Shown here: piece after piece, positions 1 through 41,577 of the stretch
How positions within the stretch are numbered: position 1 is the stretch's first letter
How the letters are laid out: every line of letters begins with the position of its first letter
Virus record (IMG/VR): IMGVR_UViG_3300045988_115369
DNA: 41,577 bases
From: a virus
Direction: 5' to 3' (one strand)
The notes under the pieces: generated by a model
Told to the model about the DNA's origin: nothing
Seen by the model: only the letters and a program-made list of their open reading frames with translations
The model's database searches: none
Translations under genes and position numbers: made by a program

Positions 1-119
1 AGACACGGCGTGCTGCTTCTTCTGCCCGTGCCTTTGCACGTCTTTCCAGTTCCAGTTCATCTTCAAGCGTGATATTTTCATAGTCCATGATATTCGTCCT
101 TTCTCTGAAAAAAAAAAAC
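1..119. repeat. Terminal direct repeat, copy 1 (identical to 41459..41577)
   Basis: Read directly. Both copies hold the first 88 nt of the RNAP CDS (ATG complement at 86..88 and 41544..41546), its RBS and an 11-nt A run. Positions 1..88 are therefore a truncated duplicate of the RNAP 5' end. Confidence 0.9.
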
Positions 120-125
120 ACACAT

Positions 126-155
126 AAGAAAAAGAGAGAACGAAAATGTTCTCTC
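126..155 (-). terminator. Hairpin plus U-tract between phage promoter phi-1 and the RNAP start codon
   Basis: Minus strand reads GAGAGAAC-AUUUUC-GUUCUCUC followed by UUUUUCUU. An 11-nt U run lies further downstream, before the RBS (AAAGGA). Confidence 0.6.
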
Positions 156-176
156 CCTCTATATGTGCCACAATTA
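154..176 (-). promoter_or_regulatory. Phage-RNAP promoter phi-1, directly upstream of the RNAP gene
   Basis: Minus strand TAATTGTGGCACATATA|GAGGGAGAG. It has the same 17-nt length and purine-rich start region as the T7 promoter TAATACGACTCACTATA|GGGAGA. Confidence 0.8.
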
Positions 177-178
177 GC

Positions 179-742
179 TTACTTGTCTATTTTATACAAA
201 ATTCTACTGCCACATGCATAATAACATCCATCATACTTATGGATACATTCAGGAAAACTTGCGGTGTCTTCTTCAAGTAAGTACAATTCATAACCGTCCA
301 TCAGCTTATTTCCTAATTCTTCGTTGTCAATACAATCAAGGAACATAGACGGTATATTTTTGAATGCATCTTTTTCGATAAGGAAGGCTGCTAATTCTGC
401 GGGGTTTCTGATATAGGTGTAGTTCTCATTCCTTCCACGCTGTACCCATCCGATCTGCCATGTCCTTGCTAAGATAAGGGAATCAAAAATACCTGCTTCT
501 GCTACGTCATCATAAACAAATGCAGCTTCAATCTGCATTGCCGTCATATCTATAAGTTTATGCAGAAACTTGATAATCATGTCTGCTTCCCAATCATCAA
601 TAGAGATGATATAGGAAGTATCATCATCTATTCCGATACGTTCATGCGGAAGATAGACAGTCAGGTATTCCCCTCTCTTGTCCGTTCTTACCCTAGCCCC
701 ACTGAATGGGAGCGTAAAATCAAAGCTATCTGTATCTAACAT
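179..742 (-). CDS. Acidic early protein, possible anti-restriction (ArdA-like C-terminal segment)
   Basis: The ORF-track stop at 179 is used. The start is moved to the ATG at 742, which lies 9 nt after AAGGAAGG. The protein is acidic; IDNEELGNKLMDG resembles the ArdA C-terminal motif. Confidence 0.55.
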   Translation of the reverse strand: MLDTDSFDFTLPFSGARVRTDKRGEYLTVYLPHERIGIDDDTSYIISIDDWEADMIIKFLHKLIDMTAMQIEAAFVYDDVAEAGIFDSLILARTWQIGWVQRGRNENYTYIRNPAELAAFLIEKDAFKNIPSMFLDCIDNEELGNKLMDGYELYLLEEDTASFPECIHKYDGCYYACGSRILYKIDK

Positions 743-761
743 GATTATCATCCTTCCTTGT

Positions 762-1358
762 CTAAAAATCCGTTCCATCTGCTAGGAACTCATAGTTTCC
801 TTCTGCTAATTCTGTACGAATGTAGTTATCACACGTATAGTATTCATAGTCAGCTTGTGCATTTTCATAAAGTCGTTCACATTCTTCTTTTCGCCATTCT
901 TCAAGGGCATCAATGAAATAGGCGTACTTCTCATCTTCTTCCATAGGGATGCCATCAATCAGTAATTCAATGTATGTATTCCACGAACGTGGATTAGAGC
1001 TAACCCATGAATACTTCGCTACACGAACTTCCCCATACTTTCTGATTTCATCAAGTACGGATGCTTTAATGCATCCTTTTGTATCAAAGTTTTTAGCTAC
1101 GTTGATTGCCATCTGTGCCGTTTCAAATTCTCCAGTGAACCCTGCCCCTGCTTCCGCATCATACATGGAAAAAGACACACTGTCTTTATCTACATTGAAC
1201 CCGTGGTCAGAAAACATGATGTCCGTGAAATCTTCACTTGTGTACTCTTCCCAATCAAGGGAATCTACCCATGTGTATCTGTACCTTTCCATTACTTCTT
1301 CCTGTACTTTCTTTTCCAGTTCATTGAATTTGTAAACTTTCTGTACTATTTCTCTCAT
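762..1358 (-). CDS. Acidic early protein, function unknown
   Basis: 198-aa ORF with RBS AAGGAAGG upstream, in the early-gene position. Confidence 0.6.
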   Translation of the reverse strand: MREIVQKVYKFNELEKKVQEEVMERYRYTWVDSLDWEEYTSEDFTDIMFSDHGFNVDKDSVSFSMYDAEAGAGFTGEFETAQMAINVAKNFDTKGCIKASVLDEIRKYGEVRVAKYSWVSSNPRSWNTYIELLIDGIPMEEDEKYAYFIDALEEWRKEECERLYENAQADYEYYTCDNYIRTELAEGNYEFLADGTDF

Positions 1359-1389
1359 GATAATTCCTTCCTTTCAAAACTGATCCCAC

Positions 1390-1785
1390 TTACTGTGCAA
1401 TTTCCAAGAAACCAAAGTCACATTCGATGAACCCATCATCCATAAGGGCATCTGCTACCTTGTCATAGTCCAGATAATCTTCTAATTTATCAAAGCTATC
1501 CCCCCAATAGCCTTCCACCCCTAACTCTTTGATTAAGTCTTCCCAATCCATTTCTTCTCTCCACCAAATTGAATGATTTGCAAGTTTTTCCAGTACTTCT
1601 TCTAAGTCATCCTGCACGTACTTAAGATACTGTTCCACGATAATCTGTTCATATTCTTCCAAGTCATCCAGTTCATCCTGTACTTCATCCGCTTTGAGAT
1701 ACGTCCAATACTTATCATCCACCGTGATTTCTTGATGATACTTGTTGATTTTGTTAAGAATATACTTATACATAGCCATTGCCAT
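1390..1785 (-). CDS. ArdA-like acidic early protein (putative anti-restriction DNA mimic)
   Basis: Very acidic. The C-terminus LEDYLDYDKVADALMDDGFIECDFGFLEI resembles the Tn916 ArdA C-terminus (NYIDYQAYGRDL...GIFEI), compared from memory. Three ATGs sit close together at the start. Confidence 0.55.
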   Translation of the reverse strand: MAMAMYKYILNKINKYHQEITVDDKYWTYLKADEVQDELDDLEEYEQIIVEQYLKYVQDDLEEVLEKLANHSIWWREEMDWEDLIKELGVEGYWGDSFDKLEDYLDYDKVADALMDDGFIECDFGFLEIAQ

Positions 1786-1812
1786 TCCACCCTTTCTTTT
1801 TAATCCTAGCCT

Positions 1813-1881
1813 GTCTCATCAGCATGGGTAGGCTATCCCCCATGGACTAGACACATCCTCTCTTGTGTGCCTAGTTTCGAC
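1813..1881 (-). ncRNA. Type II hammerhead ribozyme, copy A
   Basis: Minus-strand RNA: GUC-GAAAC-UAGGCACAC..GUGUGUCUAG-UC^-CAUGGG(GGAUAGCCUA)CCCAUG-CUGAUGA-GAC. All core nucleotides are present. Predicted cleavage falls between 1845 and 1844. Confidence 0.85.
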
Positions 1882-1882
1882 T

Positions 1883-2230
1883 TTATGCAATGAGTTCACC
1901 TGTCGTGATATCCACCACTTGTGCATGTAGCACGTCCAGTCTGTAGTTTTTGTTGTTTGCCACCATCTTTACAAGGGAAAATGGAATAATTCCATTTGTT
2001 CTACAGTGTTCATCAATGAACCATCGAATGTGTCGCCGTGTTGTCATGCTGTATAGCCCCGTGATTTCGAGACTATCCAGTGTTCCCTTGATTACAAGGG
2101 TATTGTAAGAGTACATTTCATATTCTGTAGACACATTGTCCTTGTTTGTGTCTACCCATACCGTGTAATTTTTTGTTGTGTGCTTGCCTTTTTCGATGTT
2201 GAACCATTTAAGCATTTTCATCATCCCCAC
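1883..2230 (-). CDS. Early protein, function unknown
   Basis: 115-aa ORF. The start is GTG at 2230 or ATG at 2224. The stop lies 1 nt from the 5' edge of hammerhead A. Confidence 0.6.
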   Translation of the reverse strand: MGMMKMLKWFNIEKGKHTTKNYTVWVDTNKDNVSTEYEMYSYNTLVIKGTLDSLEITGLYSMTTRRHIRWFIDEHCRTNGIIPFSLVKMVANNKNYRLDVLHAQVVDITTGELIA

Positions 2231-2462
2231 TTTCTTCTTCCTCTTCTTCTGAAATACCTAACGTCTCAAAAATCCAGTCTGAATCGAACCACATGATATC
2301 GTTTAATTCAGTTCTTCCAATTCCATCGGGATAGAGTTCTTCAATCATGTCACAAAATTCCTCCCCTTTGCCCTCTCTTTCAATACGTTCTGCCGTATCT
2401 ACAGCCCCACTCCATGCCGTTCTTCTAATGTCATTAAAATCCATTTCATCAAATACCTTCAT
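2208..2462 (-). CDS. Small acidic early protein with a poly-Glu tail
   Basis: Start moved to the ATG at 2462 (RBS AAAGGATGG). 84 aa, ending EEEEEESGDDENA. Confidence 0.55.
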   Translation of the reverse strand: MKVFDEMDFNDIRRTAWSGAVDTAERIEREGKGEEFCDMIEELYPDGIGRTELNDIMWFDSDWIFETLGISEEEEEESGDDENA

Positions 2463-2497
2463 AATAATTCCATCCTTTCTTTTTAATCCTGTAGCCT

Positions 2498-2567
2498 GTC
2501 TCATCAGAACGTGGGCGGCTATCCCACATTGACTAGACACACCCTCTCTTGTGCGTCTAGTTTCGAC
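2498..2567 (-). ncRNA. Type II hammerhead ribozyme, copy B
   Basis: Minus-strand RNA: GUC-GAAAC-UAGACGCAC(AAGAGAGG)GUGUGUCUAG-UC^-AAUGUGGG(AUAGCCG)CCCACGUU-CUGAUGA-GAC. Predicted cleavage falls between 2531 and 2530. Confidence 0.85.
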
Positions 2568-2569
2568 TT

Positions 2570-2935
2570 TTACTTGCTTTTCTTCACAAGCACAATTTTC
2601 AATTTATATGCCGTGTCTAAATGGTTGATATGGGTAACATCATCAAAGCAATATGCAACTAAGTTCCCTGCATAGTCACAACGTACCTTGAGAGTGCGCC
2701 CTGCATAAAAGCACACATCACCTTGTGCAATATCAGGTGAATCGTAACTACTGAATTTTTCAAGAATTTTGATTTCAATGCATTCCCATTTACCGTTTTC
2801 ATAACCTTCTTGCATTGCTATGAAATTTGAAATGCTGCCTTTAATCCTGCCGATAGCAAATTCATCAAACATAATCAACCCATTGTCTTTTGTCCATGTG
2901 TTCATGCCCCATGCCGTGATTTCTTTTCTTTCCAT
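2570..2935 (-). CDS. First early protein, function unknown
   Basis: Start moved to the ATG at 2935 (RBS GAAAGGAAG). The stop lies 2 nt from the 5' edge of hammerhead B. Confidence 0.6.
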   Translation of the reverse strand: MERKEITAWGMNTWTKDNGLIMFDEFAIGRIKGSISNFIAMQEGYENGKWECIEIKILEKFSSYDSPDIAQGDVCFYAGRTLKVRCDYAGNLVAYCFDDVTHINHLDTAYKLKIVLVKKSK

Positions 2936-3436
2936 GATTTTTCTTCCTTTCTGAATGTGTTCCGTTGTTCCTACACGCTTAACAAAAAAATTTGAGACAC
3001 CATCTCTTGATGGTTGGAATACCACTGATTAGTTCAATGGTTTAGAGACTAGATACAGCATGATTTCACTACCTTTCACCTACACCGTTCCATTTCATCG
3101 TCTGCGCTTGCCCCGTCATCACAAGATACCTTGCTAGACGTTGTAAGCACACACTCTATGAGACTGTCCACTACTCAGCCCTGCCGTATATCGCAAGCTA
3201 CTTTCATGACTTCTCAGTGTGTATCTTCACTGTCATGTTGCCACCGCTTTTCCCGATGACTTTCTTTTTTTCGTATGGTGTGAATTGATACTACGCATGC
3301 AGTAAGTTCACCATTCGCATTTTTCAGCTATTCAGTTTTCAAAGAACCCGATGATGTTTTGGGGTATCCCATCGCGTCACCGTCAATTTTTCGTTCTTAG
3401 TGGTATCACTTCCTTTCGTTCGTTCACTGTGCCTAC

Positions 3437-3465
3437 ATTGTAGCACGTTGTTCCTACATTGTCAA
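3437..3465 (-). promoter_or_regulatory. Host sigma-70/SigA early promoter P1
   Basis: Minus strand TTGACA, a 17-nt spacer and TACAAT, with an extended -10 TG (TGCTACAAT). Confidence 0.85.
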
Positions 3466-3654
3466 GAAGATTTTTCCTCTAGTTCTCTCTGTCGTCTTAC
3501 CATTCCGCCGTGAATACGTTGCCGTTCGCGTTCGCAATGTGCGTTGTTCTGAGTTCTTCCACCACGCTATCCATACATGTGCTACAGATAGCATTTTCAG
3601 AATCGGGGCGGTGCGCCTTGCGGTGTTCCGTCCGTGTCATCCTTGACTGTCCAT

Positions 3655-3683
3655 ATTGTATCATGATGTTCCTACACCGTCAA
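3655..3683 (-). promoter_or_regulatory. Host sigma-70/SigA early promoter P2
   Basis: Minus strand TTGACG, a 17-nt spacer and TACAAT, with an extended -10 TG (TGATACAAT). The spacer is a paralog of the P1 spacer. Confidence 0.85.
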
Positions 3684-3825
3684 GGATAAATTTGCATTTC
3701 TTTGTGGAGAAATTTTGTTCGCATGGTATACCATACCCCCGTAGGGTATCCATGATTGTCAACCATGGCATGCTAGTAGCACGTTAGTAGTAAGAGATTA
3801 AATCTTACAAGTACATATATAGGCA

Positions 3826-3847
3826 AACAGGGCTTGCTCGCCCTGTT
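3826..3847. terminator. 8-bp GC-rich hairpin between the integrase region and the early control region
   Basis: AACAGGGC-TTGCTC-GCCCTGTT. The minus strand continues with TTTGCC. Confidence 0.4.
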
Positions 3848-3862
3848 CCATTTAAGTATAAT
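3834..3862 (+). promoter_or_regulatory. Candidate host-type promoter for the integrase
   Basis: Plus strand TTGCTC, a 17-nt spacer and TATAAT. The -10 sits inside the palindrome GTATAATA-A-TATTATAC. Confidence 0.4.
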
Positions 3863-4005
3863 AATATTATACTAATACATTCCACCCTGCCCCAGCGATA
3901 ACGGCGAGCGCGTGGAGGGTACGGGGGAAAACAGCCGGGGCAATTTTAATGAATACCCTTTCACAATTTTTATAATTTTTTGTTTTAAGAAGGAGGAACA
4001 TCATC

Positions 4006-5160
4006 ATGAAAAGACAAAGGGCACCACGAGGGCAAGGAAGTATCACACCATACGGAGATGGAAAATTCAAAGGCATCATCACCATTGGATACAAACTAGA
4101 TCCAGTGACGAAGAAGAATAAACGTCTCACAAAAACCTTTACAGGAAAGACAAGGAAAGAAGTTCAAGCAAAGATCACTGAGTATCAGTACAAAGTAAAT
4201 GCAGGGAAGATCAATCCATTGGCAGCTCCCCTTACATTCAAACAGTACAGTGAACGATGGTTAATGATGAAAAAGACAACACTGAAACCACAGACATACA
4301 GAAACTATGAGAGTAATATGCAGTGTCTTGATTTTGGCAACAAAGTGATGAAAGACATAACAGTTTCAGACGTCAACACGCTGCTCCTAACATTGCTACA
4401 GACACTCTCCCCTGCCACTGTACGAGGAAGGCACACCCTATTGAAAAGTGTCTTTGAAGGAGCAAGAAAGGAAAAACTCATTATAGAGAATCCTGTAGAA
4501 GACAGCATGCGTATCAAGGCACAGGTAGATCACACTGTGACAGAAATGCATGTCTTAACGAAAGAAGAGAGTACGAATGTTCTATTAAAAGCTAAGGAGA
4601 TGAAAGCTCCCATATGGTTCTACCCTCTGATACGTACTGCCTTAGAGACAGGGATGAGAAAAGGAGAGCTGCGTGCCTTACAGTACAAAGCACTGGGTAA
4701 AGACACCATCTATATAAAAGCAAGTGTAGAAGACAGTGCAGGGAAAGGGGCAACTCTCACAACGCCTAAGACACGTGCCTCTGTAAGGAGAATACATGTG
4801 TCTACATCACTCATTGAGATACTACAGGCTCTTCCCCATAAAGATGAAAACAGTTTTGTCTTTCACACTAAGAATGAGACTTTAATTGCTAATAGTGATA
4901 TACAGTACTACTTTAATACGCTAAAGAAAGTAAGTAACATAGACAAACCACTTCACTTCCACGATCTAAGACACACCCATGCCACCCTTCTTATCATGGC
5001 AGGTGTGAACATCAAGACCGTCTCTACTCGCCTAGGTCACGCATCTGTATCCATCACGTTAAACAGGTACACACACGCCCTTCCGCAGCAAGATAAAGAA
5101 GCTAGTGAAATGATTTGTAGTATGCTACTATCGGATACTACGATGAAAGACAATCAGTAA
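4006..5160 (+). CDS. int: Tyrosine recombinase / phage integrase
   Basis: RBS AGGAGG lies 8 nt upstream. The N-terminal Arm-type DNA-binding segment is GSITPYGDGKFKG...GKTRKEVQAKI. Catalytic motifs are HDLRHTHAT and LGHASVSITLNRYTH. It is the only plus-strand gene. Confidence 0.95.
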   Translation: MKRQRAPRGQGSITPYGDGKFKGIITIGYKLDPVTKKNKRLTKTFTGKTRKEVQAKITEYQYKVNAGKINPLAAPLTFKQYSERWLMMKKTTLKPQTYRNYESNMQCLDFGNKVMKDITVSDVNTLLLTLLQTLSPATVRGRHTLLKSVFEGARKEKLIIENPVEDSMRIKAQVDHTVTEMHVLTKEESTNVLLKAKEMKAPIWFYPLIRTALETGMRKGELRALQYKALGKDTIYIKASVEDSAGKGATLTTPKTRASVRRIHVSTSLIEILQALPHKDENSFVFHTKNETLIANSDIQYYFNTLKKVSNIDKPLHFHDLRHTHATLLIMAGVNIKTVSTRLGHASVSITLNRYTHALPQQDKEASEMICSMLLSDTTMKDNQ

Positions 5161-5212
5161 TAAATACCCTAGATACCCCTATAGAATGTAATTGGGGTAC
5201 GTATATACATCT

Positions 5213-5261
5213 AAATACCGTATGACATAATATCGTCCTTATTAACAGACATACGGTATTT
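5213..5261. terminator. 12-bp inverted repeat between the convergent int and membrane-protein genes
   Basis: AAATACCGTATG, 25 nt, CATACGGTATTT, then TTCTG. The loop is large for a classical terminator. Confidence 0.4.
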
Positions 5262-5310
5262 TCTGTATCTTTTAGGGATAATACTACTATCTGGCTACTA
5301 CCTCTTCTAA

Positions 5311-5910
5311 TTAAAATCTAATCTTATAACTTGCTTGAAATCCATCAACTTTGTTGTCTTTGACATTCAGTTGGAAAGACACCCCTTTATTGTACCCAAA
5401 ATTCCTTTGTACTTCAATGGGAACGTACCATTCATTAGACACCCTTCCTATCCCAGCACCCACTTCCCACTTGTGCTTCTTTTCGTAGTCTTTGAAGATT
5501 GGTGTGAGGTCTAGCGTTTGATCGACACGTGCAGTGGTGGGAGTGGAAGTAGTAGAGGATGAAGGAGAAAGAGGTGTGTCTTTTAATGTTTTTTTAATGT
5601 ACTTATCTTTAACTGGTATCTGAATGTCATTACCATTGATGACTGCATGATAGTGGTTATTCAGAATCAAATCTGGATCAGACGTATTGGTTTTACTTGC
5701 TGCTGTTATTTCAGTAGTCAAAGAGGGTGAAGTATAAGAATCTGTAGTTGTAGTTGTTTTTGTTGTTCCTTCTTTATACCCTTTATCATACCCATAATGA
5801 TAAATCATTGTTGTTGTTCCAATAAAGAAAATCATCAGAATAATAACAATAAGGATATTTCTTTTATTTATATCATTAAAATCAATCACTTTAGAATCAC
5901 CTATTTTCAT
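5311..5910 (-). CDS. Membrane-anchored Thr/Ser-rich protein with an OMP-like C-terminus
   Basis: Start at ATG 5910 (the ORF track uses GTG at 5952). It has an N-terminal TM helix (ILIVIILMIFFIGTTTMI), a T/S-rich linker, and ends with the alternating pattern GFQASYKIRF and a terminal Phe. Confidence 0.6.
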   Translation of the reverse strand: MKIGDSKVIDFNDINKRNILIVIILMIFFIGTTTMIYHYGYDKGYKEGTTKTTTTTDSYTSPSLTTEITAASKTNTSDPDLILNNHYHAVINGNDIQIPVKDKYIKKTLKDTPLSPSSSTTSTPTTARVDQTLDLTPIFKDYEKKHKWEVGAGIGRVSNEWYVPIEVQRNFGYNKGVSFQLNVKDNKVDGFQASYKIRF

Positions 5911-6088
5911 TCTCAATACTGTAATAAAGGATGTAGACCTTCGGTGTGTCACATTGAAAGTTCTAATAGTTTACACACATAGTGATTCACATGCTATACC
6001 TAGTGCAGGAAACATATATCTCTTATTTCATAGAGTTCCAAGTTACAGAAACAAGAGATACATGTATATAATATAGATTCCCTCAGTC

Positions 6089-6111
6089 TCCCTTTCTACG
6101 TGCCACAATTA
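6089..6111 (-). promoter_or_regulatory. Phage-RNAP promoter phi-2
   Basis: Minus strand TAATTGTGGCACGTAGA|AAGGGAGAC. Confidence 0.8.
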
Positions 6112-6115
6112 GAAC

Positions 6116-6138
6116 TTTGTATATATGTGCCACAATTA
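6116..6138 (-). promoter_or_regulatory. Phage-RNAP promoter phi-3 (tandem with phi-2)
   Basis: Minus strand TAATTGTGGCACATATA|TACAAAG, 27 nt upstream of phi-2. Confidence 0.75.
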
Positions 6139-6162
6139 GGCTTTCTTTAGGTCTTTCCTAAA

Positions 6163-7959
6163 CTAGAGTTGTCTTTTATATGAAACTTTCTCCGCTGTGT
6201 TTAGATCCTTTAACATTGCCAGTTTCACCTTGCTATAGTTCTCTCTGCCAACAGGTCTAGGGTTTGTCTGATTCAGTTCTGGAATATAGAAGATACCTCT
6301 GTCTGGGTCATCCCATTGTTCAAGTAATTCATCAAGCTGCTCATCCATCCCTGTTTGATAATCCCTATCCATAGAGTTAGCAAAGAACTCTACAGCCATA
6401 GTGACAGCATCCAGTCTATCATCATGAGCAAGTGCCCCTCTTTCATTGGTGAGACGTGTCATTTGATAGATTAAAGAATAGTTAGGACTAGATTCATACG
6501 TCTTATAGTCAGCAGTGATTACCCCTTTATTGACAATGAGCTTGTGTCTCATCATAACAGGTTCAAGGGTGTCTATAATACGCTGTTCCTTCTGTGCCTT
6601 ACTTCTGATTTCTTCCAAAGCACATGGATAGATTCTGGTAAAGATAGGAGCAAGAAGTTTGCCAAACATACCATCACCAAAGTTAGATTCATAGACAACT
6701 GTGTTGACCTTCCAGAACTTAGCTTTGTTAGCCAGTGTCTCCAATGTGTTATCGCTGTAACCAGAGGTATAACCACCACTTTCCATCAAGAACAAATAGC
6801 CATTAAGGTATTTGATGATTGCATATGCTGTTTCATCCTTACCACGTCCAGATGGGTCAATAGCCATAACTGTTCCAGTGTATTCAGCTGTTTCTGGGGA
6901 CTGCAAGAGAGGAGAATAGAAGTAGTCACCTTTAAGAGCAACAGACGCAATGTCTTTCCATCTCTTTGTAGGATCAGCAGTCCAAGACCATTTTAGACTA
7001 GCTTCATTCATGTCCAAATCCGCTACAATCAAGTCCTGGACTTTAAGTGGATACTTCTCTGCATCAGATAGATTCGTACTGAGCATGAACTGAAGAGCAA
7101 ACCCAGCCTTACCATAAGACAGTTTACGCTTCTCAATTTCCTCTAGATTGAATCTATCAGGGTCTGTAGGTATGCACTTATCAGCATAAAACTCTGGGTC
7201 TGTATCATAAGAATCTGCGATAAAGGGGGCTAAATCATCCCCATATGCCTCTCTTTCTTCTGTAGATGCTGGATATAAGACAGGCCAGATGCATCTGCTA
7301 TAACCACGTTTAGTTAATTCATTATAGAGACTCATTTCATTCTGAGGAGTTCCCAAATAAATGATTTTACCACCAGGTTTTAAGATTGCATCAAATTCCT
7401 TTACAGCCTCTCCTAGTTTATCCCTCTGTATCTGAGTGCCTGAATTTTTAGGTACTTCTACGTCATCAGCAATCAGAATGTCTGCACGAGAACCTGTAAT
7501 CTGCCCTGTGATCCCTACAGACTTTACAGAAGGAGAAATATCAGGAACAGCAGGGCCGACATCAAATAGATTCTGGGTATCTCGCTGTCCTCGCTGTGTC
7601 TGTAAATGCTGCAAGAAAGGTATCAAGTAAATAATACGTTTAATAAAAATAGCATTCGCATCTGCTCTATGTTTAGATGCAGATACAACTAATACCTTTA
7701 ATTGAGGGTCTTTCCAAAGCATCCAAACTGTGTAAGCACAAGTCAAAAAAGACTTTGCTACCCCACGGAAGCCCTCAACGATACTTCGGTCTGTAGGGGT
7801 GTTCATAAGGTACTTTGCAATATCATATTGGATAGGTGTAGGGTCTGGAAGACTAATAGATTTCCAGACAATGAACACAAAGATACGAAAGTCCTCATGC
7901 GCCCTTTTAATTTGATCTTCTGTCCAGCATGCTTCTGTAAAATCAGTTAAGTCGATCAA
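6163..7959 (-). CDS. terL: Terminase large subunit (T7 gp19-like)
   Basis: 598 aa. Walker A-like GFRGVAKS, the ADDVE segment, a C-terminal nuclease region, and the T7 gene position. Confidence 0.93.
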   Translation of the reverse strand: MIDLTDFTEACWTEDQIKRAHEDFRIFVFIVWKSISLPDPTPIQYDIAKYLMNTPTDRSIVEGFRGVAKSFLTCAYTVWMLWKDPQLKVLVVSASKHRADANAIFIKRIIYLIPFLQHLQTQRGQRDTQNLFDVGPAVPDISPSVKSVGITGQITGSRADILIADDVEVPKNSGTQIQRDKLGEAVKEFDAILKPGGKIIYLGTPQNEMSLYNELTKRGYSRCIWPVLYPASTEEREAYGDDLAPFIADSYDTDPEFYADKCIPTDPDRFNLEEIEKRKLSYGKAGFALQFMLSTNLSDAEKYPLKVQDLIVADLDMNEASLKWSWTADPTKRWKDIASVALKGDYFYSPLLQSPETAEYTGTVMAIDPSGRGKDETAYAIIKYLNGYLFLMESGGYTSGYSDNTLETLANKAKFWKVNTVVYESNFGDGMFGKLLAPIFTRIYPCALEEIRSKAQKEQRIIDTLEPVMMRHKLIVNKGVITADYKTYESSPNYSLIYQMTRLTNERGALAHDDRLDAVTMAVEFFANSMDRDYQTGMDEQLDELLEQWDDPDRGIFYIPELNQTNPRPVGRENYSKVKLAMLKDLNTAEKVSYKRQL

Positions 7960-8206
7960 TATCTACACCGTCTTTCACATCATCAAAAATGGGGATGCGC
8001 TGACGCTCAATCTGCTGCTGTATGTCTGCAACACCCTTAGTGCGAGGGGAGACAATCAAATCATTGTCTTTCAAGAATTTTCTTACACGGTCAAGGAAAC
8101 GTGGGTCTTTCCGCATTTCTGGGTCAGCAAGCCCTTCACGGATCGCTTGTACTTCACCCTGTGCAATTTCATCCAAAAGTGCAGGATCAATTTCAAACAT
8201 CTTCAT
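7943..8206 (-). CDS. terS: Terminase small subunit (T7 gp18-like), called by position and size
   Basis: Start moved to the ATG at 8206 (or 8200), giving about 87 aa. It lies immediately upstream of and overlaps terL. Confidence 0.55.
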   Translation of the reverse strand: MKMFEIDPALLDEIAQGEVQAIREGLADPEMRKDPRFLDRVRKFLKDNDLIVSPRTKGVADIQQQIERQRIPIFDDVKDGVDIDRLN

Positions 8207-8663
8207 CACCCCATCCATCATATCTATCAAGATCATTTGCTCTAATCGTAGACAGCACCTTGTCTGCATAGTCAGGGTCAGTGGCATAAATCGGTGCAAG
8301 AGTGCGTACAAAGTCTTCTACAGACCAAGTACTTTCCCATGCTTCTACAACTTCAGCATATTTGTAGTCTTCAGTAATAAGGATACACCAGTCTCTAATA
8401 GCTTCTTCCAGTGTTTCATAAGACTGGAATTTGTCATAGATGGTTACATAGTGCCCATTTTCATATTCAGTAGTCTGCTGTCGTACATAATTGCCCCAGC
8501 CATTCCATTTACGTCCAAAGTAGTTATACTGCCCAATGCAGTACCTACCCCAACCACTTTCAAGAATAGCCTGTGCAATGCATACAGACGCTGGAAGATT
8601 ATATTCTGCACAGACATCACCAGCAGTATTTCCAATCATTTCAATAAATTCATCTGGGGTCAT
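8193..8663 (-). CDS. Endolysin, GH73 glucosaminidase family
   Basis: Start at 8663, 8 nt after GGAAGGAG. The motif AQAILESGWGRY...YNYFGRKW is typical of mannosyl-glycoprotein endo-beta-N-acetylglucosaminidases. Confidence 0.85.
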   Translation of the reverse strand: MTPDEFIEMIGNTAGDVCAEYNLPASVCIAQAILESGWGRYCIGQYNYFGRKWNGWGNYVRQQTTEYENGHYVTIYDKFQSYETLEEAIRDWCILITEDYKYAEVVEAWESTWSVEDFVRTLAPIYATDPDYADKVLSTIRANDLDRYDGWGDEDV

Positions 8664-8973
8664 ATGGGAATCTCCTTCCATTTTCTTTCTTTACTTCATC
8701 AGGCACCCCATCTTTGTCTGCATCATAAAGCCACCTACTAAGCAAAGTTATAGTGGCTGTCATCCCAATCACGACAATAATGAACTGTCTAAATTCTGGG
8801 ATATTAGGGTGTCCTGTCATAATCCATTCATATGCTGTCATAGTCAAATAAATAAAAAGACAAAGAATTAAAAAATTGACATTGAACTTAATCAATGTCA
8901 TGGATTCTTTGTCTCGTCTCTTTGGTTTGAATGTAGACAACACTTTAATTAGTTTTGATTTAAGTTGTCCCAC
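8650..8973 (-). CDS. Holin-like protein with two TM helices
   Basis: GTG start after GGAGG. Two hydrophobic helices and a charged C-terminus, directly upstream of the endolysin. Confidence 0.55.
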   Translation of the reverse strand: MGQLKSKLIKVLSTFKPKRRDKESMTLIKFNVNFLILCLFIYLTMTAYEWIMTGHPNIPEFRQFIIVVIGMTATITLLSRWLYDADKDGVPDEVKKENGRRFPYDPR

Positions 8974-9215
8974 ATATCCTCCATACGTGCAATACGATCA
9001 TTGTTGATACGATGTGCCATTTCCATAGCTGTCATCCTAGCATCTAAGGCACGCCTGTCTGCTGCACTCATTTCTACTTCTCTTTTCAGTTCAGATAAAA
9101 CCTTAGTGTTCATGTCTATCGTCTTCTGAATAGGTCGGATTACAAGATAATTGAACCCACTACTCACCAGTGTCGCGATGGTCAGAACAGAAACGATACT
9201 GTCTAAGAAGTTCAT
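8949..9215 (-). CDS. N-terminal TM plus coiled-coil protein (i-spanin-like or holin-associated)
   Basis: Start at the ATG at 9215 (RBS GAGG). One TM helix followed by a charged helical region. Confidence 0.45.
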   Translation of the reverse strand: MNFLDSIVSVLTIATLVSSGFNYLVIRPIQKTIDMNTKVLSELKREVEMSAADRRALDARMTAMEMAHRINNDRIARMEDMWDNLNQN

Positions 9216-9230
9216 GCTTACCTCACACAC

Positions 9231-9260
9231 AAAAAAAAAACAGCACTTATCTAGTGCTGT
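9231..9260 (-). terminator. Intrinsic terminator inside the lysis region
   Basis: Minus strand ACAGCACU-AGAUA-AGUGCUGU followed by a run of about 10 U. Confidence 0.75.
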
Positions 9261-9266
9261 GCAAAA

Positions 9267-9431
9267 TCATAATAATTTGAGCAATACAAGAAGTATAACT
9301 CCTATAGGAGCAACAACGAAAGAGAGAAATACAAAAACAATCATACATGCTCCTGCATATGATGTTCCTTCTTTTTCTTCTACAATAGCAGCAGCAATTA
9401 AGAAAGCAATAACAGCTAATGTTGCAATCAT
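9267..9431 (-). CDS. Small hydrophobic membrane protein (holin/antiholin-like)
   Basis: ATG at 9431 after AGAAAGAAGGG. 54 aa with two TM helices. An alternative start at 9509 would add a third TM. The upstream part of the 127-aa ORF overlaps the 216-aa gene out of frame. Confidence 0.5.
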   Translation of the reverse strand: MIATLAVIAFLIAAAIVEEKEGTSYAGACMIVFVFLSFVVAPIGVILLVLLKLL

Positions 9432-9534
9432 ATTTATCCCTTCTTTCTGCCTATAGTATAACATGCTTAATATAAATATAATAGGGGTGCCAAAAGACAC
9501 CCCCACCATATTTAACTTACCGCCTAACTTATTA

Positions 9535-10185
9535 CTAAGTAGTAGGTGTAGTAGTACCTGTAGGTGCCAAAGGATTTGGAACAATGAAAGCAGGAACAGG
9601 AGCAGGGCGAAGTCTCTGAACAAGATCCGCAGTCTGTGCTGTCTGTCCATTAAGGATATTCGCTGCCATGAGCTGTCTATCCCTTTCTTCCAGTTTAGCC
9701 TTCAGTTCTTCCATCTGGTATGCAGAGAACATTGCTCTGGTCTTCTCTCCATCCTCTTTAATAGCTTCTACGATACTGCAAGTGTTCCTATACCCTTCTG
9801 TACGAACTGCATCAAGGTTTCTGTTTGTCTCACAGCAGCACATCTGAGATGCCTGCTGGTTCTGAGCAAGCTGCTGCATAAGACCAAAGTTGCCCTGCAT
9901 GACAGTCTTCTCCAGACCATTGATACCATTCGTGAGAGCATAGGTGCTATTAGACTGTCCATAGGTCAGCCCACGCATCTGAGACATTTCATTAGAGTAA
10001 TCAAACCCTCTCTGAATGTCTGCCTGCGTTGCAGTATTCCCTTTGTTACCAAAGAGATTACCACCACCACCGAGTAATACGAATAAAACGACTACCCACA
10101 ACCATTCACTACCACCGAAACCACCACCTGTCTTCTCATTCAGATTGAATACAGGCTGCACACCACTACTCATACCGTTCTCCAT
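9535..10185 (-). CDS. Glycine-rich TM protein with a Gln-rich/coiled-coil body and Pro/Thr tail, function unknown
   Basis: 216 aa. GGGFGGSEWLWVVVLFVLLGGGGNLFG is a glycine-zipper-like TM segment. A CCCE motif is present. The tail is PAPVPAFIVPNPLAPTGTTTPTT. Confidence 0.6.
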   Translation of the reverse strand: MENGMSSGVQPVFNLNEKTGGGFGGSEWLWVVVLFVLLGGGGNLFGNKGNTATQADIQRGFDYSNEMSQMRGLTYGQSNSTYALTNGINGLEKTVMQGNFGLMQQLAQNQQASQMCCCETNRNLDAVRTEGYRNTCSIVEAIKEDGEKTRAMFSAYQMEELKAKLEERDRQLMAANILNGQTAQTADLVQRLRPAPVPAFIVPNPLAPTGTTTPTT

Positions 10186-10247
10186 AGAATCACCATTCCT
10201 TTCGTAAAAATAATAAGAGAACTGTATATATCAACTCTGCCGTACGC

Positions 10248-10460
10248 TCAGAGCTGAATACCAAACATAGCAAATTTCTGCTTTATATCGGCAATAAGAG
10301 GAGCGAGCTGTGTCTGAGGAATACCCTGTGTAGAAATCATGTTCATAACAATCTGCTGTCTTTCCGCTGGGGTCTTTCCCTGCATCATAGCCATTGCCCT
10401 CTGGAAGCGTGGATCACTACCTATCAATGACATAAGAGCTGTTTCAATGTTAGTGTTCAT
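10248..10460 (-). CDS. Small protein, function unknown
   Basis: 70-aa ORF tightly packed between its neighbours. Confidence 0.5.
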   Translation of the reverse strand: MNTNIETALMSLIGSDPRFQRAMAMMQGKTPAERQQIVMNMISTQGIPQTQLAPLIADIKQKFAMFGIQL

Positions 10461-10462
10461 GA

Positions 10463-10744
10463 TTAGTCTCCTTTGCTTTTAGCAATCAATGTATCTACTT
10501 TTTCTTCAAGTGTCTTTAACCTTTCATTCAAACTCTCTTCCTGTCCTTTTGCTTTGTCATACACTTCAATGACTGGAAGACCACTAAGATCAATGTATTT
10601 CACATAGACCTTATTCTCTTTTTTAGAAACGAAGAAAGTGAGAGAGCCACAAGGATCTACTCTAGCTCTTCTCACTTCATCTACACTATTTACTTCACCA
10701 CCATAGCTGTTGATAGCTGGTGGTGCTGGTGGATAGTCAAACAT
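10463..10744 (-). CDS. Protein of unknown function downstream of the tail fiber
   Basis: Start at the ATG at 10744 after GAAAGGAAAGG. 93 aa. Confidence 0.5.
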   Translation of the reverse strand: MFDYPPAPPAINSYGGEVNSVDEVRRARVDPCGSLTFFVSKKENKVYVKYIDLSGLPVIEVYDKAKGQEESLNERLKTLEEKVDTLIAKSKGD

Positions 10745-10768
10745 GATAATCACCTTTCCTTTCACTGT

Positions 10769-12295
10769 TTATGCCGTCCTCACCCAAGCTCTTACCAAGT
10801 ATGAAGGAGGCTGAACGGTGTTAGATGAACCGTAAATGGAGTTAGATTCAGAAGCGTTAAAACTTAGTTGTGTATTTTGATTCCCCCCATCCCCAGAAAA
10901 GAATCCTCCTTTTCTTCCGGAATTAGTACTACTAAGTGCTCCTTCCGTAAAAATGATAGGCATAGATGTTGAGCTATTTGTATAACCAAATTCTGCATGA
11001 CCTGTAATATTTGGCAATCCTGCACTTCTCTGTGTCCCTGCTTCACTTGCATTGCCTGTCTGCAAGCAGAGGTTAGCAGGTACTTCTTTCCATGTTCCGT
11101 ACTGCATAAAAGGGAAATCCGCTTTTGTTTTACTCTTATCTGCGGAAACATATACAGTTCCGATGGGGTAGAATGTGTCTATTAAATTGATAAGAGTGCT
11201 ATCTCCCCCACCTTTAGTGACAGTTATCTTGCCGTTCGATTCTGTGACAGATTGGACGTACTGCGTAGGATCCCACGTCTTTGCATTTTCTTCACTTTGC
11301 TTCGCTGCCTTTGCACTGTTAGATGCATTTGTTTCACTAATTTTTGCCTTAGATGCACTGGTAGCTGAATCAGAAGCCGAAGAAGCAGATGCAGAAGCAC
11401 TATTAGCACTTGCACTCGCACTCTGTTTAGAAGCATTTGCACTGTTCGCTGAATTAGTGGCAGAGGATGCACTTGCATTCGCACTGGACGCAGAAGCGCT
11501 CGCCGAAGCAGCAGAGTTACCAGCAGATGTCTTTGCTTCTTCTGCCCAAATCTTTGCTGACTTATTGCCAGAGACACCATCTGGACTAGAAGAAGACATA
11601 GCCCACTTCTTAGAGAGTTCTGCACTATTACTAGCATCATCTGCTTTAGTAGCTGCAGTATCTTTCAGTGTTGTCATTGTACTCACATAAGCATTGCCAG
11701 TATCAGTAAGACGCTTATTCTGCGTGTCTCCTGTAGCATCCAAGCGTGCATTCTGTGAATCCCCAGTAGCTACAATAGAGCTATTCTGTGTTGCCCCTGT
11801 GTTTTTAAGTTGATTTAAGAGACTGTCCTGATTAGCTTTGATGTATCTAAGAGTTACAACATCTCCATCCTCAATAGGATCAAGAGCATTGATAATTCTT
11901 TTATACTGCCCATCCCAGCAATTAGGGTTATCATACGCAGTAGACATACCAGAATCAAAGACCTTATCCGCTGTTTCTTCAGCAAGATGCAAGAGTTGCA
12001 CTTCCTGTAAAGACAAGTCTGCACTTCTAAGTACAGAAGCATCCTGCCATTCTACCAGAGGAGCAGTAGTTGTCTCACGATAAATCTTAACAGAATGCCC
12101 AAGTGGAATCCCTTTTACAAGTCGTACCTGTTTGTCTTCTACCGTATAATCCACACCCATAGTAAGTTCTGTAATATTGGTATAAATATCTTCTACCTTT
12201 ACAAACTTCTTCCGTAAATAATCAAAAGGGAATGCATAGACAAGCTGACTAGCATTCCCTTCATAAATTACAGAAGCCTTTCTTTCTTTAGCCAA
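10769..12295 (-). CDS. Tail fiber (T7 gp17-like N-terminal adaptor domain)
   Basis: The N-terminus (YAFPFDYLRKKFVKV...VKIYRETTTAPLVEWQDASVLRSADLSLQEVQLLHLAEE) matches the T7 tail-fiber N-terminal domain pattern. It is followed by an Ala/Ser-rich shaft and a distinct C-terminal domain. Confidence 0.88.
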   Translation of the reverse strand: MAKERKASVIYEGNASQLVYAFPFDYLRKKFVKVEDIYTNITELTMGVDYTVEDKQVRLVKGIPLGHSVKIYRETTTAPLVEWQDASVLRSADLSLQEVQLLHLAEETADKVFDSGMSTAYDNPNCWDGQYKRIINALDPIEDGDVVTLRYIKANQDSLLNQLKNTGATQNSSIVATGDSQNARLDATGDTQNKRLTDTGNAYVSTMTTLKDTAATKADDASNSAELSKKWAMSSSSPDGVSGNKSAKIWAEEAKTSAGNSAASASASASSANASASSATNSANSANASKQSASASANSASASASSASDSATSASKAKISETNASNSAKAAKQSEENAKTWDPTQYVQSVTESNGKITVTKGGGDSTLINLIDTFYPIGTVYVSADKSKTKADFPFMQYGTWKEVPANLCLQTGNASEAGTQRSAGLPNITGHAEFGYTNSSTSMPIIFTEGALSSTNSGRKGGFFSGDGGNQNTQLSFNASESNSIYGSSNTVQPPSYLVRAWVRTA

Positions 12296-12310
12296 AGTTA
12301 AGCTCCTTTA

Positions 12311-15300
12311 CTATTTAACATTCATGATTGAAGAAATATCAGAATTTGCATTGCGATTGTTCCCAGAAGCAGCACCAATCTTATAGCGGTTCTTTCGTTC
12401 ACGTTGCTTCTTCTCCTTATTCATCTCTTTCCGTTTCTTTACACCGCTTGCATCTCTAATTTCAGATGCAAGGAGTGTCATGCCCCAGAATCCATTGAAT
12501 GGGATAGTCTTCATAATATTTGCCATATCTTCCTGTGATATGCCATCCCCCACTGTAGAGTTATAGACACTTTCTCCAACCCCTAAAATCGGATTGATAG
12601 TAGAAGAGACAGCTGGCATCTGATCTACTGCACGCCCTGCAATAGAACCTGCTTTCATATCTTTCCCTGTCCCTGAGGTCTTAGAAGAGTTATCTACTGT
12701 AGTACGCATCATAGGCGTACCAGTCAGAATCTCATAGATGTCTGAACCAAAGGAAGGGATAGAGCCAGTGATAGCCCCACGCGAGAAAGCAGCCCATGCA
12801 AGTCTACCTGGTGTCAACTGTTTAGCAATGTACTCTTTTCTTCCTTCTGGATCATTAGGGTATTTCACCGCCGCTCTAAGATACACCAAGCCCATATAAG
12901 ACATGCAGTTCGTTCCCATTGAAGCTAGTGCAGCCAGTGCATCATCCATCTGACGAGAAGACAAAGCTCTGAGTGTCTGGTCATTCACTGCACGAAGAGA
13001 ATAATCTTTGAACTGAAACAACAGCTTAGTAAACCAGTTCTTTTCCTTCAAAAGAGGGGTGTTCCCGATAGACATCTGCTGAATACCACGTCTGCTGTAG
13101 TTTTCAAGCAGATTTCTAAATTCAAAGAAAGTCTGATGGTCTTCTTTTCTCCATTTGTCAAATACATCTGGGTCAACTTTGCCACTATCAAGATATTTTT
13201 TGATGTGTGCTTTCAGTTTGTCTACATCCTGTACATGTGCTGCATCCAATAAATATTTGCTGAATGGATCACGAGTACTGGAAATCTTTTCTCCTCTAGC
13301 CCATTTGATAGCATCAATGAAGCCACTTTCCCTAGTCTGTCTAATCATCCAGTCGGTAAGTTTAGGAAGCTGATTTAGAGTAGATGTAACATTGGAGAAT
13401 ATCTTCATTGTCTCCTGTGCCTTATCAAGTCTCTTTCCCCAGACACTAGAATAACCAAGGGCGTCTCTAAAAGACCGTGCTTCATAATCAGAGTTCCTAT
13501 CCCAGAATCTAGTATTCAGTTCTCTTCCATACAATCTTACCTGTGCTTCTTTTGCAAAATCTTCCAGTTCTTTTTCAGATGCAGAGAGCATAGCACGTCT
13601 CATCTGTCTAAGGATTGGAATGGACTTATACAAAACACGAGTTCCTGCGTATGCCATTGCAGAACCAAATTCACCAAGCTGTGCCATGAACATCTGTCCA
13701 CCAACGTCTGCATAGGATTTAGTTCTGAACAATTCAGAGAAAGCATCCCAGAGAGTTTTAGGCTTTGTGTCTACATGTGTAGAGAGCAAGCGAGACATCC
13801 CTTCTGTCAAGGCATCTTTCTGTTCCTTTGCTGCTGACTTAGTAATCTTACCTGCTTTAATGCCTAATTCAAGCTGTTTTGCCACATCATCAAGCACACC
13901 AGTTTGTCTCCAATTTCCGATGGAATCAAAGACAGCCACTTCACCACAGACACGATCAATGTAGGAATTGATGATTCTGTCTGTATTCACATCGCGAAGA
14001 TGAGAATCAAATGAGAAATCAAGTGTTGTCCCTGCTTTGTTTGCGATAGGCATGCGTACTGTAGTATCCATAGGAAGGCGAGATTTCAAAAACTGGGGAA
14101 TACTTACACCATATTTACCACCAGAGAAGCATGTCTCACTGGCGTTCTGGTCAATAACACCTCTAGCCCAAGCCTTACACCTCTTATCAATCTCTTCCTC
14201 AACCATAGCCTTCGTAACCTTTTCAAGCTGAGGTTCTTCTGGAATAGTAGAAGTGTCTAGTTCCAGTTGCTTTCCTACTGTCTTTTGATAGCCAGCGTCT
14301 TTAAGAGCTTTCCCCTGTTTAGACCGTTTATTTGTCTCATTAAATTCTGGTTTAGGTACACGCCCACTAAACATGCGTTCTTCCCATTCTTTATGAGCTT
14401 TGAGGTAGCGTCTCTTTGCATCTGCTTCCATCTGCTTTCTGACAACATCCCTCTTACATGCCATCTGAGCATATTCATACATCTTTTTCATGCATGTCTC
14501 AGTGTCACCATCCATAAAGTCCACAAGGCGTGTCAGCATCTCATTGTCTACTTTACGAGTAAATTCAAGATCAAGCGGTTTCCAGTCTTTATCAATATAA
14601 CTACCGTAACCCCCACCCCCATGAAACTGGGAATCTTCCTGCATCATTTCCAGACACCCTTCTCTGATCTTTTTAAGAGTATCTGCTGCTTTGATGACCT
14701 CTGGCTCCCAAATCATTTCATTCGGAGACAACCCAGCTTTGTTTCCTGCATACTGTGCATTGAAACACTGCTGTACCTGTCTATCAAATTCCAGTCTATA
14801 CTGCCCCTGAAATTTATAGAATTTATTTTTCTGCAACCAAGCATTTCTAGCATCATAATAATCATTGAGCATTGGTTTTACCCGTTGCTGTAAATATTGT
14901 TTGATACGTTCACCGACAACAGGATTAGCTCGTGCTGCAATTCTTCCTCGTGTCGGTTCAAAGAGAAAGTCGTTCAAGCTACGAACTGCAAGAAGTCTTG
15001 AATGACCAAGTACGCCATAGATTGTCTTAAACAGCCCATCTGCTTCCAGACGTTTCCCAAGACGTGTAGGGAACCAGTGAGGCAAGGAACGCTGCATCCA
15101 GTCATCCACTTCTTTCTGTTCAGCATCCCATACCATTTCAGCATGGAAGTTGACAGGGCTATCCTTATCAAAAGCAGTGTCGTAAATGTACGCTGTACCA
15201 TCTGGGGATACCTTGATAGGGGTGTCTCTATACTTCTGTTCATACGCAGAAGCCTTTACCCACTTCAAGAGTGTCGAATCTTTGGGCTTTTTCGTCTTAA

Positions 15301-17254
15301 TACCACGTAACGCATAGATATTTGCTCTAGCGAGACTTAAAACTTTGCGTACTGTATAGTTGTGTAAATCCCAATTCTTATCTTCCAAAAGGTCATAGAT
15401 GCTGGTACGGCTGTTTACATTTACTTTCTTATCTCTAAGAATCTCCTTGTAAGCAGAACCAATAACATCTCTTAGACCTGTTGTCATAGTGTGCATATCT
15501 CTTACTACATCAGCAAGGGCACGTTTAGACGCTACTCTATCCCCGATGATAACATACTGTCCTGTACCTGGAACTGTGAAAGCTGTTTGCCTATTAGTAA
15601 TCTTGATACCGTGTTTAGTCGCAAAAGCTGTTGCCTGATTACTAGACAGAATAAAGCATCCTTTACCAACATCATTCAGCCCCATCTCTTTCATTTCCTT
15701 GACTTTGAGTTTCAGTCTACGTCTCATGGTGTCAATAGGTTTTGCTGCTTTGGCTTTGATACCCGAAGAAGGTACTGTCTCTTCCGTCACCTTACCAGTC
15801 AGTTTCAGATTGTCTTTCTTGACTTTGTTCTCTTTTGCTTCTTTGCCAGACAACTTCACATCTTCCAGTTCCGTAGATTCACTGATCTGTTTCAGTTCTG
15901 TACCGATACGCTTCTTTAAGGTATCTGTTGACTGCATCCCAAAAGCACCAGTAAGCATGTTGTCTTCACTACGGTTCAAGTGCCCATATACTTTTTGAAG
16001 AGTTTTAGATTTAGGTAATACTCCCTTAACAGTACGCATCGCATCAAACGCATTGCCAAGGATTGCTGCCTGTACCATGTACTGTGCATAGTTTGCTTCA
16101 AATCCCCCATACTTGCTAGACAACGATCTGTCTAGCCCCATCATAGACGCACCTGTAGCTGCATTAGCTGCCATTCGTGCTACCTTAGATTTAGCAAACA
16201 TAGAGAGTTTGTCTGCATTAGTACCAAACATTCTTGCAAGCTGTCCTACCATAGTATCAGCAGTAACGCCACCAAGATACTTAGCACCGATACCGCCTGC
16301 CACGGATTTGATACCTTTTGCAATGAGTGCCCCCTCGCTAAGTCCTGTAGCCATGAGAGCAAGATTCACTGGTTCAAGCATCCCACCAGCTAAAGAACCT
16401 GCAATGCCAGCGATGTTATAGCCCTGCATCTGCTCATCCTGTGCTAGACGTACTGCCCGATCATAATCCTGTTTCTTCATTGCAGCCAACATAAACAGGT
16501 GGTCTTGCGAATATGAATTAGTCAGTACAAAGTTCTGTGCTGTAGGGTCATTAGGCATCAGCTTCTTTACATAGTCAATTTCCTCATCACTGGGTGTATA
16601 AGGGGTACTAAACCCAGGTATAGACACACTCCCTCTGACAGCTGGGTTAATCCATGACCAAAGATAACGCAGAGAAGATGTGACACCACTATCAAGAATT
16701 GCATCATCAGCAGCATCAACAAATCTGGAAATGGGGTCACGTTCTTCCATAGGAGCAGGAGCATCTGGAATATATTCATGACCATACCTAGAATGCCCCT
16801 GTCTGTCTACAGGAATAGAGCCAACAGCAGTGATAGGAGAATACTCTTCACCAAGTTTAGCCTTTATTCCATCATAATATTTGTTATCCTCATTGTCCTT
16901 CTCTGTAAAATAGTTTCCTGCATATAATGCATCTAAGTAAGAATCTACGTCATGTGCGTCCCCAATCCCATATGGAGCATATTTTGCAAGATAATGCCCC
17001 ATATACTCTGCATACTCTTCTGGAGAATCAAATATCTTAAAGTATAGATTAGTCCCCTTCAATCTATTTTCTTCCCCATTAGGTTCTTCCTGCGTAACCC
17101 CACCATAGTTATTGTTTTCTTTTGCTAAGTCAGAAGTAAAATCTGAGGATTCAAGACGCCATTGTGCATAGATCCAGTGAGGATCAATGTTGTTTGTGCC
17201 TAAGGTTTCATTAGCAACTTGTGCTGCCCTTTCTGCTAATTCATAATAAGTCAT
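12311..17254 (-). CDS. Internal virion (core/ejection) protein, gp16-like, with an N-terminal GH73-like peptidoglycan hydrolase domain
   Basis: 1647 aa in the gp16 position. The N-terminal motif YAQWRLESSDFTSDLAKENNNYGGV resembles the GH73 catalytic region. Confidence 0.8.
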   Translation of the reverse strand: MTYYELAERAAQVANETLGTNNIDPHWIYAQWRLESSDFTSDLAKENNNYGGVTQEEPNGEENRLKGTNLYFKIFDSPEEYAEYMGHYLAKYAPYGIGDAHDVDSYLDALYAGNYFTEKDNEDNKYYDGIKAKLGEEYSPITAVGSIPVDRQGHSRYGHEYIPDAPAPMEERDPISRFVDAADDAILDSGVTSSLRYLWSWINPAVRGSVSIPGFSTPYTPSDEEIDYVKKLMPNDPTAQNFVLTNSYSQDHLFMLAAMKKQDYDRAVRLAQDEQMQGYNIAGIAGSLAGGMLEPVNLALMATGLSEGALIAKGIKSVAGGIGAKYLGGVTADTMVGQLARMFGTNADKLSMFAKSKVARMAANAATGASMMGLDRSLSSKYGGFEANYAQYMVQAAILGNAFDAMRTVKGVLPKSKTLQKVYGHLNRSEDNMLTGAFGMQSTDTLKKRIGTELKQISESTELEDVKLSGKEAKENKVKKDNLKLTGKVTEETVPSSGIKAKAAKPIDTMRRRLKLKVKEMKEMGLNDVGKGCFILSSNQATAFATKHGIKITNRQTAFTVPGTGQYVIIGDRVASKRALADVVRDMHTMTTGLRDVIGSAYKEILRDKKVNVNSRTSIYDLLEDKNWDLHNYTVRKVLSLARANIYALRGIKTKKPKDSTLLKWVKASAYEQKYRDTPIKVSPDGTAYIYDTAFDKDSPVNFHAEMVWDAEQKEVDDWMQRSLPHWFPTRLGKRLEADGLFKTIYGVLGHSRLLAVRSLNDFLFEPTRGRIAARANPVVGERIKQYLQQRVKPMLNDYYDARNAWLQKNKFYKFQGQYRLEFDRQVQQCFNAQYAGNKAGLSPNEMIWEPEVIKAADTLKKIREGCLEMMQEDSQFHGGGGYGSYIDKDWKPLDLEFTRKVDNEMLTRLVDFMDGDTETCMKKMYEYAQMACKRDVVRKQMEADAKRRYLKAHKEWEERMFSGRVPKPEFNETNKRSKQGKALKDAGYQKTVGKQLELDTSTIPEEPQLEKVTKAMVEEEIDKRCKAWARGVIDQNASETCFSGGKYGVSIPQFLKSRLPMDTTVRMPIANKAGTTLDFSFDSHLRDVNTDRIINSYIDRVCGEVAVFDSIGNWRQTGVLDDVAKQLELGIKAGKITKSAAKEQKDALTEGMSRLLSTHVDTKPKTLWDAFSELFRTKSYADVGGQMFMAQLGEFGSAMAYAGTRVLYKSIPILRQMRRAMLSASEKELEDFAKEAQVRLYGRELNTRFWDRNSDYEARSFRDALGYSSVWGKRLDKAQETMKIFSNVTSTLNQLPKLTDWMIRQTRESGFIDAIKWARGEKISSTRDPFSKYLLDAAHVQDVDKLKAHIKKYLDSGKVDPDVFDKWRKEDHQTFFEFRNLLENYSRRGIQQMSIGNTPLLKEKNWFTKLLFQFKDYSLRAVNDQTLRALSSRQMDDALAALASMGTNCMSYMGLVYLRAAVKYPNDPEGRKEYIAKQLTPGRLAWAAFSRGAITGSIPSFGSDIYEILTGTPMMRTTVDNSSKTSGTGKDMKAGSIAGRAVDQMPAVSSTINPILGVGESVYNSTVGDGISQEDMANIMKTIPFNGFWGMTLLASEIRDASGVKKRKEMNKEKKQRERKNRYKIGAASGNNRNANSDISSIMNVK

Positions 17255-17279
17255 CTTAATTTCTCTTTCTGCACCTAAA

Positions 17280-19772
17280 TTATCTGTAATTCACTACACT
17301 ATAAACTTCTGTTGGGTTATCTTCCACTTCATCTTCAGTAATCCAGTGATGTCTTTCTTCATACTGTTCCTGCTCTTCTGCTACAAGGTTATCCATTTCA
17401 GACACACCTGTATCTGGGTCTGGGGTAAGCAAGTCATTGACGTAAGCAGAAAATTCATCTGGAGAGAAATACTTCTGTTCCTGTGTACTGCTGTTCATGA
17501 ATCCAAGAACATTAGTAGATGGATCATAGACAACATTCACACTGTCTGTACCCCCCAAAGTATCAATTAGGTGCGTGATTGCCTGACGTGCAGATCTTCC
17601 CTTATTTACATAGTCTTCCTGATCTACCCCTGTAAAGAAATCCTTAGGAACGATACAATCTATTCCTCTTTCATGATAATCAAAGTACTGCCCTCTAATC
17701 TGGTCAGCTGCCTGTTTTACTGCTTCGTCTCCGTCCATACCATTGTAGATATAGACTTTTGCCAGATTTCTGATTTTCCCACGAAGGCTAGGGTCATTGA
17801 TACCATAGACACCATTGAAGATAAGTGAACCATCTGCATTTGTTCCCATCGTCTCTATCTGCATTGCTGTATTATCTGCATTAGACATAGCATCATTAAG
17901 GCGTGTCTCCATAATGTCTTTTGTGTCTTCGTTATGCTCCTGCTGATACACATTCCCATAGAGTTGCATTGCCTTCTTTAACCCATCAAATCCCTCTTCA
18001 GAATGATAGGAAATCCCATCTTCTACCTGTGACAAGGAAGACAAGGCTGAAATGTCACGTAAAGTGCTACTATTAAATACAGAACCTGCCAGTGCTGGGT
18101 TTGCATGATAGATATCAAGAGCAGTCTGGATATTCTGCAATGCTGGCGTATCATACGTTGCTGTATCCCAATCAATATTCATGGCATCCATAAGAGAAGA
18201 GTTGACAGCAAAATTCAAACTATTCTTAAATGCTTTCATCTGCGGAGCAGTAAGAAGTTTGCCTTCCTGTCTAACACATTCATTCAGATCAATTTCTCCA
18301 TTAGAAAATGAAGAGAGAATCCCTTTCAAGAGTGTCTGCCCTGCCCCAATGACTTCCTGCTCTGTCAGTGCTTTCTTAGACACACTTCCATCTGCATTCT
18401 GCACACTCTTCATCAAGGGTGCAGTGATAGGAGAACCACCACCATAAGAATTGCCTTTGCATAAAGCACTAAACCATTGAGAAATGTTCTGCTGTGTTGC
18501 ACTGTCCAATACTACGGCAGCTGCCTTCCCTACTGCTCCAGAGCGTCCAGAAGATCTTACTCTGCTCTGGTATTCGATTTCTCGCTTCTTATCTCCACGC
18601 ATAGAGGTAAACAGCCCCTTTTGTGCCATGACAGCAGCAATATGAGGATTGTCTTTCTTAATCTGCTCTACCTTTTTGTCAAACTCATCCAGAGATGTAC
18701 ATTTCTGTAGACCATCAACAATATCTGCCATGTACTTTTCTCTAAGCGCACCGTCCATAGCAATTCCAGAACCATGGAAATCTTCATAAGGCAGAAGTTC
18801 TTTCAGCTTCCATTCTTTTCCATTCACGTCTGTATAGACACTCGCTTCAAAGATTTTGTCTAAATCCTTACCGCCATTGTTCGCAATACGTTCATCAATA
18901 GCCTTAGACAACATGGGAAGCATAGCATAGAAAGAACCCCCAGCATTTTCATAATCAGTACATGCCTGTTTGAGTTCTTCTACCTGTGTCTCAATAGGGG
19001 TCTGAGACACATGTTCTGCACTTCCTATGTCTGACAGTTTGGCAGTAAACGAAGCAGAGCGAATCGCTTCTCTATTCTTCCCTGCTTCTGCCATCTGTCT
19101 ATTGATATTGTTCTGGGTGTAGGTGTCCATATTTTCATAGAACCCAAGAGCAAAGAACTTAGAATCTCCATTGTGCTGAAAACTGGAAATAGGTTTGATA
19201 CTTCCCAGAGCAGAGGCACTGTTAGGAGCAGAATCCCCTGTGACCTGTGCGTCTTCATTTGCCTTTTCCCAGTCTTCACCAATGTTATATTCACGTCTAT
19301 GTGCTTCTACAAAGTTCAGCCATCGTGCGTTTTCTTCCCCTGCTGTCTGACATTCACCCTCTTTGGCTACAACGTCCTGATCGTATCTGTTACGAATATC
19401 ACGAATTGCATTTTCGCCACGATACTTATCTAGGGCAGCCATAGTATAGGGATTGTCTAACAACTCTTTGTGATTAGAGTTAGCAAGCATCTGCTGAGAA
19501 GAAGTCAGAATCTTTCCTGCATTGTTCGGGTCATTCTTAATCACTTCTGCCATGAATTTGCCATACTTTTCATCTCTAGCATCCTGTTGTGACATGTGAC
19601 TAAGGATAGTATCTCCCAGCACCCCAAGTGCTTTTGCAAGACTTGCTGCTTTAGATCCTGCACCTGCTGTCGTACTTCCAGAAGGAACAATAAGCTGCTT
19701 CTGGTATGTATCTCGTACCTGAGGTGCAAACTGTCTCTGTGTACCTACGGCATTCGCTACATTTGTTGCCAT
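17280..19772 (-). CDS. Internal virion (core) protein, gp15-like
   Basis: 830 aa. Called from position between the gp14-like and gp16-like genes. Confidence 0.7.
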   Translation of the reverse strand: MATNVANAVGTQRQFAPQVRDTYQKQLIVPSGSTTAGAGSKAASLAKALGVLGDTILSHMSQQDARDEKYGKFMAEVIKNDPNNAGKILTSSQQMLANSNHKELLDNPYTMAALDKYRGENAIRDIRNRYDQDVVAKEGECQTAGEENARWLNFVEAHRREYNIGEDWEKANEDAQVTGDSAPNSASALGSIKPISSFQHNGDSKFFALGFYENMDTYTQNNINRQMAEAGKNREAIRSASFTAKLSDIGSAEHVSQTPIETQVEELKQACTDYENAGGSFYAMLPMLSKAIDERIANNGGKDLDKIFEASVYTDVNGKEWKLKELLPYEDFHGSGIAMDGALREKYMADIVDGLQKCTSLDEFDKKVEQIKKDNPHIAAVMAQKGLFTSMRGDKKREIEYQSRVRSSGRSGAVGKAAAVVLDSATQQNISQWFSALCKGNSYGGGSPITAPLMKSVQNADGSVSKKALTEQEVIGAGQTLLKGILSSFSNGEIDLNECVRQEGKLLTAPQMKAFKNSLNFAVNSSLMDAMNIDWDTATYDTPALQNIQTALDIYHANPALAGSVFNSSTLRDISALSSLSQVEDGISYHSEEGFDGLKKAMQLYGNVYQQEHNEDTKDIMETRLNDAMSNADNTAMQIETMGTNADGSLIFNGVYGINDPSLRGKIRNLAKVYIYNGMDGDEAVKQAADQIRGQYFDYHERGIDCIVPKDFFTGVDQEDYVNKGRSARQAITHLIDTLGGTDSVNVVYDPSTNVLGFMNSSTQEQKYFSPDEFSAYVNDLLTPDPDTGVSEMDNLVAEEQEQYEERHHWITEDEVEDNPTEVYSVVNYR

Positions 19773-20308
19773 TACTTCTGTCCCCCTGTCTTACGATTTA
19801 TTTTTACATTCTGATATGCATCATATGCCTGTAGTCCTGCCCCCATCAAAGACAGGATGTCTGCCTTCTTATTCGGTTTAGCAGCTTCCTTATAAGATGC
19901 AACAGTTCGCTGCGTAGACTTCAATGTAGTCAGTTTGTTCAAATCAATCTCATTGCTCTTTCGTAAATAGTTATCCTGAATAGAAGCTATATTTCTAGCA
20001 GTATCTCCGACTGTACTCCGCATGATCTGGTCAGCTGTTCTACCACCGCCAGCCATGTCTTCATTTACTGCTGCCTGTACCTGTGAATTAAGCTGTAATG
20101 CATTCTGCTGAGTTTTCATAATAGAAGTAACAGCTTCATCATATGCATCCTGTCTTTCCTGCTCATAGTTCACCAAACTGCCATTCATCTGATAAATAGC
20201 ATCATTTGCTTGCGCCTGATATGCCAGTGCATTAGCTTTATTCTGTTGCCTAATCTGCAAGCCTTTCAAACCCACCATTGCAGCAGCCATTCCTGCAAAT
20301 CCACACAT
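19772..20308 (-). CDS. Internal virion protein, gp14-like
   Basis: 178 aa, called from position and size. It has a hydrophobic N-terminus and a Gln/Ala-rich helical body. Confidence 0.55.
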   Translation of the reverse strand: MCGFAGMAAAMVGLKGLQIRQQNKANALAYQAQANDAIYQMNGSLVNYEQERQDAYDEAVTSIMKTQQNALQLNSQVQAAVNEDMAGGGRTADQIMRSTVGDTARNIASIQDNYLRKSNEIDLNKLTTLKSTQRTVASYKEAAKPNKKADILSLMGAGLQAYDAYQNVKINRKTGGQK

Positions 20309-20808
20309 TACTTACTTTCATCTCCTTTTAACTCAAAAACAGAAAAATCATCATCTAGCTTTGTCCATGTAGCACCAAGCCAATCCAGATATTCTACATG
20401 CGTTGTGTTCTTTGTCCAAACTACGTTTGTTAAGACACCATATGCTTTCAAAAGTCTAGGCAGTAATTGCTTTGAGAATCGTAAGAAGCTGAGTTTGTGT
20501 CTAGCATACTCTGGGGTAAAACAGAGCCAAATCACGCCTTTTCCTCTATATTTGTACAGACCGCCAATCCCAACTGCCTTGTCTTTATATGTAATCTTGT
20601 AAACTGGATGTTCATAATGCACTACGAGATCAACAATGCACATATCATAAGAAGTACGGTTACTACTCATCATGATTTCTTTCTTGTCTTCTCTTCGTAG
20701 TTCCTTACAAATATCCCAGATTTCTTTTGTTCCGATTGCTTTGATTTTCCAGTCAGAATTACACTCTAGTAGCTCTCTTATAGTAAACACCTTCCCACCC
20801 TGCACCAA
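20308..20808 (-). CDS. gp13-position protein (internal virion protein A-like)
   Basis: 166 aa, called from position only. It overlaps the 3' end of the tail tubular B gene by 50 nt. Confidence 0.45.
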   Translation of the reverse strand: MVQGGKVFTIRELLECNSDWKIKAIGTKEIWDICKELRREDKKEIMMSSNRTSYDMCIVDLVVHYEHPVYKITYKDKAVGIGGLYKYRGKGVIWLCFTPEYARHKLSFLRFSKQLLPRLLKAYGVLTNVVWTKNTTHVEYLDWLGATWTKLDDDFSVFELKGDESK

Positions 20809-23143
20809 TCAATGCTACAGGCATAGGAAGTTCTGTCTCTATACTGATAGAGCAATTAGAACTCAAAGACTGTACAGGGAACTTAAACTGTCCTGTCTCT
20901 AATGCTGTAAGTCCAATTTTATTTCTACCAGAACCTAAAAGCCGTGCAGTCATTACATATTCATACGTTTCTTTGTCAAAACATTCAACAATGGCTTTGA
21001 TATATCCGCAATTCTCATAGTTCACCCAGAAATTCCTAAGCTGCAATCTTCCTTCTGTGTATGCAGTAACACCATTGTCATCCTGTTTACGAATCATAAC
21101 CTCAGAGAACTTTGCCTTGAATTTATACAGTTCTCCTTCAATGAAACGACTGCCTACCCAGTTTCCTTGTAGCCAGACATACCTTCCATCTTCCATTTCT
21201 TCTGGTGTCCATTTTCGGAAAAAGCCTTTGCTGTCTACCAGTCCGTAAGACACACCTGCTTTCAGAGTGTCTCCATACATGGTTTTCATATCTACCTTAG
21301 TCCGTCCTTCAATATCATCATAAGCATCTGAAGTAATGGCAGGTAAAACAACCTTTCTATCCATAAAGACACGATATGGTTCATACTCTTCATAGTCCTT
21401 CGTGTTATAAGTAAAAGAGAGACTTTCAAGAGTAATCATCCCTTGTCTATCAAACACAAGATACAATGTAGAATTGATAAATCCGCCACCAAGAATGCGG
21501 GCACCATTGAACTCCCAGTAAGACCAAGAGGACTGTAATCTGCTGTTATCTACAAACAAGTATTTGTAAATGTATACTTTTGATTCAGCACCAATAGTAA
21601 AGAACCCTAAAACATTCTCTGTATTGGAAGACACAATTTTATACACACCATTCGGGATAAAAGAAGGCACATGAGACGTTACATCCTGTGCATCTTTCAA
21701 ATTGGTGGTGTCTTCAATCGTGAAATATTCTTTGATCGTAGTAAACTCTGCACGTTCTGTAGGAAAATAGACACGTCTTCCTGCTCCTACTGGACGCACA
21801 TATGGATTGCAAGTAAACTCTGTGACTTCTGTGATAGAGCAATTCTTAGGAGACAATACGCCATCTGCTCTGAGTAAGAACTGTGTATCATTAGAGAAGA
21901 GAAGCAACTCTTCATCAAATGGAACAGCATGATAGAGGATAGATACACTGTTATGGGATACTGCTAAATCAATAGGATCAGTGTCCTGCATGTCTACTAC
22001 AGAAGCGAACCAGAAATTAAAGAAAGACGCAGACCTAGACAGGATGACATTCTCTCCTGAAATAAGCCCAAGCCTGTTTCTGTAAAAGAAAATATCATTG
22101 ATAGTTGCGCCAACGAAAGAAGGTTCTGGGTTAGAATCTTCATCACCTACATCTCTATCATCCCACTCCAAAGGTTTAAGGGTGAAAGACATGTCTGCAT
22201 TTCTTACCAGTCCCTGAGGCATGGTAGAAGAATCAAGCGTAGTAGGTGTTTCTGGTCTTGCACATTCTGTCCAGAGCTGTGTGTCTCCGTCATATCTGAC
22301 ATAATAATCATCAGCTACATTCGTTGCCCCTTTTACCTGTACTGTAAATCCATCAGGAGCAGAACGTGGCAGATTGTTAAAGTTCTGTACAGCATGATAA
22401 ATACCAAACATAGACATACCATTGTACCCATCTTTAATCTTAACGGTCTTAATGGTAGTCCCTGCTTTCTTTACATATAACCAGCTATCCCCAGTTTCTA
22501 CTGTCCACCCATTGCTTTTTGCAGAAGTGGCAAGCTGTTCAGCAATCCAGTTTACGTCTACCTTCGTACTATCAGAAGCATTAGATCCATCCGGTGTCGT
22601 GTAAGTGGCAATCGTTACATCATTGATAATACAAGCATATGTTCTGCCATACTGCCCACTCTTAACATTAAAGAGTGCGCCCTGTGTGTCTTTCCATCTG
22701 TCAGAATCCCAGACCTTCCCTGTCATTGCTACTTTCTTTTTTGTATTAACAATAAAAGTATAGTCTGCAATGGTAATGCATTTAAGATACTTTCTGGGGT
22801 CTACACCACTAAGGTATGATGCAGATTTAGCATCAATGGTTACTTTGTATTCTTTGCCGTCTTCATCATAAATCTTACAGCTACCATTTCCATCAAAAAT
22901 CATGATGTACTTTTCTTCTTCATCTCTCTTTACTACATGTACAAGAGGACGATAAGTAGAAGAGGGAGCAACAAACAAATTCTTGATATGCACAGTCGGT
23001 GCCCTTTTTTGCAGACCACCTACTTCTGTGCTATATCCATTTATCTGTTCTTCAAGCTGTTCTGGTAAACGAAGAATAGCTGGCTGCTGACTGATACCAG
23101 ACACAATGTTTTTGATGGTCTGGCTGTATAAGTTTGTAGCCAT
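20759..23143 (-). CDS. Tail tubular protein B (T7 gp12-like)
   Basis: The N-terminus SQTIKNIVSGISQQPAILRLPEQ...GLQKRAP parallels T7 gp12 (SQSIKNLKGGISQQPDILRYPDQ...GLQKRPP). Confidence 0.93.
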   Translation of the reverse strand: MATNLYSQTIKNIVSGISQQPAILRLPEQLEEQINGYSTEVGGLQKRAPTVHIKNLFVAPSSTYRPLVHVVKRDEEEKYIMIFDGNGSCKIYDEDGKEYKVTIDAKSASYLSGVDPRKYLKCITIADYTFIVNTKKKVAMTGKVWDSDRWKDTQGALFNVKSGQYGRTYACIINDVTIATYTTPDGSNASDSTKVDVNWIAEQLATSAKSNGWTVETGDSWLYVKKAGTTIKTVKIKDGYNGMSMFGIYHAVQNFNNLPRSAPDGFTVQVKGATNVADDYYVRYDGDTQLWTECARPETPTTLDSSTMPQGLVRNADMSFTLKPLEWDDRDVGDEDSNPEPSFVGATINDIFFYRNRLGLISGENVILSRSASFFNFWFASVVDMQDTDPIDLAVSHNSVSILYHAVPFDEELLLFSNDTQFLLRADGVLSPKNCSITEVTEFTCNPYVRPVGAGRRVYFPTERAEFTTIKEYFTIEDTTNLKDAQDVTSHVPSFIPNGVYKIVSSNTENVLGFFTIGAESKVYIYKYLFVDNSRLQSSWSYWEFNGARILGGGFINSTLYLVFDRQGMITLESLSFTYNTKDYEEYEPYRVFMDRKVVLPAITSDAYDDIEGRTKVDMKTMYGDTLKAGVSYGLVDSKGFFRKWTPEEMEDGRYVWLQGNWVGSRFIEGELYKFKAKFSEVMIRKQDDNGVTAYTEGRLQLRNFWVNYENCGYIKAIVECFDKETYEYVMTARLLGSGRNKIGLTALETGQFKFPVQSLSSNCSISIETELPMPVALIGAGWEGVYYKRATRV

Positions 23144-23718
23144 TAGTTACCTCTTTCAAGAATTGTCTGCACACCAGTTACATTCAGCATATTGAAGTTA
23201 TTAGAATCAAGTTCATATTCCATCAAAGCTGCCCATGCTTCCTGCTCATCTCTGAGAAGCTCTTCACCAAGGGAGCTGTCCCCTAAGTAGCGTGTCTGAA
23301 AAGTTGTAGCTGCCTTCGCTGTGATATAGCTTCTCATTGGATCTGGCATGTCTTCAAAATCCACAAGGAAAATAATTGTGCAATCAATACTATTGTTAAA
23401 AATATCTGTCTGTTCTTCCCAATCAAAAAGGTAATCCCCTTTTTTCGTGTACTTCTTATTGTCTGTACCAACAACGTACAGAAGATTAGACAACCATCTA
23501 ATTTTATGCGTCGTAGTGTCTGGGTTCAGTGTATAAGAATCAATCTTATTGAACGTCCATCCTTTACTCTGCACACGTCTATTTACGTTCCTAAGGATAC
23601 GCAAGCAGTTGATGACATCTACATTTGTCGGGTTCTCAATCGTATTTACAGGTGATTCACCGATACTTGCAAGAATTTCATTGACTGCTTCCAGTTCTGT
23701 CAACGGAGTTAAAGTCAT
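23143..23718 (-). CDS. Tail tubular protein A (T7 gp11-like)
   Basis: ELEAVNEILASIGESPVNTIE and QSKGWTFN parallel T7 gp11 ([21 protein letters not shown] and QSRGWTFN). Confidence 0.93.
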   Translation of the reverse strand: MTLTPLTELEAVNEILASIGESPVNTIENPTNVDVINCLRILRNVNRRVQSKGWTFNKIDSYTLNPDTTTHKIRWLSNLLYVVGTDNKKYTKKGDYLFDWEEQTDIFNNSIDCTIIFLVDFEDMPDPMRSYITAKAATTFQTRYLGDSSLGEELLRDEQEAWAALMEYELDSNNFNMLNVTGVQTILERGN

Positions 23719-23755
23719 TGCTATTTATCCTTTCTAAACAAATCAAAATAAGGTA

Positions 23756-23831
23756 TGGTGTCTCTTTAAGGACTTGAACCTTAAACCTTCTGGGCATGAA
23801 CCAGATGCTCTAACCATTGAGCTAAAGAGAC
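23756..23831 (-). tRNA. tRNA with anticodon CAU (elongator Met or Ile2 type), CCA encoded
   Basis: The 76-nt sequence folds by hand as a cloverleaf: acceptor GTCTCTT/AAGAGAC, D arm GCTC/GAGC, anticodon arm TCTGG-TTCATGC-CCAGA, T arm TAAGG-TTCAAGT-CCTTA, discriminator A, then CCA. It is not initiator-like: the 1:72 pair is G:C and there is no triple G:C in the anticodon stem. Confidence 0.93.
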
Positions 23832-23836
23832 ATGGT

Positions 23837-23904
23837 GGGAAGATATGCAGTTGCGTTGAGAGGAGGGTATCATGGCGTTCATGATTTTATATGCATATCT
23901 TCCC
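23837..23904 (-). other. 13-bp perfect stem-loop immediately 5' of the tRNA
   Basis: GGGAAGATATGCA (23837..23849) pairs with TGCATATCTTCCC (23892..23904). An inner hairpin TCATG/CATGA is also present. Confidence 0.6.
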
Positions 23905-24031
23905 TATAAGAAAGGAGGAATCGAGAGGTGTGAGAATTGCACTCACAACAATAGGAAACCAGTAGATCAGTCCTACCCCATGGTAAGACCTATACCAAGT
24001 TCCCTTCCATATGTGCCTAGCCCTCTCATAA

Positions 24032-24053
24032 AGTGCTTGTCGTAGCAAGCACT
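24032..24053 (-). terminator. Hairpin downstream of the capsid gene (position of T7 T-phi)
   Basis: AGTGCTTG-TCGTAG-CAAGCACT, followed on the minus strand by UUUAUGAG. The U-tract is weak. Confidence 0.45.
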
Positions 24054-24089
24054 AAATAGCCTAGTCCTCAGACATCGGCTGTTCGCTTC

Positions 24090-25079
24090 TTAGGCTGTAG
24101 CAGAAATAGTACCCATGTAAGCCGCTTCTGGACGAAGACCACCATGTCCCATAGCATAAGACGCTACGAGCATGTCTGCCTGATATTCAGCACGCCGCGC
24201 ACGTTCGATAGCAAGGTCTTTCAGTTTAACAGTGCCTACTGCTGTACGATGTGCTGCAATAAAGACAGTGTTGTCTACATACTCAGTAGGGAACACATGA
24301 CCAGCACCCTGAATTACACCGTCATTGACTGTTGCACCACCACGAGTAAGGTGGGGTGTTTCAATGATGTCAAAGCCAGCAACACGAAGAACATTGCCTT
24401 CAGTAATTGTAGCTACTGCACCATAATCATGATTGATTGCGACCAGAGAAGCTACAAGAGCATTTACACCAGTTGGTGTCATGAATACATAACGGTCATT
24501 CGCAGGAACATAGTTTTCAGACATTTTGGTCTTAACATTGAGAAGCATTTCCACAAGTTTAAGCCCCATTTTCTGAGTAACACCAATGTCTTCTCCTGCA
24601 AGAGTACCTTTGAGGATTTCACCTTTACCAAGACCAGTGATGTTTTCTTTGTTCGCCACAACCATCTTTGCAAGTTCTGCAAGGACTGCACCATCTGCTG
24701 CATACGCAAGAGCTTCACCCATCTGACGAGAATATTCTCCACGCACGTCAAAGTGAGACAGTGCTTCATCAAGGTCAGAAATGAGCTGGGAAGTAGTCAG
24801 AAGACCATCAATCTGAATGATTTTCTCTTCGCCCGGAATGTTTTCTCGCAGGTCATCCAAAGACTTACCAGATTTCAGATAAGCGGCTGTAGCACGACCA
24901 AATACAGGGAACTGTGCAGATTTACCGCTCGCAATGGATCGAACAATATGGCGTCCATTGGTTACAGAAGCACGTTCAAATGCCGTGATGGTTTCTCCTG
25001 CAAATACTTTCAGATAGCGGGCAAGAGCATCAGTACCACCCTGATTAAGCCCTGGCTGTGCGATTGTTACGTCTGCCAA
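24090..25079 (-). CDS. Major capsid protein (T7 gp10-like)
   Basis: SGKSAQFPVFGR, AADGAVLAELA, HRTAVGTVKLKDLAIERARRAEYQAD and YAMGHGGLRPEAA parallel T7 gp10A. The start is taken as TTG at 25079, 6 nt after AAAGGAGAG. The ORF-track start at 25142 lies inside a hairpin. Confidence 0.95.
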   Translation of the reverse strand: MADVTIAQPGLNQGGTDALARYLKVFAGETITAFERASVTNGRHIVRSIASGKSAQFPVFGRATAAYLKSGKSLDDLRENIPGEEKIIQIDGLLTTSQLISDLDEALSHFDVRGEYSRQMGEALAYAADGAVLAELAKMVVANKENITGLGKGEILKGTLAGEDIGVTQKMGLKLVEMLLNVKTKMSENYVPANDRYVFMTPTGVNALVASLVAINHDYGAVATITEGNVLRVAGFDIIETPHLTRGGATVNDGVIQGAGHVFPTEYVDNTVFIAAHRTAVGTVKLKDLAIERARRAEYQADMLVASYAMGHGGLRPEAAYMGTISATA

Positions 25080-25130
25080 AATAAACTCTCCTTTACATTG
25101 AAAAATAGAAATAAATGAATATATGAAACA

Positions 25131-25162
25131 ACAAAAAGACACACACCTGCTTAGATGTGTGT
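25131..25162 (-). terminator. Hairpin plus short U-tract between the scaffold and capsid genes (terminator or processing site)
   Basis: A 7-bp ACACACA/UGUGUGU stem followed by CUUUUUG on the minus strand. Confidence 0.45.
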
Positions 25163-25258
25163 TTGAATATATTTTTGCGATTTACATTTTGTATTTTTTA
25201 CCAGCGTTTCTATAAAAATAATAAGCCAGTGTGTCTTTTCATTGTTGTCATAACAAAA

Positions 25259-26062
25259 TTAACCAATAAAAGAACTGTTCATGGTTTTGTCCTGTACTTC
25301 TTTAGTGTACGAAGGGTCACGAAGATACCGTGGATCAGACATTGCCTTCACCATTTCTCCTCTGTTAGCAAACCCCATGTTGCCAGCATTGTTGCCAGCG
25401 TTACTAGACCGACCAAGAATAGAACGACCAGTGTAGCCGTTAGCAGCGTGCATACGAGCCTTAAAGCCATCAAGAGCCAGTCTAATACCAGCCATATCCC
25501 CTTTTTCAACAAGGTCATTAAAGCGTTCTGCACTTCCGTCATTCTGCTTGCTAATGAAGTCAGCAATCTTTTCATACTCTTCCTGTCCCCCTGCATGCTG
25601 ATAGACATCCGCTACAAACTGCTTTGCTGTTGCTTCAAGCCCAGTAATGTATGCATCAATAACAGACTTCGGATAACCTGCCTTTTCAAGCTGGTCATAG
25701 GACTTTTCAGACAACCCACCATCTGCATAATACTCATCAGCAAGGGCATCAAAGTCAATTCCTTTTTTCCCTAATTCATCCTGTAGCGTCTGGTCTGCTT
25801 CCACTGCTTTAGACACACGAGTTTCAATAGGCTCTTCTTCACTCGTGGGCTTGTCTTCATTGTCTTTGGTTTCTGTCTGCTCTTCTGTTTTCGGTGCAGC
25901 TTCTTCTGTCTTTTCAGTTTCCTGTGCTTCTTCAGACGGGTCTTTCGTCTCAATCTTTTCTGTACTTGTCGATCTGATTTCAACGTCTCTTCCCTGTAAA
26001 GCATCTTCTGCACCACCTGTCACTGCCCCTTCTGGATATAAAGATTCAGTATTTTCTTCCAA
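25259..26062 (-). CDS. Scaffolding protein (T7 gp9-like)
   Basis: Called from its position between portal and capsid. The N-terminal half is acidic and low-complexity. The start is TTG at 26062, after GGGAGG. Confidence 0.75.
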   Translation of the reverse strand: MEENTESLYPEGAVTGGAEDALQGRDVEIRSTSTEKIETKDPSEEAQETEKTEEAAPKTEEQTETKDNEDKPTSEEEPIETRVSKAVEADQTLQDELGKKGIDFDALADEYYADGGLSEKSYDQLEKAGYPKSVIDAYITGLEATAKQFVADVYQHAGGQEEYEKIADFISKQNDGSAERFNDLVEKGDMAGIRLALDGFKARMHAANGYTGRSILGRSSNAGNNAGNMGFANRGEMVKAMSDPRYLRDPSYTKEVQDKTMNSSFIG

Positions 26063-26066
26063 TTTA

Positions 26067-27644
26067 CTACATACCTCCCATCTGATTATTCATGCCATCC
26101 ATTGCTCCTTTTGCTAATTGAGGAGCTGCTTTCTCTGCCATATTAGACATCATAGACTGCTGCTGTTCTTGCTGTAGCTGTTCATCAGTCTTTATGAGTT
26201 CTTCTGTATCAATACCTAATGCTGTTGCTTCCATAATCATGATCTTCTGCCAATTCAGATATGTCTGTGCTGCGGGATTCATCTGCTGCAATTCCAAGAA
26301 CTGTGATAATTTATTAAGATCATGTCCGCGTCCGATTGCTTCTACACCTGTGATGACTTCCATGTCCACTAAGTCTGGGGGAAGGTCTGGAATCTGACCA
26401 CCTGAAGAGAGCTGTGCTACCAGTCGGCGTGCTAATGGTAACTGAAGTTCCTGAGACAACAAAGAGTAAATTCCACCCAGTGTGTCTTCCAGTTCCCCAG
26501 CCACATATCTAATCTCTTCTGCGGTTACACGTTCTCCGTTTCTCTGCACTGCACTATTCAGCAAAAAGGCAAAAGACAGCCTAGATTCAATATTCGCTGC
26601 GGTCTGCTGTGCTACATTCAGATCATTATATTTATCCAACTGTAACACCGTAATGTCTTCAGCTCTGCCAGGAATAAAAGCTCCTGTTTCTGCTTTAGAC
26701 AATCTATTCACTCTTGTAATGCCATTCGGATTCACAAGGAAATAAACAGACGCACAAATAGAACTAAGCTCTACAATGGCTTTACTGAGATTTTCAAGAG
26801 AACGAATATCACCCAGATATTCCTCTACAAAAGAACGTCCGTAAGATTCACCATCCATCTTTACCATGCGAAGCGGAATCCATGGTGCACTATCAGCAGG
26901 AAATGCCTGTGCTGTCCCATCAATCACTTCACCATTGACTTCCTGATAAGAGATATACTGTCCATTCTGTAACTGAATATCTGTATAAATCTCTACCTCA
27001 TCAGACGGCTTATGCTCTTCCGTGTTGTCTCCTGTCTTAGAAATCATGTTCTGTACATCTTCTGGAAGAGACGCCCATGCCACTTTGTCTAAGGTAATCA
27101 GTCTGTACCATGTCCCCAGTGCATCACGTACAACGACATAATCATTGAGACGATACATTTTGATACCGCCTTCCTGAGGTGGTAAATAAAGACAGGCATT
27201 CCCTGCGACAATCAGCATTTTCAGAGCTTCCGTAATGGTCACTCTGATCTGGTGTGTCTCTACATATTTCATGCAAATATTTTCAATTCGCATAAGCTGC
27301 TGCTGAACTTCCGTTACCATGTTATCCCCAGACTGCTCCAACTCCTGCTTTGTGTCCTGTGAAGGATTCAAAGTAAAGAAAGGGCTATTCGGGGGCATAA
27401 GAGCTAAGGCAAGTTTAGATGTCAGATTATTGACTGCTCTTGCACCAAAGCTCTGATATGGTGTACTGAAAGTAGTAGAAGCATTAGAACCATTCTGAGG
27501 GAACAGAGAAGGAATTGTGTATTTAGCGCAATCTTCCGCACGAGTGATATACATGTTTCTATCATTAGACAGACGTTCATATGCACTCTTCGCTGTTTCT
27601 TCACGGTTCTTGATAATATCATTCATGCTGTTCTGCTGTGCCAT
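26067..27644 (-). CDS. Portal (head-tail connector) protein (T7 gp8-like)
   Basis: YERLSNDRNMYITRAEDCAKYTIPSLFPQNGSNAST...GARAVNNLTSKLALALMP parallels the T7 gp8 N-terminus. Confidence 0.95.
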   Translation of the reverse strand: MAQQNSMNDIIKNREETAKSAYERLSNDRNMYITRAEDCAKYTIPSLFPQNGSNASTTFSTPYQSFGARAVNNLTSKLALALMPPNSPFFTLNPSQDTKQELEQSGDNMVTEVQQQLMRIENICMKYVETHQIRVTITEALKMLIVAGNACLYLPPQEGGIKMYRLNDYVVVRDALGTWYRLITLDKVAWASLPEDVQNMISKTGDNTEEHKPSDEVEIYTDIQLQNGQYISYQEVNGEVIDGTAQAFPADSAPWIPLRMVKMDGESYGRSFVEEYLGDIRSLENLSKAIVELSSICASVYFLVNPNGITRVNRLSKAETGAFIPGRAEDITVLQLDKYNDLNVAQQTAANIESRLSFAFLLNSAVQRNGERVTAEEIRYVAGELEDTLGGIYSLLSQELQLPLARRLVAQLSSGGQIPDLPPDLVDMEVITGVEAIGRGHDLNKLSQFLELQQMNPAAQTYLNWQKIMIMEATALGIDTEELIKTDEQLQQEQQQSMMSNMAEKAAPQLAKGAMDGMNNQMGGM

Positions 27645-27659
27645 GTTTGTCTCCTATCA

Positions 27660-27998
27660 TTAGAGATTAAGACCAGTACCTGTCGTACCCCCAGAACCAG
27701 CTGAACCGCCACTATCAATCATTAAGGCTCGCTTGCCTTTGTTCGTCCTCTTCTTTTTACTAGACACCAGATCAGATTCTTGCTGCCCCTGCGTAGGTTC
27801 TGGTGCTGCTACAGCAGGGGCAGAAATCTGCGGTGAAGCAACTTCCTGTGTACCATAACTACCACCAAAAAGTCCCCCTATGAGCTTAATAGCTGGCTGC
27901 GCTACTGCCCCTACTAATTTACTTACTGCATGCCCTACTGCCTTAAATGGTTTTGTAATTGCGTGTGTAACTTTATGCCACCATCCCATATTTCTCAT
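27660..27998 (-). CDS. Small virion-associated protein in the gp7.3 position, function unknown
   Basis: 112 aa, Gly/Ala-rich, with a basic KKKRTNKGKR patch and a C-terminal TGLNL. Confidence 0.5.
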   Translation of the reverse strand: MRNMGWWHKVTHAITKPFKAVGHAVSKLVGAVAQPAIKLIGGLFGGSYGTQEVASPQISAPAVAAPEPTQGQQESDLVSSKKKRTNKGKRALMIDSGGSAGSGGTTGTGLNL

Positions 27999-28009
27999 TC
28001 TCCTTTAAT

Positions 28010-28246
28010 TTACAAATTGTAATTTACACCTGTATCATTAGTTGCCTTATTCAGTGTGTCTTTCTTAACAGTAAGAGCTGCCACACCTTTCTTTTTGCTT
28101 GCTACTTCCCAATTCTTTGTTCCACCATAAACAGCATTTTCTGGATTCTGTGCAGTGTTGTTTGTCTGCTGTAGCTGTGCTGGTGTCATGCTAGGAATAG
28201 TAATCTTAGGCATCTTATTCCATAAACACATATCATTTACCTGCAT
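28010..28246 (-). CDS. Small protein in the gp6.7/gp7 position, function unknown
   Basis: 78-aa ORF, tightly packed. Confidence 0.45.
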   Translation of the reverse strand: MQVNDMCLWNKMPKITIPSMTPAQLQQTNNTAQNPENAVYGGTKNWEVASKKKGVAALTVKKDTLNKATNDTGVNYNL

Positions 28247-28451
28247 TCATTCTCTGGCATGCTAAAAGAGAATCAATCACATCCTGTACACCCTTGATGT
28301 ACCCAAGACGCATTGATTCACTTCCAACATCTTTAGCCAGTAAATAGGAAATATCAAAATTCTTACGAAGATACTCCATAACTTCTGCTGAAATATATGG
28401 ACGTTTCATCTCTGCACGTAAAGAATCAGAATCATCCTGTACTTTAATCAA
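28233..28451 (-). CDS. Small protein in the gp6.5 position, function unknown
   Basis: 72-aa ORF that overlaps its neighbours by a few nt. Confidence 0.45.
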   Translation of the reverse strand: MIKVQDDSDSLRAEMKRPYISAEVMEYLRKNFDISYLLAKDVGSESMRLGYIKGVQDVIDSLLACQRMNAGK

Positions 28452-29293
28452 GGACTACACCTCTCTTTCTTGCATGGTATTTGAATAAGATTAGGAAACC
28501 ATGGGATAATCTCTCCTGTCTTGCTATCGTAGTTTTCATCTCTAAGAATCCTTGCTACCTGTGCCTGTGACAATGCATAGGATTCAGACAACCCCTTCTT
28601 CTTAAATGCTTCAACTACCGTTTCCCACGACACACCCTTATCTGCAAAGAGTTTCTGGGCAGTCTTTGCCCCAATGCCAGGACATCCAGTGTAATTGTCT
28701 GCTGTGTCTCCCATGAGTGTCTGCATAAGATGGAAGTAATCAGCTTCTCCTTCTGATATGACGTACAACTCACGTTTCATAAAATTATAAAAGACACTCG
28801 GGATACACTTGAAATCTTTATCCGCAGATATGATGACAGTGTGTCCCTTATGTCTTGTCGCTAAGATACCACAAAGATCATCAGCTTCCAGTGTAGGTCT
28901 TGTGATACTTTCATAATTCCTTTTGCACCAATCAACAATGGCATGATAACAAACAGGTTTTCTCTTCCCTACTCTGTTTTGCTTATAAAGTGGATAGATC
29001 TTCTTTCTGAAATTATCTTCTCCACTGAAACAAAGGATGATTTTATACTCACCTTCATAATTGAGTTTGTCTAACACCGCAGCAGTGATTTCTGCAATAC
29101 GAGCGTCCACTTCACCTTTAGCATCAGCAGCATCTGCCCATAATGTCCAGACATCCCCATACCAGTTGACTTCATGCTCTACTACGGCACATGCCTGAAA
29201 GCAAATCATGTCTCCATCAAACACGAGCATCAGTGGGGATTTCACAAGATCCTGCTTTTGCACATTTAGCCTCCAGACCTTCAGCAATTCCAT
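28448..29293 (-). CDS. 5'-3' exonuclease (T7 gp6-like, FEN/PIN plus H3TH)
   Basis: LMLVFDGDMICFQA parallels T7 ILVMDGDWLVFQA. GDTADNYTGCPGIGAKTAQKL is an H3TH motif. Confidence 0.9.
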   Translation of the reverse strand: MELLKVWRLNVQKQDLVKSPLMLVFDGDMICFQACAVVEHEVNWYGDVWTLWADAADAKGEVDARIAEITAAVLDKLNYEGEYKIILCFSGEDNFRKKIYPLYKQNRVGKRKPVCYHAIVDWCKRNYESITRPTLEADDLCGILATRHKGHTVIISADKDFKCIPSVFYNFMKRELYVISEGEADYFHLMQTLMGDTADNYTGCPGIGAKTAQKLFADKGVSWETVVEAFKKKGLSESYALSQAQVARILRDENYDSKTGEIIPWFPNLIQIPCKKERCSP

Positions 29294-29516
29294 ACTTCTT
29301 TTTCACTTCATCTACTTCCAGTTCCGCTTCTCTAACGTGTCTATATGCAAATACAAGCGCACATACAGCGTCATTAAAATCCTTTACTTCCTGCATAGTT
29401 GCAAGCTGACCATAGCAGTCAGAAACATAAAATTCAATAGAATCAAGTGCTGCATAGATGCTCTTTCTTACAGCTGCATTATCAATTTTTTCAAGAGATG
29501 TCTTTTCCTGTTCCAT
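29217..29516 (-). CDS. Hypothetical protein
   Basis: 99-aa ORF whose 3' end overlaps the exonuclease start by 77 nt. Confidence 0.45.
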   Translation of the reverse strand: MEQEKTSLEKIDNAAVRKSIYAALDSIEFYVSDCYGQLATMQEVKDFNDAVCALVFAYRHVREAELEVDEVKKKYGIAEGLEAKCAKAGSCEIPTDARV

Positions 29517-30149
29517 TTATTTCTTCTCCTCTTTTGGAAGGTAATGTTTCACTACTTCAATATTGGCTTTTGCTGCATGAATAATAGAAGCATTAGCGTT
29601 AAACACTTCATTCAGAATTGTACGAAGTCTAGCAACAATAAAGTTATTTTCATCTGTCGTGTCACACTGGCTTGCGAGATCTTTCACTAACGCAGTATAT
29701 TTCAGAAGGCGAACACTCATGTCTTCTGCTTTACGATGCGCTTCATCTTCTTCATCCAACTTGTCATTATAGAAAGCAATAATGTCTTTCTGACGCTTAT
29801 CCATATATGCGACAAGCTCCTTCTCTCCCTTAATAGCTGCTTCCCCTGCTTTATGAAATTCATCATAGTCAACAGGAATATTGTACGTTTTATCAATATT
29901 CAGTTTAGAAGCTGGGTGTCTTGCATACCAAGTAAGATTATCTCTAGCCATTTCCAGAGGAGACAGTGTTGCCATATCTACTTCCTCATCCATCTCTGGA
30001 GACACAACTCTTGCTCTTTCAAGAAATGGATCAATAGATGCAATCCGTACAAAATCAAGAGCGCCATTTGCTTTTCTGACACTGACTGCCTGATCCAGAC
30101 AAAACATAACTCCATCTTCCATCATGTGACATACACATTCTTTAGACAT
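29517..30149 (-). CDS. Hypothetical protein, first gene downstream of phi-4
   Basis: Start moved to the ATG at 30149 (MSKECV...). The ORF-track N-terminal extension runs through the promoter. Confidence 0.55.
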   Translation of the reverse strand: MSKECVCHMMEDGVMFCLDQAVSVRKANGALDFVRIASIDPFLERARVVSPEMDEEVDMATLSPLEMARDNLTWYARHPASKLNIDKTYNIPVDYDEFHKAGEAAIKGEKELVAYMDKRQKDIIAFYNDKLDEEDEAHRKAEDMSVRLLKYTALVKDLASQCDTTDENNFIVARLRTILNEVFNANASIIHAAKANIEVVKHYLPKEEKK

Positions 30150-30197
30150 AATTTGTACTTCCTTTCTTATAAACAAAGAGAAATAAAAGTGTTCTCT

Positions 30198-30220
30198 TCC
30201 CCTTCTACGTGCCACAATTA
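30198..30220 (-). promoter_or_regulatory. Phage-RNAP promoter phi-4
   Basis: Minus strand TAATTGTGGCACGTAGA|AGGGGAAGAG. Confidence 0.8.
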
Positions 30221-30224
30221 GAAA

Positions 30225-32093
30225 TCAGTGACAATCGTACCAATTTTTGCCAATAATACCTTCTGTATCTAACTGCACTCTAAAGTTGTAATGTGCCTGT
30301 GTGTCTCGCATTGCAGCCTGTGCTTCTTCAACAACAATCTTTGCAACATCAAGATCTCTGCATGCTATCTGCTGTTCATCGTGAACCCATGCCATCAATG
30401 CAAAATCTCCATCCCACCCATGCTTTAATCCTCTGGCAAGCAGTCGCTCTTCTGTTCGTACAATCCAGTACTTACAGACAAGTGCACCTGCACTCTGCAA
30501 CAAAAGATTCAAAGCAGAATGAATAGATCTTACATGTAGCTTTCTTCCATCCAAGCCTTTGAGCCAGTGTCTTTTCCACTTCAAAATGCCCCCGCGGAAA
30601 TCTGTTTCCACAAGAGCATCTTTTACAGCCTTACGTAAAGAACGAATAGCAGGGACTTTCTTCAAGAATCTAGCCTTAACTGCTCTCCCTGCTTTTTCAT
30701 CTCCACCAATAAGACCACCCATCTTTTTATCCCCTGCACCATAGAGAAAGGCATAGATAAATCGCTTCGCTTCATCACGAGTAGCAAGACCTGCTGCTTT
30801 CTGGTTCAGTGTATGGATATCACCATTTACAACAACATCTGCGTATTCTCCCCCATCATAAGGTGCAAGAAAATGTGCAAGACAACGAAGTTCAAGACCA
30901 CATGCATCTATCCCTGCCTGATACCATCCTTCTGGAACGCCAAACAAACTTCTACATTCTTTCCCATAAGGACTAGCATTGTGAGGAACTTGTGTGACAT
31001 TAGGATTTGCGTGTGTCGCTCTCCCACTAACTGCTCCACAAGGATTCACTCTTCCATGCATACAGCCATCATTCTTCACTAGTTTAAGCCATGCCTGTGC
31101 CCCATCTGAAAGCTGTCCAAGTCTCTTCACAATCATCAAGTATTCCTCAATGATAGGAGACAAGGTTCTTACTTCCTCTGGGGCATCTGGATCCGTAGAC
31201 ATGAAATGGAATGTGTCTTCATCCACCTTCAATCTATCTTCCTCATACAGGTCTGGATTGTCGGGCGAATACTGATAATATTCAGTCACCAACCATTCAA
31301 TCTGCTGTCTGCTCTTAGGATTAAAATCTTTATAGCGTTGTATTGGAACGCCAGCCTTATATCCTAATCTTTTGTTGTCCCTCTTAGGAATGAAAACTTT
31401 GTCTGGAATACGAGGTGCCAGTTTCATCAACTCTGTTGCTAAGACACATTGCCTTTTCCGTAATACCTTTTCTAGCTCTTCTGCTGCTTCGGTATTAAAC
31501 GGAAAACCATTCTGTTCCTGCTTAAACATTAGCCATTGTGCTGCATGTTCAAGCTGAATAGCCTTTTCAGAATAGGGATGTCTTGTCAAGAAATCATAGA
31601 GCTTCTGGGTTACAACTACGTCCTGTCTGTTATACATCAGCATGTCTTCGCTGTAAGTAGCCCATGCATCCTCTGTCTCTTCCGCATACGTTCCTTTCAA
31701 CTCTCCCAGACGATACCCCCATGCTTTCAGAGACTGTGAGCCAATAAGTTTACCAGCCAATCTCCCCTTTTTGAACAAATCATAATCATAGTCTTTGATG
31801 TTACCATAGATCAGACGTGTCAAAACTAGGGTGTCTCGCACATACTTTCTTTGTTCCCTAGACACGTGGAAGATCTCTGGATAGAGTTTTTCAAGGCAAG
31901 GAATATCAAAATCAATGATGTTATGTCCGCAGATTGTCTCACCCTTATCAAGAGCATCCTGCAACATACGAACACCTACTTCAATGTTAGAAGGAGAGAA
32001 GCTATGCATTGTTTCTCCATCAAAGATCGCTATGCAGTGAACCTTTGTAGATTCTTCTAGCAAGCCGTTACTTTCAATATCAAAAGTCAACAT
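30225..32093 (-). CDS. DNA polymerase, family A (T7 gp5-like)
   Basis: Exo I is FDIESNGL. Motif A is DACGLELR, motif B is KRFIYAFLYGAG, motif C is VHDE. The start is the ATG at 32093, after GAAGGAGAAG. Confidence 0.95.
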   Translation of the reverse strand: MLTFDIESNGLLEESTKVHCIAIFDGETMHSFSPSNIEVGVRMLQDALDKGETICGHNIIDFDIPCLEKLYPEIFHVSREQRKYVRDTLVLTRLIYGNIKDYDYDLFKKGRLAGKLIGSQSLKAWGYRLGELKGTYAEETEDAWATYSEDMLMYNRQDVVVTQKLYDFLTRHPYSEKAIQLEHAAQWLMFKQEQNGFPFNTEAAEELEKVLRKRQCVLATELMKLAPRIPDKVFIPKRDNKRLGYKAGVPIQRYKDFNPKSRQQIEWLVTEYYQYSPDNPDLYEEDRLKVDEDTFHFMSTDPDAPEEVRTLSPIIEEYLMIVKRLGQLSDGAQAWLKLVKNDGCMHGRVNPCGAVSGRATHANPNVTQVPHNASPYGKECRSLFGVPEGWYQAGIDACGLELRCLAHFLAPYDGGEYADVVVNGDIHTLNQKAAGLATRDEAKRFIYAFLYGAGDKKMGGLIGGDEKAGRAVKARFLKKVPAIRSLRKAVKDALVETDFRGGILKWKRHWLKGLDGRKLHVRSIHSALNLLLQSAGALVCKYWIVRTEERLLARGLKHGWDGDFALMAWVHDEQQIACRDLDVAKIVVEEAQAAMRDTQAHYNFRVQLDTEGIIGKNWYDCH

Positions 32094-33738
32094 TTTCTTC
32101 TTCTCCTTCCTCATCAATATAGTCACTGAGTTTGTCTACCGCCTGTAAGGTATCATGCTCTTTGTCATAGAATAAATAACCACCAATGCCTGTCTCTCCA
32201 GTCCATCGACACTTCAAGACACGCACTCTTACCAAGTTCTTTTTCTTTCCTTCTGCCTGTTGATTTCTTTCAAGACCAAGCACCGTATCAGCGAGCTGTC
32301 CAATAGCACCAGAACCACGAAGCTGGGAAAGTGAGACACACCCACCTTCTTCAAACGCTATGCTTCCTACAGCATTGTTACGTCTAAGATGGGATATGAT
32401 AATAAGACCAACACCTGTCTCTTCAGCTAAAGAACGGAGCTGCGTCATAAGGATGTCAATCATCTTACGTTCGTTGTCCCCTTCAAGCCCAGAAATAGCG
32501 ATAGAAATATGGTCAAGAATAATGAAATCACACTCTTCACTCACTGCCATATATCTGATCTTATCCATCAGATTGTCTCCATCCAATGAACCAAAATGCT
32601 CATACAATACATAACGTCCAGTACCTAAAGTTTCGTCAAATGCTTTTCTATACTCTTCCTCAGAAACAGCGTGCCTATTAAGATACAGGCGTTTCCCTAC
32701 ATGAAGAGACATTAACCCTGTAGCAGTGCGTTTCGGGTTTTCTTCCAACATCAGCATGCCAATCTTCAGCTTCTTTACTACACCAAAGTCATAGGCAATC
32801 TGTCTTACGAAAGTTGTCTTACCTACCCCTGTACCAGCGGTCAAGACACAAAGCTCTCCCTTGCGAAGCCCCATAATCATCTTATTCAATGTTAAGTTCT
32901 CCCAAGGCAGATTGTATCCATCATTCTTCACATCCTCAGAAACAGCATCCCATAGATCTTTTCCGTTCACAATGCCATCTGGGGTATATTCTTTCGCATT
33001 CCAGATTGCATCAATGACAACTTCGGGATGCCCATTCTGCAAACATTCATTCGGGTCTTTGTAAGGAAGAGTACCAATATACAGCTTCCCAGGTTTCAAT
33101 AGCCCCTCAATGTCTTTAATTCCTTTTCGTCCTGCTTCATCCATGTCGAAGAATACAATCACTTTATCAAAGGAATTAAGCCATTCAGACTGGGCTTTGA
33201 ATACCTTTTTTGCACTGCCAGCCCCAGCAGGTATAGAGACACAAGGGTATTTGTTGTCGTTGATCTGAGAAACAGTCAAGCAATCAATTTCCCCTTCTGT
33301 CACTACTAACATCTTGCGGTGCCCATTTGCCCATAAATTCTGTCCAAAGAAACGATTAGAGAACTTTGAACCTTTTGTCTCAAATCTTTTGTCTTTGTAC
33401 CTAACCTTCTGTCCAATGAGTACCCCATGGTCATCATAATAGCAAGCCACCTGTGCAGGTTCATCATGAATAACTGTCTTGAAATATCCGTATTTTTCGC
33501 ATGTGTCTTTTCTAATTCCTCTGGCTCTTAGAGTGTCTGCCACCATATCGGTAAGAGGAATACAGCCTTTACATGCATGCCTGTGTTCTGTCTTGTCTTC
33601 CATTTCTTCTGCATCTCCTTCATAATGATACGTATCACATGAAAAGCAGTAAGTATGTCCATCAGAATACAGACACAAGGCGTCATGCGATCCACAATCA
33701 GCGCACGGTAAATGCGCTTGTACAAGCGTACTCTGCAT
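32080..33738 (-). CDS. Primase-helicase (T7 gp4-like)
   Basis: Zn ribbon CADCGSHDA...CFSC, a TOPRIM region (VVTEGEIDCL), Walker A GTGVGKTT, and an acidic C-terminal tail ending NVDF. Confidence 0.95.
   Translation of the reverse strand: MQSTLVQAHLPCADCGSHDALCLYSDGHTYCFSCDTYHYEGDAEEMEDKTEHRHACKGCIPLTDMVADTLRARGIRKDTCEKYGYFKTVIHDEPAQVACYYDDHGVLIGQKVRYKDKRFETKGSKFSNRFFGQNLWANGHRKMLVVTEGEIDCLTVSQINDNKYPCVSIPAGAGSAKKVFKAQSEWLNSFDKVIVFFDMDEAGRKGIKDIEGLLKPGKLYIGTLPYKDPNECLQNGHPEVVIDAIWNAKEYTPDGIVNGKDLWDAVSEDVKNDGYNLPWENLTLNKMIMGLRKGELCVLTAGTGVGKTTFVRQIAYDFGVVKKLKIGMLMLEENPKRTATGLMSLHVGKRLYLNRHAVSEEEYRKAFDETLGTGRYVLYEHFGSLDGDNLMDKIRYMAVSEECDFIILDHISIAISGLEGDNERKMIDILMTQLRSLAEETGVGLIIISHLRRNNAVGSIAFEEGGCVSLSQLRGSGAIGQLADTVLGLERNQQAEGKKKNLVRVRVLKCRWTGETGIGGYLFYDKEHDTLQAVDKLSDYIDEEGEEENVDF

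Positions 33739-41577: not shown

Follow-up and report, generated by a model that had tools for sequence, protein, structure and literature searches.

Paired type II hammerhead ribozymes predicted in the early operon of a T7-like temperate phage

The window, a stretch of viral DNA of 41,577 nucleotides, comprises the complete 41,458-bp genome of a T7-like temperate phage, its two ends overlapping by 119 bp. Encoded in it are a single-subunit RNA polymerase, a T7-type primase/helicase, Pol A, a portal, a gp10-like capsid, a nozzle, a T7 tail fibre and a T7-type terminase. The genome had no nucleotide match in INPHARED, its RNA polymerase is about 36% identical to that of the best cultured relative, and a related prophage (L121) lies within a Dialister genome; we call it a T7-like gut phage. 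Upstream of the phage RNA polymerase gene lies a predicted host-polymerase early operon, in which two short elements, HH-A and HH-B, are both located. Its promoters and the genes around these elements are as follows.

3655..3683, minus strand: predicted early promoter P2 (TTGACG, 17-nt spacer, TACAAT, TG extension; consensus scan 10/12)
3437..3465, minus strand: predicted early promoter P1 (TTGACA, 17-nt spacer, TACAAT, TG extension; consensus scan 11/12)
2570..2935, minus strand: early gene e121 (121 aa; TAA stop at 2572-2570; from the ORF list, with homologous 121-aa genes in relatives)
2208..2462, minus strand: early gene e84 (84 aa, net charge -21, all-alpha, poly-Glu tail; phrog_5149, E 3.5e-16)
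1883..2218 (alternative start 2230), minus strand: early gene e111 (111-115 aa; TAA stop at 1885-1883; ORF list, phrog_4264)
1390..1785, minus strand: early gene e131 (131 aa, net charge -26; ORF list)

We infer the promoter assignment by consensus match only; on this measure, P1 and P2 would be strong sigma-70-like promoters upstream of the operon, with transcription from P1 predicted to begin near 3430. The P1 site is 100% conserved in L124, L130, L134 and L135, and a motif scan found no phage-promoter motif within the early operon. For e131, in-frame AUGs occur at 1785, 1779 and 1773. This gene has only 23 homologues, e84 has 1443, all without a name, and the e111 homologue in relatives carries a weak DUF8033 (PF26096) tag. 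An earlier note on this DNA had described the genes flanked by the two elements as anti-restriction-like, a description that our searches did not sustain. No significant Pfam, NCBIfam or PDB-sequence match was obtained for e84, e111 or e131; Pfam at strict and loose cut-offs, PHROGs, NCBIfam and a PDB sequence search named no function for the flanked genes, whose PHROG matches carry none. An AlphaFold2 model of e84 (pLDDT 84) gave no PDB fold match with Foldseek, and the model of e131 was unusable (pLDDT 42). The only trait common to the flanked genes and anti-restriction proteins (Ocr/ArdA-like) is strong acidity.

A module of about 100 nt is present twice in this operon. Direct-repeat families and pairwise alignment bear out the two copies that had been placed at about 1790..1884 and 2470..2570, with direct-repeat matches at 1831-1884/2517-2570 (91%), 1784-1807/2467-2490 (96%) and 1807-1822/2492-2507 (100%). 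Each copy, as had been claimed, abuts the previous stop codon: the TAA of e121 (2572-2570) is followed by a ribozyme stem II from 2567, and that of e111 (1885-1883) by one from 1881, leaving a gap of 1-2 nt in both modules. Between them the modules bracket, again as proposed, a two-gene unit, the pair e84 (2462-2208) and e111 (2218 or 2230 to 1883), in which the start of e111 overlaps the end of e84. We also recovered the hammerhead claimed for each module, in both cases of type II and on the minus strand, which is the gene strand. Their parts are listed below.

2492..2567, minus strand: HH-A, type II hammerhead (Rfam RF02276 35.2 bits, model R1 107.3 bits, descriptor match, pair counts)
2567-2565 with 2500-2498, minus strand: HH-A stem II, GUC with GAC
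2564-2562, 2561-2532, 2530-2508 and 2507-2501, minus strand: HH-A GAA, stem III hairpin, stem I hairpin and CUGAUGA, in that order
2531/2530, minus strand: HH-A predicted cleavage, C17 being 2531
2496-2492 with 2521-2517, minus strand: HH-A pseudoknot of 5 bp, tail GGCUA with loop UAGCC
1807..1881, minus strand: HH-B, type II hammerhead (descriptor match, model R1 93.2 bits, structural regex scan)
1881-1879 with 1815-1813, minus strand: HH-B stem II, GUC with GAC
1878-1876, 1875-1846, 1844-1823 and 1822-1816, minus strand: HH-B GAA, stem III hairpin, stem I hairpin and CUGAUGA, in that order
1845/1844, minus strand: HH-B predicted cleavage, C17 being 1845
1812-1807 with 1835-1830, minus strand: HH-B pseudoknot of 6 bp, tail AGGCUA with loop UAGCCU

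Both elements follow the type II order, namely stem II 5' strand, GAA, stem III, H17, stem I, CUGANGA and stem II 3' strand. The corresponding permutation, with stems I and III closed by loops and a 3-bp stem II left open, was seen in the sequence of both and in the Rfam alignment of HH-A. The invariant core is kept in the two copies (CUGAUGA, GAA, A15.1-U16.1, GUC with C17, and G10.1-C11.1), and the pseudoknot, a feature of most type II members, is placed one nucleotide after stem II, matching the published consensus (PMC3088659). The descriptor GTCGAAAC-N20-45-GTC-N15-35-CTGATGAGAC gave exactly two matches, at 1813-1881 and 2498-2567, and 0 in 100 shuffles. A structural regex scan found both copies, with helices of 10-11, 7-8 and 3 bp, and had one match in 80 shuffled loci (about 2 Mb). 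No further hammerhead was found in the genome with a covariance model run with filters off, the next best hit reaching 12 bits against 107 and 93, and the other ten CTGATGA sites in the genome are at chance level. RF02276 scored HH-A at 35.2 bits (E 1.3e-4), below its gathering score of 37, and did not report HH-B even at E<=10; the shorter stem I of HH-B, with its 10-nt loop, is the likely cause. At the gathering threshold, Rfam reported only a tRNA across the whole genome. That score is the threshold of one model rather than a biological feature, and related copies lie above it (L091, 41.8; L100, 37.1; L082, 38.6-43.6).

Comparison among relatives showed that the predicted pairings are maintained. 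Across 13 family copies, 96.5% of cells pair. Double changes are seen in four pairs, and stems I and III as well as the pseudoknot contain compensatory changes; one pseudoknot pair (alignment columns 53/74) is CG in six copies, UA in four and UG in three. When distant T7-like copies were added, in an alignment fitted to the model, 15 of 22 pairs had double changes and 95.3% of cells paired. Sliding the 3' partners by 1-3 columns, as a control, gave 23-51% pairing and at most seven pairs with double changes. At least four contiguous pairs between loop I and the 3' tail were present in 44% of 137 IMG/VR copies, as against 8.6% with permuted tails. These figures bear on the view that the elements are inactive relics, or cleavers that are too poor, kept as carriers of the spacer and RBS. 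That view draws on the sub-threshold (HH-A) or absent (HH-B) Rfam scores and on altered cores elsewhere: the HH-B of L114/L128 has a G5-to-A change that is probably inactivating, with conserved flanks, the second copy in L162 reads CCGAUGA, and L090 has CUGACGA variants. It is nevertheless improbable, given that every invariant core position is intact in HH-A and HH-B, that stem and pseudoknot changes are compensatory and that loop I matches the 3' tail far better than in permuted controls.

Both ribozymes are followed by GGAUUAAAAAGAAAGGRUGG and a start codon, with the Shine-Dalgarno sequence (SD) and start codon 10-30 nt downstream of each hammerhead. The two spacers are as follows.

2463..2491, minus strand: spacer and SD of e84, C-AGGAUUAAAAAGAAAGGAUGGAAUUAUU, with SD AGAAAGGA at 2480-2473, 10 nt before the AUG at 2462
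1786..1806, minus strand: spacer and SD of e131, GGAUUAAAAAGAAAGGGUGGA, with SD AGAAAGG at 1797-1791 (sequence and motif search)

Within the genome, GGATTAAAAAGAAAGGRTGG was found only at 1787-1806 and 2470-2489, with 0.01 occurrences expected. We rejected the stretch as a phage promoter or another repeat, as it is present only at the two cassettes and the phage-promoter-like motif differs in sequence. The earlier note regarded ribozyme and RBS as one cassette. The near-identical stretch does hold the SD of the next gene, but it is separable from the ribozyme unit, since AGAAAGGA is the usual SD of this genome, the same SD type being carried by other genes, and since one relative, L204, retains HH-B with the RBS stretch replaced by an inserted 55-aa gene that has its own RBS. 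The point of insertion in L204 is exactly after the HH-B pseudoknot tail.

The proximity of ribozyme and SD raises the idea of a switch, in which pairing with the ribozyme or upstream sequence masks the SD until cleavage frees it. When HH-B is folded by itself, the minimum-free-energy structure does pair its SD GGGUGG with the stem I 3' strand; however, this pairing is impossible in HH-A, where the SD is GGAUGG, and the replacement of the RBS stretch in L204 also counts against it. Ensemble folding gave mean unpaired probabilities of the SD before and after cleavage of 0.66/0.63 for HH-A and 0.56/0.44 for HH-B, and thus no cleavage-dependent unmasking. We rejected a switch of this kind, which we consider hardly credible.

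The earlier note proposed searching related genomes for the cassette next to early genes, and it does recur there. Hammerheads occupy the same junctions in 9/9 close-clade IMG/VR loci fetched by RNA polymerase similarity (L124-L130, L134 and L135) and in the Dialister prophage L121. HH-B is absent, together with e131, from L125, L135 and L121, each of which then has one hammerhead only. Beyond the close clade, at least five other, independent T7-like lineages (30-61% RNA polymerase identity) have type II hammerheads in their early regions, upstream of the polymerase gene: L133, L162/L091, L165/L100, L042 (at least 10 copies) and L090 (3 copies). The structural scan found no hammerhead in most T7-like contigs at 34-53% RNA polymerase identity, and no hammerhead or other Rfam ribozyme was found in the early regions of the cultured phages nearest to L042, Rhizobium phage Pasto and Mesorhizobium phage Lo5R7ANS among them. 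Distant homologues of e84 in phage contigs L210 and L212-L216 have no ribozyme upstream, and the association of hammerhead and e84 is therefore not gene-specific. Packing of stop codon, ribozyme and RBS is the rule among 137 IMG/VR hammerheads, and L082 (at least 9 copies), L042 (at least 10) and L032 (3) have cassette arrays whose near-identical members lie on either side of single small genes.

On a rival view the cassettes would be mainly portable intergenic joints, conserved patches of homology for the swap, insertion or loss of early-gene modules between co-infecting phages, with cleavage making a newly joined gene expressible whatever its upstream neighbour. Identity breakpoints do occur at HH-A: e121 is 96-100% identical in L127 and L129 with e84 at about 70-76%, and the pattern is reversed in L130 and L128. 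Stem I variants are not bound to a junction (identity across genomes of 87.9% for A against B, 90.6% for A against A and 85.6% for B against B), which implies exchange between copies. The arrays around single small genes, the insertion in L204, the joint absence of HH-B and e131 and the precedent of T4-type PeSL cassettes (PMC2839356, PMC4122927) point the same way. However, equally clear breakpoints lie at the hammerhead-less junctions e131/e198, e198/e199 and e199/RNA polymerase, so that mosaicism at gene borders is general in these phages, and the breakpoints do not support hammerhead junctions as specific recombination hotspots. The joint presence or absence of HH-B and e131 may reflect a single event, and an 80-nt homology patch leaves the compensatory preservation of core and pseudoknot unexplained. 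That the cassettes serve mainly as joints of this kind thus appears possible but doubtful.

Sequence, structure, covariation, genome position and recurrence in related phages were observed; cleavage in vivo and any effect on message stability or translation are inferences. The best explanation as a whole, to which we assign a probability of about 70%, is that HH-A and HH-B are active type II hammerheads in the early-operon intergenic spaces of a T7-like temperate phage. Exchange of gene modules through portable joints is compatible with this explanation. Under it, host RNA polymerase would initiate at two tandem promoters of sigma-70 type, near 3465 and 3683, and make one long early RNA comprising a leader, e121, HH-A, e84/e111, HH-B, e131, e198, e199 and possibly the RNA polymerase gene. 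The ribozymes would fold during transcription and cut after GUC, at 2531/2530 and 1845/1844, to give three RNAs: one of about 900 nt (e121), one of 686 nt (e84 and e111) and a downstream RNA beginning with e131. The second of these is defined as follows.

1845..2530, minus strand: predicted dicistronic RNA e84 + e111, 686 nt (hammerhead chemistry and mapped cut sites; requires both cleavages)

It would begin with a 5'-OH at the foot of the stem I hairpin and end, past the stem III hairpin, in a 2',3'-cyclic phosphate. More generally, the 3' end of each upstream product would lie about 39 nt past the stop codon, formed by the stem III hairpin of 10-11 bp and bearing a 2',3'-cyclic phosphate, and each downstream product would have its 5'-OH on a stem I hairpin that is fully paired, with a standard SD 35-50 nt further on. 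The claim that the downstream 5' end begins with the stem I hairpin agrees with the predicted structure, in which the first base is already paired (A2530-U2508 and C1844-G1823). Cutting of the early polycistronic RNA would in this way be independent of the host and yield mono-, di- and polycistronic mRNAs with hairpin ends; structured ends on each product would therefore provide defined message ends and a 5' UTR independent of upstream sequence. That phage hammerheads may control stability or translation is the usual hypothesis (PMC3088659; PMC6765202). A 5'-OH can destabilise RNA in Firmicutes, where RNase J1 degrades the glmS 3' product (cited in PMC6765202); we counted this against the best explanation, and in a Negativicutes host the effect on stability could be of either sign. 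Since HH-B is missing in three relatives and has a G5-to-A change in another, and most T7-like contigs have no hammerhead, the ribozymes can be dispensed with in evolution, which also counts against the best explanation.

Two ribozymes in the same sense could instead excise the e84-e111 segment, which would be circularised, or its flanks joined, by the reverse reaction or by a host RtcB-type ligase. A whole hammerhead could be rebuilt from the 5' half of HH-B and the 3' half of HH-A, which makes this conceivable. The two copies share the same core and stem II (GUC/GAC), with all of stem III falling in the 5' product and all of stem I in the 3' product, so that their halves can stand in for each other. 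Cleavage products of hammerheads also bear RtcB-joinable ends (PMC8782182), and the possibility was raised by Perreault et al. for clustered phage hammerheads (PMC3088659). The same authors, however, looked for spliced or circular products of tandem phage hammerheads and found none (PMC3088659), and the single hammerhead of L125, L135 and L121 indicates that a pair is not required. We regard excision as very improbable.

The mechanism itself has been known since 2011, when Perreault et al. described type II hammerheads, their pseudoknot and several hammerheads flanking phage genes, one of them at the anti-restriction gene ardA, and showed by experiment that fast cleavage needs the pseudoknot and that polycistronic RNAs are cut by tandem phage hammerheads both in vitro and in vivo (PMC3088659). 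In Desulfovibrio vulgaris, self-cleavage in cellular RNA has been shown for three type II hammerheads (PMC8782182). HH-A and HH-B are similar to the RF02276 elements of 2011 in their core, in the pseudoknot between loop I and the 3' tail, in their phage intergenic sites near an integrase and in the placing of copies around one or two genes. They differ from those cases in belonging to a T7-like temperate phage of Negativicutes and in being at or below the Rfam threshold. What is new is the example in a T7-like early-operon setting; the earlier note was not aware of a precedent in such an operon, and we likewise found no paper describing one in a search of part of the journal literature.

In T7 itself, host RNase III cuts the early RNA at five sites to give mono- and dicistronic mRNAs (PMC4858673). 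Similar to those sites, the hammerheads would cut between early genes of a host-transcribed RNA, upstream of and around the RNA polymerase gene. Hairpins left at the 3' ends of T7 mRNAs stabilise those mRNAs. The differences are that RNA cleaves itself instead of a host protein acting on a long duplex, that there are two sites and not five, and that the predicted ends are 5'-OH and 2',3'-cyclic phosphate, as opposed to 5'-phosphate and 3'-OH in T7. A T7-type RNase III signal, an irregular duplex of about 20 bp or more, is absent from the elements, which are three-way-junction ribozymes with a longest helix of 10-11 bp, and the resemblance to T7 RNase III sites is functional only. Like the T4-type PeSL cassettes, the modules are repeated, short and intergenic, stand on both sides of small accessory early genes and coincide with edges of indels and replacements between close relatives (PMC2839356, PMC4122927). 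A PeSL, in contrast, consists of a promoter and a stem-loop (terminator) with no ribozyme, and breakpoints in our phages appear not to be hammerhead-specific, occurring with indels at HH-A and HH-B and equally at hammerhead-less junctions. A further parallel is the RiboJ-type insulator, in which a hammerhead just 5' of the RBS cuts away the variable RNA upstream, so that the message starts with a structured 5' end and is expressed independently of context. Those parts are engineered from a plant satellite RNA hammerhead, whereas the phage elements are natural, of type II and stabilised by a pseudoknot.

The general picture of what hammerheads are is left unchanged by these results. What hammerheads do in bacteria and phages is, according to the literature, still largely unknown (PMC6765202), and the fact that this ribozyme type is as a rule packed between stop codon and RBS in viral contigs speaks for a function in producing separate, insulated messages. 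For testing such a function a T7-like early operon is especially well suited, its transcription programme being simple and well understood, and close relatives supply natural variants in which HH-B is missing or has the G5A change. Since T7 itself depends on host RNase III cuts at equivalent positions, ribozymes and RNase III sites could be directly compared or swapped. The cassettes also offer natural parts for operon design in Firmicutes-like hosts. More tentatively, several T7-like lineages and many other phages may use hammerhead cassettes as the standard "connector" between modules of accessory early genes; it is similarly speculative that one element of about 75 nt ends the upstream message with a protective hairpin, gives the next a context-free, hairpin-capped 5' UTR and supplies homology for exchange. 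If this were true, ribozymes would make phage early regions plug-and-play, replacing the dependence of T7 on host RNase III.

A hammerhead descriptor matched the window exactly twice, with 0 matches expected by chance, and the GGATTAAAAAGAAAGGRTGG stretch was found at these two cassette sites only. The repeated module claimed in an earlier note is real, with two copies in the window:

2567-2492, minus strand: hammerhead HH-A, predicted cut 2531/2530
1881-1807, minus strand: hammerhead HH-B, predicted cut 1845/1844

On the minus strand, each module runs from a stop codon through 1-2 nt, GUC (the stem II 5' strand) and GAA to a stem III hairpin of 10-11 bp, a GUC with the predicted cut after its C, a stem I hairpin of 6-8 bp, CUGAUGA, GAC (the stem II 3' strand), A and a GGCUA pseudoknot tail, followed after 10-13 nt by an AGAAAGG(A/G) Shine-Dalgarno (SD) sequence and AUG. 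Pairing of this tail with the UAGCC(U) loop of stem I spans 5 bp in HH-A and 6 bp in HH-B. The Rfam type II model aligned to HH-A end to end (35.2 bits, E 1.3e-4; gathering score 37), and a 161-nt search with RF02276 gave no report for HH-B (1804-1882, minus strand) even at E<=10, although all of its core positions and helices are canonical. Copies with a short stem I and a 10-nt loop seem to score too low with RF02276, and gathering-threshold surveys will therefore miss members of the window's clade; two distant T7-like copies exceed Rfam's own threshold.

Using a covariance model built from 13 copies of the window's phage clade, with filters off, we recovered HH-A and HH-B alone in the window (107 and 93 bits; next match 12 bits), while distant copies in other T7-like contigs scored 22-47 bits. 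In the clade alignment 96.5% of cells are paired, with compensatory changes in stem I (AU/CG; CG/UG/UA), stem III (AU/GU/GC) and the pseudoknot (CG x6, UA x4, UG x3). When distant copies were included, in an alignment that was fitted to the model and so favours the structure, both-sided changes occurred in 15 of 22 pairs and 95% of cells were paired, compared to 23-51% in slid controls. The invariant core positions are all canonical in both copies. Core, helices and covariation bear out the hammerhead structure proposed for both, and we consider with high confidence, from sequence, that HH-A and HH-B are bona fide type II hammerheads.

A 119-bp direct overlap of the window's ends (1-119 = 41459-41577) shows that the genome is complete (41,458 bp) and was assembled as a circle. 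The minus strand carries nearly all genes, including those for a T7-type primase/helicase, family A DNA polymerase, 5'-3' exonuclease, portal, gp10-like capsid protein, nozzle protein, T7 tail-fibre N-domain protein and T7-type large terminase. Further features are:

41546-38982, minus strand: single-subunit RNA polymerase gene (the ORF starting at 87 is the 5' end of the same gene)
23756-23831, minus strand: tRNA-Met gene (CAT anticodon), between capsid and tail genes
4006-5160, plus strand: tyrosine integrase gene, the only one

This gene set, together with relatives identified by RNA polymerase identity, shows that the operon was correctly called T7-like. RNA polymerase identity to the nearest cultured phages is only ~36%, and INPHARED held no nucleotide match to the window. 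A prophage in the genome of Dialister sp. i34-0019-2H8 (L121) has 78% RNA polymerase identity, and Phascolarctobacterium genomes carry relatives at 44-45%. The host is likely a member of the Negativicutes, whose temperate T7-like phages appear to be uncultured. T7-like phages of this type with an integrase occur as a prophage in Dialister and in long bacterial contigs (L121, L206, L207, L209).

The minus-strand features of the early operon, its genes numbered by length in amino acids, are listed here with all copies of two motifs that also occur outside it:

3683-3655: predicted sigma-70-type promoter P2, strong match, TG extension
3465-3437: predicted sigma-70-type promoter P1, strong match (TTGACA, 17-nt spacer, TACAAT, TG extension)
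2936-3430: leader of ~500 nt between P1 and e121, with no ORF >35 aa and no Rfam match
2935-2570: e121, first early gene, then HH-A
2462-2208: e84, after HH-A, overlapping e111
2218-1883: e111, then HH-B
1785-1390: e131, after HH-B
129-160: 13-bp hairpin then a U-run, terminator-like, between e199 and the RNA polymerase gene
165-176, 6100-6111, 6127-6138, 30209-30220, 35637-35648, 38292-38303, 38505-38516, 38529-38540: copies of the TAATTGTGGCAC motif
3449-3458, 3667-3676: TGTAGGAACA, in the spacers of P1 and P2
2966-2975: TGTAGGAACA, just upstream of e121
38972-38981: TGTAGGAACA, right after the RNA polymerase stop codon

Past e131 follow e198, e199, a T7-style promoter motif, the hairpin and the RNA polymerase gene. 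The motif, TAATTGTGGCAC(G/A)T.GA.GGG, has eight copies in the window (0.28 expected), all on the minus strand, one of them (176-165) immediately ahead of the RNA polymerase gene. It looks like a putative promoter of the phage's own RNA polymerase, in a layout resembling T7's TAATACGACTCACTATAGGGAGA. Since no copy lies between 180 and 3430, both ribozymes fall within the part predicted to be transcribed by host RNA polymerase. The hairpin begins at the predicted +1 of the 176-165 motif and could therefore act as an early terminator or attenuator, form a stem-loop at the 5' end of the transcript made by the phage polymerase, or do both. TGTAGGAACA (four minus-strand copies, 0.09 expected) could be an operator bound by a lysogeny repressor; we identified no gene for such a repressor.

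Hammerheads recur in related genomes, where the earlier note had proposed to look for the cassette. Both junctions carry hammerheads in L009/L130, L038/L127, L080/L129, L089, L114/L128, L124 and L134, all of the window's clade; L033/L135, L125 and the Dialister prophage each have a single one. In more distant T7-like contigs, type II hammerheads precede the RNA polymerase gene and share its strand (RNA polymerase identity in brackets):

L133 (61%): type II hammerhead upstream of the polymerase gene
L165/L100 (49%): type II hammerhead upstream of the polymerase gene
L162/L091 (40%): two copies
L042 (38%): at least 10 copies
L090 (30%): three copies, two with a CUGACGA core

The spread is patchy: only 12 of 80 T7-like loci fetched by RNA polymerase profile gave a hammerhead match, and most of those 80 at 34-53% RNA polymerase identity had none, nor did the Phascolarctobacterium prophages or two cultured relatives of L042. 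RtcB ligates 2',3'-cyclic phosphate to 5'-OH RNA ends. A "putative RtcB" gene lies just upstream of the RNA polymerase gene (9397-10050) in the cultured temperate T7-like Mesorhizobium phage Lo5R7ANS (L218, KM199771.1), whose early region has no hammerhead or other Rfam ribozyme.

An IMG/VR scan with the same descriptor gave at least 120 loci, and 137 unique ribozymes among the matches listed. An ORF starts within 40 nt of the CUGAUGAGAC box in 126 of these (median 24 nt), an SD-like motif is present in 111, and in 101 an upstream stop codon lies within 5 nt of stem II (median 2 nt). Loop I and the tail are complementary over at least four contiguous pairs in 44% of listed copies, against 8.6% for permuted tails. 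By these counts, close packing of ribozyme and ribosome-binding site (RBS) is the norm for the type II class in viral contigs, among the matches listed. Long arrays of near-identical cassettes flank single small genes in L082 (5038-9650; at least nine, with the RBS) and in the GC-rich T7-like contig L042 (minus strand; at least 10, all upstream of the RNA polymerase gene); the three in L032 have identical tail and RBS.

The ribozyme-plus-RBS unit held up in part. Identity of 20-23 nt between the two cassettes reaches past the SD and is common to several relatives, which argues that they were duplicated or homogenised over ~100 nt; this repeat does span ribozyme and RBS. The RBS itself is only loosely tied to the ribozyme: AGAAAGGA is the usual SD of the genome, also found ahead of e121, e198 and the RNA polymerase gene, and in the L204 group an intact HH-B is followed, directly after the pseudoknot tail, by a 55-aa gene with its own RBS, and only then by the e131 homologue (90% identical). 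The pseudoknot tail marks the end of the ribozyme, and the RBS is part of the downstream gene.

The genes directly downstream of the ribozymes, e84 and e131, are strongly acidic (net charge -21 and -26), as are e198 and e199. e84 belongs to a large unnamed family (1443 hits); its model is all-alpha (pLDDT 84) with no fold match in the PDB, and its distant homologues in other phage contigs have no preceding ribozyme. Homologues of e111 in relatives carry a weak DUF8033 tag, and e131 has 23 homologues and an unusable structure model. No library searched names a function for the flanked genes; calling them anti-restriction-like was a guess from acidity and early position.

The relatives are mosaic. 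Compared to L127 and L129, identity is 96-100% through e121 into HH-A and then ~70-76% in e84, a pattern that is reversed in L130 and L128, and HH-B and e131 are jointly missing from L125, L135 and L121. Variants of stem I do not sort by junction: an HH-A can be as much as 97.5% like the HH-B of a different genome, which points to sequence exchange between hammerhead copies. Breaks, joint loss and exchange would all fit a role of the hammerhead cassettes as joints for recombination, comparable to the PeSL cassettes in T4-type phages (PMC2839356, PMC4122927). The hammerhead-less junctions e131/e198 and e198/e199 nevertheless show breakpoints just as sharp, and we therefore hold this unproven role to be secondary. 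HH-B of L114 (1788-1866; L128, 3798-3876) reads CUAAUGA: the invariant core residue G5 has become A, while the flanks are otherwise conserved. This copy, likely inactive, is a useful natural control. The core at L162, 3466-3545, reads CCGAUGA.

Self-cleavage during transcription of the early RNA best explains HH-A and HH-B. The polycistronic RNA would be cut co-transcriptionally into three messages: e121 (~900 nt if started at P1), e84-e111 (686 nt, freed by the cuts at 2531/2530 and 1845/1844) and an RNA beginning with e131. The 3' end of each upstream product, ~39 nt past the stop codon, would be a 10-11 bp hairpin bearing a cyclic phosphate; downstream products would carry a 5'-OH on a fully paired hairpin, with the SD 35-50 nt onward and the start-codon ribosome placed just 3' of the folded ribozyme remnant. 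Folding of the window copies gave no sign of SD unmasking by cleavage. A paired 5' end generally protects RNA. For the glmS ribozyme in Bacillus, work cited in a passage of a 2019 review (PMC6765202) links the 5'-OH of the 3' product to decay by RNase J1.

That processing controls stability or translation, as the earlier note suggested, is the standard, accepted hypothesis for phage hammerheads. Perreault et al. (2011; PMC3088659) reported natural type II hammerheads with a loop I/3'-tail pseudoknot required for fast cleavage, close to integrases and prophages, with several arranged in prophages so as to flank one gene or a short block of genes; such polycistronic RNAs, among them one with a triple arrangement around the anti-restriction gene ardA, were cleaved in vitro and in vivo, and processing to operon- or gene-length mRNAs was suggested. 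According to the 2019 review, processing could give differing stabilities or translation efficiencies, and the biology is largely unresolved (PMC6765202). Our literature search turned up no description of hammerheads in T7-like phages, which is weak evidence given incomplete literature coverage.

Altogether, the observation of two ribozyme cassettes is confirmed and its structural reading is right. What is new is their setting in the early operon of T7-like temperate phages, paralleling the RNase III sites of T7, and this context, with natural variants suited to experiments, is the useful feature. The analogy is close: in T7, the early precursor of ~7 kb is cut at five sites by host RNase III, which yields mono- and dicistronic mRNAs (PMC4858673), whereas the window phage would process its early RNA by an RNA-only means of its own, not dependent on that host enzyme.

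What the first reader, a model, noticed from the sequence alone, without database searches (positions are those of the whole stretch)
1813..1881. Second type II hammerhead copy with compensatory stem changes
This copy has the same core, the same GUC cleavage triplet and the same loop-I/3'-flank complementarity (UAGCC with GGCUA) as copy B. Compared with copy B, stem I shows two fully compensatory pair changes (A:U to C:G at 1.1/2.1, and U:A to G:C at the fifth pair). Stem III shows A-U to G-U type changes. Core nucleotides and the pseudoknot partners are unchanged. This within-genome covariation argues for selection on RNA structure rather than on sequence.
Basis: seen in the sequence. Interest (0 to 1): 0.75.

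Follow-up and report, generated by a model that had tools for sequence, protein, structure and literature searches.

The report
Self-cutting hammerhead RNA between phage genes
This is a genuine second copy of a well-known self-cutting RNA (a type II hammerhead ribozyme) that sits between two early genes of a T7-like gut phage, most likely chopping one long message into separate pieces; it is a clear example of something first described in 2011, not a new kind of element.

Summary
On the minus strand, window 1881-1813 reads 5'-GUC-GAAA-[stem III]-GUC|[stem I]-CUGAUGA-GAC-3'. Every hammerhead core nucleotide is canonical. Loop I UAGCC (1835-1831) can pair with the tail GGCUA (1811-1807). Compared with copy B (2567-2498), stem I pairs 1 and 5 change on both sides (A-U to C-G, U-A to G-C).

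Rfam Hammerhead_II matches full-length at 30.9 bits, below the gathering score of 37. Covariation in 23 close relatives and 145 broader phage hammerheads supports all the helices and the pseudoknot.

Two qualifications apply. The B/C differences are two circulating stem-I alleles that occur at either site in related phages, so they are not independent in-place compensations. The class, its pseudoknot and its clustering between prophage genes near integrases were all published in 2011 (Perreault et al.).

New context from this work:
- The window is a complete temperate T7-like phage, probably of Dialister.
- Both ribozymes lie in its host-transcribed early operon.
- Each sits in a roughly 100-nt stop-codon | ribozyme | SD-start module.
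- The finding's copy is present in 13 of 13 genomes that have the downstream gene orfD and in 0 of 5 that lack it.

Best explanation: self-catalysed intercistronic mRNA processing, analogous to the RNase III sites of T7 early RNA. Verdict: new member of a known kind.

The parts
1813..1881 (-). Type II hammerhead ribozyme, copy C (the finding): stem II 5' strand through stem II 3' strand
   Evidence: Sequence; Rfam RF02276 full-length alignment at 30.9 bits; own model R1 at 93.9 bits
1879..1881 (-). Stem II 5' strand GUC, pairing with GAC at 1813-1815; begins 1 nt after the orfC stop codon TAA (1883-1885)
   Evidence: Sequence; pairs invariant in the subfamily and covarying in the broad set
1876..1878 (-). 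Core G12 A13 A14
   Evidence: Sequence; invariant
1846..1875 (-). Stem III hairpin: 10 bp (1875-1866 with 1855-1846, starting at A15.1-U16.1) and a 10-nt loop. Predicted 3'-terminal hairpin of the upstream cleavage product
   Evidence: MFE folds; pair counts
1844..1845 (-). Predicted cleavage site: between C17 (1845) and C1.1 (1844), after the GUC triplet
   Evidence: Position follows from the hammerhead consensus (Perreault 2011, PMC3088659); not assayed
1823..1844 (-). Stem I hairpin: 6 bp (1844-1839 with 1828-1823) and the loop GGAUAGCCUA. Would be the 5' end of the downstream product
   Evidence: pairs 1-6 are paired in 137 of 138 cells across 23 distinct relatives
1831..1835 (-). Loop I pseudoknot strand UAGCC
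   Evidence: 5 pairs; the terminal pair is C-G 9 / U-A 9 / U.G 3 across relatives
1816..1822 (-). Core C3-A9 (CUGAUGA)
   Evidence: Sequence; invariant in 25 of 26 subfamily copies
1807..1811 (-).
   Evidence: in the broad set, 120 of 219 hammerheads have a loop I/tail pseudoknot of at least 4 bp, against 27 expected when the tails are permuted
1779..1806 (-). Conserved leader GGAUUAAAAAGAAAGGGUGGAAUGGCA with the SD (1787-1795) and the orfD start (ATG 1785, or more likely 1779). It belongs to the same repeated module as the ribozyme
   Evidence: (D13), 61: the 24-nt block occurs only at these two sites
2498..2567 (-). Hammerhead copy B (cleavage between 2531 and 2530). Tail GGCUA at 2492-2496, leader/SD at 2467-2490, orfB ATG at 2462
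   Evidence: Rfam 35.2 bits; R1 108 bits
1390..1785 (-). orfD: lineage-restricted ORFan whose presence or absence tracks this ribozyme copy
1883..2462 (-). orfB (2208-2462) and orfC (1883-2224): the two-gene block bounded by the two ribozymes. The inter-cleavage RNA is 2530 to 1845, 686 nt
   Evidence: the block is absent in L148, where a single hammerhead remains
3437..3683 (-). Two near-duplicate sigma-70-like promoters (3683-3655 and 3465-3437) that would drive the early operon
   Evidence: 10/12 and 11/12 matches, both with an extended -10 TG; consensus match only

Best explanation
Window 1881-1813 (-), together with its tail to 1807, is an active-type, cis-acting type II hammerhead ribozyme. 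It is one of two in the host-RNAP-transcribed early operon of a temperate T7-like phage.

Gene order on the minus strand: twin promoters, orfA, HH-B, orfB, orfC, HH-C, orfD, orfE, orfF, RNAP gene.

Folding: once RNA polymerase has made the 3' half, three things form around the canonical core. They are stems I and III, the 3-bp stem II (GUC/GAC), and the 5-bp pseudoknot between loop I and the 3' tail.

Cleavage: the RNA cuts itself after C17 (between 1845 and 1844).
- The upstream RNA (orfB-orfC) then ends about 40 nt past its intact stop codon. Its 3' end is the 10-bp stem III hairpin plus GUC with a 2',3'-cyclic phosphate.
- The downstream RNA (orfD-orfE-orfF) begins with a 5'-OH directly on the stem I hairpin/pseudoknot, followed by a fixed leader, SD and start codon.
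- After the cut only the 3-bp stem II holds the products together, so cleavage is effectively irreversible.

Inferred purpose: host-independent cutting of the polycistronic early RNA into defined segments. Each segment has structured, nuclease-resistant ends and a standard 5' UTR that does not depend on upstream context. This is the same logic as the RNase III sites in the T7 early transcript. The roughly 100-nt stop | ribozyme | SD module also behaves as a portable unit that moves with gene cassettes.

Shown: the sequence and structure, the covariation, the gene-boundary placement, and the co-occurrence with orfD. Inferred: cleavage in vivo, end protection and expression insulation.
For: Identity:
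- Canonical core and topology.
- Full-length Rfam Hammerhead_II alignment.
- Two matches against 0.00 expected by chance.
- MFE folding reproduces stems I and III.

Selection on structure:
- Subfamily: 96% of cells paired, five pairs changed on both sides, including the pseudoknot.
- Broad set: 96.9% paired, 21 of 22 pairs covary.
- Pseudoknot of at least 4 bp in 120 of 219 hammerheads, against 27 when the tails are permuted.

Intercistronic design, across 219 distinct phage type II hammerheads:
- The upstream ORF's stop codon ends within -1 to +5 nt of the ribozyme's 5' end in 148 of 219. At random positions, 3% fall within 0 to +5 nt.
- An SD plus start codon follows within 80 nt (median 26) in 194 of 219. 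The random-position control is 26%.

Operon and phage type:
- Promoters and a terminator-like hairpin.
- T7-type RNAP, primase-helicase, PolA, portal, capsid, nozzle, tail fibre, terminase and an integrase.
- No phage-promoter repeat inside the operon.
- Hammerheads upstream of the RNAP gene, on the same strand, in three other T7-like lineages.

Module behaviour:
- A hammerhead is present in 13 of 13 genomes with orfD and in 0 of 5 without it.
- In L148, one hammerhead joins the site-1 5' flank to the site-2 3' flank.

Literature:
- Tandem prophage hammerheads cleave during in vitro transcription and flank genes near integrases; a short stem II plus a pseudoknot is sufficient for fast cleavage (PMC3088659).
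- Type II hammerheads near phage-like genes cleave in vivo in D. vulgaris (PMC8782182).
- T7 early RNA has five RNase III processing signals (PMC3867540).
Against: - No cleavage assay or transcript-end data exist for this locus.
- Both copies score below the Rfam gathering threshold (30.9 and 35.2 against 37).
- Stabilisation and insulation are inferred, not shown. A 5'-OH can target RNAs to RNase J1 in some Firmicutes (the glmS precedent, from my own knowledge).
- The nested MFE of copy C's 3' product pairs the stem I 3' strand with the SD. It is not significant (z about 0) and is not conserved.
- One relative (L128) carries G5A in the core at this same site, and five relatives do without a ribozyme there. 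The ribozyme is therefore dispensable for the phage.
- The promoters and the terminator are consensus matches only.
Confidence: 0.8

Rival explanations
1. The repeated ribozyme-plus-SD block matters mainly at the DNA level. It would be a roughly 100-bp homology 'linker' that lets phages swap, insert or delete early-gene cassettes by recombination. RNA self-cleavage would be secondary or dispensable.
For: - L148 has exactly one hammerhead joining the site-1 upstream flank to the site-2 downstream flank, with orfB-orfC missing.
- The two stem-I alleles occur in all four site combinations among relatives.
- L128 has a chimeric third allele plus G5A.
- The copy is present or absent together with orfD.
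- The early genes are mosaic (33-98% identity) while the integrase is 97-99% identical.
Against: - A pure DNA linker would not need an intact catalytic core in 25 of 26 copies.
- It would not need compensatory changes in stems I and III and in the pseudoknot.
- Hammerheads in unrelated phages share only the structure and core, not the sequence, yet sit at the same stop | SD boundaries.
- Recombination at repeats is an expected side-effect of having any repeated element.
Confidence: 0.1
2. Cleavage is conditional, not constitutive. Because the orfC stop codon abuts stem II (1 nt away), a terminating ribosome would cover the GUC-GAAA stretch and the base of stem III. Ribozyme folding, and so cleavage, would then be coupled to translation of the upstream gene or to Mg2+ or other signals, acting as a regulatory switch.
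For: - The stop codon lies within -1 to +5 nt of the ribozyme in 148 of 219 cases.
- Perreault et al. raise regulated cleavage as a possibility for phage hammerheads.
- Copy C has a weaker stem I and stem III than copy B: MFE -20.9 against -26.6 kcal/mol.
Against: - Tight spacing is equally explained by genome economy.
- There is no conserved alternative structure: the folds with flanks have z-scores of -0.7 to 0.1.
- There is no ligand-binding domain or extra conserved element.
- Tandem prophage hammerheads cleave efficiently in plain in vitro transcription (PMC3088659).
Confidence: 0.07
3. The two ribozymes excise the 686-nt orfB-orfC RNA (2530 to 1845). That RNA is then circularised or spliced: the 5' half of copy C and the 3' half of copy B rebuild a complete hammerhead through their identical stem II. 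Ligation would occur by reversal of cleavage or by an RtcB-type ligase.
For: - The two copies are in the same orientation and have identical stem II and core.
- The products carry 5'-OH and 2',3'-cP ends, which are substrates for RtcB (established knowledge).
- Perreault et al. name this possibility.
Against: - Perreault et al. looked for circular or spliced products from tandem prophage hammerheads and found none.
- Many relatives have only one hammerhead.
- A 3-bp stem II gives little affinity for re-association.
- Arrays of about 10 hammerheads between successive genes fit processing better than circle formation.
Confidence: 0.03
4. The motif is a chance or decayed look-alike with no RNA function.
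For: Both copies fall below the Rfam gathering score. L128 carries a core mutation.
Against: - Zero matches are expected by chance.
- The core is fully canonical.
- Covariation is seen at two phylogenetic depths.
- The copy is conserved at 63-98% orfD divergence.
Confidence: 0.01

Closest known systems
Type II hammerhead ribozymes with a loop I / 3'-tail pseudoknot (Perreault et al. 2011, PMC3088659; Rfam RF02276 Hammerhead_II)
   Same: [quoted passage not shown] Same canonical core, GUC triplet, very short stem II and 5-bp pseudoknot immediately 3' of stem II. Full-length alignment to the Rfam model.
   Different: The score is below the Rfam gathering cut-off (30.9 and 35.2 against 37). The causes are mainly a long stem III (10-11 bp with an 8-10-nt loop scored as an insertion) and the register of stem II. 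There is no biochemical difference that I can see.
Clustered hammerheads flanking genes in prophages near integrase genes (Clostridium scindens, Agrobacterium tumefaciens, Azorhizobium caulinodans; Perreault et al. 2011, Fig. 3)
   Same: Several same-strand hammerheads bracket single genes or short gene blocks of variable, mostly unknown function. An integrase lies about 2 kb away. The proposed role is to cut long phage transcripts into gene-length mRNAs.
   Different: Here the phage is a T7-like podophage, and the ribozymes are confined to the pre-RNAP early operon. Natural presence/absence and recombinant variants of the same junction are available. I did not find these points in the papers I read.
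RNase III processing sites of the bacteriophage T7 early polycistronic RNA (five signals in the ~7000-nt precursor; PMC3867540)
   Same: Works alike: intercistronic cuts in the host-transcribed early RNA of a T7-type phage, upstream of and around the RNAP gene, that leave hairpins at the ends of the products.
   Different: Not a member. The T7 sites are about 20-bp irregular dsRNA hairpins cut by a host protein, giving 5'-phosphate and 3'-OH ends. Here the RNA cuts itself and gives 5'-OH and 2',3'-cyclic phosphate ends, and the helices are only 6-11 bp.
Type II hammerheads of Desulfovibrio vulgaris, shown active in vivo by cyPhyRNA-seq (PMC8782182)
   Same: Type II hammerheads next to hypothetical and phage-like genes, two of them about 300 nt apart. 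Both cleavage fragments were detected in cells.
   Different: Different host phylum and sequence. Activity at the present locus is untested.
Synthetic ribozyme insulators such as RiboJ (recalled from my own knowledge; not looked up here)
   Same: A self-cleaving hammerhead is placed just upstream of an RBS so that the mRNA gets a defined 5' end, with a hairpin, that does not depend on upstream sequence.
   Different: The engineered part derives from a satellite-RNA hammerhead of a different topology. The resemblance is functional only and is a lead, not a test.

Membership tests
Hammerhead ribozyme, type II (Rfam RF02276; Perreault 2011) | Conserved core: C3 U4 G5 A6 N7 G8 A9, G12 A13 A14, A15.1-U16.1, H17 | tested here: met
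   CUGAUGA at 1822-1816, GAA at 1878-1876, A15.1 at 1875 pairing with U16.1 at 1846, C17 at 1845
Hammerhead ribozyme, type II (Rfam RF02276; Perreault 2011) | Three helices around the core, with no mispair adjacent to the core (1.1-2.1, 10.1-11.1, 15.1-16.1) | tested here: met
   C1844-G1823, G1815-C1879 and A1875-U1846. Stem I is 6 bp, stem II 3 bp and stem III 10 bp
Hammerhead ribozyme, type II (Rfam RF02276; Perreault 2011) | Type II permutation: stems I and III closed by loops, stem II open to the 5' and 3' ends | tested here: met
   The order is GUC-GAAA-stem III hairpin-C17-stem I hairpin-CUGAUGA-GAC
Hammerhead ribozyme, type II (Rfam RF02276; Perreault 2011) | Pseudoknot of at least 4 bp between loop I and the nucleotides just 3' of stem II | tested here: met
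   UAGCC (1835-1831) with GGCUA (1811-1807). The terminal pair is C-G 9 / U-A 9 / U.G 3 in relatives
Hammerhead ribozyme, type II (Rfam RF02276; Perreault 2011) | Helices supported by covariation in homologs | tested here: met
   Caveat: the broad alignment A3 was fitted to the model
Hammerhead ribozyme, type II (Rfam RF02276; Perreault 2011) | Score at or above the Rfam curated gathering threshold (37 bits) | tested here: not met
   30.9 bits for this copy and 35.2 for copy B. The alignment is full-length with E = 4e-5 in the 95-nt stretch. This is an annotation cut-off, not a biochemical criterion
Hammerhead ribozyme, type II (Rfam RF02276; Perreault 2011) | Site-specific self-cleavage giving 2',3'-cyclic phosphate and 5'-OH ends | not testable with these tools
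   Needs in vitro transcription or end-specific RNA-seq
Prophage/phage intercistronic hammerhead clusters (Perreault 2011, Fig. 3) | Two or more same-strand hammerheads bracketing genes, in a phage or prophage, near an integrase | tested here: met
   Two copies 686 nt apart bracket orfB-orfC; integrase at 4006-5160; T7-like phage genes
RNase III processing signal of T7-type early RNA | An extended (about two helical turns) dsRNA hairpin that is a substrate of host RNase III | tested here: not met
   The helices are 6, 3 and 10 bp around a hammerhead core. The resemblance is in role and position only

The most novel reading that the evidence does not exclude
The two same-sense ribozymes release the 686-nt orfB-orfC RNA with 5'-OH and 2',3'-cyclic-phosphate ends. 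Its termini rebuild a chimeric hammerhead: the 5' half of copy C plus the 3' half of copy B, which share an identical stem II and core. The RNA is then ligated, by reversal of cleavage or by RtcB, into a circular translatable phage mRNA.

A less radical novel reading is that the stop | ribozyme | SD blocks are portable, self-trimming 5' UTRs. They would replace host RNase III sites in T7-like early operons and would double as recombination linkers for shuffling early, possibly anti-defence, gene cassettes.
Probability: 0.04. Interest if true: 0.8.

Novelty: new member of a known kind. Interest (0 to 1): 0.3.

Why it matters
The biological role of the hundreds of bacterial and phage hammerheads has stayed unclear since 2011. 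This locus does not change the picture, but it is an unusually clean test bed.
- The phage is a T7-like temperate phage whose early operon has a ribozyme at the kind of position where T7 uses RNase III.
- Natural relatives carry the same gene junction in several states: with the ribozyme, with a G5A core mutant, with a non-ribozyme hairpin module, or with the bounded cassette deleted.
- One relative is a prophage in an assembled genome named Dialister sp. i34-0019-2H8. If that strain can be grown, cleavage and its effect on mRNA fate could be measured directly.

For annotation, both copies fall under the Rfam gathering score, and gene callers extend orfD into the ribozyme. Elements like this are therefore routinely missed or mis-called as coding.

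Tried and rejected
- Whole-window Rfam scans (gathering and E<=10) and a 301-nt scan did not list this copy. A 95-nt stretch showed a 30.9-bit full-length match, so the earlier absence was a filter effect.
- MAFFT and my own covariance model both put the 1-nt stem-I gap of the C-type allele inside the helix. I therefore recounted pairs in Python from the helix ends.
- Megablast of window 1-6000 against GenBank phages found no match.
- Pfam, PHROGs and NCBIfam on orfA-orfF gave no function; the only hits were PHROG families of unknown function.
- A homolog search showed that orfD is a lineage-restricted ORFan.
- orfB and orfD are unrelated, so this is not a tandem duplication of ribozyme plus gene.
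- A weak R1 hit at 797-857 (12.5 bits, E = 0.44, inside orfE) was rejected.
- SD sequestration by the stem I 3' strand in the 3' product of copy C was rejected. It is not significant (z about 0) and is not conserved with the other allele at the same site.
- The idea that the repeated block is a phage-RNAP promoter was rejected. The promoter-like family, TAATTGTGGCAC..., is a different sequence located elsewhere.
- No other ribozyme class was found in the window.
- The metagenome-contig scan was not used, because the viral and genome collections gave enough.

Full report
OBSERVATION

The element reads on the minus strand. Window 1884-1805 (-) is AAA GUC GAAA CUAGGCACA CAAGAGAGGA UGUGUCUAGU C CAUGGG GGAUAGCCUA CCCAUG CUGAUGA GAC A GGCUA GG.
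- This is the type II hammerhead layout: stem II 5' strand, GAAA, stem III hairpin, C17, stem I hairpin, CUGAUGA, stem II 3' strand.
- Every core position is canonical, and the three pairs closing onto the core are Watson-Crick.
- Cleavage would fall between C17 (1845) and C1.1 (1844).
- Loop I UAGCC (1835-1831) is complementary to GGCUA (1811-1807).

A regex for the type II layout finds exactly two instances in 41.6 kb, this one and copy B at 2567-2498 (-). The anchored pattern occurs twice, against 0.00 expected in 100 dinucleotide shuffles.

Rfam results:
- Hammerhead_II reported copy B at 35.2 bits.
- It did not list this copy in the whole-window scan or the 301-nt scan.
- With a 95-nt stretch it aligns full-length at 30.9 bits, E = 4e-5.
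- Both copies are under the gathering score of 37, so a standard Rfam annotation misses both.

Thermodynamic folding of the isolated elements reproduces stems I and III.

COMPARISON OF THE TWO COPIES

In the correct register, going from copy B to copy C:

| Helix | Pair | Copy B | Copy C |
|---|---|---|---|
| Stem I | 1 | A-U | C-G |
| Stem I | 3 | U.G | U-A |
| Stem I | 5 | U-A | G-C |
| Stem I | 7 | G-C | G.A |
| Stem I | 8 | G-C | G.U |
| Stem III | 6 | A-U | G.U |
| Stem III | 8 | G.U | A-U |
| Stem III | 11 | C-G | lost (C.A) |

The core and both pseudoknot strands are unchanged.

HOMOLOGS AND COVARIATION

In 115 of the 150 matches, both hairpins have at least 4 consecutive pairs from the core.

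A subfamily pattern gave the following:
- About a dozen phage contigs of roughly 41 kb (87-95% nucleotide identity to the window over the fetched stretches).
- One hit in a 2.5-Mb contig of Dialister sp. i34-0019-2H8.

Counts on 20 distinct subfamily sequences (A2):
- 96% of pair cells are standard pairs, against 22-44% with the partners slid.
- Five pairs change on both sides: two in stem III, two in stem I, and the pseudoknot pair (C-G 8, U-A 8, U.G 3, other 1).

My register-correct recount on 23 distinct sequences:
- Stem I pairs 1-6 are paired in 137 of 138 cells.
- Pair 1 is A-U 16 / C-G 7. Pair 3 is U.G 5 / U-A 7 / C-G 11. Pair 5 is U-A 15 / G-C 7 / G.A 1.
- Pair 7 is mostly unpaired, so stem I is effectively 6 bp.

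A covariance model built from A2 found 185 hammerheads in the first 100 loci. On the 150 best of these (145 distinct), 96.9% of cells pair and 21 of 22 pairs change on both sides. The caveat is that this alignment was fitted to the model.

An alignment-free check on 219 distinct type II hammerheads found a Watson-Crick pseudoknot of at least 4 bp between loop I and the tail in 120. The mean was 27 when the tails were permuted among ribozymes.

A QUALIFICATION ON 'WITHIN-GENOME COVARIATION'

The B-type stem I (AAYGUG.../...CACGUU) and the C-type stem I (CAUGGG.../...CCCAUG) are two linked alleles. They occur at either genomic site in different relatives:
- B at site 1 and C at site 2: the window and L041.
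- C then B: L009 and L066.
- B then B: L090, L099 and L136.
- C then C: L134.

L128 carries a third, chimeric allele (AACGGG/CCCGUU). The two copies in the window therefore sample one allelic difference that is being shuffled by recombination. They do not represent several independent in-place compensations. The conclusion (selection on structure) stands, but mainly because of the wider alignments.

CONTEXT

All the neighbouring genes are on the minus strand. The order is:
- orfA (2570-2932; the ORF is open back to 3025).
- HH-B.
- orfB (2208-2462).
- orfC (1883-2224).
- HH-C.
- orfD (1390-1785, more likely starting at ATG 1779).
- orfE (762-1358).
- orfF (179-778).

The ribozyme starts 1 nt after the orfC stop codon and ends 27-33 nt before the orfD start. 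The two copies share not only the ribozyme but also the following leader and SD (AGGAUUAAAAAGAAAGGRUGGAAU). That block occurs only at these two places.

Upstream lie two near-duplicate strong sigma-70-like promoters (3683-3655 and 3465-3437). Downstream of orfF is a 13-bp terminator-like hairpin (160-129).

The rest of the window encodes:
- a single-subunit RNAP (38982-41546);
- T7-type primase-helicase, PolA, portal, Gp10A-like capsid, nozzle, tail fibre and terminase;
- one divergent integrase (4006-5160).

Positions 1-119 repeat 41459-41577 inside the RNAP gene, so the contig is a circular assembly of about 41,458 bp. A separate repeat family (TAATTGTGGCAC..., about 8 sites) looks like the phage-RNAP promoter. 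It is absent from 190-3437.

The two hammerheads therefore sit in the host-transcribed early operon that leads into the RNAP gene of a temperate T7-like phage. Three other T7-like lineages (RNAP 30-40% identical) also have hammerheads upstream of the RNAP gene on the same strand, ten in a row in L045.

GENERAL ARCHITECTURE

Across the 219 distinct hammerheads:
- The end of an upstream ORF's stop codon lies within -1 to +5 nt of the ribozyme's 5' end in 148. At random positions in the same loci, 3% fall within 0 to +5 nt.
- An SD plus start codon opening an ORF of at least 40 codons follows within 80 nt (median 26) in 194. The figure at random positions is 26%.

The unit is thus stop | ribozyme | SD-start.

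NATURAL VARIANTS OF THIS JUNCTION

| Architecture | Genomes |
|---|---|
| A-HH-B-C-HH-D-E-F | the window plus nine relatives (L009, L041, L066, L090, L099, L128, L134, L136, L138) |
| A-HH-B-C-[different hairpin module]-E-F, no orfD and no second hammerhead | L035, L139, L140, L145; L133 has an extra small ORF |
| A-HH-D-E-F, with one hammerhead carrying the site-1 5' flank and the site-2 3' flank | L148 |
| [hairpin module]-B-C-HH-D-E, no orfA | L147, L149 |

- A hammerhead lies upstream of orfD in 13 of 13 genomes that have orfD. In L138 an extra ORF of about 60 codons intervenes.
- A hammerhead lies at the orfC-orfE junction in 0 of 5 genomes that lack orfD.
- L128's copy at this site has CUAAUGA (G5A) and is probably inactive.
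- orfD is an ORFan limited to this lineage. orfA-orfF have no assignable function.

MECHANISM

Shown here: a canonical, structurally constrained type II hammerhead placed exactly at a cistron boundary in a polycistronic early operon.

From the literature:
- Such tandem prophage hammerheads cleave during in vitro transcription, and a short stem II plus a pseudoknot suffices for fast cleavage (PMC3088659).
- Type II hammerheads near phage-like genes cleave in vivo (PMC8782182).

Inferred:
- Cleavage after C17 leaves orfB-orfC RNA ending in the stem III hairpin with only C17 unpaired. This fold is predicted robustly.
- It leaves orfD-orfF RNA beginning with a 5'-OH on the stem I hairpin/pseudoknot, followed by a fixed leader and SD.
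- With only a 3-bp stem II linking the products, they should dissociate.
- This would give each early segment defined, structured ends and a 5' UTR that does not depend on upstream context.
- It works like the five RNase III signals in the T7 early precursor (PMC3867540) but without needing a host enzyme.
- Whether SD accessibility changes on cleavage is inconclusive.

COMPARISON WITH THE KNOWN, AND NOVELTY

Perreault et al. 2011 already reported:
- natural type II hammerheads;
- the loop I/3'-tail pseudoknot;
- proximity to integrases in prophages;
- clusters flanking genes of variable identity;
- the idea that long phage transcripts are processed into gene-length mRNAs.

They also report an unsuccessful search for circular or spliced products. 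The finding is therefore a new member of a known kind.

Points I did not find in the papers I read:
- the restriction to the pre-RNAP early operon of T7-like temperate phages;
- the quantitative stop | HH | SD rule;
- the presence/absence, G5A and recombinant variants at one junction.

These are incremental, and useful mainly as an experimental handle.

VERDICT

It is a real but ordinary example of a known ribozyme class in its known type of context. Interest 0.3.

Noticed in passing
window 1-119 and 41459-41577: A perfect 119-nt terminal repeat that lies inside the RNAP ORF (38982-41546, minus strand). The contig is therefore a circular-assembly overlap and the true genome is about 41,458 bp. 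orfF and the RNAP gene are neighbours.
   Followed up: partly
window 149-190, 6084-6152, 30193-30225, 35621-35653, 38277-38308, 38489-38554 (minus strand): A repeat family that reads TAATTGTGGCACGTAGAAGGGGAAGAGA-like on the minus strand. These are probably the phage-RNAP promoters of this T7-like phage. None lies inside the early operon (190-3437).
   Followed up: partly
window 3437-3683 (minus strand) and the 2932-3437 leader: Two near-duplicate strong sigma-70-like promoters (TTGAC-N-TGTAGGAAC...TG-TACAAT), reminiscent of the tandem early promoters of T7. They are followed by an ORF-poor leader of about 500 nt before the orfA ATG at 2932. The 3026-4005 gap next to the integrase probably also holds attP.
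   Followed up: no
L035:2655-2803, L139:3372-3520, L140:4235-4385, L145:5768-5918, L147:2200-2330: Where the hammerhead is absent, an alternative intercistronic module takes its place: ...GTGTGTCTTAAATTTTTTGGTAAG, then an 11-bp hairpin (GTGCGGATGTA...TACATCCGCAC), then AGAAAGGATGG. Its first part resembles the loop and 3' strand of hammerhead stem III, so it may be a relic. It could be a nuclease-dependent processing site.
   Followed up: partly
L148:2740-2900: A relative with int-orfA-[one hammerhead]-orfD. orfB-orfC are missing, the 5' flank is that of site 1 and the 3' flank that of site 2. This is the product expected from recombination between the two ribozyme/SD repeats.
   Followed up: yes
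L128:1787-1866; L138:10578-10656: Natural core variants. L128's copy at the orfD site has CUAAUGA (G5A, probably inactive) and a chimeric stem-I allele. L138's site-1 copy uses a GUA triplet (A17) and has a C.A mismatch at stem I pair 5.
   Followed up: partly
L045:9155-13545 (ten copies); also L092, L012, L026, L013, L095, L097: Arrays of about 6-10 type II hammerheads between successive small genes. In L045 the array lies directly upstream of a T7-type RNAP gene on the same strand. L101 and L100 also have a hammerhead upstream of an RNAP gene.
   Followed up: partly
window 1785-1830; proteins P0001 (145 aa) and P0002 (177 aa): Public gene calls for orfD homologs are extended at the N-terminus by 14-46 codons, which would run into the ribozyme. 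Spacing from the SD suggests the real start is ATG 1779, giving a 129-aa protein like P0005, P0007 and P0009.
   Followed up: no
window 23756-23831 (minus strand): A tRNA-Met (CAU) gene between the capsid and tail-tube region genes. The antisense Rfam 'Plastid-ycf2' hit at the same place is spurious.
   Followed up: no
window 179-3025 compared with 4006-5160, across relatives: The early genes are highly mosaic: orfF is 33-92% and orfA 55-99% identical among relatives, while the adjacent integrase is 97-99% identical. Several early proteins look strongly acidic by eye, as T7-type anti-restriction proteins are, but no family match was found.
   Followed up: partly

Follow-up and report, generated by a model that had tools for sequence, protein, structure and literature searches.

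Two Type II Hammerhead Ribozymes Among the Early Genes of a Temperate T7-Like Dialister Phage

Results

Early Region of a Temperate T7-Like Phage of Dialister

The stretch of DNA analyzed here in its whole length (41,577 nucleotides; hereafter, the window) carries the same 119 nt at both of its ends, and because of this terminal overlap it is regarded as a closed circular assembly. Its minus strand is the coding strand for nearly all genes. Searches with PHROGs and Pfam identify a T7-type large terminase gene (7959..6163, minus strand), a tyrosine integrase gene on the plus strand (4006..5160), and a gene for a T7-type single-subunit RNA polymerase (38982..41546, minus strand), which is located directly 3' of the early operon on the closed circle, its ATG at 41546 being the same base as position 88. 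Once the circle is closed, therefore, the genes running from 2935 to 179 on the minus strand lead straight into the phage RNA polymerase gene, and they constitute the early region of a temperate T7-like phage of Dialister, a bacterium of the gut. Megablast searches of positions 1-8000 of the window against GenBank phages gave no match, and the nearest cultured phages share at most about 36% identity in their RNA polymerases. A related prophage (L071), with a polymerase that is 78% identical, is contained in a 2.5-Mb contig of Dialister sp. i34-0019-2H8; it is integrated in the Dialister chromosome and its integrase gene adjoins the same early operon. The existence of this relative points to a member of the Negativicutes, i.e., a Firmicutes lineage, as the host of the phage.

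Upstream of the early genes, two matches to sigma-70-type promoters with TG-extended -10 elements are encountered on the minus strand at 3437..3683, i.e., TTGACG-17-TACAAT (3683-3655) and TTGACA-17-TACAAT (3465-3437). A repeat resembling a promoter for the phage polymerase (TAATTGTGGCACGTA...) is present in eight copies in the window, and a scan of the window located no copy between the sigma-70-type promoters and the end of gene 6. Because of the sigma-70-type matches upstream of the operon and the lack of the phage-promoter-like repeat inside it, it is probable, and well supported, that the early operon is transcribed by the RNA polymerase of the host. A hairpin at 160-129 at first resembled an intrinsic terminator before the polymerase gene; since it overlaps a copy of the phage-promoter-like repeat, no role is assigned to it.

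Gene 1 (2570..2935, minus strand) encodes a protein of 121 aa without a family match, and its TAA stop codon (2572-2570) ends 2 nt before the first of two ribozymes described below (HH1). In most close relatives, a homolog of gene 1 of 121 aa precedes the first hammerhead as well, the corresponding protein having 133-144 aa in three loci (L015, L019, and L025). Gene 2 (2208..2462, minus strand; 84 aa, pI 4.05, phrog_5149) starts 35 nt past stem II of HH1 and is preceded by the Shine-Dalgarno sequence AAAGGA. Gene 3 (1883..2230, minus strand; about 112-115 aa, phrog_4264) overlaps the end of gene 2, and its TAA stop codon (1885-1883) is separated by 1 nt from the second ribozyme (HH2). The ATG of gene 4 (1390..1785, minus strand; 131 aa, pI 4.05) follows 27 nt past the stem II strand of HH2, and only unnamed homologs of this gene are encountered, all of them in close relatives. 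The only gaps of about 100 nt within the early operon are the two that hold the ribozymes. The two stop codons stand 2 nt (HH1) and 1 nt (HH2) before the respective stem II strand, a spacing that compactness of the genome alone could give.

For the early proteins flanking the ribozymes, no Pfam match was obtained even at E ≤ 5, and their PHROGs matches are exclusively to families of unknown function. Sequence searches of the PDB with the products of genes 2, 4, and 5 gave no match either. It had been suspected that the acidic proteins encoded after each ribozyme are DNA-mimicking anti-restriction proteins of the ArdA/Ocr type, an assignment that is not supported by the Pfam, PHROGs, or PDB searches.

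A Complete Type II Hammerhead Ribozyme Between Genes 1 and 2

HH1 is a complete type II hammerhead ribozyme with a pseudoknot tail at 2492..2567 on the minus strand, and its sequence, a match to the Rfam family RF02276, a covariance model of our own (R1), covariation among relatives, and shuffling controls all bear on this assignment. Stem II is open and consists of 3 bp formed by GUC (2567-2565) and GAC (2500-2498). Residues G12, A13, and A14 of the core correspond to 2564-2562, whereas the CUGAUGA strand is found at 2507-2501. Stem III extends over 2561-2532 and is composed of a hairpin of 10 bp, with the strands CUAGACGCAC (2560-2551) and GUGUGUCUAG (2542-2533) and the loop AAGAGAGG, to which the pair A15.1 (2561)-U16.1 (2532) is added, so that 11 bp are counted in total. 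It is followed by the cleavage triplet GUC, in which C17 is position 2531, and cleavage is predicted to occur at 2531|2530. Stem I comprises 8 bp (AAUGUGGG, 2530-2523, and CCCACGUU, 2515-2508) and is closed by the loop AUAGCCG, of which UAGCC (2521-2517) forms a pseudoknot of 5 bp with the tail GGCUA (2496-2492), A2497 preceding this tail. Beside the core, the canonical pairs G10.1-C11.1, A1.1-U2.1, and A15.1-U16.1 are present. On its 5' side, HH1 is flanked by the TAA stop codon of gene 1 followed by AA, and on its 3' side by 29 nt that include AAAGGA and lead to the ATG at 2462.

A first-pass annotation had proposed a hammerhead in type II order at this site, and each of its structural elements, from the core strands, the stem III hairpin with the A15.1 pair, the GUC triplet, and stem I to the open stem II and the pseudoknot, is found base for base where it had been placed, as are the distances to the neighboring stop and start codons. 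The location, after the first gene and before the second in an early operon that the host would transcribe, likewise agrees with the gene map and with the sigma-70-type promoter matches. The extent had been given as 2498-2567; these coordinates are correct for the part of the element that they enclose, but as the pseudoknot tail is part of the ribozyme, the functional element reaches 2492 and not 2498. The reading of the site as a type II hammerhead with a pseudoknot between loop I and the 3' tail is correct, and from this structure we infer that HH1 would cleave itself and would affect expression.

A Second Copy 686 nt Downstream

The ribozyme had been treated as a single element, but a descriptor scan of the window located a second type II hammerhead, HH2, at 1807..1881 on the minus strand, which is also supported by its sequence, by R1, and by its relation to HH1 as a direct repeat. 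Stem II of HH2 is formed by 3 bp between GUC (1881-1879) and GAC (1815-1813), and the core is made up of GAA (1878-1876), CUGAUGA (1822-1816), and the pair A1875-U1846, which corresponds to A15.1-U16.1. Stem III (1875-1846) has 10 bp and is followed by a GUC triplet with C17 at 1845 and a predicted cut at 1845|1844. Stem I is shorter than in HH1 (6 bp; CAUGGG, 1844-1839, with CCCAUG, 1828-1823), and the loop sequence UAGCC (1835-1831) can again pair with a tail GGCUA (1811-1807), a single A being located between GAC and the tail. The 5' flank consists of the UAA stop codon of gene 3 (1885-1883) and one A. HH1 and HH2 share a direct repeat of 54 nt that is 91% identical, and the spacing between the two copies is exactly 686 nt. 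Judging from the two C17 positions, double cleavage would free a segment of 686 nt (1845..2530, minus strand) that holds genes 2 and 3.

Strength of the Motif

The Rfam model RF02276 (Hammerhead_II) matches positions 2568..2490 end to end with 35.2 bits (E = 9.4e-6 on 301 nt), and when the whole window was compared with all 4227 Rfam families, the E value for HH1 was 0.0013. The covariance-model check suggested in the first-pass annotation therefore yields a match to the expected family, although one that falls 1.8 bits short of the gathering score of 37 bits. A default Rfam scan of the window accordingly lists a tRNA alone, and HH2 is not reported by Rfam on positions 1700-2000 even at E ≤ 1. 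The homologous copy at L060:1617-1694 just passes the gathering score (37.1 versus 37). The small shortfall of HH1 reflects its long stem III and the geometry of stem I and its loop, not the core. With R1, scores of 105.9 bits for HH1 and 95.1 bits for HH2 were obtained.

Both copies contain C3 U4 G5 A6 N7 G8 A9, G12 A13 A14, the pair A15.1-U16.1, and a residue other than G at H17. In both, stems I and III are closed by loops whereas stem II is open, as is characteristic of the type II permutation, and the pseudoknot between loop I and the sequence 3' of stem II comprises at least 4 bp. HH1 and HH2 thus have every structural feature of the type II family, and the bit-score cut-off of Rfam is the only measure by which they fall outside it.

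With the type II motif reduced to a minimal descriptor (GAAA and CUGANGA, any residue but G at H17, and stems of at least 4, 4, and 2 bp without mismatches), two sites in the window were matched, compared with a mean of 0.07 sites per dinucleotide-shuffled window (300 shuffles). A strict descriptor requiring the lengths seen here (stems of at least 6, 9, and 3 bp) was matched in none of 1000 shuffled windows.

Conservation and Covariation in Relatives

Searches of IMG/VR with gene 2 and the polymerase provided 70 loci. R1, which was built from 21 copies and from which the pseudoknot was left out, finds 30 ribozymes (28 of them distinct) in T7-like relatives, with one to three per early region, and one further copy in the Dialister prophage L071. 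The identity of the RNA polymerases of the hammerhead carriers with that of the window ranges from 98% down to 61%, with L060 (49%) as an additional carrier. R1 detected no hammerhead in relatives with about 45% RNA polymerase identity, nor in two Phascolarctobacterium loci, all of which are also devoid of other Rfam ribozymes, and since such distant T7-like relatives do without it, the element is dispensable for this genome plan. When 20 related early regions were scanned at the Rfam gathering score, no other ribozyme family was detected, and the hammerhead of L060 was the only one found.

In the alignment of relatives, 93.9% of the cells are paired, compared with 28-42% when the partners are slid by one to three columns. 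Compensatory changes occur in 16 of 27 base pairs, pseudoknot included, and none of 500 shuffles reached the observed values (30 copies). Such changes are found at all eight pairs of stem I and at 6 of the 11 pairs of stem III, and 22 nested pairs are supported in the model-guided alignment. None of the three pairs of stem II shows a compensatory change (two of them never vary), and these pairs are therefore uninformative. The pseudoknot, which the first-pass annotation had recognized from the complementarity of loop I to GGCUA, is 94% paired in the relatives, with one pair changing between A-U and G-C (5 sequences) and another between C-G and U-A (11 sequences); because it is absent from the alignment model, the support for it does not depend on how the sequences were aligned. 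However, the 28 distinct sequences represent a small number of phage lineages that are closely related, and most were obtained from a single metagenome, so that these covariation counts overstate the number of independent events.

Core positions are invariant in 27 of the 28 distinct relatives, H17 being C or A and never G. The exception is the second copy of one genome (L017:3795), where CUAAUGA replaces CUGAUGA; this G5A change is expected to inactivate the ribozyme and is the only core-inactivating change among 31 copies. An extra U follows A9 in three of the five copies of L024 and L065.

These data also bear on whether a ribozyme is present at all. A score below the Rfam gathering threshold is what might be expected of a chance resemblance, or of a plain pair of hairpins, i.e., a terminator or an RNase III site, that lacks catalysis. 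Against such a reading stand the complete failure of shuffled windows to match the strict descriptor and the covariation in stem I, stem III, and the pseudoknot. In addition, the invariant CUGAUGA and GAAA blocks are single-stranded, and for this reason hairpins alone do not explain the conservation. A terminator at stem III was discarded, there being no U-run after this stem, and so was a classical RNase III site, for which stems of 8-11 bp are too short. We consider a chance resemblance or a plain pair of hairpins extremely improbable, and a chance match is excluded for practical purposes.

Placement Between Stop and Start Codons and Behavior as a Cassette

Of the 31 copies mapped in relatives, 30 have a callable upstream open reading frame, and in 28 of these the stop codon lies no more than 6 nt before the ribozyme. 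In about two-thirds of the 31 copies, 23-36 nt separate stem II from the next start codon, and in most of the remaining ones the start was mis-called at the ATG within CUGAUGA. When IMG/VR was scanned with the pattern GTCGAAAC N30-60 CTGATGAGACA, at least 120 loci from many environments were retrieved. Among the matches listed, one locus has up to seven copies, and an open frame of 50 codons or more has its stop codon within 10 nt in 130 of 147 phage type II copies, compared with 45 of 735 random positions. The G of a UAG stop codon is shared with stem II in 58 of the 147 copies, and the median distance to the next start preceded by a ribosome-binding site is 29 nt, again among the matches listed. 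This spacing is consistent with insertion into minimal intergenic spacers, and compaction may explain all of it; the tight fit beside stop and start codons may be no more than a sign of how compact phage genomes are.

Five relatives (L012, L016, L021, L026, and L071) lack the second ribozyme. In four of these single-ribozyme genomes (L016, L021, L026, and L071), the missing segment begins exactly at the 5' edge of HH2 and stops where gene 4 ends, and ribozyme, ribosome-binding site, and gene therefore behave as one cassette. Furthermore, variants of stem I are shuffled between first and second positions among genomes, which suggests exchange between copies.

Both observations would also be compatible with a selfish or neutral repeat, in which the unit of about 100 nt formed by the hammerhead and the ribosome-binding site serves as a recombination linker for early-gene cassettes and cleavage has no consequence for the phage. 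Stem I variants have been swapped between positions across genomes, and the indel comprising HH2 and gene 4 is bounded exactly at the 5' edge of the ribozyme. A mere linker would not be expected, however, to keep all core nucleotides, and a core-inactivating change has been tolerated only once, in L017. The compensatory changes that maintain the stems and the pseudoknot indicate that selection acts on the folded RNA and not merely on DNA identity, and we regard a repeat without function for the phage as unlikely.

A different role that could be envisaged for the pair is the production of circular RNA, the 686-nt segment with genes 2 and 3 being freed and then ligated by the ribozyme or by the RtcB of the host, as in retrozymes and viroid-like RNAs. 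Two near-identical, co-oriented ribozymes 686 nt apart, the fact that ligation would restore a complete hammerhead, and the presence of two or three copies in several relatives are in line with this idea. In contrast to retrozymes and viroid-like RNAs, in which the pair of ribozymes is obligatory, several close relatives including the Dialister prophage manage with a single copy, and the second copy of L017 is expected to be dead. Moreover, ordinary start and stop codons delimit the genes of the segment, its length of 686 nt is not divisible by 3, and circular or spliced products from comparable clusters were sought and none was found (Perreault et al., 2011; PMC3088659). Circularization of the segment is therefore judged very improbable.

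Discussion

A Proposed Self-Processing and Insulating Module in Early Polycistronic RNA

The motif, its conservation and covariation, its placement between genes, and its behavior as a cassette lead us to propose, with a probability of roughly 0.6, that HH1 and HH2 are catalytically competent type II hammerheads and form a self-processing and insulating module of the early polycistronic RNA, which would cleave in vivo with consequences for the stability and translation of the RNA. Once the approximately 75 nt of each element had been transcribed, stems III and I would fold as hairpins, and the 3'-terminal GAC would close the 3-bp stem II with the 5' GUC. Pairing of the tail GGCUA with the loop of stem I would then hold stems I and II parallel, and the RNA would cut itself 3' of C2531 and of C1845. 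Three pieces would result, consisting of the leader with gene 1, of genes 2 and 3 (686 nt), and of genes 4-6, from which transcription might continue into the polymerase gene. The upstream pieces would each keep their stop codon and end, with a 2',3'-cyclic phosphate, 1 nt after the stem III hairpin of 10-11 bp. As both stop codons remain on the upstream pieces, no non-stop message would arise. The downstream pieces would carry a 5'-OH where the stem I hairpin begins, and about 50 nt beyond it their Shine-Dalgarno region would be free of structure. No RNase of the host would be needed for such processing, and the module would move together with its downstream gene.

Predicted folds of the cleavage products are in partial agreement with this scheme. 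In the 5' product of HH1, a terminal hairpin of -23.7 kcal/mol (z = -5.35) is predicted, and in its 3' product only the stem I hairpin at the 5' end is predicted to be stable, leaving the Shine-Dalgarno region open. For the 3' product of HH2, stem I is not formed in the predicted fold, and the region around the Shine-Dalgarno sequence is partly paired. On the basis of these models, the predicted products would fit a protective role in the case of HH1.

The sign of the effect on expression is uncertain because a 5'-OH end can be a target of RNase J1 in Firmicutes, where this enzyme degrades the 5'-OH product of the glmS ribozyme. In a host from the Negativicutes, cleavage could therefore make the downstream RNA less stable, provided that the exonuclease is not stopped by the stem I hairpin. 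Accordingly, the ribozymes might constitute a down-regulating or timing device, in which RNase J or other RNases would attack the 5'-OH end and thereby make the downstream early messages, or that of gene 1, shorter-lived. The end chemistry, which would be as in glmS, and the affiliation of the host with a Firmicutes lineage are compatible with such a device, and differing stabilities of processed pieces were deemed possible in a review of 2019 (PMC6765202). However, the 3' product of HH1 opens with a hairpin of 8 bp and a single unpaired nucleotide and should be a poor substrate for a 5' exonuclease, although this argument does not extend to HH2, whose 6-bp stem I lies outside the predicted minimum-energy fold. 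The association of the ribozyme with its downstream gene in one cassette is also easier to explain if that gene benefits. A timing device is thus an unlikely explanation.

Another thought concerns the ribosome. With the upstream stop codon this close to stem II, a ribosome standing on it would occlude the GUC strand, residues G12-A14, and the first part of stem III, so that the RNA could be cut only while no ribosome occupies the end of the cistron. A ribozyme gated by translation termination in this way would register whether the upstream gene is being translated and would link this to what becomes of the downstream message, which we consider a rather improbable function.

Comparison With Known Systems

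In T7, the early polycistronic mRNA contains RNase III sites, i.e., long imperfect hairpins that are cut by a protein enzyme of the host. The proposed self-processing module would be a functional analog of these sites, by which T7 early mRNA is cut between genes. Both would produce intergenic cuts in an early transcript made by the host polymerase and leave a hairpin at the 3' ends of the upstream messages. They differ in that the T7 sites are cut by protein, whereas HH1 and HH2 would be cut by the RNA itself, leaving 5'-OH and 2',3'-cyclic phosphate ends, and the relation is one of analogy of function and not of homology.

The first natural type II hammerheads, which commonly have a pseudoknot joining loop I to the tail 3' of a short stem II, were described by Perreault et al. 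(2011; PMC3088659), who found that most type II examples contain pseudoknots of 4 bp or more. Type II hammerheads were reported to be frequent near prophage integrases, with clusters flanking individual genes or short runs of genes, as in Clostridium scindens, Azorhizobium caulinodans, and at ardA of Agrobacterium tumefaciens, and a role in processing long phage transcripts into gene-length mRNAs was proposed (PMC3088659). Three tandem sets were shown to cleave in vitro, and for one set, located around ardA, cleavage was also shown in E. coli (PMC3088659). A review of 2019 nevertheless still called the function of the hundreds of hammerheads from bacteria and phages unresolved (PMC6765202). 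The window conforms to this description of clustered prophage hammerheads, as two co-oriented copies flank genes 2 and 3 and an integrase gene is located nearby at 4006-5160. HH1 and HH2 share with the published clusters (PMC3088659) the core, the type II permutation with a short and open stem II, the pseudoknot, the intergenic site in a phage operon near an integrase gene, the arrangement of copies around genes or blocks of genes, and the proposed role in processing. Unlike those clusters, they reside in an uncultivated T7-like temperate phage of Dialister, whose closest isolates have RNA polymerases that are at most 36% identical; they fall just under the Rfam gathering threshold (HH1) or are missed (HH2), and their position is tied to host promoters and to the stage before the phage polymerase is made.

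A further natural example is HHphage of the haloviruses HF1 and HF2, where activity in vivo is suggested by a 5' end that was mapped to within 3 nt of the site of cleavage (PMC3088659). HHphage resembles HH1 in that a hammerhead is located in an early polycistronic transcript, in the case of HHphage just upstream of the first ORF. In contrast to HH1, HHphage is a variant hammerhead of an archaeal virus, occurs as a single copy, and is situated 13 nt before the start codon. Among engineered elements, RiboJ is reportedly an insulator made by Lou et al. in 2012 from the type III ribozyme of a satellite RNA. Like RiboJ, HH1 and HH2 are self-cleaving hammerheads placed before a ribosome-binding site, which would provide a defined, hairpin-capped 5' end whatever is located upstream. 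RiboJ differs in being engineered and derived from type III, whereas HH1 and HH2 are natural, belong to type II, and use a pseudoknot. The bracketing of a unit-length RNA by two co-oriented hammerheads is also reminiscent of retrozymes and viroid-like circular RNAs (PMC7229834), which are of eukaryotic type I or III and give non-coding circles by way of rolling-circle or retroelement cycles. The RNA bracketed by HH1 and HH2, in contrast, is coding mRNA of the ordinary kind, and some relatives do without the second ribozyme.

Significance

The arrangement described here was published for prophages as early as 2011 (PMC3088659), and the window is a new example and not a new kind of element. New, in a modest sense, are the carrier, a T7-like temperate phage of Dialister, and the link to a host-transcribed operon that precedes the polymerase gene, as well as the second copy, the cassette behavior, and the measured abutment to stop codons. 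Since default Rfam thresholds miss this clade, annotation pipelines for phages will overlook such ribozymes, and pipelines may also extend open reading frames into the ribozymes from the ATG inside CUGAUGA.

The early region of this phage makes a good test case, as it consists of a short early operon with recognizable promoters of the host type. Among its natural relatives, some have the second ribozyme and others lack it or carry it in a form expected to be inactive, and a related prophage (L071) is carried by a named strain of Dialister that may be an isolate. The ribozymes are found within a T7-type genome plan, for which protein-mediated processing of RNA between genes is the textbook case.

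Early Genes Flanking the Ribozymes

The CUGAUGA core of HH1, the type II hammerhead ribozyme located between genes 1 and 2 of the early operon (2492-2567, minus strand), contains an ATG from which the reading frame continues into that of gene 2 uninterrupted by a stop codon (2208-2540, minus strand). Therefore, mechanical ORF calls run gene 2 into the ribozyme and assign to it a length of 98-110 amino acids versus 84. Some database calls for homologs of gene 4, which comprise 145-177 amino acids, are also longer than 131 amino acids, perhaps for a similar reason. The last codons of gene 1 and its stop codon, situated directly before HH1, form a 7-bp hairpin, GCUUGUG(AAGAAAAG)CAAGUAA (2571-2592, minus strand), which is nearly invariant among relatives (alignment A1).

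Four of the five early proteins encoded downstream of HH1 (179-2462, minus strand) are strongly acidic, i.e., those of gene 2 (pI 4.05), gene 4 (pI 4.05), gene 5 (pI 4.29), and gene 6 (pI 4.53), and none of these four has a match in Pfam or PDB. Genes for such acidic early proteins directly follow each ribozyme, HH1 as well as HH2, the second type II hammerhead (1807-1881, minus strand). This arrangement recalls the association of ardA with a preceding hammerhead reported by Perreault et al. (PMC3088659), a parallel for which no backing by homology of the acidic early proteins was found.

Hammerheads in Other Loci

Among relatives, the second hammerhead of L017 (L017:3795-3881) carries CUAAUGA (G5A), although its fold is intact in all other respects; this copy probably lost its activity recently. 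Two L024 copies (L024:2181-2263 and L024:3089-3171) and L065:3274-3356 have one additional U inserted between A9 and G10.1 (CUGAUGAUGAC), and the first of these L024 copies also has an A-A mismatch within its 3-bp stem II. In an unrelated viral contig, IMGVR_UViG_3300008255_000242, the type II hammerhead pattern is matched seven times in the same orientation within 3 kb (L098:8402-11318), and four and three matches occur in L143 and L097, respectively, all counted among the matches listed.

Candidate Regulatory Elements

The sequence TGTAGGAACA occurs in four exact copies on the minus strand (3676-3667, 3458-3449, 2975-2966, and 38981-38972), two of which lie inside the spacers of both sigma-70-type promoters, one 30 nt upstream of gene 1, and another directly after the stop codon of the RNA polymerase gene. 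If one mismatch is allowed, nine matches are obtained versus 3.7 expected. TGTAGGAACA could serve this temperate phage as a repressor operator. A leader of about 500 nt (2936-3436, minus strand), in which no ORF of at least 35 amino acids exists in the transcribed direction, separates the second promoter from the ATG of gene 1.

Another repeated motif, TAATTGTGGCAC(G/A)TA... with a purine-rich stretch behind it, is found on the minus strand at 176-149, 6111-6084, 6152-6124, and 30220-30193, with further copies at 35648-35621, 38308-38277, 38516-38489, and 38554-38526. In sequence it resembles a promoter set for a T7-type phage polymerase, and one copy directly precedes the polymerase gene. In the interval that separates gene 6 from the polymerase gene, a 13-bp hairpin (AGAGGGAGAGAAC...GUUCUCUCUUUUU; 129-160, minus strand) overlaps a copy of this promoter-like repeat. 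A long run of U lies about 10 nt beyond the hairpin, which may be a terminator or attenuator.

Genome Closure and an Integrated Relative

Positions 1-119 and 41459-41577 are identical over 119 nt, and the assembled contig is thus a closed circle comprising 41458 unique bases; the ATG of the RNA polymerase is present twice (88 and 41546). A tRNA-Met (anticodon CAT) is encoded between the capsid and tail-tube genes (23756-23831, minus strand).

L071, a prophage that belongs to the same phage group, is integrated in Dialister sp. i34-0019-2H8 (NZ_BAABYQ010000001.1, 2002960-2019521), and its integrase (L071:2358-3569, minus strand) adjoins host DNA. This prophage, which possesses the first hammerhead only, is a possible experimental system.

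Follow-up and report, generated by a model that had tools for sequence, protein, structure and literature searches.

An early control region in a temperate T7-like phage

The DNA analysed here, referred to as the window (41,577 nucleotides; IMG/VR virus record IMGVR_UViG_3300045988_115369), is the circularly assembled genome of a temperate T7-like phage that occurs as a prophage in Dialister. Its T7-like identity is apparent from the genes for a single-subunit RNA polymerase (RNAP), a primase-helicase and PolA; an integrase is also encoded, and nearly all genes lie on one strand. A phage-specific promoter motif, TAATTGTGGCAC..., is present in about eight copies, and a phage-specific promoter at 176..149 stands directly before the RNAP gene. 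Another motif, TGTAGGAAC, was tried as the promoter of the phage RNAP and rejected in favour of TAATTGTGGCAC...; its exact form occurs only four times in the window, always at host-type promoters or at the element termed O3. An attP site within 3700..4005 was likewise rejected, as the prophage junction in Dialister is found instead near 5244, downstream of the integrase gene.

The early operon begins with a small and variable gene, and the phage RNAP gene follows a few kb downstream of the leader. The elements of the region, in the direction of transcription, are:

3683..3655, minus strand: P2, upstream tandem promoter of sigma-70 type (TTGACG, 17-nt spacer, TG-n-TACAAT; score 10/12)
3676..3668, minus strand: putative operator motif TGTAGGAAC in the P2 spacer
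3466..3648, minus strand: P2-to-P1 interval, the upstream part of the leader in P2 transcripts, also structured
3465..3437, minus strand: P1, near-consensus extended -10 promoter (TTGACA, 17-nt spacer, TG-n-TACAAT; score 11/12)
3458..3450, minus strand: putative operator motif in the P1 spacer
3337..3431, minus strand: variable 5' segment of the P1 leader, with a -35-like TTGACG and no -10 element
3000..3336, minus strand: conserved structured leader core (z = -5.2 against column shuffles)
2984..3013, minus strand: hairpin CCAUC/GAUGG, hypervariable hexamer and run of 7-10 U
2955..2992, minus strand: decayed third promoter copy (A/T tract, TTAAGC, operator-bearing spacer, CACATT)
2975..2967, minus strand: putative operator O3, TGTAGGAAC, ~30 nt before the ATG of gene 1
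2950..2943, minus strand: Shine-Dalgarno sequence of gene 1, AAAGGAAG
2935..2933, minus strand: ATG of gene 1
160..129: terminator-like hairpin (13 bp and a U run), after the early genes and before the RNAP start codon

The original prediction had singled out P1 as the strongest host promoter, with a consensus -35, a 17-nt spacer, an extended -10 and TACAAT. All of these elements are found at P1, whose transcripts would start near 3430; its score is the top one, but it is tied with that of an extended -10 promoter at 38969..38941. P2, which lies 218 nt further upstream and lengthens the leader, was absent from the prediction. As P1 follows P2 in a tandem pair of host promoters, two leader lengths are predicted, both untranslated: ~495 nt from P1 and ~715 nt from P2, with 2936..3436 forming the downstream two-thirds of the longer one. 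P2 is kept in all relatives. P1 is also conserved, but it is deleted in two relatives (L086 and L088) that retain P2 and the leader core. Further -35-like hexamers stand without -10 elements at ~3386 (TTGACG) and ~3343 (TTGAAA).

P2, P1 and the promoter copy at O3 belong to one direct-repeat family, D1. From sequence comparison, the motif that these sites carry is a putative operator of RHH repressor-like proteins. Two proteins of the window, encoded on the minus strand from 38905 and 38707, have an RHH fold (Pfam RelB, 34.4 bits with a cut-off of 22.4; RHH_9, 25.9 bits with a cut-off of 23.4), with RelB matches in the PDB. The motif at P2, P1, O3 and the RHH-gene promoter comes in three types, which track beta-strand residues of the two RHH proteins:

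Type A: operator TGTAGGAAC; beta-strands SVRVRIN / EIKIRIT
Type B: operator TGGATACAC; beta-strands SLRIRIN / QFRLRIS
Type C: operator TGGGAGTAC or TGTACGCAC; beta-strands SINVRVN / RIKIRLT

Operator type and DNA-reading beta-strand agree in all 12 phages compared (the window and 11 relatives) with zero exceptions, and the type at O3 switches along with those at P1 and P2.

Further down the operon, hairpin 160..129 is kept in relatives, and a distant clade has a different hairpin and T run at the same place. The hairpin overlaps the start of the phage-promoter transcript and may serve that transcript instead. Hammerhead type II-like elements are found between early genes of the same operon, near the integrase gene. 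The best copy in the window, at 2568..2490, reaches 35.2 bits, below the Rfam gathering score of 37; a second candidate, at 1884..1806, has the core motifs and is named only hammerhead-like because it lacks an Rfam score. A search of the leader for a hammerhead (CUGAUGA and GAAA cores, three stems) found none, the Rfam match and the core-pattern matches all lying downstream of gene 1. Hammerhead ribozymes have been described that flank genes in prophage operons, near the integrase gene (Perreault et al. 2011, PMC3088659); the early operon of the window resembles this arrangement, whereas its leader is without a hammerhead or other known ribozyme.

Conserved folding of the transcribed strand

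Does the leader behave as a structured RNA? At its core the original prediction posits that a strong host promoter yields a long RNA that is structured and not translated; this idea is supported by a strand-specific signal above both shuffles and coding controls and by compensatory changes. Comparative folding of homologous leaders, proposed there as a check, was run with RNAalifold on 24 distinct homologues in two groups (19 and 5 sequences) and revealed conserved structure on the transcribed strand. With the consensus structure scored on the same alignment from which it was derived, the leader core gives -66.5 kcal/mol against -39.4 +/- 5.3 in column shuffles; it comprises 87 consensus pairs with 99% of cells paired across the 24 homologues, and sub-segments of the leader give z = -3.9 to -5.9. 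Compensatory change is seen at 11 base pairs against 1.9 +/- 1.4 in shuffles (maximum 6), a count that reflects few independent events because most of the changes stem from the one split of 19 versus 5 sequences; the homologues are close, with an Infernal effective sequence number of 1.14. Only 0-2 compensatory pairs are left when the pairing partners are slid. The reverse complement of the leader stays at the null level (-41.3 with RNAalifold), coding controls fall between z = +1.5 and -0.9 and lack any excess of compensatory pairs, and single-sequence folding gives the transcribed strand z = -2.1 and the opposite strand -0.8. The leader displays what is generally expected of a conserved structured RNA, namely strand-specific thermodynamics and compensatory changes above the null, in few independent events. 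That its transcribed strand is a real, conserved, folded RNA is well supported by this comparative evidence.

Folding extends into the interval between the two promoters, where RNAalifold gives -40.1 against -20.2 +/- 3.4 in shuffles (z = -5.9) and five compensatory pairs against 0.7 +/- 0.9; the signal there is less strand-specific than in the core (reverse complement -35.5). Five relatives have an unrelated, longer sequence (~270-340 nt in three cases) in place of the 5' segment of the P1 leader, and within group 1 alone this segment has no structure signal (z = -1.5, zero compensatory pairs). For the 5' domain, RNAalifold and the single-sequence MFE give different structures. Taken as a whole, the leader is no more conserved in nucleotide sequence than the integrase gene next to it, and thus conservation alone proves little. 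The idea that non-coding DNA is more strongly conserved here than coding DNA was rejected, as the integrase equals it and greater divergence is confined to gene 1 and the RNAP module.

The individual elements of the fold are:

3275..3314, minus strand: nested hairpin, outer AUGGUG/CACCAU (3314..3309 with 3280..3275), inner 3304..3289
3237..3283, minus strand: almost invariant purine-rich block UCACACCAUACGAAAAAAAGAAAGUCAUCGGGAAAAGCGGUGGCAAC, with only four variable positions in 24 sequences
3260..3254 with 3246..3240, minus strand: hairpin GUCAUCG/CGGUGGC inside the invariant block
3215..3232, minus strand: hairpin CAGUG, 8-nt loop, CACUG, with two adjacent compensatory pairs
3180..3197, minus strand: hairpin CUUGC, 8-nt loop, GCAGG, with one compensatory pair and several one-sided G-U changes
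3087..3164, minus strand: long irregular hairpin of ~19 bp, a candidate dsRNA processing or stability element
3021..3041, minus strand: hairpin ACCAUUGA, loop ACUAA, UCAGUGGU (-9.2 kcal/mol, z = -4.0)

Two of the helices named in the original prediction hold up. AUGGUG/CACCAU around the UACUGC...GUAGUA hairpin appears in both the MFE and the centroid structure and adopts the same fold in group 2, with one compensatory pair in the outer helix (U-A to G-C); the hairpin reaches -13.1 kcal/mol (z about -2.3) both in the window and in group 2, and RNAalifold favours an alternative pairing at 3275..3314. CCAUUGA/UCAGUGG (3040..3022) has a closing pair that reads A-U in 10 sequences, U-A in the other 14, a split that cuts across both groups. 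Two other proposals do not survive comparison: the GCUUGC/GCAAGC helix is lost in group 2, and the switch between mutually exclusive pairings of GUCAU, AUGAC and GUCAUG is not conserved, AUGAC having become GUCAC in group 2; compensatory changes are carried instead by hairpins 3232..3215 (A-U to C-G and G-C to A-U) and 3197..3180. The long hairpin 3164..3087, ~150 nt from the gene-1 ATG, folds at -27.4 kcal/mol in the window (z = -2.95) and has compensatory change at six consensus pairs, its arms being just 54% identical between groups while the consensus pairing is retained; the group-2 version is weaker (-17.2, z = -0.6), no more stable than shuffles.

The purine-rich block lies between neighbours that are just 54-74% identical between groups. 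The helix inside it never varies and is therefore silent for or against pairing. The near-invariance of the block suggests sequence-specific recognition, which a plain stability role would not explain. What might recognize it? The put RNA of HK022 is a cis-acting processive antiterminator, which as nascent RNA binds RNAP and suppresses downstream terminators. By analogy, the leader might be a cis-acting RNA that modifies host RNA polymerase, like put RNA or EAR. A near-invariant block of single-stranded and hairpin sequence (3283..3237), a position directly after host promoters and the conserved hairpin and U run before the RNAP start codon would all suit such a role, the likeness to put being positional only (a structured RNA that follows early promoters in an operon with terminator-like signals farther on). 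We consider this reading unlikely: the Rfam scans gave no matching family and no likeness to a known antiterminator RNA, hairpin 160..129 may belong to the phage-promoter transcript, and the idea is purely inferential. It is similarly improbable that such a leader would let polymerase pass hairpin 160..129 and, together with the bracketing RHH operators, constitute a lytic-commitment switch.

Coding capacity and the 3' end of the leader

As predicted, the ORF listing has no ORF of at least 60 aa inside 2936..3436, and no conserved ORF is present between P1 and the gene-1 ATG among the 24 homologues. The sole long frame at the leader (2570..3025) extends gene 1 upstream to a GTG start and has no ribosome-binding site; an N-terminal extension of gene 1 from GTG 3025 was rejected because T-run polymorphism (7-10 T) and indels break the frame in relatives. 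That the product of the region is one or more small proteins, for instance MRSINSHHTKKRKSSGKAVAT (3298..3233), is very improbable. This ORF is present in 19/24 sequences and has a longer, fused version in the divergent group, but no Shine-Dalgarno sequence lies at a usable distance, its ATG sits in a hairpin loop, and its start position and reading frame differ between groups owing to a 2-nt indel. Its nucleotides hardly vary at any of the three codon positions, a pattern unlike that of coding sequence. The claim that short ORFs lack convincing ribosome-binding sites holds for this frame and fails for another:

3061..3029, minus strand: 10-codon upstream ORF MLYLVSKPLN, with GAAAGG 10 nt before its ATG

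The leader was further predicted to end in a weak hairpin and a U7 run. Both exist (3013..3000 and 2990..2984), but they do not form a canonical terminator: the stem has 5-6 bp, a 9-nt gap that includes the hypervariable hexamer separates it from the U run, the length of the run is polymorphic among relatives (7-10), and a terminator scan called no intrinsic terminator at 2984..3013. Without a credible terminator the attenuator reading of the original prediction loses its key part, and the alternative helices are not conserved either. A translation-dependent attenuator, in which ribosomes on the upstream ORF would remodel hairpins 3041..3021 and 3013..3000 and so govern whether transcription stops at the U run, or whether the ribosome-binding site of gene 1 is accessible, also has a low probability in our estimate. 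The spacing of ribosome-binding site and ATG in the upstream ORF is the same as in gene 1, and the ORF is kept in 23/24 sequences with turnover of its start; in group 2 it reads MYSVSKPLY and is still in frame despite shifts of both the ATG and the SD-like motif. Its stop codon sits in the loop of the covarying hairpin 3041..3021, with the U7-10 run following, and the MFE structure pairs UUCUUU (3346..3341) with the Shine-Dalgarno region of gene 1. Against this, the U run is set apart from its hairpin as described, the start codon is ATT in one relative (L003), the SD-sequestering helix shows no covariation, and the changes in the ORF are non-synonymous and follow the RNA pairing rather than the peptide, which is not conserved.

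Next to the U run lies the decayed third promoter copy. The original prediction did not mention that the leader has such a copy, with a repressor-type operator motif, as its 3' end.

The whole leader could be evolutionary debris, a decayed tandem-promoter array that serves at most as a spacer between operators and folds incidentally. P2, P1 and the O3 copy are paralogous promoter units of a single repeat family (D1 and D2), the isolated -35-like hexamers at ~3386 and ~3343 would fit as remnants, and the 5' segment of the leader is replaceable. Tandem promoter arrays are known from T7 (A1-A3) and from the relative L066, which has four to five real tandem promoters at comparable spacing and in which the stretch ACTTGACAACTGAATATAGC resembles TTGAAAACTGAATAGC of the window. 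We nevertheless regard this explanation as rather unlikely. Strand-specific structure and compensatory changes lie far above shuffles and coding controls, and the near-invariant block is not promoter-like. The distance from P1 to O3 is 483 bp in the window and ~670-750 bp in relatives, so that phased looping is not the constraint.

Relatives, the T7 leader and a cis-acting role

How widespread is the leader? A blastn search with 2500..4100 gave no match in the phage GenBank collection. The Rfam scan asked for in the original prediction (Rfam 15, 2400..4200) returned only chance-level matches (E 0.87-7.7, at E up to 10), and scans of the whole window and of the group-2 leader placed no family in the leader. 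Profiles of the leader and promoters matched only the close clade when run with nhmmer against 71 fetched loci, and a covariance model of 3213..3074 gave chance-level scores only against 37 more distant loci. By these searches, the leader sequence is confined to one clade. The layout reaches further: in more distant clades (RNAP 53-61% identical) an opposite-strand integrase, one or more sigma-70 promoters and then an ORF-free leader of 400-500 nt are found. In one of these clades hammerhead core motifs lie at the leader end, which suggests that the leader is cut from the mRNA there.

As the original prediction also suggested, the leader might be freed as an abundant ncRNA, here taken to act in trans, for example as a decoy or sponge for a host defence or regulator. 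The strongest host-type promoters would produce it right as infection begins, the RNA is structured, with a near-invariant block, a relative apparently severs its leader through a hammerhead-like element, and T7 frees leader fragments via RNase III. We think this distinctly unlikely for the window, in which neither a processing site nor a terminator was found between the leader and gene 1 and the first hammerhead-like element comes after gene 1; no target or partner was found, and the searches above gave no match outside the clade.

The early leader of T7, as reported by Dunn and Studier, follows the tandem host promoters A1, A2 and A3, is untranslated over ~175-430 nt and reportedly has an RNase III site, R0.3, before gene 0.3. 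Long untranslated early leaders are generally regarded as the norm in T7-like phages. This context was absent from the original prediction. The window shares several features with this group: a T7-like genome, tandem and very strong host-type promoters heading the early operon, several hundred untranslated, structured nucleotides, a small variable first gene and an RNAP gene a few kb on. A candidate for the irregular hairpin that RNase III would cleave between leader and first gene is hairpin 3164..3087. The two leaders have no sequence similarity, and the host here is a Negativicute (Dialister). Unlike T7, the phage is temperate, and its promoters and the 3' end of its leader bear repressor-type operator motifs; the other intergenic processing sites are apparently hammerhead-like in the window, whereas they are RNase III hairpins in T7.

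Our preferred reading, to which we give about an even chance, is that of a structured, non-coding 5' leader that heads the early operon and acts in cis, analogous to the A1-A3/R0.3 leader. Host RNA polymerase would start early-operon transcripts at the tandem P2 and P1. The RNA is predicted to fold into a clade-conserved set comprising the nested hairpin, the purine-rich block with its hairpin, two small hairpins, the ~19-bp hairpin and the strongly supported hairpin 3041..3021. It would act on the early mRNA through these hairpins, which would determine how the mRNA is processed, how stable it is and how readily ribosomes reach the first binding site. Through the flanking operators the phage RHH proteins would be able to switch the unit off. 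Transcription of the region, cleavage, mRNA stabilization and an effect on translation are what we infer in this scheme.

What would such a leader mean for the phage? The silencing and starting of the self-amplifying RNAP circuit in lysogens of temperate T7-like phages are poorly understood. The locus offers a compact control region from a human-associated Negativicute. It combines two strong host promoters and their immunity-type-specific putative operators with a structured leader that is conserved, ribozyme-like elements spaced along the early operon and a terminator-like hairpin before the RNAP gene. If the leader only stabilizes or processes early mRNA, it would be a Firmicute-type counterpart of a textbook T7 feature; if RNAP, a nuclease or a defence protein recognizes the near-invariant block, the leader would represent a new functional RNA class. 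At present it stands as a candidate structured RNA motif that Rfam lacks.

A comparable genome is that of LUZ100, a T7-like Pseudomonas phage with temperate features (PMC10134795). The main text of that paper contains zero occurrences of 'leader' or 'UTR'. Like the window, LUZ100 has an integrase, a repressor candidate and a phage-specific promoter directly before the RNAP gene; its repressor candidate is MarR-like, whereas the window encodes two RHH proteins, and the host phylum differs.

The phage, its early promoters and its relatives

A 119-nt sequence recurs exactly at both ends of the window (1-119 = 41459-41577) and the assembly is therefore circular, at ~41.46 kb. The minus strand holds all long ORFs except one, among them a T7-type primase-helicase and a family A DNA polymerase, and carries ~8 copies of a phage-specific promoter, TAATTGTGGCAC(G/A)TAGA.... 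A prophage was found in Dialister sp. i34-0019-2H8 (L072, NZ_BAABYQ010000001), whose integrase is 99% identical to that of the window and whose integrase, regulatory and first early-gene region shares ~93% nucleotide identity with it; the phage-host junction lies near window 5244, ~85 nt 3' of the integrase stop codon, and the fetched host flank contains no tRNA gene. Based on the RNA polymerase (RNAP), replication genes, phage promoters, integrase and this prophage, the window represents a T7-like, temperate phage whose host is a Negativicute, and the leader region opens its early operon, which host RNA polymerase is predicted to transcribe. The matches of many IMG/VR relatives also end at 5244; these are likely to be prophages, either excised or predicted, whose flanks differ. 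A phage-encoded tRNA-Met (CAT) sits between late genes at 23756..23831 (-).

Genes and host-type promoters
38982..41546 (-), single-subunit RNAP (Pfam RNA_pol 9.9e-102; PHROG 414)
4006..5160 (+), tyrosine integrase, the sole plus-strand gene
3683..3655 (-), P2, same build as P1, with TG; 10/12; 218 nt upstream of P1
3465..3437 (-), P1, TTGACA, 17 nt, TG-n-TACAAT; 11/12
38969..38941 (-), promoter after the RNAP gene, as good as P1

Judged by their sequences, P1 and P2 show the promoter consensus. The original prediction held P1 to be the strongest host promoter; it is near-consensus, but it stands in tandem with P2 and is only joint strongest, the promoter after the RNAP gene being its equal. 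The untranslated distance to the first early gene (gene 1) is ~495 nt from P1 and ~715 nt from P2, and no ORF of at least 60 aa occurs within 2936..3436, which confirms the proposed untranslated leader of ~500 nt. Gene 1 (2570..2935 (-), 121 aa) has no Pfam or PHROG match and is the most variable left-end gene, 63-99% identical among relatives, a pattern that would be expected, by analogy, of an anti-defence gene in the T7 gene 0.3 position; in one relative an extra ORF is inserted ahead of it.

Searches with the gene-1 protein and with the RNAP yielded 71 IMG/VR loci. A 20-mer of the leader, matched exactly, retrieved the same 12 viral contigs and 12 further metagenome contigs carrying the region; nothing similar to it was present in the GenBank phage collection. 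Removal of duplicates left 24 distinct leader sequences, 19 in group 1 (~97% identical) and five in group 2, and the core shared by the groups (3336..2936) is 54-88% identical between them, depending on the block. In group 2 a different stretch, of ~270-340 nt in three of the five, replaces the initial ~100 nt downstream of P1, and two members (L086, L088) have lost P1 altogether and kept P2 and the core. A first impression that the leader is unusually conserved was withdrawn: among the same close phages the integrase gene is 95-97% identical, the RNAP module ~77-80% and gene 1 0.83 (mean pairwise). As the phages are close overall, plain leader conservation is no argument.

Coding capacity and strand-specific structure of the leader

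Short ATG ORFs were tabulated over all 24 leader sequences. The ORF MRSINSHHTKKRKSSGKAVAT (3298..3233) is without a usable SD, its ATG lies within a hairpin loop and a 2-nt indel in group 2 joins it to another frame; the nucleotides beneath it hardly vary at any of the three codon positions, and this is not a coding signature. The expectation that short ORFs lack convincing RBSs holds for all but one, the 10-codon ORF 3061..3029, with an RBS-like GAAAGG 10 nt upstream in the same geometry as in gene 1. This ORF may be translated, and group 2 keeps an in-frame nine-codon ORF with the ATG and SD-like motif moved by a few nt; its start is ATT in one relative (L003), its substitutions are non-synonymous and track a hairpin, and the peptide itself is not conserved. 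An attenuator driven by this upstream ORF seems rather improbable, and a small protein as the leader's product highly so. The leader has no conserved coding capacity. A 151-aa frame from GTG 3025 was rejected as the gene 1 frame extended upstream, lacking an RBS and, in relatives, interrupted by indels and by changes in the length of the T run.

RNAalifold on the aligned core (24 sequences, 412 columns) gave a consensus fold of -66.5 kcal/mol with 87 pairs, 11 of which carry changes on both sides and still pair; 99% of cells are paired on this structure, and 0-2 compensatory pairs survive when the 3' partners are shifted by 1-3 columns. Since this fold comes from the very alignment on which it is scored, we set it against a separate null, 100 shuffles of the columns within conservation classes. 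The shuffles reached -39.4 +/- 5.3 kcal/mol (z = -5.2 for the core), 1.9 +/- 1.4 compensatory pairs (maximum 6) against 11 observed, and 8 +/- 6 compensatory cells against 56. The reverse complement (-41.3) lies at null level and the structure signal therefore belongs to the transcribed strand; the single-sequence fold of the window's leader has z = -2.1 on the minus strand vs -0.8 on the plus strand. In the same test, coding controls (four integrase segments, gene 1, gene 2) gave z of +1.5 to -0.9, with compensatory pairs at null level, and the region upstream of P2 gave -0.9 to -2.4.

Structure signal by sub-segment
3336..3130, z = -3.9
3200..3060, z = -4.2
3062..2936, z = -4.8
3650..3470, P2-P1 interval, z = -5.9; 5 compensatory pairs

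The P2-P1 interval is itself structured, and thus the folded region begins at P2, not P1. The homologues are close (Infernal effective number 1.14) and the single split between the groups is the source of most double changes, the exception being an A-U/U-A switch at 3034/3028 (10 to 14) that spans both groups. The leader carries a strand-specific conserved structure, with compensatory changes above those of shuffles, although half of the helices named in the original prediction are not kept.

Anatomy of the leader
3431..3337 (-), variable segment, no structure signal
3314..3275 (-), nested hairpin; window and group 2 both -13.1 kcal/mol, z ~ -2.3
3283..3237 (-), nearly invariant purine-rich block containing GUCAUCG/CGGUGGC
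3232..3215 (-), small hairpin, two compensatory pairs
3197..3180 (-), small hairpin, one compensatory pair
3164..3087 (-), long irregular hairpin; in the window ~19 bp, -27.4 kcal/mol, z = -2.95
3041..3021 (-), hairpin ACCAUUGA/UCAGUGGU, z = -4.0
3013..3000 (-), hairpin CCAUC/GAUGG, then a hypervariable hexamer, then U7-10 (2990..2984)

The predicted CCAUUGA/UCAGUGG helix is supported as the 3041..3021 hairpin, which carries the 3034/3028 switch as independent covariation and holds the stop codon of the upstream ORF in its loop. The AUGGUG/CACCAU nested hairpin also finds support, folding identically in the window and group 2 with a U-A to G-C change in its outer helix; RNAalifold favours another pairing in this domain. 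The GCUUGC/GCAAGC helix and the alternative GUCAU/AUGAC/GUCAUG pairings are not kept in group 2. The arms of the 3164..3087 hairpin are 54% identical between groups and the consensus pairs are nonetheless kept, the group-2 version being weaker (z = -0.6). A 12-mer, UCACACCAUACG, is common to the leader RNA (3272..3283 (-)) and the integrase mRNA (4043..4054 (+)), and the leader hairpin ACCAUCAAGAGAUGG is similar to ACCAUACGGAGAUGG in the same integrase segment; both likenesses could be due to chance.

Operator-like motifs and two RHH proteins

The original prediction had the leader end with a weak hairpin and a U7 run. The 3' end aligns with P1 and P2 in A/T tract, -35 position, spacer motif and -10 position, and reads as a decayed promoter copy (AAATTTTTTTGTTAAGCGTGTAGGAACAACGGAACACATTC, 2992..2955 (-)) with a putative operator, O3, not as a terminator. 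Its hexamers are poor, TTAAGC and CACATT in type A phages, and type B likewise lacks a critical position. That the leader is decayed promoter debris is unlikely, and a free trans-acting RNA or decoy is very unlikely.

The exact spacer motif, TGTAGGAAC, has only four genome copies, one each in P2, P1 and O3 and the fourth immediately before the -35 of the promoter that follows the RNAP gene. This last promoter (38941..38981 (-)), whose -10 is spanned by an inverted repeat, CACACCTAT...ATAGGTGTG, serves ORFs 38905..38726 and 38707..38537 (-), and both small proteins are RHH folds (Pfam RelB, RHH_9, each above cut-off). Among relatives the motif switches in concert at the operator sites, and the N-terminal beta-strand residues of the RHH proteins match the motif types without exception in 12 phages (window and 11 relatives).

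Motif types and RHH beta-strand residues
Type A, TGTAGGAAC; RHH 1 SVRVRIN, RHH 2 EIKIRIT
Type B, TGGATACAC; RHH 1 SLRIRIN, RHH 2 QFRLRIS
Type C, TGGGAGTAC or TGTACGCAC; RHH 1 SINVRVN, RHH 2 RIKIRLT

This co-variation, seen in the sequences, is the pattern that would be expected of immunity-type repressor-operator pairs. It leaves the leader bracketed by putative operators at P2, P1 and O3 and makes the two RHH proteins candidates for the immunity repressors of a T7-like temperate phage. Of more interest than the leader itself is the control region around it. In four relatives a second cassette of T run, operator-like site and RBS lies ahead of another early gene (L013 3836..3934, L017 4274..4349, L022 6507..6575, L027 3905..3973) and carries a perfect 10-bp inverted repeat, TGCGGATGTA...TACATCCGCA; the window has no second copy, and the cassette looks like a reusable gene-cassette junction.

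A proposed cis-acting leader and its T7 counterpart

What could such a leader do? We give even chances to a cis-acting leader whose folds would set the processing, stability and ribosome access of the early mRNA, with RHH binding at P2, P1 and O3 switching the unit off. We infer its transcription, its cleavage and its effects on stability or translation, and the interpretation originally offered is partly supported. The near-invariant block 3283..3237 is unexplained by a pure stability role and leaves room for sequence-specific recognition. One form of this would be a put-like antiterminator leader carrying host RNAP through a hairpin and U run before the RNAP gene, which we consider quite unlikely.

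160..129 (-), 13-bp hairpin and U runs, directly after the phage-RNAP promoter 176..149 and a short way ahead of the RNAP start codon (at the equivalent of position 88)

Close relatives keep the arrangement of promoter and hairpin, a distant clade having a different hairpin and T run in the same place, and the hairpin may control whether host RNAP reads on into the RNAP gene.

Clades farther removed within the same collection (RNAP 53-61% identical) are laid out alike, with an integrase gene on the opposite strand, 1-5 sigma-70-type promoters and an ORF-free leader of 400-500 nt ahead of the first early gene; in these leaders no sequence or model similarity to the window's leader was detected. 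In one (L066) hammerhead core motifs end the leader, immediately before the first gene. The window has two hammerhead-like elements, both in intergenic gaps of the early operon.

2568..2490 (-), hammerhead type II-like element after gene 1; 35.2 bits vs gathering score 37, E = 5.6e-5 in a local scan
about 1884..1806 (-), hammerhead-like partial copy before the fourth early gene; 54-nt repeat, 91% identical, that has every core motif; no Rfam score

T7 cuts its early transcripts with RNase III, which would be the counterpart of cleavage at such elements; its A1-A3 leader is removed at site R0.3. From this comparison with T7-like phages, the closest known counterpart of the leader is the T7 early leader, from which it differs in sequence, in the surrounding temperate control elements and in having ribozyme-like candidate processing sites at other points of the operon; it is a previously undescribed, clade-restricted form of the long structured early-operon leader of the T7 group. 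Hammerheads that flank prophage genes near integrase genes have been described, and their proposed role is to divide long transcripts of the phage into shorter mRNAs (PMC3088659). An RBS follows each of the window's hammerhead-like elements, and the hammerhead pattern matches at the same places in relatives.

A long hairpin rich in A/U, GUUCCCAUAUAAAUAAUACCU...AGGUAUUACUUAUAUGGGAAC, with UUUUUU behind it (about 38345..38415 (-)), lies past the RHH genes and first phage promoters and looks by eye like a counterpart of the T7 early terminator TE; the terminator scan did not call it, probably owing to its long loop. The motif TTTTCCCCCGTACCC lies 80-100 nt from the integrase start in the window (about 3914..3932 (-)) and in two other loci (L066 1832..1850, L028 1243..1262). 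It persists in clades with RNAPs of only 53-61% identity, and nhmmer matches to this upstream part reach loci farther away still; a promoter of the integrase gene or a regulatory site is a possible role for it.

Follow-up and report, generated by a model that had tools for sequence, protein, structure and literature searches.

T7-like phages were long seen as strictly lytic, and for the way in which they establish and maintain lysogeny only one hypothetical model, based on MarR, has been published (PMC10134795). The DNA analysed here (IMG/VR record IMGVR_UViG_3300045988_115369; its whole length of 41,577 nucleotides is called the window) comes from a temperate T7-like phage, forms a circular contig and carries four exact copies of one 10-mer, TGTAGGAACA. 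We wondered what this word is for. Judging from comparison of related genomes, it is probably the operator of a phage ribbon-helix-helix (RHH) repressor, part of an immunity switch that would exist in heteroimmune classes.

Setting and placement of the 10-mer

The elements referred to below are the following.

129..176, minus strand: phage-type promoter (TAATTGTGGCAC..., repeat family D1) with hairpin and T-run, directly upstream of the RNA polymerase (RNAP) gene
2966..2975, minus strand: site D 10-mer, preceded by a T-run; the first early gene (ATG 2935) begins 30 nt further downstream
3428..3437, minus strand: near copy TGTAGGCACA, one mismatch, at the P2 start site
3437..3465, minus strand: P2, sigma-70-type host promoter, TTGACA-17-TACAAT, TG before the -10, match 10-11/12
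3449..3458, minus strand: P2 operator-candidate 10-mer, in the P2 spacer
3655..3683, minus strand: P1, sigma-70-type host promoter, TTGACG-17-TACAAT, TG before the -10, match 10-11/12
3667..3676, minus strand: P1 operator-candidate 10-mer, in the spacer, starting 1 nt after the -35
4006..5160, plus strand: tyrosine integrase (Pfam Phage_integrase, 4e-26)
38538..38708, minus strand: RHH2, 56-aa paralogue of RHH1, beta-strand AEIKIRIT (Pfam RelB, 1.9e-6)
38728..38907, minus strand: RHH1, 59-aa ribbon-helix-helix protein, beta-strand CSVRVRIN (Pfam RelB, 2.1e-8; RHH_9, 9e-6)
38931..38958, minus strand: 10-bp inverted repeat ACACACCTAT / ATAGGTGTGT around the P3 -10 (dG -23.6, z -3.2)
38941..38969, minus strand: P3, sigma-70-type host promoter ahead of the RHH pair, TTGACA-17-TACAAT, match 11/12
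38972..38981, minus strand: site C 10-mer, abutting the RNAP stop codon and separated by 2 nt from the P3 -35 that follows; centred at about -42
38982..41546, minus strand: T7-type single-subunit RNAP, 854 aa, 36% identity to RNAPs of T7-like phages

The lysogenic setting assumed in the preliminary description of this DNA was borne out. Besides the integrase gene of the window, a close relative (L073, class 2 in the scheme below) is integrated as a prophage within a 2.5-Mb Dialister contig, where host MatE adjoins the integrase. The attP site maps to about 5240-5255, 3' of the integrase gene and at least 1.6 kb from the nearest 10-mer copy, and no plausible ORF was found between integrase and P1. 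A tRNA near the 10-mer sites is out as integration target, the sole tRNA of the window lying at 23756-23831. Rfam, searched with the whole window under its gathering threshold and with the early region up to E<=1, returned only tRNA-Met and one chance match. Nucleotide search of GenBank phages with the early region gave no match; RNAP identity to the closest isolated phages is only 36%.

TGTAGGAACA matches the window at exactly four positions, all on the minus strand, while the shuffle mean is 0.09 and none of 100 shuffles reaches four; that the four exact copies exceed chance, as claimed earlier, is thereby confirmed. The 9-mer core GTAGGAACA recovers the same four sites (0.34 expected). With one mismatch allowed, nine matches are found against 3.7 expected, the four exact copies included, so that the rest of the window is at chance level. 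The word is not palindromic, and all four copies lie on the transcribed (sense) strand.

No other minus-strand stretch in positions 1-40000 matches a sigma-70-type promoter as well as P1, P2 and P3, each of which carries TG ahead of its -10. Three of the four exact copies sit on these promoters, which speaks for an operator. P1 reads TTGACG(3683-3678)-g-TGTAGGAACA-tcatga-TACAAT(3660-3655) and is conserved in all relatives; P2 reads TTGACA(3465-3460)-a-TGTAGGAACA-acgtgc-TACAAT(3442-3437). The two promoters stand in tandem and are 74% identical over 46 nt (repeat family D14). P3, TTGACA(38969-38964)-17-TACAAT(38946-38941), lies 33 nt upstream of the RHH1 ATG, and the site C 10-mer directly follows the RNAP stop codon TGA (38984-38982). 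The placement described before, inside the P1 and P2 spacers 1 nt from the -35 and 2 nt ahead of the -35 at P3, can thus be read from the sequence, and the fourth copy does precede the first early gene. The statement that every copy marks a host promoter holds for P1, P2 and P3 but not for site D, whose module (TTAAGC-g-10mer-N6-CACATT) has a degenerate promoter shape and resembles a decayed copy of the P1/P2 module.

The RNAP gene has a promoter of its own. A D1 copy at 149-176 is accompanied by a hairpin and T-run at 160-129, and the phage promoter consensus, TAATTGTGGCACGTAGAAGG, is unrelated to the 10-mer. No 10-mer copy is present near 129-176; the nearest is site D, about 2.8 kb upstream. 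The earlier suggestion that silencing of P1 and P2 would stop RNAP synthesis has to be qualified, since with these elements ahead of it the gene is not simply P1/P2-driven. A switch acting here would therefore pit a repressor against an autocatalytic RNAP loop.

Motif classes and the RHH proteins

The motif search in relatives proposed earlier was carried out on 21 related genomes with both ends available, plus partial loci. In the 21 genomes the 10-mer behaves as an in-register swappable cassette, TG-N5-ACA, at P1, P2, D and C, while surrounding DNA is conserved, and all four sites swap by class. Genomes of class 1 carry TGTAGGAACA throughout. In class 2 the four sites hold TGGATACACA or a close variant of it (TGG[C/A/T]TACACA, aGGATACACA); the P1 copy of this class is TGGATACAC[A/G], or TGGCTACACG in one relative (L006). 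Class 3 is split: P1 and P2 carry TGGGAGTACA, whereas TGTACGCACA or TGTACACACA is found at D and C. Site D is represented by TGG[C/A/T]TACACA in class 2 and by TGTAC[G/A]CACA in class 3. A fourth class with TGGGAGTACA at site C was found neither in the loci nor in IMG/VR, and an IMG/VR DNA-pattern scan for P2-like promoters retrieved only contigs already compared and one short contig.

The class-specific differences are confined to the sites. At P2, the class 1 and class 2 copies differ at 10-mer positions 3, 5, 6 and 7. In the P1-P2 region (419 alignment columns), all 10 columns that discriminate class 1 from class 2 fall in or beside the two 10-mers; in the D region nine of 10 such columns cluster at D, the tenth being the last column of the alignment. 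Flanks, leader variant and first early gene are shuffled relative to motif class. The near copy TGTAGGCACA is kept in class 1 and class 2 relatives alike; being conserved whatever the motif class, it is probably not part of the class-specific system, and it was rejected as a class-specific second subsite.

The RHH pair follows the motif. RHH1 and RHH2 share 34-39% identity, and the Shine-Dalgarno sequence of RHH2 overlaps the RHH1 stop codon. A PDB profile search gave RelB (1.9e-5); TALE matches in the same search were discarded as repeat artefacts. The AlphaFold2 model of RHH2 (pLDDT 81.5) shows an extended N-terminus and two helices, in keeping with the strand-helix-helix fold of about 45 residues that marks RHH proteins, and its top Foldseek matches are CopA(SO), ORF56, Arc, CopG and PutA (TM 0.5-0.8, with the weak E-values of a short protein). 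In the strands S-V-R-V-R-I-N (RHH1) and E-I-K-I-R-I-T (RHH2), hydrophobic residues alternate with polar or basic ones, the pattern of an RHH strand that reads the major groove.

Strand and motif class agree in all 21 both-end genomes and all partial loci. RHH1 strands are CSVRVRIN, VSLRIRIN or VSINVRVN and those of RHH2 are AEIKIRIT, AQFRLRIS or VRIKIRLT in classes 1, 2 and 3, respectively, in every locus. Two relatives (L009, L015) carry an RHH2 with a C-terminal half of another type, yet its strand still matches the motif class. Site C belongs to the class of the adjoining RHH genes in every locus, chromosomal mini-cassettes included; taken alone, this match could reflect linkage, since the two are physically adjacent. 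The residues predicted to face outward, assigned by analogy with Arc, CopG and omega, differ among all three classes in RHH2. RHH1, by contrast, has a single set, S-R-R-N, in both class 1 and class 2, though the motifs differ at four of five core positions.

Over nearly the whole genome, only the RHH pair tracks the motif classes; RNAP and integrase do not. The tblastn comparison behind this covered about 1-5160 and 7900-41546 of the window, with the terminase (6163-7959) and ORF 5311-5952 outside it. RHH1 is the only compared ORF whose whole-protein identity splits by class (90-99%, 79% and 60-68%). The RNAP gene occurs in two lineages with about 76% nucleotide identity, alpha with classes 1 and 3 and beta with classes 1 and 2, perhaps due to a single swap, and integrases are 97-99% identical across all classes. 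The 10-mer was hence rejected both as a phage RNAP promoter (different consensus, RNAP lineage decoupled from motif class) and as an arm-type site of the integrase (invariant across classes, attP elsewhere). Among the ORFs scanned, no other DNA-binding regulator, helix-turn-helix and MarR types included, was recognised. Co-variation with the RHH strands lends strong comparative support to the earlier proposal of an RHH operator on host-type promoters. The idea that one protein serves every site meets a difficulty in class 3, with one 10-mer at P1/P2 and another at D/C; with two 10-mers in this class, a single reader of all four sites cannot be the general case.

More distant relatives differ. 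At 61% RNAP identity a single RHH gene follows the RNAP gene, at 53% or less there is none, and neither group shares the spacer cassette; the system is therefore confined to this clade.

A candidate repressor switch and its rivals

The switch could work as follows. Host-type promoter P3 would make RHH1 and RHH2. One or both of these would bind the 10-mer between -35 and -10 of P1 and P2, thereby excluding host RNA polymerase, and an RHH protein would also bind site D ahead of the first early gene; the five central bases of TG-N5-ACA would set specificity. With the early operon silent, phage RNA polymerase would not be made and the whole phage-promoter regulon would be off. Site C beside the P3 -35 would let the RHH system regulate its own synthesis. 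The phage-type promoter of the RNAP gene behind a terminator-like hairpin would turn the decision into a bistable choice between repressor and autocatalytic polymerase. Exchange of the 5-bp core together with the RHH beta-strands would have produced heteroimmune classes among relatives.

The preliminary description favoured activation or sparing of P3. P3 needs no activator because its hexamers are consensus, and autorepression is equally plausible. The inverted repeat around its -10, which shows a compensatory change in L009 and L015 (ACACGCCTAT / ATAGGCGTGT), may act as a second operator or, as RNA, form a hairpin at the end of the RNAP message.

Two observations speak against an RHH reader. 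The unchanged outward residues of RHH1 in classes 1 and 2 are one. The other concerns site architecture: typical RHH operators contain two or more adjacent subsites to which dimers bind cooperatively, whereas here the class-specific 10-mer occurs once per promoter. YACA is found 7-10 nt downstream of the 10-mer at all sites, and at D a further partial repeat is present, GGAACA or GGATACA; both might hint at a second subsite, but neither proves one.

Could the same repressor and operator serve lytic timing instead, the RHH pair shutting off early transcription by host polymerase and immunity being a side effect? In T7, genes 1.1 and 1.2 come directly after the RNAP gene and early shut-off has a precedent; the RHH genes occupy the corresponding position, would in addition be transcribed by phage RNAP starting at the 176-149 promoter, and encode proteins of 56-59 aa without recognisable induction-sensing domain. 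Against this, the RHH pair has a consensus host-type promoter to itself, P3, as expression from a prophage requires, no other candidate maintenance repressor occurs among the ORFs scanned, integrated prophages exist, and chromosomal remnants retain exactly C-P3-RHH1-RHH2. We regard timing as the main role as unlikely, and the two roles are not mutually exclusive. Somewhat less likely still is a class-specific protein site whose reader is another phage protein or a strain-specific host factor. This would agree with the constant RHH1 residues in classes 1 and 2, with linkage as cause of the match between site C and RHH, with the terminase and ORF 5311-5952 lying outside the class comparison, and with the presence of early proteins without known function. 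Nevertheless, no other ORF splits by class in the roughly 36 kb compared, integrase and RNAP are excluded, three classes co-occur in one bacterial chromosome (L081), and the RHH2 strand follows class even in recombinant RHH2 alleles.

An action of the 10-mer as RNA, directing processing or controlling translation from between the genes of the early transcript, appears very improbable. RNase III sites do lie between T7 early genes, every copy reads along the sense strand, and two of the sites, D and C, fall between genes. At D in class 3, and likewise in a D-like module, D2, the 10-mer supplies the 5' arm of a strong hairpin (dG -18.4 and -19.3; z about -5), and class 2 site C lies within a hairpin of more than 20 bp (dG -30, z -7.6). 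Site D of the window, however, has no significant hairpin (class 1, z +0.84), so that a hairpin was rejected as the common function, and that of class 2 is marginal (z -1.75). Furthermore, the P1 copy precedes the P1 start site and no convincing promoter lies ahead of it, class-specific columns at P1 and P2 are confined to the promoter spacer, the D2 hairpin is present yet not class-specific, and no complementary class-specific partner sequence was seen. Hardly any weight is left for a relic of promoter duplication, with the other two copies as coincidence. The P1/P2 identity and the decayed look of D fit a duplication, but four copies stand against 0.09 expected, and although the duplication is older than the classes, each class shows a parallel change at P1, P2, D and C that the flanks do not share.

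Known systems and chromosomal cassettes

An RHH repressor at the 10-mer would resemble P22 Arc and Mnt, plasmid CopG and omega from inc18 plasmids, small RHH proteins of about 45-70 aa that read DNA with an N-terminal beta-strand and whose operators lie on or next to the -35/-10 of the promoter under control. RHH repressors usually regulate their own synthesis, and omega dimers recognise short non-palindromic 7-bp units in one orientation. Unlike in these systems, two paralogous RHH genes are arranged in tandem, one class-specific 10-bp unit per promoter replaces arrays or palindromes, and the specificity core is swapped with the beta-strands among close relatives. Sequence similarity of RHH1 and RHH2 to Arc, Mnt, CopG and omega is below detection; only RelB-type antitoxin RHH domains match.

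Lambda CI, acting at OR/OL, binds the early lytic promoters and also sits at about -42 relative to the promoter that expresses it, and its immunity region is exchanged as a module. Putative regulator sites on early promoters and at about -42 of the regulator's own promoter are found here too, as is exchange of a putative immunity module among relatives, reminiscent of lambdoid heteroimmunity. The fold is different, tripartite cooperative operators and an evident RecA-sensitive domain are missing, and in contrast to lambda the lytic programme uses the phage's own RNA polymerase.

In cluster A mycobacteriophages, the repressor of L5 gp71 type has an operator at Pleft and additional stoperators (PMC6550527, PMC9283540). 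Both systems have a short asymmetric site in the early lytic promoter and at intergenic positions, mainly in one orientation, and in both the repressor, here a candidate, and the site motif vary together among relatives, which in cluster A means distinct immune specificities. Cluster A, however, combines a monomeric helix-turn-helix repressor with many stoperators across each genome (PMC6550527, PMC9283540), whereas four sites and an RHH pair are found here.

For temperate T7-like phages such as LUZ100 and Agrobacterium and Pelagibacter phages, a MarR-based lysis/lysogeny switch was proposed (PMC10134795). The window shares with them the T7-like genome, integrase, host-type early promoters, a phage-type promoter before the RNAP gene with a terminator that polymerase would have to read through, and the proposed logic of repressor against autocatalytic RNAP. 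It differs in that no MarR-like or helix-turn-helix regulator was found, the candidate RHH repressors follow the RNAP gene rather than adjoin the integrase, and the sites lie on host-type early promoters, not around the RNAP-gene promoter (PMC10134795). This family may represent a different and directly testable solution. Two consensus early promoters bear a defined 10-bp candidate operator, the candidate repressors are two tiny proteins, the three specificity classes found in nature can serve as ready-made swap controls, and there is a cultured lysogen, Dialister sp. i34-0019-2H8. If the operator reading is true, swapping word and repressor together would make each virus immune only to its own kind. 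Orthogonal operator/RHH pairs, along with the phage RNAP-promoter pair, are potential gene-circuit parts for gut Firmicutes.

Contigs of bacterial chromosomes keep the bare C-P3-RHH1-RHH2 cassette, with up to three classes in tandem, each cassette followed by a phage-type promoter. Such bare cassettes are what an immunity function acting in trans predicts. The chromosome L081 holds all three classes as cassettes; the classes therefore share a host, which speaks against a host-strain factor. A wider proposal, which we hold as possible but rather doubtful, joins lysogeny by an RHH pair with split targets to a host-captured cassette array serving as immunity island. In it, the temperate T7-like phages of gut Negativicutes (Dialister) would rely for lysogeny on this pair and on an asymmetric 10-bp operator whose 5-bp core is swappable. 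The paralogues could split their targets between promoter sites and D/C, as class 3 suggests, and the array would be a heritable, possibly infection-boosted set of repressors against the whole phage family. If cassette arrays truly are immunity islands, they would constitute a simple, overlooked route to phage resistance in a common gut genus. Protein search retrieved only 37 close relatives, with one new RHH1 type among them (P0032), again located in a chromosomal cassette.

The 10-mer, its promoters and its genome

According to the preliminary description, the exact 10-mer TGTAGGAACA recurs at host-type promoters. Four copies are indeed present, every one on the minus strand, with 0.09 expected. 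Two are embedded in the tandem early promoters P1 (3667-3676) and P2 (3449-3458). The third (site D, 2966-2975) lies 30 nt ahead of the first early gene, and the fourth (site C, 38972-38981) is placed directly after the stop codon of the RNA polymerase (RNAP) gene, in front of P3. These promoters are the top three minus-strand sigma-70-type matches within positions 1-40000.

Promoters and genes of the window
3683-3655, minus strand, P1: TTGACG-g-10mer-tcatga-TACAAT
3465-3437, minus strand, P2: TTGACA-a-10mer-acgtgc-TACAAT
38969-38941, minus strand, P3: TTGACA-17-TACAAT, the site C 10-mer ending 2 nt before it
38982-41546, minus strand, single-subunit RNAP, 854 aa, 36% identity to RNAPs of T7-like phages
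4006-5160, plus strand, tyrosine integrase
23756-23831, minus strand, tRNA-Met gene, among structural genes
37218-37898, minus strand, DNA methyltransferase (PHROG 757, 6.5e-35)

Since both ends repeat each other (1-117 is identical with 41461-41577), the window is a circular assembly of ~41.46 kb. Gene order is T7-like with almost every gene on the minus strand, and the large ORF set includes T7-type SSB, endonuclease I and virion assembly protein. One relative, with 78% identical RNAP, occupies part of a 2.5-Mb Dialister sp. i34-0019-2H8 contig, where a host MatE gene adjoins the prophage integrase; the group is thus temperate, with a gut Negativicute as host. With the integrase gene on one side and ORF 5311-5952 on the other, ~5240-5255 (around TTAATAAGG) is probably the attP core; homology to the left junction of the Dialister prophage and to the right junction of chromosomal remnants stops there. 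The methyltransferase gene, situated close downstream of the RHH module (see below), is accessory and variable, being present in some relatives only.

Upstream of P1 lies a highly conserved block (3700-3790, minus strand; CCATGGTTGACAATCATGGATACCCTACGGGGGTATGGTATACCATGCGAAC), in which several short inverted repeats occur together with a TTGACA that lacks a usable -10. The block may mark an end of the genome, serve as an origin or belong to an integrase-promoter region. An untranslated leader of ~440 nt (2988-3429, minus strand) runs from the P2 start site to site D; it hardly varies across 14 genomes and surpasses the genes beside it in conservation. It has no Rfam match and offers a single compensatory pair for a structure test; L002, L006 and L011 possess a longer alternative middle section.

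Putative operator classes among relatives

Compared loci comprised 60 from IMG/VR anchored on RNAP, 22 metagenomic ones anchored on RHH1 and three from genomes. Both early and RHH regions are present in 21 of the compared genomes, and in these the 10-mer position is occupied by a cassette, TG-N5-ACA, with fixed ends and variable centre. Three sequence classes are distinguished:

Class 1 (the window and nine others): [T/C]GTAGGAACA at P1, P2, D and C; in L016 site C is TGTGGGAACA
Class 2 (nine genomes, Dialister prophage among them): TGGATACAC[A/G] at P1 (TGGCTACACG in L006), TGGATACACA at P2, TGG[C/A/T]TACACA at D, aGGATACACA at C
Class 3 (L002 and L088, from different collections): TGGGAGTACA at P1/P2, TGTAC[G/A]CACA at D/C

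In the 419-column P1-P2 alignment, classes 1 and 2 are separated by only 10 columns, all in or beside the two cassettes; the discriminating P2 columns are exactly 10-mer positions 3, 5, 6 and 7. Around site D, nine of ten discriminating columns fall within ~10 nt of the cassette, the tenth being the last alignment column. The leader variant, the first early gene and further early genes show a shuffled distribution over the classes. Duplication relics or plain linkage cannot yield such cassette-confined differences with shuffled flanks. The 10-mer feature is real and very probably functional, and the cassettes behave like matched recognition sites.

A second D-like module, D2, occurs in four relatives (L002:3884, L016:3917, L006:4297, L073:8667). 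It consists of a T-run, GKTAAGTG, CGGATGTACA, N6 and TACAT, folds into a perfect hairpin of 11 bp and precedes a further early gene. It shares the architecture of site D, yet lacks class specificity. No D2 copy was detected in the window. Just past the RNAP stop codon, a 10-bp inverted repeat surrounds the P3 -10 in class 1 (38931-38958, minus strand); in class 2 the equivalent element (e.g. L003:8140-8190) forms a hairpin of 15-21 bp (dG -30, z -7.6) whose loop contains the -35. The arms co-vary between genomes, and the repeat could act as a second operator, as a terminator or as a site of RNA processing.

Candidate readers of the sites

The two small genes following P3, RHH1 (38728-38907) and RHH2 (38538-38708), encode ribbon-helix-helix proteins (Pfam RelB and RHH_9, PHROGs repressor families, PDB RelB), a fold also obtained with AlphaFold2 and Foldseek. 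They are paralogues with 34-39% identity. Tblastn comparison covered early and middle regions and replication and structural regions from ~7900 to 29500; within it, RHH1 is the sole window ORF separating by class (90-99%, 79% and 60-68%). In the RHH fold, DNA is read by the beta-strands, and in every locus these are class-matched: for classes 1, 2 and 3, respectively, CSVRVRIN, VSLRIRIN and VSINVRVN in RHH1, and AEIKIRIT, AQFRLRIS and VRIKIRLT in RHH2. RHH2 of L009 and L015 keeps the class 1 strand although its C-terminal half belongs to another type.

RNAP was rejected as class-specific reader, because its two lineages (~76% nucleotide identity) cut across classes, alpha occurring with classes 1 and 3 and beta with classes 1 and 2. 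The integrase was likewise rejected, being 97-99% identical in every class. No regulator, whether MarR, HTH or of another kind, was detected in the scanned ORFs. Since the RHH proteins track class while RNAP and integrase do not, we infer from this co-variation that the sites are read by the RHH pair.

The preliminary description envisaged one protein acting on all sites. A single reader does not hold in general, as class 3 carries two motifs. Outward-facing RHH1 residues are the same in classes 1 and 2 (S-R-R-N) and changed only in class 3 (S-N-R-N); class 3 is likewise alone in having a P1/P2 motif of its own. Those of RHH2 differ across the three classes (E-K-R-T, Q-R-R-S, R-K-R-T); between classes 3 and 1 one of them is changed, and TGTACGCACA differs from TGTAGGAACA by two bases. 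These class 3 changes suggest, as a hypothesis, that RHH2 reads the D/C-type motif and that RHH1 can read the promoter type, a split that does not account for classes 1 and 2.

Less probably, the reader is some other protein, with terminase and ORF 5311-5952 outside the compared set. Hairpins at class 3 D, in the non-class-specific D2 and at class 2 C hint at action of the 10-mer at the RNA level; the window's own D forms no hairpin (z +0.84), and class-specific columns at P1/P2 do not extend beyond the promoter spacer. A role limited to lytic early shut-off would fit the same chemistry and does not exclude a part in lysogeny.

A putative switch and its chromosomal relatives

If the RHH pair is the reader, a dimer bound between the -35 and -10 elements of P1 and P2 would keep host RNA polymerase off these promoters, leaving the early operon silent. 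Site D would add a block before the first gene. Autoregulation, by repressing or helping P3, would fall to site C, whose centre is near -42 of that promoter in classes 1 and 3. In class 2 this site is displaced upstream by about one helical turn, and an imperfect inverted copy covers the -10. The repeat family TAATTGTGGCACGTAGAAGG... constitutes the phage's own promoters, one copy being located directly before the RNAP gene (149-176). It is followed by a hairpin and T-run at 160-129; in 129-176 (minus strand), the first transcribed bases from this promoter form the 13-bp hairpin, then the T-run. RNAP would thus sustain an autocatalytic loop insulated from P1/P2 read-through, an arrangement also hypothesised for phage LUZ100. 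Because its gene stands behind a terminator-like hairpin with its own phage-type promoter, the circuit would set a repressor against an autocatalytic polymerase.

The system would work in the manner of classical repressor-operator immunity regions. In fold and operator position it is similar to P22 Arc/Mnt, CopG and omega. Cluster A mycobacteriophages (operator/stoperator; PMC6550527, PMC9283540) likewise have one asymmetric site at early promoter and intergenic positions, and their repressor and site motif co-vary between related phages. Of their defining features, the window has neither the many sites nor, among the ORFs scanned, an HTH repressor. The MarR model for temperate T7-like phages is not matched, except for the phage promoter before the RNAP gene. 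For LUZ100 (PMC10134795) the same logic of repressor versus autocatalytic RNAP was proposed, but the parts differ in the window.

L077-L081, L090, L091 and L098-L100 are bacterial chromosome contigs (guaA, transporters, SurE). They carry one to three mini-cassettes in tandem (e.g. L081:390-3170), each made up of a 60-260-nt remnant of the RNAP 3' end, a C site of matching class, P3, the RHH1 and RHH2 genes and a promoter of phage type. Different specificity classes occur in adjacent mini-cassettes, with a duplicated EamA 3' end between them. Keeping and stacking exactly the C-P3-RHH1-RHH2 module is what would be expected of a trans-acting immunity function. The array, which terminates in a true attR, may be a domesticated repressor-array immunity or defence island in its own right.

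Follow-up and report, generated by a model that had tools for sequence, protein, structure and literature searches.

A temperate T7-like phage of Dialister that probably integrates just upstream of smc

The DNA analysed here (the window, all 41,577 nucleotides of IMG/VR record IMGVR_UViG_3300045988_115369) is, judging from its sequence and those of its relatives, very probably the genome, excised and circularly assembled, of a temperate T7-like podovirus whose host is Dialister (Bacillota, Negativicutes) and which integrates via its integrase (Int) at one chromosomal site. A preliminary description had proposed a temperate T7-like phage with a functional integrase, a claim that turned on the presence of integrated copies or att-like matches in host genomes; our search found both, and the claim is supported. 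Temperate T7-like phages are already known, and what is new here is the host phylum, the attachment site and a different lysogeny module. Table 1 lists the features discussed below.

Table 1. Features of the window that bear on integration and lysogeny.
Feature	Position	Strand	Description
Early control region	3026-4005		Roughly 1 kb, non-coding; flanks int on the side away from TerL
Early host-type promoter	3437-3465	-	TTGACA-N17-TACAAT (11/12); TGTAGGAACA in spacer
Early host-type promoter	3655-3683	-	TTGACG-N17-TACAAT (10/12); TGTAGGAACA in spacer
GC-rich hairpin	3826-3847		AACAGGGC-N6-GCCCTGTT, just upstream of the palindrome; repeat search
9-1-9 palindrome	3855-3873		AGTATAATA-A-TATTATACT; TATAAT on both strands; 134 nt upstream of int ATG
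Block conserved in distant relatives	3915-3996	+	GGGTACGGGGGAAA ... TTTCACAATTTTTATAATTTTTT, then RBS AAGGAGG (3990-3996); alignment
int	4006-5160	+	Lambda-type tyrosine integrase, 384 aa; PF00589 (E 3.7e-26), PF14659
Candidate P-arm arm-type sites	5122-5145	+	ATGCTACTATC (5122-5132), ATACTACGATG (5135-5145); inside int 3' end
ATACCC-N3-ATACCC	5164-5178	+	P arm, 48-62 bp from core
Phage-RNAP-promoter-like element	5189-5211	+	TAATTGGGGTACGTATATACATC; int strand, points across core; 2 mismatches to promoter consensus
Perfect 12-bp inverted repeat	5213-5261		AAATACCGTATG (5213-5224) / CATACGGTATTT (5250-5261); brackets core; repeat search
attP common core	5226-5244		CATAATATCGTCCTTATTA, 19 bp; 66 bp past int stop codon
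Candidate P'-arm arm-type sites	5281-5302	+	ATACTACTATC (5281-5291), TGGCTACTACC (5292-5302); orientation as P-arm pair
199-aa gene	5311-5910	-	Adjoins attP; N-terminal hydrophobic segment and Ser/Thr-rich linker
TerL	6163-7959	-	With the 199-aa gene, flanks int on one side
tRNA-Met	23756-23831		Sole tRNA of the genome, far from att
Candidate immunity module	38538-38969	-	Host-type promoter TTGACA-N17-TACAAT (38969-38941), then RHH genes 38728-38907 and 38538-38708

Genome Organization

The window encodes a single-subunit RNA polymerase (RNAP) of 854 aa (PF00940, E 1e-101 in Pfam) that is 36% identical to the T3/T7-group RNAPs over 95% of its length and at most 36% identical to that of any GenBank phage, and its TerL is of T7 type (Pfam). 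The genes follow the conserved T7 order (RNAP, SSB, endo I, amidase, primase/helicase, DNAP, exonuclease, portal, capsid, tail tubular A/B, internal proteins, fibre, TerL), in which the gp2.5-like SSB, primase/helicase, DNAP, exonuclease, portal, capsid and tail tubular A/B were placed by PHROG matches; endo I, a T7 tail fibre and DUF3310 are also encoded. The one-strand T7 arrangement has int as its single exception, and gene calls, ORF tiling and PHROG matches put all other called genes on the minus strand, as the preliminary description had it. The phage promoter TAATTGTGGCACR has eight copies on the minus (gene) strand; a search for it gave nine matches in the genome, a number that none of 100 shuffles reached, and its consensus differs by lineage in the relatives L118 and L119. 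Two phage promoters (6099-6111 and 6126-6138) drive the 199-aa gene, the product of which has no match in Pfam or PHROG and which in the prophage is the last phage gene before host smc. Assemblies of the phage are circularly permuted (119-bp end overlap) and also occur as roughly 82-kb two-unit scaffolds. Megablast of positions 3000-6200 gave no match among GenBank phages. Hundreds of assemblies contain variants at 90-100% protein identity (for the 199-aa protein these number at least 300), and the phage is common in the human gut.

Candidate Immunity Module

How might lysogeny be maintained in such a phage? The 10-mer TGTAGGAACA has four perfect copies in the window, all on the minus strand and all at regulatory positions; besides lying in the spacers of the early promoters, it abuts (38972-38981) the promoter of the RHH gene pair, which is itself straddled by the inverted repeat ACACACCTAT/ATAGGTGTGT. 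The RHH pair has Pfam RelB/RHH_9 and PHROG Arc/CopG-like repressor matches. The motif found at the TGTAGGAACA positions varies by lineage (GGATACAC in L005, TGTGATAACAA in L118), and the lineage's own motif recurs upstream of the RHH genes in the window, L005 and L118; in L003 there is only partial agreement between the motif of the early promoters, GGGAGTACA, and its counterpart before the RHH genes, TGTACACACA. The N-terminal beta-strand residues of the RHH proteins differ among the window, L003 and L005, and the C-terminal halves are conserved.

These sequence patterns make it likely that the two small RHH genes and the lineage-specific 10-mer constitute the immunity system. One or both RHH proteins, expressed from a host-type promoter of their own that closely follows the RNAP gene, would hold lysogeny by binding the spacer 10-mer of the two strong early promoters, which are of sigma70 type; this binding would block early transcription and therefore, we propose, synthesis of the phage RNAP. 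Alternatively, the RHH proteins may resemble antitoxins or regulate middle genes. It is plausible, if somewhat improbable, that lysogeny is kept by another early protein, or by a small RNA from the 1-kb non-coding region, and that the 10-mer is that factor's site or a feature of promoter spacers. Six early ORFs have no function recognisable by Pfam or PHROG and might include such a protein, but no Rfam match was found in 2900-5500, even at E <= 1. RelB-like RHH proteins are often antitoxins, but no toxin-like partner was recognised here, and the second gene of the pair is also RHH (Pfam, PHROG). The partial agreement of the L003 motifs also speaks for another factor; against it, the RHH genes are served by a separate consensus host promoter that a palindrome overlaps, and it is the recognition-strand residues of their products that vary while the remainder is conserved.

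The Integrase and its Attachment Site

Int is an intact lambda-type tyrosine recombinase with three domains: an N-terminal arm-binding-like domain (residues about 10-65), a SAM-like core-binding domain (PF14659 spans residues 77-125 with E 2.1e-9, and the AF2 model has a helical bundle at 78-155) and a catalytic domain in which R218, K255, H319, R322, H345 and Y355 are invariant across an alignment of 32 homologues. In the AF2 model (pLDDT 85) the N-terminal domain consists of strands 11-15, 21-31 and 38-47 and helix 50-65 (pLDDT 76-86), and Foldseek aligns the model with full-length lambda Int over 363-378 columns and also matches it to Tn1549 Int. The arm-type N-terminal domain that had been suggested from the sequence is supported by this predicted structure and by no Pfam model, residues 1-85 giving no arm-binding domain match even at E <= 10. 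Relatives with 54-60% identical Int carry int in the same place and orientation; L118 Int is 60% identical, and L119 (54%) is integrated at another site. No excisionase (Xis)-like match was found among the early ORFs tested with Pfam and PHROG, a search in which small RDFs are easily missed.

The two intervals that the preliminary description had singled out for attP fared differently: 5161-5310 contains the core, and 3690-4005 does not, since prophages are collinear with the window across it. The core is identical in attP, attB, attL and attR. It is built symmetrically, with TAATA (5228-5232), TCGTCCT (5233-5239) and TATTA (5240-5244), and from this symmetry we infer that TCGTCCT is the 7-bp overlap region, within which strand exchange would occur between the flanking TAATA and TATTA.

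The 12-bp inverted repeat around the core forms, on the plus strand, a hairpin followed by a T-rich tract (RNA fold -17.4 kcal/mol, z = -4.8), and is likely to be the int terminator and/or a pair of protein-binding sites. Integration splits the repeat, and its arms are not in attB; the repeat would end int transcription in the free phage, and the 3' end of int mRNA should therefore differ between the free and integrated states. Such a geometry, in which integration changes what lies 3' of int, recalls sib retroregulation in lambda. The promoter-like element TAATTGGGGTACGTATATACATC has counterparts at its position in L118 and L119 that follow each lineage's own promoter consensus.

Which sequences might be the arm-type sites? 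The exact motif ATRCTACTAYC has just two occurrences in the whole genome (5122 and 5281), each time as the first member of one of the tandem pairs in Table 1. L118 and L119 have a tandem pair of the ATRCTACTAYC type at the equivalent P-arm position, and L118 has CATGCTACTA / CATGTTACTA at the position equivalent to the P'-arm pair. Within int the motif doubles as coding sequence for a conserved LL..TT peptide, and what is conserved there is therefore not DNA sequence only. From their sequence and placement on both sides of the core, these tandem motifs appear to be better arm-site candidates than ATACCC (below), and the N-terminal domain of Int may bridge to them (two in the int 3' end, two in the P' arm) in building the intasome.

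The preliminary description had noted the hexamer ATACCC/GGGTAT on both sides of int as a possible mark of arm-type sites. The copies are there (3362, 3733, 3744, 3953, 5164 and 5173, within 1-2 nt of the positions first given), and the proposed role is unsupported. We think it quite unlikely that these hexamers are arm-type Int sites and the 3856-3872 palindrome the int promoter/operator. The hexamer is about as frequent in the genome as expected (20 copies, six of them in 3300-5300); it is the top-ranked of 1985 hexamer classes in 3300-5300, with a raw binomial p of 2.7e-4, or 1.1e-5 counting non-coding flanks only, values that become borderline after multiple-testing correction and refer to a region chosen after the fact. 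Four of the six copies lie upstream, 1.27-1.86 kb from the core and beyond int, and therefore cannot be classical arm sites. The other two are suggestively placed, 9 bp apart in the P arm, and each arm of the inverted repeat that brackets the core begins with a related AAATACC, but the P' arm (5245-5310) has no ATACCC, the second P-arm copy is ACACCC in L005 and L006, and both are missing from L118 and L119, where the CTACTA pairs are kept.

The palindrome itself, GTATAATAATATTATAC, lies exactly where it had been reported (3856-3872), and a repeat search extends it to 9-1-9. Its identity in the three close lineages (the window, L003 and L005; it is not alignable in L118 and L119) favours a regulatory role, and it could be a promoter or operator, but the int promoter proposed with it, TTGCTC-N17-TATAAT (3834-3862), agrees with the consensus at 9 of 12 positions, in the -35 hexamer at only 3 of 6, and a consensus promoter scan passed it over. 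Its TTGCTC lies in the loop of the GC-rich hairpin, which was not called as a terminator. A second candidate int -10, TATAAT, is present at 3971-3976, within the block conserved in distant relatives; this block has no significant RNA structure and no Rfam match, and the int leader (3866-4010) is not structured (z = +0.6). GGGTACGGGGGAAA was also considered as a repeated motif and rejected, as it is not repeated.

Integrated and Free Forms of the Phage

Classification of 46 loci by their flanks gave 8 attP, 3 attL (L009, L121 and L122), 6 attR (L003, L004, L005, L126, L127 and L128) and 29 empty attB sites. On the int side, homology to the prophage contigs L003 and L005 runs as far as 5244, and on the TerL side homology to L009 runs as far as 5226; in the 29 empty sites the two host flanks are contiguous around the same 19-mer. 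The attL and attR junctions were recovered on separate contigs, and the contigs of L005 and L121 are implied by their lengths to span whole prophages. L009 is the genome of a cultured isolate, Dialister sp. i34-0019-2H8, in which a 2.5-Mb contig carries a TerL 100% identical to that of the window; by its sequence this isolate is a lysogen. attB is intergenic, between matE and smc and 27-45 nt before the smc start codon, and in the prophage all phage genes other than int read towards smc, with int at the far end beside attR. No sigma70-type promoter was called in attB, where only an extended -10-like TGTTATAAT can be seen by eye. A tRNA-type attachment site was rejected, the att flanks of L003, L005 and L009 having no tRNA genes. 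In the Pectinatus and Megasphaera prophages neither smc nor int is present near the TerL end, and these therefore use other integration sites. From the states seen in the assemblies we infer that the integrase is active and inserts the phage just upstream of Dialister smc, and that excision, virion production and lysogenisation take place.

Could int instead be a relic of an effectively lytic phage, and the integrated copies ancient prophages in decay that have nothing to do with what Int does today? For several T7-like phages, concrete evidence that they enter and maintain lysogeny is ambiguous, and LUZ100 and other int-carrying T7-like phages gave no stable lysogens (PMC10134795); here, moreover, neither an excisionase nor a classical CI repressor was found with Pfam and PHROG. 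We nevertheless consider a relic very unlikely, as the free and integrated forms have 94-97% DNA identity and the same gene content in the stretches seen, an identical 199-aa protein is found on both free and integrated contigs, nine independent prophage loci have junctions precise to the same 19-mer, and int, with a pN/pS of 0.07-0.13 between close variants and its catalytic residues all intact, is under purifying selection. That the host-phage junctions are chimeric metagenome assemblies is extremely unlikely: most do come from short-read metagenome assemblies, and BRIT16-1 scaffold_142, which has attP internally and attR at its end, could be an artefact of the assembly graph, but L009 is a cultured isolate with a 2.5-Mb contig, the same breakpoints were obtained from independent assemblers and samples, and the host flanks are joined in the empty sites.

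Comparison with Known Systems

Temperate T7-like phages with a MarR-Int module include Agrobacterium phage Pasto, Pelagibacter phage HTVC019P, Pseudomonas phage LUZ100 and the P. putida KT2440 prophage (PMC10134795). The window shares with them the T7 genome plan, single-subunit RNAP, tyrosine integrase and host-promoter-driven early region, and in both LUZ100 (phi1) and the window (164-176) the RNAP gene is immediately preceded by a phage promoter, an arrangement implying that RNAP feeds back positively on its own synthesis and that a repressor has to stop it from doing so. In the MarR-Int phages int is co-directional, immediately precedes the RNAP gene and shares a transcript with a gene for a MarR-like regulator (PMC10134795), whereas here int is antisense, six early genes and the 1-kb control region separate it from the RNAP gene, no MarR-like regulator was found among 17 proteins scanned with Pfam, and the candidate regulators are RHH proteins encoded downstream of the RNAP gene. 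LUZ100 and the pelagiphages have a tRNA-Leu sequence beside int (PMC10134795), whereas attB of the window lies in the smc leader with flanks free of tRNA; the host in Bacillota is a further difference.

Like lambda Int, Int of the window has arm-binding, core-binding and catalytic domains, and its predicted structure aligns to 1z1b, 1z1g and 5j0n over the full length. The attachment site also resembles that of lambda, being adjacent to int, with a short identical core in which a putative 7-bp spacer separates inverted core-type half-sites, and with candidate arm sites to either side. The two Ints are only 18-20% identical, however, the core of the window is 19 bp long, its arm sites are hypothetical, no Xis was recognised, and, unlike in lambda, attP lies downstream of int and overlaps the putative int terminator. 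The closest Int sequences outside the phage clade are those of Bacillus, Geobacillus, Clostridium and Streptococcus phages (27-31% identity), and the best structural match is Tn1549 Int (TM 0.64-0.77, Foldseek); Ints of Bacillota prophages and the Tn1549/Tn916 family belong to siphovirus-type or transposon lysogeny modules beside CI/Cro-like genes, whereas this one is on a T7-type genome. With P22 Arc/Mnt and CopG-type repressors the RHH proteins share small size (56-59 aa), an own promoter overlapped by a palindrome and Arc-like/CopG-like PHROG matches. A primary prophage repressor role exerted in promoter spacers is proposed here from sequence, and the 10-mer is a single direct copy per promoter and not an obvious palindrome.

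Implications

In the searchable literature we found no description of T7-like phages in diderm Bacillota, though Negativicutes prophages may figure in the survey of T7-like prophages by Boeckman et al. 2022; the literature found on Dialister or Negativicutes together with Autographiviridae or T7-like phages consisted of virome surveys and two passing mentions of a Megasphaera hexanoica prophage. Tentatively, and at a strength that we would call rather unlikely in full, the phage may be the first, and an experimentally tractable, example of a line of temperate T7-like phages in Bacillota (Negativicutes) that has relatives in Megasphaera and Pectinatus, and its lysogeny circuit, unlike the MarR type, would combine fast-diversifying RHH repressors acting on lineage-specific operators in early host promoter spacers, smc expression reliant on prophage-borne sequence and an outward-facing phage-RNAP promoter at the attR end. 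If this is true, insertion displaces the native region upstream of the condensin gene smc, and smc expression in the lysogen therefore depends on sequence that the prophage brings.

Lysogeny in T7-like phages has become a topic recently and is still disputed, and the phage described here provides a clear natural case of it in a group long regarded as strictly lytic, extends the T7-like phages to diderm Bacillota, and has all four att states represented in nature for one phage. The compact Int/attP/attB pair and the new RNAP-promoter pairs may serve as genetic tools for Negativicutes. With the four natural att states, hundreds of assemblies and a cultured lysogen at hand, the lytic/lysogenic decision of a T7-type phage becomes directly testable in a common human-gut anaerobe.

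Genome organization and the integrase gene

The first and last 119 bases of the window are identical, which indicates a circularly permuted assembly. The 41.5-kb phage genome follows the T7 plan, with all T7-type genes on the minus strand: single-subunit RNA polymerase (RNAP); gp2.5-like SSB, primase/helicase, DNA polymerase, exonuclease, portal, major capsid protein and tail tubular A and B in T7 order; large terminase (TerL); and endonuclease I, T7 tail fibre and DUF3310 domains. No GenBank phage has an RNAP more than 36% identical to this one, and none matches the int region at the nucleotide level. A tRNA-Met (CAT) gene (23756-23831, on the phage-gene strand) between the capsid and tail tubular A genes has no relation to the attachment site. 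A 54-nt direct repeat (1831-1884 and 2517-2570, 91% identical) with an internal inverted repeat (CTAGACACA...TGTGTGCCTAG) lies between early genes and may serve in processing or terminating the early transcript.

Gene calls and ORFs bear out the preliminary description in that int is the only plus-strand gene of the window, and in its position between a 1-kb non-coding early control region and the genes of a 199-aa protein and TerL. Its 384-aa product has Phage_integrase and SAM-like domains; catalytic residues R218, K255, H319, R322, H345 and Y355 are invariant in 32 homologues, and changes between close variants are mostly synonymous (pN/pS 0.07-0.13). An AlphaFold model (mean pLDDT 85) has an N-terminal three-stranded sheet and helix (residues 11-65), a helical core-binding domain and then the catalytic domain, and Foldseek aligns it with full-length lambda Int over 363-378 columns and also with Tn1549 Int. 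The arm-type N-terminal domain claimed earlier is thus supported by the predicted fold, but no Pfam arm-domain model matches Int, so the assignment is one of predicted fold only. The int promoter suggested earlier (TTGCTC-N17-TATAAT, 3834-3862) matches at 9 of 12 positions and was not called by a promoter scan; a second TATAAT (3971-3976) lies inside a block that distant relatives share. The 8-1-8 palindrome was placed correctly at 3856-3872, and a repeat search lengthens it to 9-1-9.

Coordinates of principal features in the window
Feature	Position	Strand	Remarks
int	4006-5160	+	384 aa
199-aa protein gene	5311-5910	-	N-terminal hydrophobic segment, Ser/Thr-rich linker
TerL	6163-7959	-	T7-type
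RNAP	38982-41546	-	PF00940, E 1e-101
RHH genes	38728-38907, 38538-38708		56-59 aa, Arc/CopG/RelB-type matches
Early host-type promoter	3465-3437	-	TTGACA-N17-TACAAT, near-consensus
Early host-type promoter	3683-3655	-	TTGACG-N17-TACAAT, near-consensus
TGTAGGAACA	3449-3458, 3667-3676	-	in early promoter spacers
TGTAGGAACA	2966-2975	-	just upstream of first early gene
TGTAGGAACA	38972-38981	-	abuts third consensus host promoter, just past RNAP stop codon
TAATTGTGGCACR	164-176	-	directly upstream of RNAP gene
TAATTGTGGCACR	6099-6111, 6126-6138	-	between TerL and 199-aa gene
TAATTGTGGCACR	30208-30220, 35636-35648, 38291-38303, 38504-38516, 38528-38540	-	
att core, CATAATATCGTCCTTATTA	5226-5244		19 bp
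12-bp inverted repeat	5213-5224, 5250-5261		brackets core
ATRCTACTAYC	5122, 5281		degenerate copies at 5135, 5292

Free, integrated and empty attachment sites

Int homologues 97-99% identical occur on contigs much longer than the phage. In two loci that carry the int-side junction, attR (L003, 285-kb contig; L005, 133 kb), homology to the window stops at 5244 and bacterial genes lie beyond, a MatE or Orn/Lys/Arg decarboxylase gene and then Spore_YtfJ, WYL and PAP2. In a TerL scan of species-representative genomes, the cultured isolate Dialister sp. i34-0019-2H8 (Bacillota, class Negativicutes, family Veillonellaceae; 2.5-Mb contig) had a TerL 100% identical to that of the window, and here homology stops at 5226, with smc as the next gene. 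The two breakpoints overlap by 19 bp. A pattern search for both host flanks across the 19-mer gave 29 uninterrupted host sites in human-gut metagenome contigs, and classification of the flanks of every fetched locus gave 8 attP, 3 attL (TerL-side junction), 6 attR and 29 attB. An identical 199-aa protein sequence is present on free (attP) and integrated (attL) contigs. The prophage junctions and attB that the preliminary description suggested looking for thus exist around a common 19-mer. The preliminary observation of int as the only opposite-strand gene is confirmed, and the interpretation as a temperate T7-like phage with a functional integrase is supported by the four att states, the intact Int and the cultured lysogen.

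Scaffolds of about two genome lengths were also seen (BRIT16-1 scaffold_142, ENA ERZ28570029, 82,394 bp, with loci L125 and L128; and locus L120, 82,399 bp). The BRIT16-1 scaffold carries int-attP in its interior and, at its end, int-attR with ~190 bp of host DNA. It represents either two prophages in tandem (a double lysogen) or a path taken by the assembler through a mixture of the free and integrated forms.

The attB site lies in the ~320 bp between smc and a divergently oriented MatE-family gene; 8 nt separate its core from the smc ribosome-binding site and 26 nt from the ATG, and the host flanks contain no tRNA at the attachment site. Integration separates smc from the rest of this upstream region, which raises the question of how lysogens express smc. 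The last phage gene before smc in the lysogen is that of the 199-aa protein, for which we found no family match and which occurs as more than 300 sequence variants (90-100% identity) in public assemblies. In attB (for example the empty site L094, 4725-4775), an extended -10-like TGTTATAAT 36 nt ahead of the smc ATG is cut by the left edge of the core; attL has TGTTAATAA or TGCTAATAA in its place. A weak promoter-like site directed towards smc is present inside the 3' end of the 199-aa gene (12537-12565 in L009, the Dialister isolate locus).

Anatomy of attP

The core has a classical layout, in which inverted half-sites TAATA and TATTA flank a 7-bp TCGTCCT that we infer to be the overlap region. 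The perfect inverted repeat that brackets it is missing from attB. This region folds as RNA at -17.4 kcal/mol (z = -4.8) with a T-rich tract 3' on the int strand, and the hairpin is probably the int terminator. Integration leaves one half of it in attL and the other in attR, so that int mRNA must end differently in the free phage and in the prophage, a geometry that we take to resemble lambda sib.

The six ATACCC/GGGTAT copies suggested earlier as arm-type sites are present, within 1-2 nt of where they were first placed, but they fit that role poorly: four lie 1.27-1.86 kb from the core, beyond int; the P' arm (5245-5310) has no copy; and the pair in the P arm (the int side) is mutated in its second copy in the close variants L005/L006 and missing from the diverged relatives L118 and L119 (Int 60% and 54% identical). 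The class is not over-represented genome-wide; 6 of its 20 copies fall in 3300-5300, the highest of 1985 classes (raw p = 2.7e-4), a local enrichment that is suggestive and not compelling. Two of the six form a 6-5-6 inverted repeat, ATACCC-CCGTA-GGGTAT (3733-3749), upstream of the early promoters, kept in L003 and L005 and not in L118/L119.

Tandem ATRCTACTAYC pairs are better candidates from their sequence and placement, and would fit well as arm-type sites. The motif has exactly two genome copies, which flank the core, each with a degenerate copy one helical turn further on, and tandem pairs occur at equivalent places in L118 and L119. The P' pair is non-coding; the P-arm pair is inside the int 3' end and also codes a conserved LL..TT peptide, so conservation there is ambiguous. 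The earlier hexamer and int promoter remain tentative proposals.

Phage promoters and a candidate immunity system

The phage-type promoter TAATTGTGGCACR has eight minus-strand copies, each followed by a purine-rich start region; a search allowing up to 2 mismatches gave 9 matches, a number reached in none of 100 shuffles. Given the copy upstream of its gene, the RNAP, once any is made, would amplify its own expression autocatalytically. The consensus varies by lineage (TAATTGTGACACT in L118, TAATTGTCACACT in L119). The sole promoter-like element on the int strand (5189-5211, +) is in the P arm and directed across the core, so that in the prophage it aims out into host DNA. Its equivalents in L118 (11197) and L119 (11197) match each lineage's own consensus, and the element could be linked to replication, packaging or transcription through att.

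The two early host-type promoters are predicted to drive the early genes, and all four perfect TGTAGGAACA copies are at regulatory positions. A 10-bp inverted repeat spans the third host promoter, which has the two RHH genes downstream. The spacer motif differs in relatives (GGGAGTACA in L003, GGATACAC in L005, TGTGATAACAA in L118), and the lineage's motif recurs upstream of the RHH genes in L005 and L118, with only a partial match in L003. The RHH proteins vary mainly in the N-terminal beta-strand, which reads DNA in the RHH fold, and their C-terminal halves are conserved. The TGTAGGAACA copies and RHH genes are a candidate immunity system; in the simplest model, which we judge about equally likely to be right or wrong, lysogeny would be held by RHH proteins blocking the early host promoters. 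The 17 proteins scanned against Pfam included no MarR-like protein.

Relatives and comparison with known temperate T7-like phages

Phages with 54-60% identical Int share this arrangement, their int lying antisense between the post-TerL gene and the early region; L119 is integrated beside a type I restriction-modification locus. In L118 the RNAP gene is called as two ORFs, 1498-2403 (301 aa) and 2710-4347 (545 aa), both PF00940 and ~300 bp apart; the split could come from a frameshift, from faulty assembly or from an intervening element. Megasphaera hexanoica and Pectinatus frisingensis (L010) carry T7-like prophages whose TerL is 64-66% identical. The Megasphaera prophage (L011, 11692-13680) ends ~650 bp before a co-directional miaB-like-mutS-mutL cluster, so its late end, like that beside smc in Dialister, is just upstream of housekeeping genes.

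Integrase-bearing, truly lysogenic T7-like phages are already established, including cyanophage and pelagiphage cases, Agrobacterium phage Pasto, a P. putida KT2440 prophage and LUZ100 (PMC10134795). In their known module, int points the same way as the other genes, shares a transcript with a MarR-like regulator and lies just upstream of the RNAP gene, and in LUZ100 and the pelagiphages a tRNA-Leu sequence adjoins int (PMC10134795). Unlike the Pasto, LUZ100 and pelagiphage module, the phage described here has no co-directional int, no MarR-Int pair next to RNAP and no tRNA at att, and its host belongs to a different phylum from theirs. A literature search, which did not include the survey of Boeckman et al. 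2022, found virome surveys and two passing mentions of a Megasphaera hexanoica prophage and no earlier description of this phage. It therefore adds a variant, moderately surprising to specialists, to the temperate T7-like phages already known, and its usefulness lies in the availability of a cultured lysogen and of all four att states.
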